A stretch of DNA of 64,000 nt from assembly GCA_964106645.2 (NCBI GenBank), contig OZ067039.1. The stretch is one strand, 5' to 3'. The stretch is from Podarcis pityusensis (Eukaryota). Under the pieces are notes generated by a model, which did not search any database, was not told the DNA's origin, and saw only the letters and a program-made list of their open reading frames with translations. Positions 1 through 64,000 of this stretch are shown piece after piece. Position 1 is the first letter of the stretch, and each line of letters begins with the position of its first letter. A program made the position numbers and the translations under genes.

Positions 1-279
1 GAAGAAGGTAATACATTTAGATCACGGGGGAGTTCAGTGATAAGAATTTACAGACCTACGGCCGTGTATGTGCGAAAAAGAAAACGTACCCAGGCAATAT
101 TTGATTTTAATACAAGCAGTATTTGTTTCTAATGAGGGAGTCTGTGCCTTTAGGTTACATTGCTATGGCAGGCTTTAGTGGCTTGTGTGCAACTTGTGTA
201 TCTAGAGTGCCGTGTTACATCACGTCGCGGCAGTGTGTAAACAGAAGGGGGAGGGGCAAGCGCAGAGCCCTTCTTTGGA

Positions 280-345
280 CAGGCTCCCGGAAACTCAATG
301 GAGTCTCTCGTCTGGTTGCCCATTTATGGACACAGGAAGCAGTGC
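280..345. promoter_or_regulatory. Serum response element (CArG plus ETS), probable IER2 upstream enhancer
   Basis: Perfect CArG box CCATTTATGG at 320-329, followed by CAGGAAG (333-339) and preceded by CCGGAAA (about 287-293). IER2 is a known SRF/TCF-type immediate-early gene. Confidence 0.6.
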
Positions 346-3300
346 TGCTACGAGCGTAAGCATATTTTACAACGTTGGTAAACGCAGCCTTGGCTCCGCC
401 CCTGTCGTCATGGTCCAATAATACATGCAAGGAAGCGGTAAGCAGAGAGGCTGGGGTGACCTAAATAGAAGGAGGAGCCTGTTGAGCGAAGGAAGCCCTG
501 GAGAGAAAACCGACGGGGATCCAGGAGAGAGTCCTCGCTCAGTCACCATAGTGATCGGGTTGATCTGGTAAAAATGCGAACTGGCCTCTCTGATTCTGTC
601 ACGAATGAGTAAAAGATTTGCTTTTAAAGTGAAAGCCTCTGATACGTGTGCGTGAACGTGACTTAGTAAACGGTGATGCGTGCAAAAAGAGCGCAACATA
701 ACCTCTCAGTAGCGTGTGCGCGCACGGCTAGTAACAAAGCCTGGTGAGTATAAGGGAAAATAAGGAGAGCGAGACCCACTGATAGCAAGACCCACTGACC
801 ATAGCTTGGAATCCTCTTCCTAGTCGAATAGCCGTGGTGGCGACAGCACAATTTATTGTTTCAGCAATTCTGGCAGAGGAGGGAGGCAGCAGATAACAAT
901 TCCAGTGACACAAGCTGACAAGGAAGAGAGAAAGAAGCTCCCTCCCCCACACTCTGCTACTTACTGTGGTTGTTGTTCCCAGGGAAGGGACACATGACTA
1001 GGACTCAGTATTTCCCCCGGTTGAGCAATGAGAGCTGTAAAGCAGGAAAAACTACAGTACCTGCCTGCACCATCTCTCCCACTCATGCTCCTGCAAGATA
1101 CTTGCTGGTCAATGGTGGGAACTGCTACTGTCCCAGCAGCAAGCCTGAATTCTTAATATGTTTTGTGTGCAAAACGTCTTGAACATGAAAGCATTATGTG
1201 TCAAAGTGTACAAGAATTCTTGCATGCCCAGCCATGCCAATAAAGAATCATCAAGTGTAAAGTGTGTCCTACAGTTGTCAGGCTCTGTTGTCAAGCTGCA
1301 GAAGGGATTCTGCCTGCAGAGTTTGGCCTCTGCCTATCTGGGCTATACGTGCTCTTGACAGAGAACAGGAAGAATGGAGCTGACCTTTTTATGCTTTCGG
1401 CTTGTTAAAACGGATGTGAAAAAATTGTCATTCCAAGTAGTGAATCAGCTCCTTGAAGACAAAGCTGAAAGCTATGTGCAGTCAGTGCTTACTAATCTGA
1501 CAACTTCAGCTAAATCTACATGATGGGGCAAGAGCTTGAGCTTTCAGAAAGTGTATCTTGCTCACCATTTACTTACACCTGCAGTGCCTGTTAAATAGTT
1601 TTTGTACTGCTTTGGTTTTGAAGTTCCAGAGGTCTTTTACAATGACTTCCTCACCATATTCTGTTGAGAGTTCAGCAGTCCCATAGCCTTACTCGGCTTT
1701 TGATGAAATATGAGGATTGCAAGCATCAACTTGCAACCACAGTACAGTTGAAGATTTTGTGGTTGATTTAGCTAATGAGGCAATTTTGAATAGTTCAGCA
1801 AATCAAATTAAAACGATTCATACATATATCTGATTGTATTTGCATTAGAAGTAATTCTGCATAAAAATAAAACAGATTTGCTACAGAATGTGAGTCCTTA
1901 ACCGTACTGTAATGAGCTTCCAAATCTAAGAAATAATTGTCTGGTGATTGTGGTTTGTCAAAGCAAAAATAGGTCAGAGTTCACCTTTCCCCTGGGTATG
2001 GCCCAAGTAGAGTAGAACGAGAATGGCATGCTTTGGGAGTCCAGAGAGGGAACCCAGGGAAGCAAAAAATTAAGAGAATTGCTACCAGGAATTCCCCCAG
2101 GACATCAACTGACACAATTAAGGCACTTTCATTCTGAACATGCTTACGTAGAAGTATGTTCTGTTGAAATCAGTGCAAATTAAATGCACATACAATGTTT
2201 AGGTATCACTTATGAATACTCTGAATTTAGAAAGGCAAAATCAACAGCACATTATGGCCAATTCAGGTTTTTAGTTAATTATGAATGTGGGAAATGCAGT
2301 AAGCCATTTAAGGCTACAGTCTTCTGCACTCAGGAGCAAGTTCTGTTAAAATCAGTAGGGATTCCTTGTAAACGATCATGGATGGAACATGTGTCACTTA
2401 TGGAAAACAGCTGAAGTGGGAAACCATGCTTACTCATTTCCTAGAGCTGTTTCACACACACATCTTTATTACTTGATTATAAAAACAAGCAATGGATGGA
2501 TTGCGTGTGTGAATGAGCCATCAGAGATCTAACCCAGTAGCTAATAAGGCATGTAATTTCAAATGCAAGGCTTTTCAATAAAGTCAGATATTTAATTCAT
2601 CAAAAGTATAGCATGGGACAATCCTGAGATCTACATGTATGTGTGAATCTGGCCTTAGTGAATAGGAAATGGGGAGTGGATCAATAGCCTCCCTCCAAGT
2701 CTAATGAAGATATGCAAAAACTTTTGGTTAAGATTAGTCAGGACAGAGCCGATATATGTCTTCTAGTCGCTGCTTGCAGCATTGCCTGGCTGATGCTTTC
2801 AGAACCATGGAAATAGAGATTCTGCTGCAGGCAGAAATAAACAGTATTGGCCTGATTGGACATTCACTGAGCATTTTCTGCAACACTCCTAACTGCACAC
2901 ACTGAGCACCTCTTGAAGGTGCCATATTTCACAGAGAGATTTTGTGCACTCGTTATTTCATGGCAGGCCCACGTATGCAACCCATTAAAGCAGGACCTGC
3001 GGTCCTCCCAAGGTGGTTGGGTTGCAACTTTCATCATCACTAGCCGTGCTGACTGAGGCTGATGGGAGCCCAGCAAAGGCATCCAGAGAGCCATGGCTTC
3101 CCCACCAGGGAAGACATTCCACTACCTGTGGTGAAGACGGTCTCTTCCCCACCATGTGCAGAAGCCCACCAGATTTGGAGCTGCACCTTGCTTCAACACT
3201 CTTCCGCCACATCTGGTGTCAGTAGTTTCAGGACAGGCTGCGCTCTGCCTGCTTCCTAGTCCTTCAGCATCTTGCTGCTTGAGGCTGACACCTCACAATC

Positions 3301-3521
3301 CTCCAAAGGGCAGAGCCATCCCTGTCCCCTACCCCTGCCTTAAAGGTAAGTTCACCAACTTGATACCGTATTTGGGCCATGATGGCTTCTGCATGCATGA
3401 ATGGGCCAGTGTAACACAACTTTCCTATGGCCCTTCATTTGCCATTCATCAATCGTATTCTAGTGAAGGGAAACCGAGTGATGATGCCCATGCATTGCCC
3501 CATTCCGACCGTACTCTTAAC

Positions 3522-3592
3522 TCCCAGCTGTAAACGTGCATGGAAACCCGCCCCATAATTCCCAGCTGTAAACGTGCATGGAAACCAGCCCC
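3522..3592. repeat. Tandem direct repeat, 38-bp period, 2 copies
   Basis: tcccagctgtaaacgtgcatggaaacc(c/a)gcccc starts at 3522 and at 3560. Confidence 0.9.
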
Positions 3593-3949
3593 GTTGATTT
3601 CGGTCGAACCCAAACCCATGAAACGTGCTTCCAGTGAAGCCAACACCTCTACACTTAAGTAAATGATCTAAGGAATCTGCAGCCACAGGTCGTGCATGCT
3701 CCTTAGTTCTTCCCAGGGGACGAGCTTTGCGTGGGCAGTTGTGCAGCGCACTTATCAGAGGCAGCCCAAGTTCCAGGCTCCTCTTTTGTTGGCGGCGGCA
3801 GCAGGAGCAGCCCCTTTCAAGTCCTGTCCCCGCTGGCTGCCTGGCTGGCTGGAGGGGGGCCGGGCCCTTTGCTCTTCCCTCCTCCCTTCCCCCACTGCCT
3901 GACATTTCCGCCTCCCCCTCCCCCTGCTGGGGAGGGCGGCCAGTGGCGC

Positions 3950-4070
3950 GCTGCGAAAGGCCGGATGCGGCTCTCGAAGTGGGCGGAGGAGGCCCAGGCG
4001 CTGAGATCACCGGCGGTATAAAAAGAAGCGCGCTGGGCGCGGCCTCCTTCAGTCGGGGCGGACGTCACGA
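3950..4070 (+). promoter_or_regulatory. IER2 core promoter (TATA, Inr, ETS, CRE-like)
   Basis: TATAAAAA at 4017-4024, Inr-like TCAGTC around 4049-4054, CCGGATG ETS core at about 3961, GC boxes, GACGTCAC at 4061-4068. Confidence 0.75.
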
Positions 4071-4252
4071 GAAAGGCTTCTTCCGAAGGCTGCGCTTCGC
4101 AAAGCAAAGCAAAACAAACACCAATTAAGACCCGGGGGCACGCGTCACTTTCGCCTTTTAAGGAGAAAGCGCCAGAGGTCTCCCTCCCGGCTCCTCACAG
4201 CCCCCGAACAAGCCGAAGAGACCCGAACCGCGGCGAAGCCGGCTCCGCCATC

Positions 4253-5017
4253 ATGGAAGTGCAGAAGGAAGCGCAGCGCATTATGACCATGTCGGTGTGG
4301 AAAATGTACCACTCGCGGATGCAGCGCGGCGGCCTGCGTCTCCACCGCAGCCTGCAGTTGTCGCTGGTGATGCGCAACGCCCGGGACCTCTACCTCTCGG
4401 CCAAGCTGGAGGAAGAGGACGAGATGGCCGCGGGCGGAGGGAGCGAGGAGGACTTTGCCGGGCGCCCGGAGCCGCAGCTGGACCTGCAGGGCGAGGCGCC
4501 CGCCCCTCAACATCTGGAGGCGCCTCCGGCGACCCCCTTCCCCCAAGCCCTGCCCGAGCCGGGGCCTCTCCCCGCCGTACAGCCATCGGAGGCGCCGCCG
4601 CCTGCTCTGCCTTGCGCCACTCTTGATCCGGAGCCCATGGAGACCCAGGAGGAGCTCGACGGCAGCTCGCCCGCGCCGCCCGCGCCTCCGCCGGCGTGGA
4701 GCCGAGGCGCCCCCGGGCCTCAGGCGGGCGCCGCCAAGCCTAGCCGCAAGCGCCGCAGCAGCAGCTTGGGCAAGATCGGTGCCGCCGAAGCCGGCCTGGT
4801 GCCCAGCAAGAAAGCCAAGCTGGTGGAAGAGGAAGGCGAGCGGCAGCCGCAGCGCCAGGAGGGGCCATTCCCGAGCTTAGCCAGGGTCCTCCAGGACCGC
4901 TTCTCCGGCTTAATCCTCCAGCCTCCGCCGGCCAAAGGCGCCGACGAGCCCAAGGCGAGCTGCAGGCAAGGGGACGGCGTGCTGAGCATAATGGTGAGAG
5001 CCGTGGTGGCCTTCTAA
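4253..5017 (+). CDS. IER2: Immediate early response 2, intronless, 254 aa
   Basis: The N-terminus MEVQKEAQRIMTMSVWKMYHSRMQRGGLRLHRSLQLSLVMRNARDLYLSAK is the IER2-type IER domain. It has a basic NLS-like RKRRS...KKAK, the C-terminal VRAVVAF and a good Kozak context (gccatcATGg), and it lies in a CpG island. Confidence 0.97.
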   Translation: MEVQKEAQRIMTMSVWKMYHSRMQRGGLRLHRSLQLSLVMRNARDLYLSAKLEEEDEMAAGGGSEEDFAGRPEPQLDLQGEAPAPQHLEAPPATPFPQALPEPGPLPAVQPSEAPPPALPCATLDPEPMETQEELDGSSPAPPAPPPAWSRGAPGPQAGAAKPSRKRRSSSLGKIGAAEAGLVPSKKAKLVEEEGERQPQRQEGPFPSLARVLQDRFSGLILQPPPAKGADEPKASCRQGDGVLSIMVRAVVAF

Positions 5018-6724
5018 AGCGCCCCCGCCAGGGACTCGTAGCTGGAAACCTCGCTCTCTGCGGAGAAGCGGAACCTGCTGAAGCCCCTCTCTCGGCGGAG
5101 GAGCTGAGCACCACCTCCCGCTCCCGGCCCGCCGGCCCCCTCTCCTTGGTGGCGGGGCCTGGGCGGCGAGGAAGACGCGCCGCGGGAGGCTGGTGAAGGA
5201 CTGGGGGCGGGCGGCGGGGAGCGCTGGTGGGTTCCCTCCTCCCATTTTCTCCCCCTCCGGGTTTAGGCGAGAGACGCTCTGGTGGCTGTGAAAGACGACG
5301 AGACAAAAGGCTGCGGGCAGCGCGGCGAAGGAGGACGCCCCACCTCGGCCAGTAAACCCGGGACGCGGCTGCGGTGCGCTATGCGCCGGACTGGACGCAG
5401 CGGCGGCGTGGCGGGACACGATACTTTGGGGGGGCGGCGGCGGGCAGCGGACTCTAGGAAAACGGGAGAGGCTCGCAGCCCGTCGGGCCTTCGGAAACCG
5501 GATTCGGGCGGAAAGCAAGCGCGATGGGTGCTGGGTGCACTTTTTTTTGGTGCTAGTCGATAACAATGACGTGTTCATTCTGCCGTTCCTTAACTAAAGT
5601 TAATTGCCAGATCTGAGTTTATGTTTCTGTCTCCTCTCCCCCCCCCACCCTTTTTTCCCCTCAACGGGACTGGAAAGGTCTGAAGGTTTGTTAGGCAGCT
5701 CCCCTGAAGGGTTAAAAAGAGTCATGCTGAGAATTGTCGAAGAAAAGCAGCTTTTGTCAGTCCCGCTCCTGTCTGCCCAGTATTCTTTTCCTCAGGGCCA
5801 TCCCTTTTTTTCTTACCTAGTAATTAAGAACGATGAAGTGGCCTGTTTCTTTGTGCCAGAGAAGATCTCCGAACCAGATTAGTCTTGCCAAAGTGTGTGT
5901 GCTGAGCAGGAACAGAAGGAGGGGAGGGGAAAAAACCCAACCAGTCATACTAGTTATGACACATCTCTCATATGACTAGCATTTGCATTACACTGGGTCC
6001 ACGACTGCAGGGGATTTCCTGCTTCTGTTGCCTTGGCTGTGTGTGTGTGTGTGTGGTTGTTGTGGTTTTTGTTTTTTAAGGTGTGGGTGGAGCCCTGAAT
6101 GTCTGGAGGGTGGGGGAGAGGAAGACAAGTGGTTTTTCTTCCCCTAAAGATGTCATCTTAAAAGCTCGCTGGCGGTTTTCCTAGATGACTGAAGCTGTTT
6201 ATGCACTGAACAGTAATGAGGGGTACTGTTTTACATCCACAAACATTTTTCTCTTTCCACTCCATATGCAGCTTGGATATTTTTCACCCAAATCAGGAGA
6301 ATGGGGGCAACGAAACCTGTATTCTTTAAATGGGTGTGTTCTGCAGTGTCTTGTCTCTAAAAAAACAAACAAAAAAACAGTATATCAAGTCAATTTATGA
6401 GATTTCTTGACACCGTTTTTGCCTTTGTTCATGATTTTTTCCTCCACTCTCTTCTCTCAAATGTATGAAACAGTTGCTGTTGTGCTGGATTTATCTGTTG
6501 TGTCATCTCAGTGCTTCAAAAGTGTTAGTTTGATTCAAGCTTTAGGGTTGGGAGGAGAACAGTAAGAATGTCTTCCGAAACTGGTTTTCAAAATGGGCAG
6601 TAGAATGGTCACTGTCAAGGTACTTTGTAATGCTAATTGTATGTAATCTGAATTTGCCTCAAAGAGGGCAAAATACAAGTTTATTTGGTTTTATCCTCAT
6701 GGTGTTAATATTTTTGGTCACTGA

Positions 6725-6730
6725 AATAAA
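6725..6730 (+). terminator. Probable IER2 polyadenylation signal
   Basis: AATAAA followed by a U/GU-rich tract (tgtttttttt...ctgtggtgtt), with ATTTA motifs upstream in the presumed 3'UTR. Confidence 0.55.
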
Positions 6731-9700
6731 GGCCATCTGTTTTTTTTACTTCTGTGGTGTTCCGTTCTTAATTTAAAAAAAAACCAACCATTTGTGAACT
6801 TCATTGAGAATTCTCTCTTGGTGGAGAGGATATGGGAGGGGAGGAGAATGTTCAAGCAGCTACTCAAACCTACCTCCAAATGTATGAGGCCTCCTGCTAC
6901 ATTAAACTAGTCAAGGTACAAAATAAGGAACTAGAGAAAAGAAACAAGGGGAACAGCAAAGTTAGTGACAGGGCAGGCAACCTTTAGTTCCTTAACCAAC
7001 TGCACATTTGAAGAGCCAAACTTCCAAGCATGTGGGCTCCTGCAAATCTGAACTATTCAGTGTTGAGATATGGAGTAAACAAACTCTCCAAAGCTCTGCC
7101 CCCAGCCTTCTATGAATTAGTGTGCTGGACCCTTGGGGCATCCAGAACTTGCTGTTGATTATGTAGCTGTTTCTAATGGTGGGTGGAATGGGGTGAGAAG
7201 GGGTTGTCAACAAGATTAGCCTTGATTGTTTGGGTAGCAGTCCAGTCCCGATGGGGTCGTAGATGTTTGGGATCACTTTTCAAATCTCACCATGCTGGGT
7301 AGCATGGGTCAAGCAAGTCGAGTTGCATAACAACAATGCTTGGTTTCAGGATGGATGTGAGAGCATGGGAAACTTATATTTAGAGCTCCAGTAACAGCTT
7401 GTAAACTTGTTTATGATGGAACTAAAATAGCCTTTCCATAAACATGGGCCACTAGCCAGCGGATAGGGCTGGCAGGCAGGAGCTTAGATGCAAGTATGCT
7501 TTGCAAAACATTAACAGTAGCAGTATCTCGAGGTAATCCCCTAAAAGGGAGCAACTTATGCTTGTCTGCAGTCCCTGATCATGTAATGGAAACCTTGTCA
7601 TAAGAACTTGTTTGCACAATACAGGTTTGCCAGATTAGACCCCATGGATGTTGAGAAACATTGCAAATCACCAAGGAAGGTTGTGTGTAGTCCCTTTCAA
7701 CTGAAATATAAAACAGGACAGATGTATACATTCTAATTTGGTGAGGGATGCCCTCGTTTAATAACCCTCAGCAAAGTGGCGATAAGTCTTTGTTTCATTC
7801 CCTGTGATTTTTGTATTTTCAAATACAGCCACAAGACATTTGAAACAAGGGGGTGGTTGATGACTGAAGGAATGAAATATATGTTGGGAGAATGGGTGTA
7901 ATCAAGAATGTAAGTGTGCCTCCTAAATAATTCACACACTCTGGGATGTGTGCTTCAGGGAAAAGTCTAGGATTTAGCATCGGTAGTTAAAAAGCTAAGG
8001 GTAATGCACCAAGGATTTATTAAGTACTTTCTTCAGAACCCCTCCGGTTTCAGTGGATGCTTCCTGAGACAGCTGAGCAAGCAGGTGGGGCGAGATCAAT
8101 GGGGAAGAGCCCCCAGGGGTTAAAGGAACACTGCCGTGATTCAAGGCTCAGGAATTTACTCCTTGTAATCTGAGCTGCTGCCAGTTTAGAGGCCGTAACC
8201 TGGTAATTTTCCCTTCTACAACAATGCTGATTGCCTGCCCCAGTGCTTTTATAAGATTTAATTCCTCCTCGACTGGTGTAAAGTGCTTTGAGTTACCTGG
8301 AATAGGAATGACTGACACCAGTTAGCCACTTTTGTTTGCTTTCACTGCAAAGAGTAGGATTATGTCTTGCTGGACACATGAGAATCCTTAGGCTAAACTA
8401 TGGTTGTAAACCTGCGTGTGAGCTGTGCTGCATCGGAATTACAGGTCAGGACTTGCATGAGCCTCTTGATAAAAACATTTCCCTGCGCATAGAAAACTTA
8501 TGTTAATGAGAACTAGGCCTCAAGTTCAGCCCAGCCCTAAATTTTCCCACAAAAACCCACTCCACCCAGTCTCGTGAGTCAGCTGGAAAGCCAGTCTCTG
8601 CTGGAGGAGCTCTGTCTCTCTGGAAAATACACTAGTGGCTTGGCCTGATAGGATGGGTATGTTGTTGTGACCTCCTTTCCTATGACAGCGGAGTATTTTG
8701 TACAGACAGAACCAAAGATGTTGGCTCAGTCTGGGGAGCTCTGCTTAGATCTTGGGCATAATCTTTGCCCTTCCATAGCGTAGTTGGTGTGCCTCACAGC
8801 ACAGCCAAGGAGGTCTGACTAGAGTTAGAAGGCACACCCATGTGCCCCAAGGCCTTAACTGCTCCTGTTACTTTTCAGTCAAAGGGGTTTTGTGTTATCT
8901 CTTTAATTCACAGCAACAATATATAAAAGAGAATTGGGGGGGTATTTAAACAAGTTAGGGCAAGATAATTTCTAGAAGTAAGGCTGGGGTTTGGAGTCAA
9001 GACTCGCCACACATTCTTCGTTGAACAAATGTGTGTGTATTTGGAGAGAGGAGGCAGTTCTGTCTCTTTTTGAGTCAGGAAAGAAGCAAATGATAGGCAT
9101 CTGTTTTCAAAATACCAATTAACTGGCATTTTGTAGAAGTTTGAGCCTCACAGAAATCTGAAGTGGCCTTTTTCATCCTGTGATACTTAAAAAATTCTGT
9201 AACATCTTCATCAGTGTAACTTAAGTGCTAAACGTTTCAAGATAAGACCAGTATATGGAAGAATATGTTAAAACCTGTGCATTTGAACTAGTACTTAACA
9301 ATAAGGAGAGTCCTGTAGAACATGAACACATAAAATCCACTTTCACTAACCACATGGGAGCTGAATAAAGCATGTTGCCTATTTAGTGCATCTGATTTAT
9401 CAGTTAATCTATGGCAGAGATAGACTTCCCAATATTTATAGCACAGGCTGTGACAGAATAAATTTAATTAGGAACCATTCCCCCAAGTGATCCTTGTTAG
9501 CAACTTCAAGGCATAAGGGGAGAATGGCTATGAACTTCCTTGCCCAAGGCAAGGATCAGGCTTGCTTCGTGCTACATGGTGGACCTTGTTCTGCCAGACT
9601 GCTGAATAAGTTGCAAGCCGTTTCATGCTGGCTATAAATGATGCAAGGCTTTCCATGCAATGCCTTCTAGTCTACCTCCTTGTGTGTTCTGGAAATCCAT

Positions 9701-12700
9701 TTCCTCCTGGCATGGAGGAATATATTTTTTTTAAGCACTTGGAGGAAATATACACCATTTAATCTTATCACACTGTGTTCTGGTGAGGGCTATTTTTTTA
9801 ATTTTTAAAAAAGTAATCAGTGTTCCCTTTGCAGCCCAGGAGGCCACTGAAAACAATGGAGAATTTTCCCAGCTGTAGTTCCCAGTGTCCCTAGTAATAC
9901 ATGCAACAAAGTGTTGCCATGCATATAAGGATCTCAGGTAGGAGGGATGAGGTAAGAGTCTGCTCAGTATCTTGAAAATCTGCTCTGACTCACAGCAGCT
10001 CACAGGCTACAATATGCCTCTGCATAAGGCTGCTGCTTATATGTGGAAGCAAAAGGACAGTGAAAACATCCCACAGCTTTGGGTTCCTTCTGACATGTCA
10101 TTTGTTATGCAACATAGTTATTTAGCATATGCTCTGCAAGGTTTCTCCCACGTCAAATGAAGTGCAAGGCACCTGGACAACTAAAACCCTCAGTTTTCTT
10201 CCCCCTGTTTGCAACATTATACCAGACTTGTACCAGCTGAAGATGTGTGTGAATTCCAATGTTTCCACAATCTTCCTCCCCTGCCCCCCTCCCTTAAGCT
10301 TTCTAGCTGTGTGGGAAACCCTCAGAGAGCCCAGGCGATTCTGCATTGCACCTAGGGGCCCTGTCACGCCATTGCCTGTGCAAGACACTCCCCCTGTGAA
10401 AAGACAGAAGGGTCTTTGATAACGCCCCAAGCACATCTCCAGCAGAACAAAGGCAGCATAGCTAATGGCTCCCACTCACACAGTGTGACTCTCTGCCAGG
10501 AATCTGAACTCCCTCCACCCCCTAAAGGCACAGGCTGAAGGACAGAGAGGGAGGAGGAGGGGAGGAAAACGCATCTAAGCCAGGATATGGGGGCTGCAGA
10601 GCAAAGGAGGCCTGGCACACCAAATGCAGTGCAGTTAGGTCGATTTCCTGTGCATCAGCTACCCCTGGAGACAGGATACCAAAGCGGATGGCCTGTTCCG
10701 CCTTACCATGAGCTGGGCTGTATCCGGCACCTGCTAAAGTTCCTGTGTTCTCACGGGGAGAGGGGAGGAAGAGGGGAGGGGAGGGGAGAGCACCAGAGGG
10801 AAGGGGTTTGCACCTTCAGCCTGATGAGGTCCTTGGCTGGGTGACCGCAGCTGCTTTCTCTGCCAGCTATTTGCTGCCACATGACAAAATATTTCAGTTC
10901 GTACGGAAATTCAGCTTTCTCTCTTCTGGTTTCACCAAATTTTGCTTTGTCTCATTTAGTGAGAGGCAGGAAGAGAAATAGTTTCCAGCTCTGCTACAGT
11001 CACAATACATGTGCTACCTATCACAGGGCAAAATACTAGAGCATCAAGGAGGATTATAGTAACTCATTCAGAGGAGATGTTTGCATGCCCAGTCTCCCAA
11101 ACTGTAAGCACTGCTATCTGCATACCCTTTTAAAGTGATACTGCCCAAGATACTTGGGTTATATTCCTGGCTTGTTCAAGCCAAGAAAGTGGCTTGTTCA
11201 GGTTACAAAGCTGGTGATTAAGACCAGCTTCCAGGCCCCTGGCAGCAACTACTCACCCACACTTTCTGTGGCTGCAGACAGAAACCAGGAGTTATCCCTT
11301 AATTGCCTTCACACACATCCACCTGCTTGTACTGTGAGATCTGCTTCCGAGGCTCTATTTCTGCCACCCCTTGTGGGAGCAATTAGGCTGGTGGCCACAA
11401 GGGACAGGGCCTTCTTGGCAGTGGCCCCATGATAAGCCAGGTCCCATCACTGCAAGCCTTTATGTTTCCACATGTCTAAGGAGGAGTCTAATTGGGCTGT
11501 TGTAACATTGTTGTGATTTTCTTTTGTTTTTGTGATTTTTACTGGGTAGAGTGTTACAATGTTGTTGCCGGTTACTGTTTCTAATGGCGTTGTTGTTGTA
11601 CATTTTACATTTATTAAGAATTACATGCTGTTGACATAATGTTGGGAGCTGCCACAGGAGGGTTCTTTGCTAAAATGGTGGCTTGTAAGCTTTTTAAATA
11701 AATAACTCCCTCCTCCCCAACTACTCTGATCAATGGATCCCTGTCAAAACAAGCTCTCCGTTCCAGTTCATTACTCCTGCCTGCCAATATTTTCAATTAC
11801 TTCCTTCTGCCCAGAACCCCATCTCCCATCTATCCTCAGCTACGGCTCAGTCCTTGCTCTTTGTGATACACCAGCCAATCTGAATGGAAGGTTAAGTCTG
11901 AAAAGCATACAGCCCTCCGGAGTTGCTCAAGGTTTTCATTCAGAGTTGTTTTTCTCTGCCCAGCTTCCCTTGACCTGAGTGAGTGCACCCTTGCTATGCT
12001 TCTCATGATCTGCCACATTGCTGCGGCAGTCTGGGATCCCACAATTACTACACTCCTCAGCATGTGGAATTACTATGGGATATTATCCTGGGCAGGGAAG
12101 CAGCCAGACAACCTCATTAAATTGCTCCAACCCGGGCAATTATGGGCCACACCTCGGAATAATTAGCACCCCTGGGAAACTGCTTTGTAGGCAGGCTGCA
12201 TAAGCAAACAGCTAGAGCAGGTTATGCTACAAGCTCGGACTCTTTGAACGTTTACCATGTGCCCTTGGAGCTGGGTGAGAGAACCAGCCCTTATTGGAAC
12301 AGAAACGGTCTGCCAACTGTTTTCTAAATTGAAAAGCAGGAATTATGTCTCCAGTGCTCAGGGGTGTACCTGGGGGTTGGCGGAACTGGCCCCTGCCAGG
12401 GGTGCAGGTCTGGAGTAGGGGCAAAAATCACCTATCAGACCATATATGTGTCTCACAGCAAAATCAAACAAGGGAGAAGCTTCCCATCCACCCTGCACTG
12501 TGGCACAAAGGCGTGTGGACTTATTTGCCCTTTCTCCTAACTTTGCCTTCGCTCTGGATGTTTTGAGTACTGTACTTAGATCATGTAAAATGAAGTAATT
12601 TCCAATGTGGCTATTGTAGTACAGTGATTTTTTTTCCCCCTGTAGGGGGGCAGGGCTCCAATATGGCTCCCTGCCAAGGGGACAAGGGATCCTAGGTATG

Positions 12701-15077
12701 CCTCTGCCAGCACTGAAGGGAAGCCCACATAGTTAGATAGGGAAATGAAGCACAGATTTCTTCTGGTTCTGCTTTTCAGAATAGAACAGGATTGTCAGTT
12801 CTATCAATCAGGCAAATTGGGATCCCAACCCTGAGCAGCTTGTCATTTTATCCCACGGTGAAAGAAGTGAGGAGAGGGATGTGTTTCATGGGGAGACAAG
12901 AATTGCGGGCAAGAAATAGAAGTAGCAGGCCATGACGGTCCTGTTATAAAATACCTATAAATATCTATAAAGATATTTCAGTCTTTGACAAGCTATGTAC
13001 ATGCTGGCTGGGAGCCACTGAGGTGAATGGAATTGTGTGGGAGAGAGCTGTATGTACTTTGAAACTATGCAGGGTGGTGAAGAGACTGTAATTCCTCCTG
13101 CCCAGATATGACTCTCTGTTGAGTATCCTGCAGTTCCCACCGATTGCATCTCTAGAGTGTAGCCAGGGCGGAGAGTGGTGATTGGACTGAGCCTCTCCTT
13201 CCACCTTGGGTAATACCTTTGCTGCTGCAAGGCTACCGAGACCATCTCTCTTCTTGCAGCTCCACCTTCTCCTTCCCACACTGGCTGCACATGCAAAAGT
13301 GCTGGCGGCGCAAGCTTAGGGAGGTGGCATTGGGAATATACTGATTGTTCTTTGCCCTCGCCCTAGCAGGGCGGCACTTGCAGAGTTCAGGCCTGGGCAC
13401 ACTGCCAGTTGGGTTCAAACAACAATCTGGCTGGGAAAAGCCTGGACTGAGTGGTTGTAAGGGTGGTGAAACTTTGGAAGCAAAGCGGAACTTCTCAGTC
13501 AAAGACCCATAAAAGGCCGAATGCTGTGATCTGTATTTGGTTTGCCACTGCTCAGTCTTCCTCTGGGCATTTCCAAAGTTCCATCTCCTTCCAGTTTTCA
13601 TTCATCATAATAAGGCCTTGTGGCTTTAGAAGCAGAAAGCCAGCAGGCAGACTTTCCTCCTTTCTCTGGAATGACCCCAAACTAATCTTGCTTCTCAGAA
13701 ATTGCATCCTGTAGACAAGCTCAGTTTCACAACTGGCCGCCAGCTGCTACTTTTATCCAAAAAGTTCATACAAAGCAGCTTCTTCTACTTCCAAAACACA
13801 AGACTTAGGGAGTTTTACATTTGGGACAAGGATATGGGAGTCCTCAAACACCTGCAGCACAAGTGAAAAGCCTTTTTGCCATAAGTGCGCAAACCATTTT
13901 ATGGCTTGCACTTGTGTCAGTGAGGTATTGGACATGTAGTTTTGTGTGTGTATTGAAAATACTAACATGGCTTTTAAAAAAGAGAGAGAGAGAGAAAATT
14001 GTATGCATATGTGATGTGGTAATTAATGTGCCTTAATATATGTATTTGTGTGCAGTGCAGAAGTGTCCACTAATGACCACTTGGCCAAATTTCTTTCCCA
14101 CTGCCTGACCACTCAGATGCAAAGCAAGAGATAAAAGAGGAGCATGATGAGAGTTGCAGCTGTCACAAGCTTCACTGACAGGCCACTTTAGGGGATGGAG
14201 CCTGGGGTTCTGGGCCTGCCAATCCTATTCCATTCTGAAGTGGCCGTCTAACAAAATCGAGTTGCTGACCAGAGGTATAGGGAGAAAGAGTACATGCACA
14301 CTGGTGCTAATAGTGTGTCTGAAGGAGGAGCAAATTGTTGCACGCCACCCCAGTCTCTGAGTGGTGCAAGATTCTAGGGTACCCAGGGCTTGGTTTTCTT
14401 TGGAATGAGGGACAGTGGAGATTGTCGTGTCTTTATGTTGTGTGGTTTATTCACACATCTATACAACCCGAGCCTACGATGGAGGGGTTCACAGCATTAA
14501 CATCCCAAGAGGATCTTGCTTCTCTCATCTCCACAGACTTAGATTCCAGCAGAAATCAGGCATAGCTCTGTCTCCCAGCTGCTCAGCCAGGCAACTTCTA
14601 GCTCACATAACTCAAGACCTAACTCTGGCTTTGTCTTTGTAACTACCAGCGAGTTGAGGGAGGGGAACCCACCCATGTGTCTTCTAGCACAGAGCCACTT
14701 CTTTTGTTACCTTAAAGGTAAGGTGTTGTTACCTTACTTATAAGTTCATTACCTTACTGAGAAGCTAACTTGGGTATTTCAGAAATGGAATCTGTACTGG
14801 ATCCAACAATTAGAAGTGGGGTCAGGCCAGATTAGAGGCAGATTTAGGGGAGCACTGGGCGCAGAACCTTGGGGGGCACCGTTGAGGACGCAGCAACTAT
14901 GATTTAGAGTGAAGCACAAGAGGCAGAGAGGTGCTAATTTTTGACGCCACCCAGGGTGCCACTGAAATATGAGAACCCAAAGTCTGCCACTGGTCAGGCA
15001 TATAGCCCCCCCCTAACTCATAACACTCTGTAATGCAAGTGTAGTTAAGGTCTTTGTATGAAATAATGGATTTTAGG

Positions 15078-15600
15078 AATAATAATAATAATAATAATTT
15101 TATTATTTATACCCAGTCCATCTGGCTGGGTTTCCCCAGCCACTCTGGGCAGCTTAAAGGTAAAGGGACCCCTGACCATTAGGTCCAGTCATGACCGACT
15201 CTGGGGTTGCGGCACTCATCTCACTTTACTGGCCGAGGGAGCCAGCGCACAGCTTCCGGGTCATGTGGCCAGCATGACTAAGCCGCTTCTGGCGAACCAG
15301 AGCAGCGCATGGAAACGCCGTTTACCTTCCTGCCGGAGCGGTACCTATTTATCTACTTGCACTTGGACATGCTTTCGAACTGCTAGGTTGGCAGGAGCAG
15401 GAACCGAGCAACAGGAGCTCACCCCGTCGGGGGTATTCGAACCACCAACCTTTTGATCAGCAAGTCCTAGGCTCTGTGGTTTAACCTACAGCACCACCCA
15501 CGTCCCTCTTGGGCAGCTTATAACATATCTGAAAACATAATAAAAACACCAGTCCTTAAAAACCTCCCTCAATAGGGCTTCCTACAGATGTCTTCTAAAA
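15078..15600 (-). mobile_element. LINE 3' end fragment (L2-like) with (AAT)n tail, interrupted by a Sauria SINE
   Basis: (AAT)n followed by tttatacccagtccatctggctgggtttccccagccactctgggcagct, and resuming after 15520 to cagatgtcttctaaaa. This is a common lizard LINE tail; the family assignment is from memory. Confidence 0.5.
15157..15506 (-). mobile_element. Full-length Sauria-type SINE
   Basis: The minus strand starts gggacgtgggtggtgctgtaggttaaacc with a B-box-like ggttcgaatacc and ends ggggtccctttaccttt. The TSD-like TGGGCAGCTTA lies at 15146-15156 and 15510-15520. Confidence 0.85.
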
Positions 15601-16093
15601 CGTAAGTTTAGGTATCTGTTGTACTAAGTATGTAAACAGAAACAGTGTTTTGTACTTTAGTGTAAATCAGTAATGCTGGCACTGCCCATTCTGGTGGCGG
15701 CAGACATGAAGAGGAAGCAGCATTGATAGGGTGAGGCTGCCTTCCTTCCTTCCTTCTTTCCCCAAAGCAGTAGCTCCCCACCCCCCTCCAACAGCCACTT
15801 CCCTTTTTCTTCCTGTGCAGCCAACATCGCCCATCCCTGGCGCTTGCCCTCTGCTGTCTGTTAGGAAGTCAGGGGTACAGGCGGGGAGGTGTCAATCAAA
15901 CAAATGGGTGCCTCTTGCTCATAGCACTTTTTTCTGCTTCTTAACTACCATACAGCTGCTGTGTATGGTCACTATGCTGATCTTGCCTATATTCAAGTTT
16001 TTTACACATAATTGTCACAGTCTTCTTGTTTTAACTATAGGACAGAATACAGTATAGGAAGCAGCCTCGTATCAAATCCATGTAGGTCCACAC

Positions 16094-16301
16094 CAGAGCT
16101 TTCCAAACTTTTCATGTTGTTGACACACTTTTTAGACATCCATTATTTTGCAACACATTAATTCAATTTTACTAGCAAAGCAGAGGTTAAATGAACCCCT
16201 TTGCAGCCTGAGGAGGAGCGTGAAGAGTGTTCGTGTGACATACCTACACACTGCGGCCGACACACTAATGTGTCTGTCACGACAGAGTTTGGAAAACTCT
16301 G
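16094..16301. mobile_element. hAT-like MITE
   Basis: TIRs cagagctttccaaact / agtttggaaaactctg; degenerate 8-bp TSD gtccacac/gtctgcac. Confidence 0.6.
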
Positions 16302-16959
16302 GTCTGCACACATTGACTGGCAGTGTCTCTTCATGGTTTAACACAATAATTTTTAATAGCCCTACCTGGAGTGAACCTGGGACCGTTTGCATACAAAGCA
16401 CACAGTCATTCAGACACTAATATCGCAACTGGGCGCTGGTTATCTTTCCTTGCTACACCCAAACACGCACTCCACCAGTGTTTCCTGGTGGTTAGCTCAG
16501 TTCCAGAGTGCTGTAGGGGAGGACACTAGGTTTACTGCATGCAGGGCAAAGGTCTCTCCACACGTAAGCTGTTCATCAAACAAGCTTCACTGCTCTGAGT
16601 AAGATAAAATAAATAGCCCCGTTCTTTTGAAAAACAACTCAGGAGTATTCTTCAGTAGTTCCATGAACTGGATACTCTCCCTTCGTTTTGGGGAAAACAA
16701 CCACGTCTTTATTTGAACCAAGGCTGGGCACTGGAACATGTGGGCTCGGCTCTCTTAAATCTGGTTTTTTCTGTCAAGGTTGCAGCCTACGAACGTGAGA
16801 AACAACCTATTAAGGGCAGGGTCTTTAACAATGCGAAGAGGGAGCCTCCTTCACTACGAAGCAACCACAGCCCAGCCATGTGGAGCTAAGGAGCCGAGCT
16901 TCCAAGTCAGGCATCAGACGTCCTGGGGGTGCCTTAAATACCAGCATCAGGGCCCCGTT

Positions 16960-17950
16960 TAAACAAGACGCCAGGCAGGCAAGGATCTATCTCGCACACG
17001 CGGAGCCGCCTTCAAAGGCCGCTGCGGCGCAATGTTTGCACGCCATAGCAACGCCTTCCTGGCCTGCGGGTCTGCGGCGTCCCGGCAGCGCCCGCACAGG
17101 CGCGTGCAAAGTCGCCCCCTGTTCCTCTCGCGGGCCTGGCGTCACGTGTGAACGGCGGCCTGGATCCAGGTGTTCGGCTCCCCGCCCTTGCAGGGAAGTC
17201 TCGGGAGCGCGGGAAATGTAGGTCAGGGCGGAGGGATACGCTGCCTCTGGCCGGCCTCCCTAAGCCTCCTGGGTGGCGTGTGCGATTAAGAGGACTAGCT
17301 GGAGCCTGCGCCTGCCCCCTCCGGCTGCATTCCGCACCGGCTACGCGGCCTCCGCTCCGCCCCCGGCTCCTGCCCGGCCAGCGCGGAAGCGGGGAATTTC
17401 CTGGCACCACTTGCGGAACAGGAAGGCGGAAATGAAAGCAGCGCCGAGCCAAAATAGATCGGGGAGGGGAAGGGAGCGGCGGCGGCGGCGGCGGGGTTTC
17501 GACTCTCTTAAAGGCGCAGAAGTCGCGATCGGATGAAAGGGTTTCCAATGTATATTCAAAACAAAGCCGGTGGGCGGGCGTTCACGAATCCACACGATCC
17601 TTTCCCGCCCGCTTCCCCAAACACACTCGTCTTTCTGGTCTAAAGAGGTTCTGCCCCAGGTCAACGCGATTTAGAGCGCCGACGCCGTGCGAAGAAAGGA
17701 AAACCCATTCCCCCCCCCCCGGCTCGCACCCTCTTGCTTCTAAGCTTTCTTGCCAGTCCCCCGGCTCCGTACAACGCTAGAATTTCCTCCAACGCTTCGA
17801 AGATAGCATGGAGTGGGGAGATTGGCGAGGGTAATTTTAGTTGGCTAATCTGAAGTCGCCGCCTTTTGTTGCTGCGTGTACCACTCCTGCTTTTGTACTC
17901 TAAACCGCAGAGCGACACTGCACGGAATTGAAGCAGGCGAAGCTTTATCT
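16960..17950. promoter_or_regulatory. Orphan CpG island (enhancer or unannotated promoter)
   Basis: About 1 kb of GC/CpG-rich sequence with GGGAATTTCC (17392-17401), four GGAA ETS cores (17383-17432) and GTCACGTG (17141-17148). No recognisable coding exon is attached. Confidence 0.65.
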
Positions 17951-19357
17951 GCCACGCTAGAGAAAGCTTCGCTTAATTTTTGCCTGGCACGGTTCGGTGA
18001 TATTAGCAAAGCCAGTTAAAATACGTGACCAACCACAACTTTTTATCAATTTAAAGTGATCGCAAGGGCATCTGTCCTGAGATACTTACCCGAGGGCCTT
18101 TCCATCCTTTGTGCAGCGGCACAATTATAAACTATGCAAACCTTTCCCCGTTTCCCATGACTGACAGCCCCTTCAAATTCTCCTGTGATCCCAGCTCCCT
18201 ACAACAGGCCCTCCCAGGCTGGATTCCCTCCCAGTCTGGGATCACAGCCCCTCTTGCTTGGTATTCCAGCTCTACCACTCCCCCAGACCAGTCAAGCGTC
18301 CCCCCTCCTCACAAAGATATGCAGGAGGATTTGTCTGGAAGGCAGAAAGCCTAGAAAAAAATGGGGAGGGGGAAGAGAGCGCCTGAATCAACAGCTGCAT
18401 CCCATTCCCTGGCACTTAGCCAAAGAGCCTTAAAGCAAATGAGAAGAATAATGCTGCAGTCTTTCCCTTGCTGTTTGATTGTTCTTGTTTTATGTAAAAG
18501 GTAATACTAGACTTAATAGTGCAAAATCATTCACTTCATTTACTGCTGCCATCTCATTCTAAACTCAAACTCTAGTACAAATCTGACTAGTCACCCACAA
18601 AATATGCATTGCATAAAACAATCCTTTGTTATTGTTTTAAATCCTTTGTTGAATCACATTCATTGTATGTGCAAAAATACACATATACAAACAGGTGCGA
18701 GCTGCTCAATGCACTTTTTTTCAGCTGAAGAGCATGGTAAAACTGCTGCAAATAAATCCAAAGATTTTAACATAAAATCAATATTGAGCAAGGTTGCTGC
18801 CTCGGACACCTTCAGAATACAGGGCTAGATGTGGGGCGCTGTCTGACGAAATGCCTTTACTGTACAGCACTCCTGCTCTGATTACAGGCTACAGTGGGAA
18901 GTTACCTAGCAGTACAGATATGTACAGAAATGAGTTTCCCAAGAGATGATTTCTGTGGTACGCTAATTGGCTTCAGTACTTGATTCTAAAAGCAGATGCT
19001 TCTTTTAATTGGTTTGTAAAAGTTGAGGATGTTGTTATTCTGAATAGGAGTATTTCCTTTTTTAACTGGGCAGAAAACCCGAACAGTACAGGAAGTACAG
19101 TCAGAGCACACTGTAGATGTTTGGTTGGCTAAGAACTAAACTACAGTTCAAGTGAAATGCATTACGTATTAACACACTAAGCCAAGTTGGCAATGTAGCC
19201 AAAGCATCTCTAATAACCATCACTTTATTAATGCAGCAAAATGAGTACTCCCAAGACATGTGCAAATGGATCTGCATTGCCTGAGAAAATAGTCCTCTCT
19301 GTTGAGGGCATGCACCTCTGTTTTGCAAGAGGAGCTCTGAAGAGAGGCAATAACCTT

Positions 19358-22300
19358 TCACCAAGGAGGAGACATGGGTTGTGGGTTTTGCAGATAGGAC
19401 ATCACTACAGCCGAGATAGACAACCTGGAAAGAAGAAAGGAGTTATAATCAGGGCAGGAACGTTAATATTACACCAATAATAGCAATGCAAATAGTAATG
19501 TCAACAGAATGAATTACAAATGTGACCAAAGAATCTCAGTGTGTTCAGTGTATTCAAATTAAAAAGTTTATATGGGATGTGTTACTAAGCTTGCTTGGGA
19601 ACTGTGTATTTGACTTGAGTTTGAACCTGAATGTGTGTCCTGTGTGTGCATCCCTCAGAGACACTGGAGGATTGGGGAATGAGTCTGGTACAAGGGGAAC
19701 CTCTTTCTGCTGCAGCCGCTAGCTCAATTCCCAAAGAACGAACAGCCAGCCACAGATAGAGCTGGCTCAGAAAATTAGCACCATAGCCATATTAAAGTGA
19801 GCTAGCATGTACATTAGGATCCTTGGGATCAGGGATGTGAAGCCTGTAGTCTATCAATATCTGGAGGACTACAACTTTATAAACATCCCTGACCACTAGC
19901 CATGCTAGTTGGGGCTGATGTGGCTTAGAACCCAACATCTGGAGAGCCCCAGCCCCCCAGCCCTAGCCTGGCAAGTGAAGCAACACTTCAAGGTTTCTGG
20001 GAAGTAAATCACTTAATCAGAAAGAATGGAACTCATTAAGAAAAAGGCAGAATAAATATTTATCTGTGAATACGTTATTACAAGGTCTGAATGATTAAGG
20101 CTACCCCAAAATGAGGTTGAATAGATTAGGAGGAAAAGGAAGAAGTATTGTTACTAATGATTAATCTGCTGAGACAAGCAGCAAAAGTGTGGTAGGTTAA
20201 ATATAACTAGAGAAATTAGCCCAGACTGGATTTGGGCATGGGGGAGACTGGATTAGTTATATCCAAGAGCTCCATTGTGGGTATTCAAGGTGCCAGGCCA
20301 CTCATTTTCATTCCAATGAAGGGATCCTCAGGGTGGGGCTTGCCTTGAGCTTTATAATCTTTCAGAGCAATAGTTTCTGGGCAAGAGATGCTGGTTGAAG
20401 TTTCCACACAAGTGCTGTACCCTTAACTTTCCATGGGCAACTGCATACTGTTTGTGGCAAAGGGAAAGCAGCTGTGTGCTTCTCGTCTCAAAGTAGACTT
20501 GGCAGCAGTAAGAAATTAACACAGGATTCAGTGAAAGGCTGAAAGAAGTAAAAGAACCTGACTCACATGAAGCTGCTCATCATCTGTTTGGTATCTTCTG
20601 AACTCCGAGAATTGGCAAAGCTGATGAATGAACAGTAGACAGCAATCCAGGCACACCACTTTAGCTGCAAACAGCACAGAGTAATGTAGTGAAAGCTTTA
20701 ATGAAGTCTCAAGGATTAAGCAATACTATTTATTCCTTAGTAAAAGTGTAAAACCATGATAAGCACTCTGCCTTGTTTCTTTACTCAATTCATAGGAAAC
20801 TTCCTTACGGTGAGTCAGACTATTGCTCCGTCTAGCTCAGTATTGTCTACAATGATTGACAATGACTCTCCAGGGTTTCAGGTAGGGGACACTTCAGTCC
20901 CTACCTCAGGGATGGAACTTGGGAGAAAAGTAGAAGTTCTGTTACTGAGCTTACGACCCTTCCCCTTGAGGAATTGTCTTCAGTTTTAAAGACATGAAGC
21001 TCATTCAAAGTAAATGGACACGCTAATAATAAAATATATTTGATTTCCAGGGAACTATGAAATTAAAGTCATATTAATGCATTCAGACCTCTCAAATGAT
21101 AGCACATTGTCCATGGGCATTTCAAATACCTAGAGTGTTCACCTATATAATATAAACTCAAAACTAACTACAAAAGAGCCAGCTTTTGTAATTTTGTGTC
21201 AGAAAAAACCAATGTTAGTTGTGAATCGGAACTGTGCAACATACAAGAAAGATCAAGAATAAGAGTCGGAAAGTCCCTTTAGTTCGGGGGTCAGCAACCT
21301 TTTTCAGCCGTGGGCCGTTCCACCGTCCCTCAGACCATGTGGGGGGCTGGACTTTATTTTGAAAAAAACAACACAAAAACAAACGAATTCCTATGTCCCA
21401 CAAATAACCCAGAGATGCATTTTAAATAAAAGCACACATTCTACTCATGTAAAATCATGCTGATTCCTGGACCGTCCGTGGGCTGGATTGAGAAGGCGAC
21501 AGGGCCGCATCCGGCCTACCCCTGCTTTAGTTCAACGTTTTGTTAGTAAACACAATCAAATGGAAATTTAAGTCATTTACTGGCCATTTTTAAGGTTCAA
21601 AGACACAGATATTACCATACAGATCTCAATATATTGTTACAGAGTAAGTCTTTCTGTATTTTTTTCATTAAATGCTATCATTCGTAAAAGTCTTAATGAA
21701 AAATAAAATGCTCTTTAAATTAATATAATATGTATATACATTGTCATAAGATTTTATCCTTTTCTGGATGAACTATAAGCATCTGTTAATATTAGCATAG
21801 ATTTGACATACCATATACTTAAATGGGTGCTTTAATTTGGAGTTTATGGTTGAATCACATTGTAATTGTTACAATTATTACAATTATTAACTAATGCCAT
21901 TGTTCAATGACTTGATATCATTTCAGACTCTTATTCTACAATTGACAGGTGCTATTACCTCTCTTATCTAGAAGAAAAGTGAAGCACTCTGACTCAGAGA
22001 TCTTTATAAGTAATTGCAAATTAGACTCTATAGCTAACATGAATTGAAACATCATGAAATCATTATTTACTCTCAACATTCAACTGATTCATCAGCCTTT
22101 GGGGCCCAATAAATGTTCATCATCTGTGCACTATTCTCTTATCTGACTATTGCGAAGAACTGTTTAGCAGTTGGGTAGCATTCCTTGGAGAGACTAAAAT
22201 AGCAGGGAAATAGGGAAGGTTTAAGCACAGGAATATTATGCAGTTAATCCGACAGAAAGAAGGAAAAGAAGCTGTGTCATTTACTACTAGAATAAGATGC

Positions 22301-24549
22301 TCAATCCAGGTCTGTTAGGCACATTAAACTAACCTGGGGTTGTTGATGAGAGATTACCTTCCAGAGATTATATGGTTTTCAAAATTATACAATCCAACAG
22401 CAGTGTAATAATTACAAGACAACAAGCAGCTGGTAGAATCTTGTGCTTAATTTGCTCAGCTAATGTTCTGCATGTCCTGAAGTCAAAAGGCCAAGCACTG
22501 CAATACTCACCTTCAGCATCAAGCCACACATACTGAAAATCATTCCCAGTAGATTCATGTAGTCTGGTGTGGGGTCTTCCAGGGTAGGGTTATTCTCTGT
22601 GGATGGAGGTTTGTATCTATAAAGTAAAAAATCCCATTATGGTGGAAAGAAAACATTTTAAATTATGCTTGAAAATAAAACATTAGCTTTATCCACCACC
22701 ATATCAAAATAAGGAGTAAGACATCAATGGGAGTTTCTCTGCTGCTAATAAGGCTTCGTGCAGCTTCAAGCCAACATGCCTGGAGTTGTTTAGGTGTGGG
22801 GAACCTTTAGTCCTCCACATGTTCCTGAAGTACAACTCCTATCAGCTCCAGCAAGCATGGTCAATGGCCAGGGATAAAGGGAGTAATATTTAAGTAACAT
22901 CTGGAGGCCAAACATTTTCTGAACATGCTCTAGTGTCTGTGGAAAAAGAAATGGTGCTAGTCTCCAAAACTGTTCTCTCACAGTTCAGGAAAAACATCTC
23001 TCCTAAAGGTTACTCAGTCACATCTTTCTAGATTATCCAAGCACTCATATTACATGACTTTGTTGTGAAAATTATATATTGTACTTCTGTATGCTGCAAG
23101 GATGAGTGCTTTCTATATACCCATGAAATCATTAGTGACCAGCAACACAAACTGCTAATACTATTTTGTTAACTTTTAAAAACTTTGTTTTATAAAAAAG
23201 TTGTAACTGCCCTGTGTTTCTTGGCATGTTCATGTGTCCGTTTTAAAAAAGTGATGGATATGTGTTGGGGAAGGTTTCTAGCTAAGTGACAGCACACATG
23301 CTTTGTATACTTCGGGTGGAGTTCAATGTAGTGCTAAGTAGGCTATATGCATGTACAACATGAGGTCTGCTCATGCAACAATACTCCCCCCTGCCCCCCA
23401 ATGCTGTTCTGGGGGTCCACCCAATCATCCAGTGCATATTTAGGGGGTGGGGTGAGTATATGGTTGGGAAGTCCTGCTGCATATGCGGACTTCATTCTGT
23501 ACACGCAACAACACTGTTAAATCCTGCCCCAAACGTCTCCAGGTCAATATACAGAGCAAGATATGCCAAGTGTAAGTGCCTATGAGCAAGGTCACCCTGC
23601 ACACTACAGCAACAGCTCACCACTTTCTTTGTTTCAGAAGCATTTTTTAAACTCTGTGCAAGTCACTGCTGCAACGCTGAAGCGTCCCTGTTTCTGTTTT
23701 GAGCACCTATATGCAGTAAGACACACACAGAGAGAGAGAGGACCGGATTGAGGTTTGAGGAGGCCCTAAGCTGCTGAAGGTAATGGGGCCCTTTATATGT
23801 CCAGCTGTCCTTTGTCAACAACAAAGTGTTGCTCTTTTTTGTGTTGCTTATATGCTATATGGTAATTTATGGACCTAATAGGTATCTAAAGCCATTTGCA
23901 CATAACAAAATATGTATTTTATCAAAGTAATTATTGAACTGAAATACAATTAAGAAGAAGTATATATTTTGGAAATGTACATCCAGGTTTTTTCCCTTTA
24001 TTTTTGGGGGGGCCCCCAAGAGAATGGGGCCCTAAGCTGTAGCTTGTTAGCTTATACGTAAATCCGGCACTGCACACGCGTGCGCACACATATACCCCCC
24101 GTAAGTGTGGACTGGTGGCCACACTATTCTCTTTGAACCAGGACTTGCAGTTGGGGCACATTTTGATCATCACCAGTCAGCCAACACTAGCCATCTCTGT
24201 CCCTGAGTCTCCCTCTGCTGCAGTTTCCCCCATGAAAAGTTCCCCCTATTGCCCAGTCCGGTGGCTATTAGGAAAGGCCGCCCCTCTCTCTCTCGCCCTC
24301 CGCCTTGCGTTGCCATGGCGACCCCATTGCCAGTCCCGCGCTACAGCGAGGGGTGACGTCTCAGCGCACCCTTTAGCATCACATGCCACTCCCCCGGCTC
24401 AATCTTTCCGTGCCAAAGGTCGCCCCGCTCGCGCCCTCTCCGTGGCTTTGCCCAGGCAGCTCACCCGCCCCCCCCCGCCCACGGCCCCCCGCCGCTGACC
24501 TGAGAACGCGATTTGGCCGCCGCGGGTCCATTACGTTGTTACCGGCCAT
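19358..24549 (-). CDS. WDR83OS: PAT complex subunit Asterix (WDR83 opposite strand), 106 aa, 4 exons
   Basis: Exons 24549-24500, 22616-22511, 20664-20567 and 19424-19358 (50+106+98+67=321 nt, all GT-AG) give [107 protein letters not shown] minus-strand AATAAA lies at 19224-19229. Confidence 0.97.
21285..21524. mobile_element. hAT-family MITE
   Basis: Exact 8-bp TSD CTTTAGTT (21277-21284, 21525-21532); termini cgggggtcagc / gcctacccctg. Confidence 0.75.
23739..24071. mobile_element. Non-autonomous DNA transposon (Harbinger-like MITE)
   Basis: Imperfect TIRs aggaccggattg / aaatccggcact with subterminal ggccctaagct repeats; the family is uncertain. Confidence 0.45.
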
Positions 24550-24780
24550 CCTGCACCGCCTCTGGCTAACTCCGAGTAGCGCCCCCACCCCTCGGCCGCC
24601 GCCGCTACACCAACTTCCGGTTCCTTTCAGTGGCGCAAGGGGGACAATTAAGAGTGTAACACCCCGGAGTTCAAACCTTCTGGTTCCGGTCATCAGTCCC
24701 GAGGCCGCAGTATTTGGAGACGGTTTAGCGGATTAATCTTCCGTGGGGAGATGCTATGGGTTGTTCAATTGAGGTAAAGA
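24280..24780. promoter_or_regulatory. Bidirectional CpG-island promoter of WDR83OS (-) and WDR83 (+), including a likely non-coding WDR83 exon 1
   Basis: CpG island with ACTTCCGG (ETS/GABPA) at 24613-24620, a plus-strand donor GAG|GTAAAG after 24773 and the X-box GTTGCCATGGCGAC at 24309-24322. The head-to-head arrangement matches mammals. Confidence 0.75.
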
Positions 24781-25709
24781 ACCTTCGGGTTTTTTTTCCT
24801 ACCAGGGTGGGGAAATCCACGCTGCGAATGGGCGGAACTAAAGATGAGGTAGCTGTGCACCGAGGGGAGCGAATTGGAGGGCTGCGCTGTGTTCCTCATT
24901 CAATCTTCCTCCTTCCCATAATAAAATCTGGTTTTCAATTGGCAGTTAAACGTTTGAGGGAAGCTATAAGAGGTGCTAAGTCGTTTTTCAGTCATGTTGA
25001 GTATCCTTCCGAATGGGAAGTCTGCGCATGTTTGATTCCTGGTTGTGGTCTGAAGGGACATGGCTGAAACGAAGCAGGTTTGGGTCTGTTCAGTGACCGC
25101 CCCGGAACCACATGTAGAAGAAAGGCGGGATATAAATTTAAGAAAATAAGTAAATCCAGCTATATAGGCAAGGTACTGTACAGGATAATACAGAATTCCT
25201 CAAAAATGGCTACCATAGGATAAGAATTAGATTGAGAAGAGCATCAGGGAGTAGTAGAAAGAGTTCTCTGGTGGTTTTCTGCAAGTTTAAAGAACTGTAG
25301 GTGTGCTACAGGGTTTGCTATGTAAAGATAACTTTTAACTGGTTTGGAAAGAGAAGGATTTCTAGAGGGTTGATAGAAACTTGTAAAATAAGATAAGCAA
25401 GGCTACATGGCATAGGTGATTTGCCTTTGCCAATTTTCTTTCTGGAGAAAAAAATGGTCTTTACCATTGTGAAGAAACTGGTAGCTTGAGTGGCTGTTGC
25501 AGCTGGGACCTGATTTCTCTGTATGCCTGTGTCGTTTTGTAACAGGGTGGTATTCCAAATGGAAGAAAAATCCCAGACGCAGGGCAATCCTAACACATCA
25601 CATCAATCCACTTTGGAGTTTTCGTAGAACTTGAGAATTTGCTGTCAAGTTACAGCTGTTGCATCCAGTATAGAAGAATCCTCATATAGCACGCCTGCTT
25701 GTCTTCATC

Positions 25710-28700
25710 ATGGCCTTTCCAGAGCCAAAACTGAAGAAGCCTGAGTTGCCAAAGAAACTTCTGGGCACACTGGAATGTAAACAGGGAGCTGTCAGGGCAG
25801 TGAGGTTCAATGGTAAGTGCATCCTTGATCTTATAACATGGTGTTGAATTTTTAGAACCAGAGAAACAAAGCAGAGTCTAGTGTGTGATTTACAATTTTT
25901 AGAGGTGAAGTTGTGGTAGCCTGTTGCAGTTAAACCAGCAAGGAGTCTTGTGACGCCTTAGTTATTGCAGGTGTGGGGATGCTGTGACCTTCTGGATGTT
26001 CCTGGACTACAACTCCCATCATCCCTGATTGTTGGCTGGGGCTGGTGGGAGTTGGAATTCAGTAACAGTTGGAGGGTCACAGCTTCTCCTCTTTTGCCTT
26101 AAAGAACAACAAATTTTATTACGGCGTAAGTCGTTGAAAACAACATTCATCAGATGCATGAAGTGCAATCCTCAGTTACCTGGTATATATACATAGAAGA
26201 GTGCAAAGGGGGAAAACCCAAAAGTTGGAGCTGAATAGCAATGCATTGTATAAATTATTAGGGCAGTGTTCAACTAAGGGTTTGTGCTAGTGCAAGGATT
26301 AACACTAGCACAGTGGGATTTCCCCTTCTTCTACACTGTATGCCCTGTGCCATCCCCAAATCCGCTCTGGAGGGTTGGGGTTGGGGAGAAACCTAGAACA
26401 GATTTAGGGGGGGCGGGGAAGAAGGGAGAGAGAGAATATTCCATTGCTCAAGAGGAAATCCTTGCACTGATGGAACATTCAGCTTAGTGCTATGTTGAAT
26501 ATAATCCTTAGTGATTCACGAGCTAAAGAAAATAATGATTGGGGGAAGGTGTCTATACCGTGGTTATAGGTTTCTTGCTCAGGGAGAAAATTTGTGCCTG
26601 CAGCAGGAATAGTGGAACCTGTGTAGCACATGCAGAAAATAGGAAAGGCAAATCTGTCAGGAACACTGCTGAAGAGTGTTGCATTGGATACTGTTCAATA
26701 AGTTTTTCCTCTCCCATCCCCCCTGCAGTGGATGGAAATTATTGTCTCACCTGTGGCAGTGACAAATCACTTAAGCTCTGGAACCCCCTCAAAGGCACTC
26801 TCCTTAAGACTTACAGCGGCCATGGCTATGAGGTTCTGGATGCAGCAGGGTAAGAACTGGGAAGAGGGAGCCACTCTTTTGGAAAAAAAGATTTTGTGGT
26901 GAAATACCACCAGAAATTTTGAGATGGTATGCCCTTTTAAAATGTGGCTCTTTTGGGGGGGAGGGTTATTGGGTTGTTGTTTTTATTTCGATTATAAATA
27001 TTGTGGTTTTATATTTTGACTTCTGTGAACCACCCTGAGACCTCCAGGTATAGGGTAGTACAGTGGTACCTTGGTTTGCATACGTCTTGGTTTTGGATTA
27101 CAAACACGTCAAACCCAGAAGTGCGTGTCCCGGTTTGCAACCTTTTTTTGGATTACAACCCATTTCTTTTGGATTACGAAGAATTTTTTTTTTTGAGGCC
27201 CCATTGGCGAAAGCGCGCCTTGGGTTACAACCTGTTTTGGTTTACAAACGGACCTCTGGAACGGATTATGGTTGTAAACCAAGGTACCACTGTATATAAA
27301 ACCAATCAATCAATAATAATAATAAAAACTGGCTGGAAAGCAGGTGGGTCACTGGTCAGAACTTTTGTGGTCTATGCCTTGTCTACTTTTCTACTGGAGT
27401 TGTGAGCAGGGCAAAGTAGAGTTTTAAAAATTGCTTGGTAAACAAATTAAATCCTCTGACCTGCCTGTGTTGCATAAATTTAACTTTTAATGTTATACAA
27501 TACAGCTGGAAAACAAATAATTTATAAAATTCATAATCAAAAGAAACAGATATGGATGAATAACATTTTTACATTCCAGAAAGAAAGAAAAATCAATTTC
27601 TCCATGAAGCTATCAGTTGTATATTAAACCAATTTAAATGAATTGTCTAAATATGCAAAACTTGAACCTGCTAACTGTTGGGAGAAAACCTGTAAATAGC
27701 ATAGTAATACTGTCCCACTACCCAGCCAGTGATAATAGGATATCCTATTCAGTCCCTGCTCCATACATTTGAACCCATCTTTAATGTCCTAAGGTTTGAA
27801 ACTTAGCTTTTGAAAAATTAAATCTGACATTCTTAATACAGTAAGAATACAGTAATTCAGGGAGTTGCACATACAGGAAGCAATCAGGATGCTTTCCCCA
27901 TCATTATCTGTCTCTATCCACTCTGCAGATCATTTGATAACAGCCAGCTTTGTTCATGTGGTGCAGACAAGACAGTAGTGTTGTGGGATGTTGCCACAGG
28001 TCAAGTGATTCGCAAGTTCCGTGGCCATGCAGGGGTAAGACCTCTTCTGTCCTTTGTCCCTTCCAAGAAAATGGAACAGAGTAACTTCCCTGGATCAGAC
28101 CAATCTAGTCTAGCATCCTTTTCACCACAGTGGCCAATCTGAAATCTCACAAGCTGGGTATGAGAGCTTTTGTTTCTCAGTGGCCGGTACTCAAAATCAT
28201 GCTGCCTCTGATTTTGGAAGGCTGTAATGTATAGCTGTTATGACTAGTAGCCATTGATAGCTTTATCCTCCATTACTTTGTTCAGTTCCCTTTCTAAGCC
28301 ATTTATGTTGGTTGTCATTGCCACATCTTGTGGCAGTGAATTCCATGGTTTAACTATGTGCTGTGTTAAGAAATACTTCCTTTTGACTGTCCTGAATCTT
28401 CCACCACTTTCATTGGATCACCCCAGGTTATAATGCTATATGACAGGGAGAAAAGGTCTGTGTCCACTTTTTCTGTACCCTGTATAATTTTATATAATAT
28501 ACTGCTATCATGTGTGTGCATCCTACTTACTCACCTTTTTTCCTAAACTAAAAAGCACCAAATACTGCAATCTTTCTGCATAGGTGAGTTTCTTCACCCA
28601 CCTGATCATTTTGCTTGCCCTTTTCTGCACATGATTCAAATATCCAGCTTTATGCACATAAGAAGGTGAATTCTTCTGAGCTTCCACTGGGGGATGACGG

Positions 28701-31700
28701 TAGAAATGTATCCTGCCTCACAGTGACTGGATAATGTCTGCAGTTTTGTCTATTTGGCATCTAAAAAGCTGTGCAGTAGAAAATACTATTGACACATTAG
28801 ATACTACAGTAGGAGGAAGTTTATGAGAAGTGTCAAAATATTGCATTCTGGCTACAAGACTACATTGGATGTTTGGCTTGTGGGGTGGAAATAGTAACGA
28901 AGAGAGAGCTTTGTAGAAGTTCAAGGAGTTCAAAGAGTTGAGGTACTTTGTGTAGAAATGTGGCAGGAATGGGAACAGAGAATGTAATCCTTCTATGCTT
29001 GAATCTGTTAAACCAGTCGGACAATAGTCATTGCTTATTTCATTCTCTTCTCTCTATCCTCATCTGGCAGAAAGTAAACTGTGTCCAGTTCAATGAAGAG
29101 GCAACTGTGATCCTTTCAGGTAAGGAATACTTTTCTTCTCACTCTGCTTCACTGTTAATCCCAGAGAACTCATTTTAGGCTGTACTCAATAGACATCTTT
29201 GCTCTCTTGCAGGTGCCATTGACTCCAGTGTCCGCTGCTGGGATTGCCGCTCACGCAGACCAGATCCCATCCAAATCCTGGATGAGGCCAAGGATGGCAT
29301 TTCCAGTCTGAAGGTGTCAGACCATGAAATCCTTACAGGGTAAGGAAAGGTGGAGTGAAGTTAGAGCTGGAGAGGGCAAATTCCCTGCCATGCGAAGTCC
29401 ATGCTGGACCTTGGGATCTGTTAAGGGCTTCCCGACCCATCCAGGTGTGTTTTATCCCTCTACTCATCTGCAATGGATTGAAAGAAGCAGATTGAGGAAG
29501 CCCTATGGCCGCATTGGCATTCCAAAATACAGTGTATGGCCACTGATATTGTTTTGTTATTTATAATTATTATAAATATAAAACTTTTAAACATTATATT
29601 CTATGCTGTTCTTATAAAGCTGGTGTTTTGCATTACAGTGGTGCCCCGCAAGAAGAATGCCTCGCAAGACGGAAAACACGCTAGACGAAAGGGTTTTCCG
29701 TTTTTGAGTTGCTTCGCAGGACGAATTTCCCTATGGGCTTGCTTTGCAAGACGAAAATGTCTTGCGAGTCTTGATATTTTTTTTCGCTCCCCCCCCCTTT
29801 TTCTAAGCCGCTAAGCCGCTAAGCCTTTAATAGCCGCTAAACCGCTAATAGCGCTAAGCCGCTAAGCCGCTAATAGGGTTGCTTCGCAAGACAAAAAAAC
29901 CGCTAGACGAAGACACTCGCGGAACGGATTAATTTTGTCTTGCGAGGCACCACTGTACCAGCATTTGACAATTCTTGTCTGACCAATTGATCAGATTCTT
30001 TTTGGACTAATAAAAAGCCCAATCCTAAAGTCACACAGCTGTGTAGATCCATACTCTGTAGTATCCTCTCATTTCTAAACTTTCATCAGAAACGAAGAAA
30101 TATTTTCAGTGTTTGCTCCAAAAGGGAGAAAGTTAGTTTCAAAAGAATACAAGCATATAGGGAATCCTGTCCCACAACTTGAGTTCCATGGTTTGAAAAC
30201 AACGAATGTTGAAAGGGCACCCTTTGAGACCTCAGGGTCGTCCGCCAATGTGCTTGCTGAGTGCCACCCTCCTGCTGCCAGCTAATTTCCACTGCCCCCT
30301 TTTTTATTTTTCAGTTCTGTGGATGGGCGTGTCCGTCGCTATGACCTCCGTGCTGGGGAGCTCTACTCAGATTACATTGGAAGTGAGTGTTGCTTACAGA
30401 CTTGTTGACAGTTTGGTATGATGAGAGACAATTTTCAGGGTGATGGTTCCTGTTGCATTTCCTTTGCCTCCCTCACCTGTATTCCCCTGCCTCTTCTCTT
30501 TAGTTGATGCCTCTCAGGTCCAGACCGAAGGGACCCTGCCACATCTTGTATCATGTCCGACACTGACTCATTCTAGGCAGTGGGTAGACTTGATCTCTGC
30601 AAGCTACTGTTCCTTCCTTCCTTCCTAATTTGTAGCCCTGAAGAAACTCCTAAGAACAAGTTCTGATGGGGATTGCCCAGAATCTTGCACTTTTTTGTTT
30701 CTTGATGCAATCAAACCCAACACTGCCATATTTTCATTATAGGTCCCATCACCTGCGTGTGTTTCAGCAAAGATGGGCAATGTACCCTGGCTGCTAGCTT
30801 GGATTCTACTCTGCGTTTGCTGGACAAGGATACGGGTGAACTACTGGGAGAGTAAGCAATGCAGTTATTTAGTCCTGTCATTAAAGCTTGCCCTACCCCA
30901 CCCTGTTGTCGACAGACAATAGCAGCTCAAAAGAGTGGCTGTTCTTCAGCATTTGGGTGCAGCCAATCCAGTGTTTAAGTGTATGAGGCTTCCATGTAAA
31001 AGAACCTAGTGGACTAGAGAAATTTTTATACATTGAATCAGAGCCACAGTCAGTCTGCTTTGAACTCTGGTGATGCTGGGCTTTCATTATCCTCCATCTA
31101 CCTTGTCAGGGACTAGTAACAACCATAGGTGGACTTATGGGGGGAAAGCCTGACTGAAAAAAGCAGAAATATTCTCCTCTTTCTCATCTCATCCCCCCCC
31201 CCCATGACACCTCTAGATATACAGGCCACAAGAATGTAACCTATAAGATGGACTGCTGCATGAGCGAGAGGGACACTCATGTCGGGAGCTGCTCTGAGGA
31301 TGGGAAGGTGTACTTCTGGGACCTGGTGGAGGTGAGCAGAATGACCTGGGAAAATGGAGAGGTTCCTTCTTAGGCGGTCATGTAACTTACCAGTGCTTCA
31401 TGGGAGTTGAGCCACAGATACTGTGTGTGGGGGGGGGGTGCAGTTTGGGGGGCTTGAATTCCATTTGGTTGGATAAGGCAACATTTAACCTTGGAGAACA
31501 AAGCATGAAGCCTTCTCTCCAAATTGTTGGTGGTCAGCAGAGATTTCAGCTCAGTGCCTTAATTGCTGACAGTAATCATAGCTGTTTTTTGTATGACCTA
31601 GTTGCCTGAATATGACCACTAAGAACATAGGCAGAGGAATTAATGCATAGCATTTTCCAATCTATGTGTTAAACGAACAGTTAAAGCAGTGGTTTTCAGC

Positions 31701-32638
31701 CAGTGTGCCGTGGCACCCTGGGGTGCTTTGAATGATGGTCAGGGGTGCCGTGGGCAACAGTGGCCTCTGTCCCTCTTTCCTTCCCTCCCTCCCTCTGGTG
31801 CCCTCGTGTCTCTGCCTCCTAAAGGCTTGCAGAGTTATTTATTGCAGCAGCCCTGGCTACAAGCTCCCCAGGCGAATGGTGCTTCTGGGGCTGGTCAGGG
31901 AGGATCAAGGGGGCAGCTCAGAGACCAGGGGAGGCAGCTGCAGCTGCTCAGAGGACTCCCAAGGACAGGCAATTGCAAAGGAGGCTGAGGGAGCACCTGC
32001 ACAAGGAAGGGTGTTTGAAAAAGCGTGAAAAGCTGCCAGCTCGGCAGGCAAGGGGTGACATAACTGGGCTCCTGAGCCCCACAGAGGTGCCACAGAACGA
32101 ATGTAGTTGGTCAAGGGAGCCATGGACTCAAAAACATTGAAAATCTCTGAGTTAAAGTGTTACGTAGACCACTATCACTTATCTGAAGTTTATGGGAGGA
32201 AGCGCTTTTGATGCAACTGTATTGGTTCAAAGCTAAATACAAGATTTGCTTCCTCATGACCATTGAGGATCAGGTACAGTTTGCATGCTTTCCACTGCAA
32301 GGCATTTCTTCTCTTTCCTCTCTTGAACTTGGACTGTCCCTTTCTCATATTGATCATTCAGCACAAGAGGTGGTGCTTGAAAAGCAGATGCAATTCTGAA
32401 CTCCAGCCCATGTCTAGCTGCCCAAGTGTTAGGAGTATGTTATCTCTACCCTTATCTTCATTATTCTTCTCTCTCCTCTTCACAGGGGTCCCTTGCCCTG
32501 AGCTTGCCTGTGAGCAAGACTGCAGTTCAGTCTCTGTCCTTCCACCCAACTGAGTCTTGCTTGCTCACTGCTGCAGAGGGCCGTGTGCAGTTTTGGAGGG
32601 AGGAGTCGTACGTGGCTGAGGAAGGGGAACCAGCCTGA
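25710..32638 (+). CDS. WDR83: WD repeat domain 83 (MORG1), 316 aa, 9 coding exons
   Basis: Exons 25710-25812, 26729-26849, 27929-28034, 29071-29119, 29213-29339, 30315-30382, 30743-30851, 31217-31331 and 32486-32638 (951 nt, GT-AG, phases consistent). Protein MAFPEPKLKKPELPKK...GAVRAVRFNVDGNYCLTCGSDKSLKLWNP...FWREESYVAEEGEPA*. Confidence 0.97.
27061..27292. mobile_element. Tc1/mariner (Tigger/pogo-like) MITE
   Basis: TIRs CAGTGGTACCTTGGTTT / AAACCAAGGTACCACTG flanked by TA. Confidence 0.85.
28075..28630 (-). mobile_element. Degenerate CR1 LINE 3' fragment
   Basis: Antisense CR1-like motifs (ccacatcttgtggcagtgaattccatggtttaactatgtgctgtgttaagaaatacttccttt). Boundaries are approximate. Confidence 0.55.
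29636..29955. mobile_element. Tc1/mariner-like MITE (same family as 63517-63785)
   Basis: TIRs CAGTGGTGCCCCGCAAGA / TCTTGCGAGGCACCACTG, TA TSD, internal GCCGCTAA-type tandem repeat. Confidence 0.85.
31687..32149. mobile_element. hAT-family non-autonomous element
   Basis: Exact 8-bp TSD AGTTAAAG (31679-31686, 32150-32157); termini cagtggttttca / tgaaaatctctg. Confidence 0.75.
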
Positions 32639-33660
32639 TGGTCCCTGTCCTGGCTTGAGTGGAGGACCGAAGCTGCAAGGAGATGGAACTCTCAGCCATA
32701 CGTCTCTTCAGAAGCACAGTACTGTTTCCACTGCCTTCGGGAAGGTGTGCAACACTGGACTCCCCTGCTCTTTGGAATCACACTTTGCAACTGGTGCTTG
32801 TAACACCTACTTACAATTTCTCAGTTCCATACCAGTTTCCAGAGGGATGGTCATGTTAGTCTCTCTCCCTCAACCATCAGCAGGTTTCTGTTTTATAAGT
32901 ACTCTCATCTTTCAACATTAATACCTGAGTTGATTGTTCTCCTTCCCCACCCCCCAAAAGACTGTATTGCTTTACTGAAAACTAAGTAAAATTAAGTTGT
33001 TTTTCAGAATGGTCATTTGCCTAAGGCCACTTAGTGGGCTTCATGGCCTTGCAGGTAGGGATCTAAGCCTGAGTTGCTCACATTCAGCCCCAAAACTGAA
33101 GTCACTGCTCTACATTGGCTCTCGTGTACTTCAGCATAAATACTATATAAGGAGGCCAGACTGGAATGCAGTAGTCACCAGTCACACAACTGGACAGCTC
33201 AGTGCACTGCATCACACCACATCCTGGTAGGAACCTCCTGGCGCAAGTTTAGCCACATTGTTCAAACCGGCTTTACCGGTCTGGGAAACAAAAATTGCCT
33301 GTAGCTGTGTTGATGTCTAATATCAATGAGAAAAACATAAAGCATGCTGGGACACGAGAGTAGGCCTAAGTGCCAAACAGAGACATTTTAAAGAGCTTAC
33401 TACAAACAGTAGGCAGATCCAGTGGTTGGAGCCCTGCTTGCCACACTGTTGCTCTAAGAGTGCTTAGGTGTCTAGGAGTTAGGCAGCACTTCCTTCCACT
33501 TTCCTGATATTTCCTGATAATTTTTGTGTTTCATGTGATCAACAGCTATTTACTTTCACGAAACTAATGCCCAAACTGCACAACATGTAAGGAGATCACC
33601 TAAGAGGTACATGGCGGAGTAGTGACCAGATATTTCTGAAGTCACAACTCTATTGTTTTA

Positions 33661-33877
33661 CACTGGTACCACTAGTTATGAACTTAATTCATTCTGGAGG
33701 TCCGTTCTTAACCTGAAACTGTTCTTAACTAGAGGCGTGCTTTTGCTAATGGGGCCTCTTGCTGCCACAGGTACACGATTTCCGTTCTCATCCTGGGGCA
33801 AAGTTTTCAACTCGAGGTAACTCTTCCACGTTAGTGGAGTTTGTAACCTGAGGCATTTGTAACTCGAGGTACCATTG
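33661..33877. mobile_element. Tc1/mariner-like MITE
   Basis: Degenerate TIRs cactggtacc / ggtaccattg, TA TSD; the body resembles 43058-43272. Confidence 0.75.
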
Positions 33878-34721
33878 TATTGTGTTTGCTTCCCTGCTTT
33901 AATGGGTATTTTATTGCATTGGAGTATTTTTAAATAGCTATTACCCAGCCAAGTCAGAAATGGAAACAAACTGAAGGTAAGAGCTGCTTCCCATAACTGT
34001 ATTACAATTACTACTTGCATTCTGAAAACTAGATTCTTTATCAAATCCTACAACTTTTCCTGCTGCCTTGGGATGGGGGAAACTCAGGCCTGTGTGCAAA
34101 CCGTTGACTTTTGCGCTGCTGGAATGTAGCCTGTTGTATAAAGATAAGCAGGCTTTTAAAACCATGCTGCTTGCATGAGAAACAAAACAAGGCACCACCA
34201 CTCCTGATCAGCCATCTTTAATTTAAAGTTGTAAACATGGATCAGAACTGGGTCACTAGAGGGTGCTTTTAACCTGATGGGAAACTCCACCCTCCTTTGT
34301 TCCCGTAACTCTTTTCCCTCGAGCTGACATTCCTCAGGCTTGGAGCTGTGCCTCTAGGATGATATCCTTTCACCTGAAGGGCCAGCTAGTTCTCTTCATT
34401 GACCACGCCACTCAGCGGTGCTGCTCTCCTTAAGGCTGAGTGTGGCAGTGACAGCTCAAGTGGACGAGGAGTATGTGTACATGTGCATACACACAAGAGA
34501 AATGGGAGTGAGCAGCTGACAGGGTTTGGACATGTAGAGGTCCACTAATTTAGGAGCATGACTCTTGGTTACAAGCTACCTGGGACAAGTAAAGGCTGAA
34601 CCTCCACCCCTAACCTCACAGCTCCAAAGAGCAGACAAAACAAAAACCTAACAACTCAATGGGCACTGGGAACCTGGGGGCAGGTTGTCTGAGACTTGAC
34701 ACTTGTGTTTGCAAGTGTGGA

Positions 34722-37700
34722 TCACACACTGAGCTTCCAGACTTCTACAGAGACGCCACCAGAGGCAGCAACAGCCATGTTTCCTTCAACACTGATCTGA
34801 AAAAGAGGAGAAAGGAAAGGGTGGGTGGTGGAGGAAATCTAAGTACAGTGAGCAAAAGTCACAGAAGCCAAAACACACACCCTAGCACATAACCCCACAT
34901 AACAAAGACAGCTATGGATGCTTTCTCCCACAATCTCCCCTGCTCCCTTTCTCAGGTCGGGGCCAATATAAAAAGTCTGTAACTACGTTGGCGAGCACCC
35001 CCACAATCCTTACCCCATTTAGCACACAGCTGTGTGTGCGTGAACAGATGACCTTGGGCGGATCTGTGGGAACATGGATCTGGAAGAGAAATCCAAGAGG
35101 TTACGGTCTAGAAGCTTAAAATCTAATGAAATGGAAAGTTGCGTTTCGGTACCACACAAACAATGGCTAAGTAGAGAAAATAGTGTATGGGACAGAGCAG
35201 ATTGGTTCGGAGTCACAAGGGTGTTGTACCAAGGCAACTATTTGGTAAGAAAACCTCCAAAAGAATGACCTGTGTGACTGATAAAGACCAGGAGTGCACT
35301 GTGAAGCAATCGGTCTGCAATCAGGGACATGGAAACCTGGTATGAAAACAGCTTTGTGCGGGCTCTGGCCTTCCTTTATCATGGCTATGCCAAGCTATTA
35401 GTTCTCCCGCAGCTGGTGGGAGACTCCAAGGGGTTTGGCTGCTTTAGCTAGGAAGACGCACCTTTCATGATCTGTCTTTCAGCCTGAAAAATGGGCAGGT
35501 TTTGCTTTGCCCCCACAGGTGAAGGATGGGATTGGGAAGCCCTGTCTCCTAGGCCTGTCTGTGGTTCAGACCTGTAACTTAAACACCACCACAATTCTTA
35601 CACGCAGTGTCTTGTCAGTGGAAGTTGTGTAAAGTGCACCCAGTGAATGTTGGATTCCCGTGATCTGAGAGCGGTGACCCACATCGAAATACTGTGGAAC
35701 AAAACAAAAACAGAGTGATGCTTTGAATGGGAGACAAATGCTAGTATGCTGCTGCTGCTTCTTTTACAACTGGTTAGGCACTAGCAGTTCAAAAGCACAT
35801 CAAAGTGCAAGTAGAGAAATAGGTACCACTCCTGAGGGAAGGTTAACGGCGTTTCCGTGCGCTGCTCTGGTTCGCCAGAAGCGGCTTAGTCATGCTGGCC
35901 ACATGACCTAGGAGCTGTGCACCGGCTCCCTTGGCCAATAAAGTGAGATGAGCGCCACAACCCCAGAGTCAGTCACGACTGGACCTAATGGTCAGGGGTC
36001 CCTTTACCTTTAGGCACTAGTGATTTCTATACTATCAGCAAAACATGCTTGTTTGGGTTCAGAAGCGACACTGGCAGAAGAAAAATGGCTCCAAATGGTC
36101 AAAGCTCATGAGATTTCTAAGGTGAATCCCAGCAGTGTTATAAATATCTCTACAATCTACTGTAAAGCAACACCTTATGCTAGGCTATGCTTAGCAAAGC
36201 ACAAGTAATTTTGTGGGTGGAGATTAGAGAAGTACCATATTTCTCCGCGATTCAACTTCTCAGCGTACCCGGATGTGCTGGAAACACCCTCCTTTGTTTT
36301 CAAAGACATACAGCTGCCCATTGTTGTCTCCTGCCCATAGCTGAGCACCATGGTATGACATGGTGAGGAGGTAAGAGTCCAGCTAGGGAAAGAATGGAAC
36401 TAATGTCACTGGCATTAATCAAGGTATTGTACTAAAGTAAAGCAGATAGCTCAACTAAGTGAAATAGATTGTGTATGCTAAAGTAGAAAACAAAAAGATG
36501 CCCCAAGTTACTTGCCAATATAAAATATGGGGCGAAATTCTTGAACCTAAATAAGGAAAATTAGCAGAACTGAGGCTAGGTTCAAACATAGTGCAAAACT
36601 ATGGTTTGTGCTAACCATGAGCTTCCACATGAACAAGCAAACCATGGTTTAGAGCTGCTTTTCTGCCTTTAGTTTCCCATCTGGCTCAGCACTAAGCTTC
36701 AAAAGTTCACCCTTGAGAATCCGCTTGAGGTAGAGCTTACTCCCATTTTCATGGTATAGCAGCCTCTTCAGGCAAAACAATGGCCCTGACAAACTACTCT
36801 GAATTCAGTCAGAACAGAGTCTGCGGTTTCAAAGCCTGGTTTGCCAGTCCCAAACAAACTGGGAGCAAGCTCATAATGCGAAACCATGGTTCAGCTAAAG
36901 CAACTGTGGTTTCATGTAATGTCTGAATGCAGCCTGACTGTAAAGCAAAAACCGCCCTCTGGAATGTCTCCCACATGGCCTTGCCGTATAAACTTAGGAG
37001 AGTAAAGGTCAGGCAAGAGCAATGCCAAGTTAAAGAATACTTGGGTGAGGCCGGATCAAGGTCCCACTAAACTCAAGTCCCTCAACTTGGAATGTGTAGC
37101 TTCCTGAGCCATATAGCCTCTGAGTTTTATTGAGCACAAGAACATACCTAATCTGAACACAAGTAAAAGCCTGGGATTTGGTTTGTAGTCCCAGACCTTC
37201 AACTAATACAGAAATAACTAGCACTCAAACCCACAGGATTAAGGATTCTACTGACAAACTCTGGAGAGAACACCCACAGATCCTGGTTTTCTAAGTTGCT
37301 TTCTAAGGAATTCTTGGCCATCCTTAGCACAAAAAGGAGAGTCAAAGTCTGTAGCTCACCTGTAGCCTCTGGAGGACACTGTTGGCCCTCCTGTCAAAAC
37401 ACACCAGTGTTCGGTCCTCACTGCCGGAGAGAATGAAGCGCTCATCAGCTGCAAGTGATAGGACTGCACTGGAATGAAGCTTGCGGCTCTTCACTGGGGC
37501 TAGTGCAGCTGTGAGAGAGGACCAAGAGATGCATTAACAGAGCCCAGGCACTTACCTAAGTTCTCACAAAAGAAATGCCTCATTCAGCAAGCACCTCACA
37601 GATATTCTCTCTCTCTTGTAGGCCATAGTCTTCCAGCTGAAGTCACTTTCATTGGGCAATAACTAAGCAGCAGAGCTTCTGGGTGCTCTCTAGCCAGCTC

Positions 37701-40234
37701 TTCACTACTACTGACAAATATTGGGGCAGGAGGCAAAGCTAACCATTGCAGTGATTAGATGTAGAACAGCAGCAAGGATTTCCTTTAAGCAGGTCATATT
37801 TTTCTAGCCTAAGCAAGTAGCGTTAAAAACCATTATTTCATTGCGCAGAGTTTTCTAGTTAAGATGGCTGCCAGAAGCAGCTAAGTGCTAGCCACTTATG
37901 TGAACTGAATGGAGGTATCTGGCTGGGTTTCCTGGCTGCCTGCCCCAGCCCTTCTCCTTCCCTCAGAGGAGATAGCAAACTTATCTAAACGCCTGCCACC
38001 CCATAGGCACTGACTGCTTGCAAGTGAGCATGGCAGTTGCAGCTCAAAGCACCAGTATCCACAGGAAACAACGGACACTAACCTCGAGGGTCATACACTG
38101 ACACCTTCTTGTCATAGGTTCCCGTGACTAGAATGTCAGGCAGATATGAAAGGCACAGCACAGCTGCTTTTCCTCTAGAACAAGACAAGAAGGGAAGAAT
38201 CAGGTGAAGGGCCAGAGCACACACTTCAAGTAATATATGAAAGTCAGTCAACCTCTGCTCAGCCTTAGACCTAGACCAATAGGATTTAGAAGTGGGATTT
38301 GCTAGTTCTCGTTTTGCTGCCTTCTGTGCCGTCCTGTAGGATGAAGCAACCATCCTCTTAATGCCTGCCACACATTAGCTGAGACTTCTGCCTCCCCTGA
38401 CCTCACAAATCAGAAGAACTAATTCTTTCCTATATGCAACACACAACTTTCCCCCTGTTTGCTCTTTCTGCCCTCTCCTGAATCTCTTCATCTGGCTTTT
38501 TAGTGAGCTCTTGGGCTATAATGAATAAACAACAACAAAATCAATGAAGGTCTAGAGTACCCAGTGCTGTCACCAACACCTTAAATCCTTTACTACAGGG
38601 GCAAAGCGATCCTGAATGATTCCACTTTTTTGCTCATCTTATTTAGAGGCAAGTTTTTGTACCCCACACCCTTGCCTCTAATCCTCCTTAGCAACATTCT
38701 GTTCTGCCTAAAAAGCAGAAGGCCTTCAGCCAAGACAAACCTCTCATGCATCAGCATTGCTAAATAATGCCCCCACAGATTCAACACAGAACACTGCAAT
38801 GAGGCAACATACTCAGCTGAACATGTAGCAAAACTCCATGGCTGCATCAATAGGAGTATAACATCTAGATCAAGGGAAGTAATAGTGCCACTGTATTCTG
38901 CTCTGGTCAGACCTCACCTGGAGTACTGTGTCCAGTTCTGGGCACCACAGTTCAAGTAGGACACTGACAAACTGGAACGTGTCCAGAGGAGGGCAACCAA
39001 AATGGTCAAAGGCCTGGAAACGATGCCTTATGAGGAACGGCTAAGGGAGCTGGGCATGTTTAGCCTGGAGAAGAGGAGGTTAAGGGGTGATATGATAGCC
39101 ATGTTCAAATATATAAAAGGATGTCACATAGAGGAGGGAGAAAGGTTGTTTTCTGCTGCTCCAGAGAAGCGGACACGGAGCAATGGATCCAAACTACAAG
39201 AAAGAAGATTCCACCTAAACATTAGGAAGAACTTCCTGACAGTAAGAGCTGTTCGACAGTGGAATTTGCTGCCAAGGAGTGTGGTGGAGTCTCCTTCTTT
39301 GGAGGTCTTTAAGCAGAGGCTTGACAACCATATGTCAGGAGTGCTCTGATGGTGTTTCCTGCTTGGCAGGGGGTTGGACTCGATGGCCCTTGTGGTCTCT
39401 TCCAACTCTATGATTCTATGATTCTATGCCACTCCCAAGTGCTACTCCATTCACAGGGGAGAGCACAGAGGCAACCTTACTTGATTTCTCCACACTGTTG
39501 TCCATTAGCAGCTATGTCCCACAGCTTCACTGTGCTGTCCCAGGAGCCAGAGCACACATGGTCATCTCTTGCAGCCAGTGACCAAACCCATCCCTATGCA
39601 GTGAAAAGAAAAAGCAAGAGCCATCACTGCACTTCAGTCCTTTGTTTAGTAACCCTGTGATTATCATTCTGGTGACATGTAAAGAACATGTGATCTTGCC
39701 CCACTGCAGAGGATAGCCCAAGAAGGTATGGACAGACCCAAATAATCAACTCTCTCCAGAAGATGAAAAAGGAATAGTTCATCTTTCTACTATCCTCCTG
39801 AACTGCTGAATGCAGCAAAACAGACTAGCATGGATAGGGGACAATTGTGGGATTTCCCTTTTCAAAAGACAGACATTTCTAATACAACTCTGCTTGGGTG
39901 TGAGAAACTGGGTTTTGCTAAGTCAGGAAACAGACAGCAGTTCAGAATGGAGCAACTGGTCCAGCTCTGCATTACAGAATCCTTGAGCATAGAAGACACT
40001 GAACAGAAGTGCCTCAACATCTTCTCCCTTTCATAAGGGCTTGCTTCTCTCTAATCACCAATTCAGCCAGCTAGCCCTGGGCATTAGCTAATTGATTCTT
40101 GAATTTTATTGTTATTCATGTTTTTATACCGTATTTTATGCTGCTTTTATAATTAAGTGTTTTAAAGTGTTTTAAATTTGTTGTTAGCCATCCTGAGCCC
40201 GGTTTTTGAACTGGGAAGGGTGGGGTATAAATAA

Positions 40235-40269
<35 letters not shown>

Positions 40270-43200
40270 GGGACAGGGAAGAAGTGCAGCCTTCAGATAT
40301 CATCTCCTTCTTGCGCAGGATAGGCCAGTTTTCCTCCAGGATAGACAACAACTATCCAGCCCCCTTCCCTCTCATAACAACTATTTACTGTGTGGCCAGA
40401 TGCAAAAGGGTGTTGGCCATTTGGAGAGGCAACTTAAAGCTTTTTACACTTCTAACAGGCGACCAGTCTATTTTAAACTAACATGCTGTGTTTTCTGAAG
40501 GGATAGGGAAGGTAAAAGAATGCTGGGACAATTAGTAGCGTAAAGGAGGTGGTGTTGATATTAAGAAGCGTGAGAACAACGGGAAGCAGTTATACGGTGG
40601 GAGAGCTGCCACTCACTGCAAGGCAGTGCCAGGTAAGAAACAGATTGATCTGGGAGAACTGGCCTTGAATCTTTCAGAGGGGGGTGTATGAGTGGAAATG
40701 TTGAGCTGATATGCTATTTCTACTACTCATTAATCTTCTGTGTATTTAAGTGTTCTAGACGTTAGCAACAGTAGTGCTGCTGGATTAAACATTTACAGGA
40801 TAGGATAATTATAGAATTAAAGTACTACCACTACATGACCTAGGGGCCATAGACTCCAGACTCTGGTTACCTTGTGTGTGCCATTGCGCTCTGTCCCCAA
40901 TGCCTTCACCAGCACTTTTTCTGGTGCTTTGCCCAGCTCTCTCAGGTCCCACAAATTGACATTTCGGTCCCGAGAACCTGAGACACAGAGCTTCCCACCC
41001 TGGATACAATGAAAAACAACTGATTACTGTAAAAGCTGAGCCACTGTCCCTCCTTCTTAAGATTCTTCAACAAACAATATACAGGGTAGTGATATACCGG
41101 CACATTGCAAAGTCATACAAAAATGTATCACCAAAGCAACTATTCCAGAATAAGGAGTGTGAACAAGCAAACAAATAAATCACTGAAGAAGTCTTTTTCT
41201 TTCAGTCAATCGTGTATTAGTAGAAGCAACATCAACTCGTAAATCGACTTAAAGACGCTGTTCCGGTACAACTAGCGTTTCTTCCCATAAGGGGCTTAAT
41301 CATCAAGCTGTATAATGTAGTCTAGACAATATACAATCAATAGTTTAGACAAATCTGTCCCTCTGTGCATTTATTCCATAGGAAGAACAGAAAGAGGCTA
41401 TGTAGCCTTCTATTTGCTGGCCCTCCTTCTTGAGAGGCAGGCACTAAAAAAACAAAAAAACCACCACCTCTGCATGAAGGATATGCACAAGGACTTCCAC
41501 ACCAGGGTTTCTCCCTTCACCCCACACATCCACTGAAATTGGCTCAGGGTTGGCAGGGCAGGAGAACCCCCAGAACAGTGCATGGAGGGAGGAGACCAGG
41601 ATAATTCTTCCTACCTTCCATTCATGGAAGCCTCGGATGGATCACATACCTTCCCTATGTGGAAGAACACAACTGGACACAACCCACTAACTGTATAATT
41701 TTCAAATTGAACACTGTAATCATAAATGTTAACTTAAAAAAAAAAGTAGTTAAGGTGCATGCCATTGCTGGTATTCCACTCAGCATACCGAACCATGAAT
41801 CCTCCCAGCTAAAATATTCTGGGTTGTAACCAACAAAATTATTGCATGCGCAGTGGAACAACTTCTCTCTCCTTCTCCTCTAGCTCTGGGGGTCTCCCAA
41901 CCCTCCAAAGCAGATTTAGGGGGGTGCACTGGGGGAGGATGCAAAGTTTTGTTGAGTGAGCTGAAATTGTTCCACTCATGCCATGTCCACTGTCAGTCTT
42001 AGAGGTTTAAATCCAGAGTCAGCCCTCTCTTCTAAGGAATGGAATGCAATGTGTAAGAAATGGAACTTCTGCTGACAATTTAGATGAATGAATTTTGTAA
42101 GACTGATTTCTCAGATGAGTAATCACAGAGAGGTTATGACAAAATAATATTTCAGAACACACTCTTAACTTCATGACTGCTTGTTCACAGACTCTATCAA
42201 TCCTTAATATTGTACAAATAAAAGCGACACAGGAAATGTGACTTTTACCTGGAGCAGCAGCACAGAGTCAACTGATGCAAAGTGTCCCTCAGCAAGGGAA
42301 AAGTGCTCTGTGTTCCTGCCATTTTCTGCCCATTGTTGGAGGTGCTCCTCTAGTTCAATGCAGGCAGCTGGCCAGTTAAAGGCATCATCTGCTGAGACAT
42401 GAAAAAGGCATAAAGAGATGCTATTCTTCCTTTGGGCTTTGCAGAACAAACTCAGGCAAGGTAAGCAAATGTATATACAGTGGTACCTCAGGTTACAGAC
42501 GCTTCAGGTTACAGACACTTCAGGTTACAGACTCCGTTAACCCAGAAATAGTACCTCGGGTTAAGAACTTTGCTTCAGGATAAGAATAGAAATTGTGCTG
42601 TGGTGGTGCGGCGGCAGCAGGAGGCCCCATTAGCTAAAGTGGTGCTTCAGGTTAAGAACAGTTTCAGGTTAAGAACGGACCTCCAGAACAAATTAAGTTC
42701 TTAACCCAAGGTACCACTGCACTGTATCTTATTTACAACATTATCCATTGCTTTTCCATACAAGTGTCCTCAAAAAGAGAAAACAGTAGTTATATAACCA
42801 TAAAAGTGGGTTTTCATCAATTCGGAAAACTTTGGAGACTGAAAGGACATTATCTTTAAATGCAGAGCCAGCACTCAGCACTATCAGTTTGGTGTCAACA
42901 TTACACCCAATTCTGGGCTCAACTGTAACTCTCTAAAAATTAAAGGCAGGTTTTCAATTTGAAACAAAAGAGGCATGGAATCTAAAGAGCAAGAATGGGC
43001 AGGAAGACACTTAGCCACAAATGTTTATAGAATAATGTTTAAAAACCTGCAGGAATACAGTGGTCCCTCGGGTTAAGAACTTAATTTGTTCTGGAGGTCC
43101 GTTCTTAACCTGAAACTGTTCTTAACCTGAGACACCACTTTAGGTAATGGGGCCTCCCGCCGCCACCGTGCGATTTCTGTTCTCATCCTGAAGTAAAGTT

Positions 43201-44107
43201 CTTAATCCAAGGTACTATTTCTGGGTTAGCGGAGTCTTTAACCGGAAGCGTCTGTAACCCGAAGTACCACTGTACTAACTTCCATCCATTTCAGCCTCCC
43301 TATCAGAAATAACAATGATTTGAGCTGCCAGTTGCCCTGGAACAGCAGAGTGGAAGGGCAGCATATTCTGGGTTCTGCCATTGGAAACAGCCAGTGAGAC
43401 CAACAGACCCCACCCACTGCCCAAAGAAGGAGCAGCTGCAAGGAGTTTACTCCCTGGCAGAAAAAAAACCCCATAAGAACTTTGGCATCTAAGAACACAT
43501 GAGTTCGCTTTATTCCTCCTCCATGCCCAATCCCATTTCTTTTTGTGCTGTGTCTTTTAGAATGCAGGTCTGAGAACAGTGATTATCTTATTATTGACAA
43601 AGCTGATCTGGAAAGGTTAGTTCATACTTGAGTTAACAAGATAATAAAACATGGTAGGCAGAAAGGGAACCCACCTTCCACTACTGGATAGCTGCTGCTG
43701 ATCCTCTTCAGCAGACGAATTCTCCAAGTGACTTCATCCTGCAGAATGTCCCTCAGTGTCTTGCAGACCAAAGGAAGGACACCCAGGACAAATCTGGGCT
43801 TCAGGTAGGAACAGATCTCCAAGATCAGCTCCAGAGGAAGAGATAACAGCCCTGAAGCTGTATCATCACTAACAGGAGACTTTTTCAGTTCCAGAGGAGG
43901 AGACCTGTGATCTGATACTTGGGCCTTATCACTTACTGAGAGAGATGTGGGAGGAAGGCACTGGGATGCCTGACTAGACTGGCTTGAAGATCCAAGAACA
44001 CGTTCAATGTATTCCTGGGCCTGGGTATCTGGATCCGCTTTGCTCTCTGTGTCAGAATCATTATCAGAGTCTTGGTGTTCAGTAGCAGAATCAGGAGGAG
44101 CATCCAT
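34722..44107 (-). CDS. FBXW9: F-box/WD repeat-containing protein 9, 466 aa, 10 coding exons
   Basis: Exons 44107-43675, 42388-42249, 40999-40871, 39593-39481, 38174-38083, 37508-37360, 36382-36269, 35691-35602, 35079-35014 and 34796-34722 (1401 nt). F-box [17 protein letters not shown]; WD motifs [37 protein letters not shown]; ends VEVWKLSV*. Confidence 0.96.
35785..36009 (+). mobile_element. 5'-truncated Sauria-type SINE
   Basis: It is the 3' half of the same SINE as 15157-15506, ending ggtccctttacc. Exact 11-bp TSD TTAGGCACTAG (35774-35784, 36010-36020). Confidence 0.85.
38839..39428 (+). mobile_element. CR1 LINE 3' end (ORF2 C-terminal fragment plus tail)
   Basis: ORF 39002-39349 [37 protein letters not shown]... 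is a typical CR1 ORF2 C-terminus. It has an (ATTCTATG)n tail and an in-frame stop upstream. Confidence 0.92.
40095..40268 (+). repeat. LINE tail fragment ending in a (TAT)n microsatellite
   Basis: gttagccatcctgagccc...gggtggggtataaataaa followed by about 10 TAT units (40238-40268). Confidence 0.55.
42478..42719. mobile_element. Tc1/mariner-like MITE
   Basis: TIRs CAGTGGTACCTC / AAGGTACCACTG, with TA on the left side. Confidence 0.85.
43058..43272. mobile_element. Tc1/mariner-like MITE, inverted relative to 42478-42719
   Basis: TIRs CAGTGGTCCCTCG / CGAAGTACCACTG, TA TSD; the body is the reverse complement of the neighbouring copy. Confidence 0.85.
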
Positions 44108-44212
44108 ACCTGTATCAAGAACAAAAAGTGAGAGCTATGGTAAAATGTAAATCTATAATCATATACTACAATTGTACCTCAGAAGTTGAACAGAAACTGT
44201 TCCAGAAGTCCA

Positions 44213-45095
44213 CACAGGTATGAAATTTATGGCATGTAATGCCTTAAGAGAAAACATAATGAAAATGATTTATAGGTGGTACATGACACCAGTCAAGCTT
44301 GCAAAAATTTACCATTTGCCCGACAATAAATGTTGGAAATGTAATGAGACTGAAGGCACATTTTTTCACCTTTGGTGGACATGCCCAAGGATTAAGACAT
44401 TCTGGGAGATGATTTATAATGAAATGAAAAAGGTATTTAAATATACCTTCCTGAAGAAACCAGAGGCCTTTCTCCTGGGCATGGTCAGCCAATTGGTGTT
44501 AAAGAAGGATAGAACTTTTTTTATGTATGCAACAACAGCAGCAAGAATACTCATCGCGAAGTACTGGAAGACACAAGATTTGCCCACCCGGGAAGAATGG
44601 CAGATGAAGTTGATGGACTACATGGAACTGGCGGAAATGACTGGCAGAATCCGAGACCAGGGAGAAGAGTCGGTGGAAGAAGATTAGAAAAAGTTTAAAG
44701 ACTATCTACAGAAATAATGTAAAATTAATGAATGTTGGAAAAATGTTGAAATGAAGTTATATGGCTTTAGTAGAAATATTATAAGGAATTAAGTACAGAT
44801 AGGTTAATAGAGCATTAAAGGAAAAAATAAGATTAGAATGAGTTAAGATAATTATAGGATAGAAAACAAGGAAGATGGAAAGGAATTGCTGAAATAATTA
44901 ACAGAAGTGGAATACAAAAAGGGAGGTGTGAGGAGGTCGTGGAAATAAGTGAATGAAAGATGGGATAATGAAATTGTTTGATTTATTTTATTGTCTTTGT
45001 CTTGTTTTGTTAATTTGATGTGTTGTGTTGTATTGTTTTTTTTTCTTTTTAGTGTTTAAGTTTTTGGAAAAATAATATTATTATTTTTTTAAAAA
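44213..45095 (+). mobile_element. 5'-truncated L1/Tx1-clade LINE inserted in a mariner-like MITE (44169-45323)
   Basis: ORF 44220-44687 has an ORF2 C-terminal zinc-knuckle (CWKC...HLWWTC), then an AT-rich 3'UTR and A-tail. The 21-bp TSD AGAAACTGTTCCAGAAGTCCA lies at 44192-44212 and 45096-45116. Confidence 0.88.
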
Positions 45096-45549
45096 AGAAA
45101 CTGTTCCAGAAGTCCATTTGACTTCCAAAATGTTTGAAAACCAAATCACAGCTTCTGATTGGCTGCAGGAAGCTCTTGCAGCCAATCAGAAGCAGCGGAA
45201 GCACCGTCAGATGTTCAGGTTCCAAAAGAACATTCACAAACAAGAACAATCACTTCCAGGTTTGTGGTGTTCGTAAGTCAAAATGTCCGAGTTCCAGGGC
45301 GTTTGGGATCCAAGGTATGACTGTATTTAACTACTATCACTATAATTTTTCAGTAAGGGTACAACTATTTTTAATGGACAACAGATATTCTATGAAGTGT
45401 AAGCAAAAAATATATTTTTACATGGGGCCTGTGTTTTTATCCACAAAACCAGAGGTGTAACTTCTTAAAAAAATAAACAACTAAATGGACAACTGGAAGA
45501 ATAAGATCTTATTTTATTAGTACATTTAATCCAATGAGCTCAAGTTGGC

Positions 45550-45707
45550 TCTCCTGCTCCCCATTTTATCCTCACAACAACCCTGTGAGGAAGGCTATGC
45601 TTTGAGACAATGGCTGGTCCAAAGTTCTCAGTGAGCTTCATGGCAGAATCGGGATTTTAACCTTGGACTCCAAGGTCCTAGTCCAATACACTGACCACTA
45701 CACCACA
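45550..45707 (-). mobile_element. Old MIR-like/CORE SINE
   Basis: atcctcacaacaaccctgtgagg core with a tRNA-like head (tgtggtgtagtggtcagtg on the minus strand). Confidence 0.6.
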
Positions 45708-46399
45708 TCTATGCTTAGTGGTTCTCAAAGGTGTGGCAGGAGACGATGGCAAGTGTGGCACAAAGATTCAAGGACTATCAAAGAAATATTTTAAAATTTC
45801 AGTGTAGTGTAGTATATACGGATATACAATCAGAAACAGGATCTATGCCTCTCTTCAAGAGCATTGGCTATTTTTCTGCAGTTCTCCATGACAAATGAAG
45901 TGAAAAGGGATTTTCAACTCTGACAAATTTGAAAGATTAGAAAAGAGAAAGGCTTCTTTGTGTTGATGAGATGGGTTTGTTTCAAATTAGACCTAATATA
46001 AATGAGATTACCCTGCAAACACAAGCTCACGCTCATTGAGGTATATACTTTGTGAATCGCCCTGAGATCTATGGATGAAGGATGGCATTATAAAATATGC
46101 AAGAGGCTCGTTTACAATTATATTTTGGGAATGATTCATGTTCTTACACAGCTGTATTGTTTTATACAGCAGAACCTGCATGTGGATAAGGAAATTGGGG
46201 GCAGAGCCCTTTTTCGCACTGACAGGTCTGAAAGGAGCCATGTTCTCTTTCCTAAGTAATAGAGACGATAACCAAGTGGAGGAGGAATTATTATTTCCGT
46301 TTCCCAATCCAAGAATCATCCTGCAGAAGTCCGGGAGGCAAAGCAAGAGGACGTTGCAGGCAGGTGCAAAGAGAAATGCCAAATCCAACTCGCAGGTAA

Positions 46400-46950
46400 T
46401 CCCATAAGCAACGCAGGAGTCACACCCGCCCCGGAAGCCATGGAAAAGGCTGGGCAGCGCCTAGGCGAAGACGGCGGAGAGCGACGCCCGCCCGCCCTCC
46501 TTCCACCCCGCGGTGCCTTCCTGCCTCCTTTCTGCCCCATGGCCCCTCTCACCCGTGGGCCGAGCTGCCTCGACCTTTCTCCCGAAGCGGAGCGGCGAGT
46601 ATCATGGAGTCAAGGCAGCCTCTCCAGGATCCTGACAGGGCTGAGCCGCCGCCTTCTCGCGTCTCGTCTCCAAGGAGAAAACACTTCCGGCGCGGCGTAG
46701 TGACGTCAGAAGCCCGGCTCTCTGCCGAGTCTGACCATCTCGGGCCAGGCGGCTCCGCGCTGCCTTCGGGACCACTGCGGCGTGTTGCGTGTCGGGGGCC
46801 GGGGAGCAACCCAGGGCTGCTAAAGCGGCGTTTTCGCGCAGCGGCAGCTGCCTCCGGTCAACGGGATCAGGTCGAGGCCGCTTAGGCGTGTCAAAGGAAG
46901 GCCCGGCTTCCCTCTTAGTAGGCACGTAAGAGCACAGGATCGCCATTTCA
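46400..46950 (-). promoter_or_regulatory. FBXW9 CpG-island promoter and probable first exon (about 46690-46553)
   Basis: CpG island with ACTTCCGG (46683-46690) and the full CRE TGACGTCA (46701-46708). There is a minus-strand donor CGG|GTGAGA at 46553/46552 and an acceptor tacag|GTATG 2 nt before the ATG at 44107. Confidence 0.7.
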
Positions 46951-47150
46951 GTATTGTCCGAGTAGTCATAGTACTATCTTGTAAGCTTAGTTTATTCCTT
47001 TGCCGTAACTGGCTGCGATTTGCTAATGGTTAGTAAGAGAAACATGGACAGCTCAAAAGACAAGATTAAGAACATGTCTTCAGACTAGGTTTTAAAGAAT
47101 AATATAAGGCAACTGCAGCCATTTATAAAGTCTTGGAATAGTTGTTTTCA

Positions 47151-47279
47151 TCATAGATCTGTAGAGTTGGAAGGGACCACAAGGGTAAGAGTCCAACCCT
47201 CTGCAATGCAGGAATCTTGCCCAACGTGGAACTTGAACCCACAACCCTGAGATTAAGAGTCTTAAGCTATACTGAGCCA
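47151..47279 (-). mobile_element. tRNA-Lys-derived SINE with a CR1-type tail
   Basis: The minus strand tggctcagt...gactcttaatctcagggttgtgggttcaagttccacgttgggc resembles tRNA-Lys(CTT) and is followed by ggtcccttccaactctac...ctatga (CR1 3' end). Confidence 0.75.
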
Positions 47280-47766
47280 TTGTTCAATGTATTTTTAAAC
47301 TATAAACTGACATGCGTTTGAGTGACATGTTCTAATCAGCAAATTTTAGTATGAGCCAATAGGAACGTTCTCAATCAATGAGTGTACAGTCCATGTGCAC
47401 ACTAGTTGAGCTGGACAAAGGAAAAAATGTGCACTCTTCCACACATAACACTTCTGTGTGTACAGACAGCTTGCACCAGTGTTCAGTGCAATGTGTGAAC
47501 ATGCCCAATATGCTGGTGTCAGATTTTTTTACCTAAGAAAATGGGAATTGGATAATGCACACACATAACCTTCACACTGTCAAATAAAAATGTAACGGAG
47601 CTTATGTCAACAGAACTTCCCAAAAGCCCTTAAACATCAAGGTCTAATTTTCTGAACATGTTATTCACCAGTGAGGAAGAACTTGTTCAGAAAAGTGAAT
47701 TACTACTGTTAGCCATAATAACTCAATAGTAGTATATTAATTAACAACACAAGCTTTTTAATGATA

Positions 47767-47887
47767 GGTAATGGGACTCCTGACAGTTAAGTTGAGTCGC
47801 GAACGACTCTGGGGTTGTGGCGCTCATCTTGCTTTACAGGCTGAGGGAGCCGGCATTTGTCCGCTGCTTCTGGCACACCCACGTCCC
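47767..47887 (-). mobile_element. Internally deleted Sauria-type SINE
   Basis: Both SINE ends are present (cccacgtccc and gggactcctgac...gactctggggttg) within about 120 bp. TSD TTTTTAATGA at 47755-47764 and 47889-47898. Confidence 0.65.
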
Positions 47888-48159
47888 TTTTTTAATGACA
47901 GTTACTGTATATTTAGAATGGGAACAGGTCTTTTACCATTCTCTCCTACTGAAGCCCACTAGGCTTGCCAGGAATAGTTAATACCTTATGCTGTTTCAAA
48001 AGGACTGCAAGTCAGTCTCGCCCCTAGAATTCAACGTAAATATGTATTTCTCAGGAAACTGCCTTTCTAACCTGCCCTTTTCTGAAAAGTTGGTTGAGAA
48101 TCTGCATTGATTTCCTGTTGACCTGGGCTCAATTCAAGGTGCTGGTCAATAAAGCCAAA

Positions 48160-51100
48160 GGGATTTAAGCAGCTTCAGCCTTTATTGGCAAAGACATACA
48201 ACTAAGGATTAGAGGAAGCACACCAAGGTAAATCACGAATTAATGATGTCACTTTGGGATATTTATATGTGGTGGAAATACAATTACATCATCCCACATA
48301 ACACTGGTGCACTTCTGAGCTAATGGGTATATTCTACCAATATAAAAGTTGGCATTGTGACAATTTGAAAATTCTATTAAATCCAACTAGAAGAGGGTTT
48401 GCAGCTTCCCACGTAATGTCAGAAGTACTACCCTCATAATAGAGCAGGCCAATAGAAGAGTTAGTAAAGACTTAATAATATTAAGTTTCAACTTCTACGG
48501 GTTATATCATGGATCTAGTGCATAAAGCCAAATTTGTGTACTGTATAGTCAAAACACACTTTCCCAAGGTGAGTGCAGTGGCAGGTGACATTGCCAAGGT
48601 TCCCCCTGCCCCTCAGACACTCACCCCCTTTAAATTTTTTTCTGGATAAGCACGTAAAGCTGAATTCACAAAAGTTAAATGTGTTTAAACTGTGAGTTGA
48701 TTGTTTTTTGTTTGTTTTTTTGAATTCTACAGTAAGAGAGGCTCTTCAGCCTGGTTGAATTTTCTGGCCACTCAGACCTGTGCCAGAAATATACAAAACA
48801 TTCAGTTATGGGGTGAAAAACTGGGCAGAAACATGGAAACTGGAGTCACAAGAATTTTTTAGTTGACAAAAAAATTATACATAAAATGAGAAAAATCTCA
48901 TTTGAGCAAGGTGCAAGCAGCTGCTTCAACACTAGGTACACTGCAGTTCCACCATTGGAAACATTACGGCACATTTACAAATATACAAATCCAGGATTAA
49001 CGAACAGGAGGCAATACTAGAAGCACTTGTACAAAAGACAAATTTCATTTCAAGAGGCAGTCAGGTCAAGTAGCTTAAACTTCACTGGATGAATGAAGAG
49101 TTCACAAGCCTTCAGTTGAGAAGCACAAGCCAGGACTCTGCCTGCCATCTGTGCACATTTCTTGCCCATTTTAAAAACCAATTGCTTCCCAAATAGAACC
49201 CTCTGGCTTTCCCCGTTGCAGGATAGGGAAAGTTGAAACTGAGGCACGAGAGGGAACGCTTGTAATAAAATCATTAAAATGCAAAGAACTAGCTGATTGC
49301 TTCCAGAGACCTGCTCGAGTTCCACACTATTAAAAAGACGAATTGAGGAATGCATTTGCAAGTTTACTATCATTTTTTTTTTTGAACTAGCTATCCTAGA
49401 AGAGTGCAGGGGTGTCCCTAGCAACTGGATTCAAGGATTAGGAGAGCAGCTTTCACTTAGGTATGTGCTGCCTCCAAGTTAAAAAAAAAGCCTGCACAAT
49501 AATGCCCCAGCAAGTTCTATGACAAATCTCCAAGAACTGCAAGCACTGCAACATGTGAAACAGAGGCCAGGGATAGAAAGAAAAACGAGATGGGACGGGA
49601 TATCAGTGAAGTTTAAGTTACTGAGCAATCTCACAAATACACTTTCAGAAATTCACCCCACTATACTCAGTGTCACTGTCAACTGCTGTCAAAGAAAGCG
49701 TCTCCTTATCCCAGAACACGGGTGTCCATCCTCTGTCACATATATCTTCTTCAGTCATCCCACCACTGTATCTACCATCACCAAAGCAATACAGGATATG
49801 AGGCACAGTTCAACCCAGTTGTCTGGCTACCAATCCTGATGCTGCTCGAGTTCCTTTGGGATCTGCTCTGAAGAAAGCTGGGGCTGGGGCTCAGTTCACT
49901 TGTCTCTTCTTCCTCAGCACGCTGCCTGCTGGCAATCATTTCCCTGGGCAAACTCTATTCATGTTGACTCTGCAGAATATTCCTGGTGACTATTTTTTCA
50001 TCCCCAGCACTTCCCACTTTTCCAGAAGTTGCTCTCATCAGCTGAAGCAGTATCCCCTTTTCCCCATAACCTAGCTGCCTTTGGGAAAACAGGCTTGCTT
50101 CCACTTCACATCCTCTTCACTTACAATTAAAAAGCTATGGCTTCACTAACTCAAATTCATTCAGCAAACCCCAGATTCTATTTCCAGGGACCGAACAGAT
50201 TTGGGTCTAATGAGAATTATTTAAGACAGCAACTCCACTAAGCATGCAGCAAAAGCTACGAGCTTCCACTGGCCATGCATGGAGGGCTCTATTTTATTAA
50301 TTCCTCTATGCTTTGCTATGTTTACTGCTCCTTTTGTAAACCAAAGTGGTGGATGCGGCATAGAACTCCCTTAAGACAGAAAGTTTAAATCACCATTATG
50401 TATGTACAAATGCCATTCTGACCCCCAATAGCACAGGATACAACATAACGTGTGCCATATAAAAATGACCAAGTGCACACTGGTCTCCGCCAGCCTTTGG
50501 CCTATGGACAGATGGAATTCAGTTTCCTTCCTTGCTCTCTCCTGCCTCCTGCAGCTGAAGTAATGCAATAGCAGTGTCACAAAGTAACAGCTGAACAACA
50601 GGGTAACAGATTCATTGCACTGCGGCATCTTCTTAAAAAATAAAGACATGCTTCTCCAACAGTATTTCTTATGATAGGGACTGCTCCCTAGATGGCTGGC
50701 AGGTCCCCACAAAGTCAGAGGCTGCCTTTGCTCCAAGCATCACATCCAGCACACAGTGCCATGGCAACTATGGCAAAAAGGGTTTGTGGGTTTCCTTAAG
50801 ATTCCTAGATGAAAATGCTTACACTTAGTCATTATGGGCTACTCACAGGTTCACTAGTCTACTTCTTGGTCACCATGCAGTCTTGAAAAGGTGAATAGCT
50901 GATCTCTTGAACACCGGTGACTGGAAATATACAGCAGTATAACCCCCTTGGATTGAGTTTTAACTCTTCCCTCTTCATCAGCTGGTTTTAAACCATTGTA
51001 TCTTTTAATCCCATTTTAACATCTTAAACCCGATCCTTTATTTATTATTATTATTTATTATTAGCTAGTCCTTTATGATGGCCCCTAGTTAGATCCCCTT

Positions 51101-51412
51101 CTCAAGAGTGTTGCAGTTTAAGATTGCTCCCCTTTCTCAGCCCAGGTCCGAGTCCCACCCCACCCCATTCCACCAACGATGGCCTCTGAGTAGAGACCTT
51201 TTCCTTCCGCTAGTGAGATACCCTGGTTTTTGTTTAAATTGGTCACGGAGGCCCACCCTCCCCCCCAACTTTGTAAATTTCAGGAGATGGGGAGTGAAGT
51301 CATTTTATGTCCCACAATGCTCTTCCCGTCCTCCCTAACCCCCCATTAACAGGGATTTGTAACACTGGGTTGTGGACGAGTTCCCAGTATTCCTCCCAGC
51401 GCACACAGGAAC
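48160..51412 (-). other. TNPO2: TNPO2 terminal 3'UTR exon (about 3.2 kb)
   Basis: Acceptor ttttttctcag|GTTCCTG at 51412, joined from a donor at 51977 (22 nt after the stop). A minus-strand AATAAA lies at 48181-48186, and I see no obvious TEs inside. Confidence 0.65.
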
Positions 51413-51998
51413 CTGAGAAAAAAAGACAGTCGGTATTAAATAAAAGTAACCAGCAGAGCGCATTAGAGCCTGACTCCCCCTTTCACAGCATGTTGCTCAT
51501 GCTATCTACTAGTATGTCTGCAGGATACACAGCCACAACTAACTTGGGCAGACTGATTGCTGTACTGGCAAATTCGGGTCAAAGCCGGAGTAGGGTGGAC
51601 TTTGACCTCTTCCGCTACATTAATTCATAAGCAAATATTAATACGGAAGGCCAGAACCTCAAATATCAGGATAAGAGGAATTGTGGCTGGGGAATGTGGG
51701 CTTTCCTGCACTGCCATCTCCTGACACATCCCACAAGGGTAGTAGATTGCTTCCTATATGGGATATTTGATCTCCACATTCACATTCTCAAGAGCCTCTG
51801 CTCAGTATCACTGAAGCACAGATTCTGCATCACTGAGAGGACAACTGACTACAAGCTGGCCTACATCTTTCCATCTCAATTAGCTCCAACATTCAATTCA
51901 TTCTTCCTACTTTGGTCACTCCATTCCCTTCTTAGGGCTTTTCTCCCTCTCCCATCTCACCGAATATGGGACTTACCGAGTACGGTTTCACTGTTTGC

Positions 51999-62209
<10,211 letters not shown>

Positions 62210-62281
62210 CTGGGTAAGAGAAGATCAGTTATGACCAGTTATGATCATGCTGTAGTCCCAGCCACTGTCAGGATCATAAAG

Positions 62282-62378
62282 TGAGCCCAGAATCCTTCAG
62301 AACTGAAAAACACTCAACATGTAGCTTCAGGATTCGAATGTCTTGTATTTTCATTGGTCATCACTGTTTCTGGGCTCA
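62282..62378 (-). ncRNA. Intronic box C/D snoRNA hosted by TNPO2; predicted guide for 18S rRNA 2'-O-methylation
   Basis: Minus strand: tgagcccagaa-aca-GTGATGA(C, 62364-62358)-ccaatgaaaatacaAGACATTCGAATc-CTGA(D', 62330-62327)-agctac-ATGTTGA(C')-gtgtttttcagtt-CTGA(D, 62300-62297)-agga-ttctgggctca. It has a perfect 11-bp terminal inverted repeat, lies on the host strand, and its D box is about 87 nt upstream of the 3' splice site. Confidence 0.85.
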
Positions 62379-63516
62379 GTGTGCAGATACTGTCAGACCA
62401 GGACTACTACTATAATTCCATAGAACCAGACTTCTAAGTGTTTCCCAACCACTCTGACCAGGGTATTATTTCAGAGAAAAATAATTTTGTCTGGATAAGC
62501 AGAAAGGACTTGGCCTTGATAAATAGCAGCATTTATACCAAATAAGAAAAAGTAGAAACAGCATCAGTAGGAAAAACAACATGCTTGACAAGTAAGACTA
62601 TTAAGTATGTGTGCTTGACGTTTCTTTGCCTTTTAAGAATAATTATTTGTGCAGAAGCAGCACAAGACTAGTATTTTACCTCATTGGCATTTGCAGACTT
62701 ACAGTTGCATAATAGCAAAGGAACTTGTAACCACTTCTACCTGCATGACACTAAAGTAACTTTTTGTAGTGTCACAGCATCATAGAAATCACTGGTTTAC
62801 CTTATTTTAAGTTAAGGCTCACACCACAACACTACTTTATTCTGTAGTCAATAATACAAAGTAGGAAAAAATGGAAAATCTGTCTCGTAACAGTTCCACC
62901 AAGTAGCAGTTCTCCCTAATCATATATGGAACTACAATGCTGCCTTGTATGAAGTCAGACCACTGGGTTCACCTAACCGAATACTGTCTGCTCTTCCCAA
63001 GACCCCAGAGAGCTACCAACTTTGTTTTAATTGGCCTCGCCACCAGATATCCTTTAATTTGAGATTTCCAAGATTGAGTGTGGGATTGTTTGCATAGAAA
63101 GAATGCTCTTCTGCTGAGCTGTATTCCTGACTTTCCTCCAAGGGGCAAAAGGCAGCCTATATGGTTCTTCCCTCTCCATTTTATTTTCACAAAAACTCTC
63201 AAAGAGTGGCCAGGTTCATCCAGTGAGCTTTGGCGGCTGAGTGAGGATATGAACCCCAGTCCCTCACTTTATCAACTACAGGACACTGTCCTTTCATTAT
63301 GCTCTTCCTGTCAGTAATAATTTTAATTTATAAAATGACCCAATTTATATACTGATTGATTGTAAAAAAAAACCCCAAAACTTTAAATATAAAGTAGTAC
63401 ACACACAGCCTCAATATCAGTGAAATAAACATTTCTGGGCTTCCCTTCTCTAGACCTTTCACCTGCAATATCTTAGCACCAAGGAAACAGGTTTGACAGT
63501 CAATTAGATTCTTATA

Positions 63517-63785
63517 CAGTGGTGCCCCGCAAGACGAATGCCTCACAAGACGAAAAACTCGCTAGACGAAAGAGTTTTCCGTTTTTTGAGTCGTTCCGCA
63601 AGACGAATTTCCCTATGGGCTTGCTTCGCAAGACGAAACGTCTTGCGAGTTTGTTTCCTTTTTCTTAAAGCTGCTAAGCCGTTAATAGCCGCTAAGCCGC
63701 TAATAGCCGTGCTTCGCAAGACGAAAAAACCGCAAGATGAAGAGATTCGCGGAACGGATTAATTTCGTCTTGCGAGGCACCACTG
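63517..63785. mobile_element. Tc1/mariner-like MITE (same family as 29636-29955)
   Basis: TIRs CAGTGGTGCCCCGCAAGAC / GTCTTGCGAGGCACCACTG, TA TSD. Confidence 0.85.
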
Positions 63786-64000
63786 TACTAATTCTTGGAA
63801 TAGGAGACCTTTTTTGCTTCAGGTCTCTGAATGTACCACCAATCAAGGTTTATCAAGGAGGGGGATTACATGTGGTGTACATGTAGTTAAACTACAGTGG
63901 GTTTTGTTCATCACACTAATGAAGGAAAAACATTCACGTATTTGGACTGCCCTGCATTCAATAATTAGTTTATGCTGACAGTATTTCACACCAATCAGAA

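Follow-up and report, generated by a model that had tools for sequence, protein, structure and literature searches.

Which RNA is encoded in an intron of the Podarcis pityusensis TNPO2 gene between positions 62282 and 62378, and which rRNA nucleotide would that RNA modify? The window referred to throughout is the whole 64,000-nucleotide stretch of DNA that we analysed.

A single-guide box C/D snoRNA gene in a TNPO2 intron

The minus strand of the window was confirmed to hold an intronic box C/D snoRNA gene with a single guide, spanning 62282..62378 when its external closing stem is included, as delimited by its boxes and an inverted repeat. All elements of the C/D'/C'/D architecture proposed in the earlier note could be located on that strand. 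The two arms of the terminal stem, at 62368..62378 (5' arm) and 62282..62292 (3' arm), form a perfect inverted repeat of 11 bp. Box C (GTGATGA, 62358..62364) sits near the 5' end, with a TGATGA core that is identical in all seven aligned family members, and box D (CTGA, 62297..62300) sits near the 3' end. Between them lie the internal boxes D' (CTGA, 62327..62330; CCGA in two homologues) and C' (ATGTTGA, 62314..62320; of GTGGA type in the homologues). The 12-nt antisense element AGACATTCGAAT at 62332..62343 precedes box D' with one spacer base, a C, between them. Because the segment before box D (62301..62313) is unconserved between homologues, a second, D-box guide was considered and rejected, and we read the snoRNA as a single-guide RNA, with an expected mature length of ~75 nt from roughly 62369 to 62293. 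The same element was the top-ranked candidate when the whole window was scanned for box C/D genes, and a region of 103 nt around it folds with z = -2.8.

The host assignment rests on the exons downstream, which were searched singly, one by one. An 87-nt exon on the minus strand (62123..62209, with acceptor AG at 62211-62210 and donor GT at 62122) encodes the peptide EYIQKLMPP...LLE just downstream of the acceptor, which bears out the proposed TNPO2-intronic position. It is the first of ten 3' coding exons that run to the stop codon within 52002..62209 on the same strand, with the upstream part of the gene lying beyond the window end. Of the two human paralogues, TNPO1 and TNPO2, we take these peptides to represent the latter; SNORD41, the known TNPO2 guest, is present at the orthologous loci. 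The snoRNA lies in sense orientation in its intron, with 87 intron nucleotides between box D and the acceptor AG, in line with the ~70-90 nt typical of such guides and with the canonical spacing that had been claimed; the corresponding distance is 91 nt in one relative (L036) and 380 nt in another (L050).

Several other features were seen in the window. The same intron contains an element of ~270 nt at 63517-63785 with terminal inverted repeats and TA at both flanks, resembling a Tc1/mariner-type MITE. Exons of an F-box protein lie on the minus strand at 42204-44107; we presume this to be FBXW9, which in mammals is located next to TNPO2. A fragment resembling LINE ORF2 occupies 44220-44687 and a tRNA-like SINE remnant 47226-47279, and a weak SNORD38 match at 51771-51838, downstream of the TNPO2 stop codon (21 bits vs 44, E 5), is probably due to chance.

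Data from close relatives bear on expression and constraint. A search for RNA runs of the species itself found none. Contigs from two presumed long-RNA runs of a close relative reach over the 5' portion of the gene and the intron upstream of it at a depth of 2-3; they are identical to the window within the gene and differ from it at several positions immediately beyond. These low-depth contigs are intron fragments with partial cover and do not reveal a mature RNA. In reads from close relatives, organism E had 0 changes in the gene vs 16 in 1236 nt, where about one would be expected in the gene, too little divergence for a statement on constraint.

Relatives in vertebrate tnpo2 genes, losses and a mismatched copy

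Relatives were sought by using one TNPO2 exon as a protein query and scanning the genomic contigs so retrieved. This revealed that tnpo2 harbours intronic homologues in four teleosts, including a cyprinid, and at two bird-like loci. In the cyprinid, Cirrhinus mrigala (L035), the snoRNA lies in the intron after the GAEMQ exon; in three loci that appear to belong to other teleosts (L043, L044 and L048) it lies in the intron after the DFIFF exon; and in GC-rich loci presumed to be avian (L036-39 and L050) it occupies the intron that also holds the window copy. Since three different tnpo2 introns are thus used by the cyprinid, the other teleosts and the sauropsids, the family must have moved within its host gene. 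Within the seven-copy alignment an 11-nt guide core is identical and held in the same register, with G at D'+5, in six copies including that of the window, while the spacers diverge and columns are on average 62% identical; when the intron of the window is compared with that of the bird loci, nothing but the snoRNA can be aligned. A model (R1) trained on six copies detected L050, the one copy outside the training set, at E 8e-10, and found no second family copy in the window. A search of metagenome contigs with the pattern box C, guide and D' returned 34 matches, none with the family's D box and stem, and we rejected these as family members, reading them as chance matches in microbial DNA.

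The family is not universal among the loci examined. Two placental loci (L046 and L047; mammalian and taken as non-human, as their SNORD41A copies differ from the printed human sequence) retain SNORD41A and SNORD41B and show no trace of the window snoRNA in the introns covered, which in L046 include all three introns occupied elsewhere and in both loci end short of the introns further upstream. The family is also absent from tnpo2 of one cyprinid locus (L042) and from three fish loci (L040, L041 and L049) that have no SNORD41 in the stretch covered; L040 and L041 probably represent a tnpo2 paralogue. In the presumably poultry-type locus L050 (940-1016), a host contig that comes from a metagenome group, all four boxes are intact and A replaces G at D'+5, a mismatch to chicken C346 seen in one contig only, so that this copy is possibly a decaying or retargeted guide. 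Taken together, the mismatch in L050 and the absence from L042 suggest that the family is dispensable and that a copy may be retained after its canonical target no longer fits. The comparison of orthologous TNPO2 introns proposed in the earlier note yielded conservation or loss: either the guide core is unchanged, or there is a mismatch or no gene at all, and the compensatory change expected from its idea of guide and target co-varying was not found. Most likely, the family was present in tnpo2 of the teleost-amniote ancestor and was lost or disabled in several lineages.

The predicted 18S target and the zebrafish Cm346 record

The guide forms a perfect 12-bp duplex with chicken 18S rRNA nucleotides 343-354 (human numbering), in which G at 62335, the D'+5 position, lies opposite C346. 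An antisense element of 10-21 nt directly before D or D', with its target at +5, is the arrangement expected of a C/D guide, and register and a published 18S alignment (PMC4907446) agree with the D'+5 target proposed for this RNA. That alignment places at position 350 a U in chicken and a C in mouse, human and rat, which is the difference that the earlier note gave for human and chicken. The alignment was machine-read, with one spurious extra letter in this block in four rows, and its numbering was cross-checked on Am99, Um116 and Um121. We left the crocodile row, which has U at 346, out of the target comparison, as it looks like a decayed copy with many C-to-T and G-to-A changes. The duplex has an energy of -16.3 kcal/mol with the chicken segment vs -11.9 with the mammalian C350 form, which introduces a central mismatch, and a perfect 12-mer to ~7.2 kb of rRNA and snRNA at either guide slot has a probability of about 0.0009. 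In the same alignment 18S G347-Y350 is complementary to G114-C117, which places C346 beside Um116 and Um121. We take the region holding these three nucleotides to be helix 7.

U350 is a pseudouridine in all non-mammals tested, a whiptail lizard included (PMC6984369), and it is therefore likely that the guide also matches the 18S rRNA of Podarcis pityusensis. The non-mammalian target segment was absent from the genome and viral contigs that we scanned, and a full-text literature search with the guide or target sequence returned unrelated matches only. By the established rules of C/D snoRNPs, the spliced TNPO2 intron would be debranched and exonucleolytic trimming would release a snoRNA of ~75 nt, whose boxes C/D and C'/D' would bind the core proteins 15.5K, NOP56/58 and fibrillarin; the 12-nt element before D' would then pair with pre-18S nucleotides 343-354, and fibrillarin would 2'-O-methylate C346.

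The predicted site has a record in one species. In zebrafish SSU-C346 is methylated, fractionally in embryos and increasingly during development, and the authors of that study attributed the modification to a guide that they called SNORD200 (Ramachandran et al. 2020, PMC7668251). Neither Rfam nor BLAST gave them a relative of SNORD200, and nearly all of their measured sites follow C/D guide rules (PMC7668251). Theirs was the sole paper naming the site in our literature search for 18S Cm346, and the modification is so far measured only in zebrafish. Cm346 is absent from the human site list, as had been supposed, and from Xenopus laevis, for which the RiboMethSeq supplement lists neither a site from Um252 to Um393, these two excepted, nor a guide that would match (PMC8797249); a chicken snoRNA survey and the SNOntology supplements likewise held no guide of this kind. 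The presence of Cm346 in zebrafish and its absence from the human and X. laevis lists support the suggestion of a lineage-variable modification. The claim of novelty is lower than was proposed, because the site was already measured in zebrafish with an assigned guide, a circumstance that the earlier note itself had named as removing the novelty. New are the member from an amniote, the identity of the host gene, the alignment of the family and the pattern of loss; the site and the chemistry are not.

We consider it probable that the window RNA is the squamate orthologue of zebrafish SNORD200 and guides Cm346. The window RNA, like SNORD200, is an intron-encoded C/D guide with the same predicted target nucleotide, SSU C346, and without an Rfam family. 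The case for orthology builds on this shared target and on the homologue in tnpo2 of another cyprinid. The two differ in that SNORD200 is described only in zebrafish and the window RNA comes from an amniote, in which it occupies a tnpo2 intron other than that of the fish copies.

A real, expressed snoRNA might instead pair with 18S 343-354 and bring about little or no methylation of C346, serving as a folding chaperone or persisting as a residual guide, on a stretch that SNORA35 and SNORD90, which guide pseudo-U350 and Um354 respectively, contact as well. Such a role would fit the fractional C346 methylation of zebrafish embryos, the lack of Cm346 in X. laevis and the four boxes kept by the poultry-type L050 despite its +5 mismatch. 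The window copy, however, has a perfect duplex, a consensus D' box and the same +5 register as the fish copies, and the adherence of nearly all measured zebrafish sites to guide rules also speaks for methylation, so that we regard this reading as improbable. Somewhat less credible still is a guide for Cm346 that belongs to a family separate from SNORD200 and reached the same target independently. The zebrafish authors' BLAST search without SNORD200 relatives would agree with separate origins, but a cyprinid tnpo2 carries the window family with the same guide, and the low identity outside boxes and guide leaves the copies too diverged for ordinary BLAST, which would explain that earlier blank.

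Known TNPO2 guests and other guides, and what the family means

Orthology to SNORD200 thus remains the reading we prefer, and it has to be set against the known snoRNAs of the same host. In humans these are SNORD41 and its paralogue SNORD41B/ZL2, each of which uses a D-box guide to address 28S U4276. We presume that ZL2/SNORD41B is the snoRNA also called SNORD135. SNORD41 and SNORD41B (RF00588) resemble the window RNA in being box C/D RNAs housed in TNPO2 introns across vertebrates, but they use a D-box guide for 28S U4276 rather than a D' guide for 18S C346, lie in different introns and share no Rfam similarity with it, and in every vertebrate listed the SNORD41 family looks different from the window RNA.

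We tried the window RNA as SNORD41/SNORD41B and rejected it: there was no RF00588 match even at E 10, and the window lacks the D-box guide of SNORD41, in keeping with the earlier remark that the guide is unlike that of SNORD41. The nine TNPO2 introns that the window covers (52002-62209) contain no SNORD41 copy, and this includes the one occupied by SNORD41B at both placental loci; in the bird and fish loci SNORD41 is found further upstream, in introns beyond the end of the window. A diverged copy of SNORD41 or SNORD41B (SNORD135) shares the host, and a duplication of the neighbouring SNORD41 in the deep past followed by guide replacement is conceivable; as a present-day family assignment, however, it is refuted by guide position and sequence, and as the two families occur together at the fish and bird loci, in separate introns, we judge it very improbable. 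The possible SNORD135 link was rejected accordingly, the SNORD41/41B guide being absent and the family different. The Rfam search that had been proposed gave no match at the window locus, SNORD41 included, either at the gathering threshold or at E 10 (Rfam 15), and the best Rfam match of any homologue was to SNORD59 (22.9 bits, the threshold being 45; E 4). That intronic sequence took on this arrangement by chance, conceivable in that the boxes are short motifs, has a negligible probability, as none of 200 Markov-resampled 64-kb strands held a perfect C box, CTGA and a Watson-Crick stem of at least 8 bp, and it is refuted by conservation from fish to bird and by the guide core, invariant in six of seven copies.

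Other guides touch the same ground without being the window RNA. SNORD90 (18S Um354) and SNORA35 (18S pseudo-U350, in non-mammals) act on the same 18S stretch, and SNORA35 activity at 350 was likewise lost in mammals with the U-to-C change; both have other target nucleotides, SNORA35 is an H/ACA RNA, and the window RNA matches neither in Rfam. A precedent for guide loss is pug18S-1279, retained in fish and a lizard and lost in mammals alongside an 18S U-to-C change (Deryusheva et al. 2020, PMC6984369), though this is an H/ACA pseudouridylation guide in Rpl35 and there, unlike for the window RNA, the changed base is the target itself.

A further C/D family was observed in tnpo2 introns of the teleost loci L043 (about 8985, 9578 and 12052), L044 (about 7257, 9010 and 12110) and L048 (about 943 and 2003), in several copies, in which CCCAGCTCA precedes a D' box of sequence TTGA. 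One of the copies is found beyond the final coding exon; the family is absent from the window and has only weak sub-threshold Rfam matches (SNORD103/85). We assume that CCCAGCTCA is antisense to the LSU stretch that contains yeast Cm2948 (snR69), a site that is not known from human.

A broader reading would join these observations: that an undescribed vertebrate family without an Rfam entry, possibly distinct from SNORD200, identifies 18S 343-354 as an ancestral hot spot served by three guides (Cm346, pseudo-U350 and Um354), that the mammalian U350-to-C change disabled two guides at once, that independent losses occurred in Xenopus and poultry, and that the developmentally regulated Cm346 of zebrafish also operates in reptiles. 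As a whole we hold this to be rather unlikely and offer it tentatively. With the window RNA as an orthologue of SNORD200, a methylation known from zebrafish and not from human would become an ancestral bony-vertebrate trait that was patchily lost, and a SNORD200-type guide formerly without relatives would gain a defined host gene and a searchable model. The family, which is unannotated and a candidate for Rfam, would work by ordinary C/D guide chemistry, and it would provide a clean test case for how an rRNA modification is lost, whether the target changes, the guide mutates at +5 or the gene is deleted.
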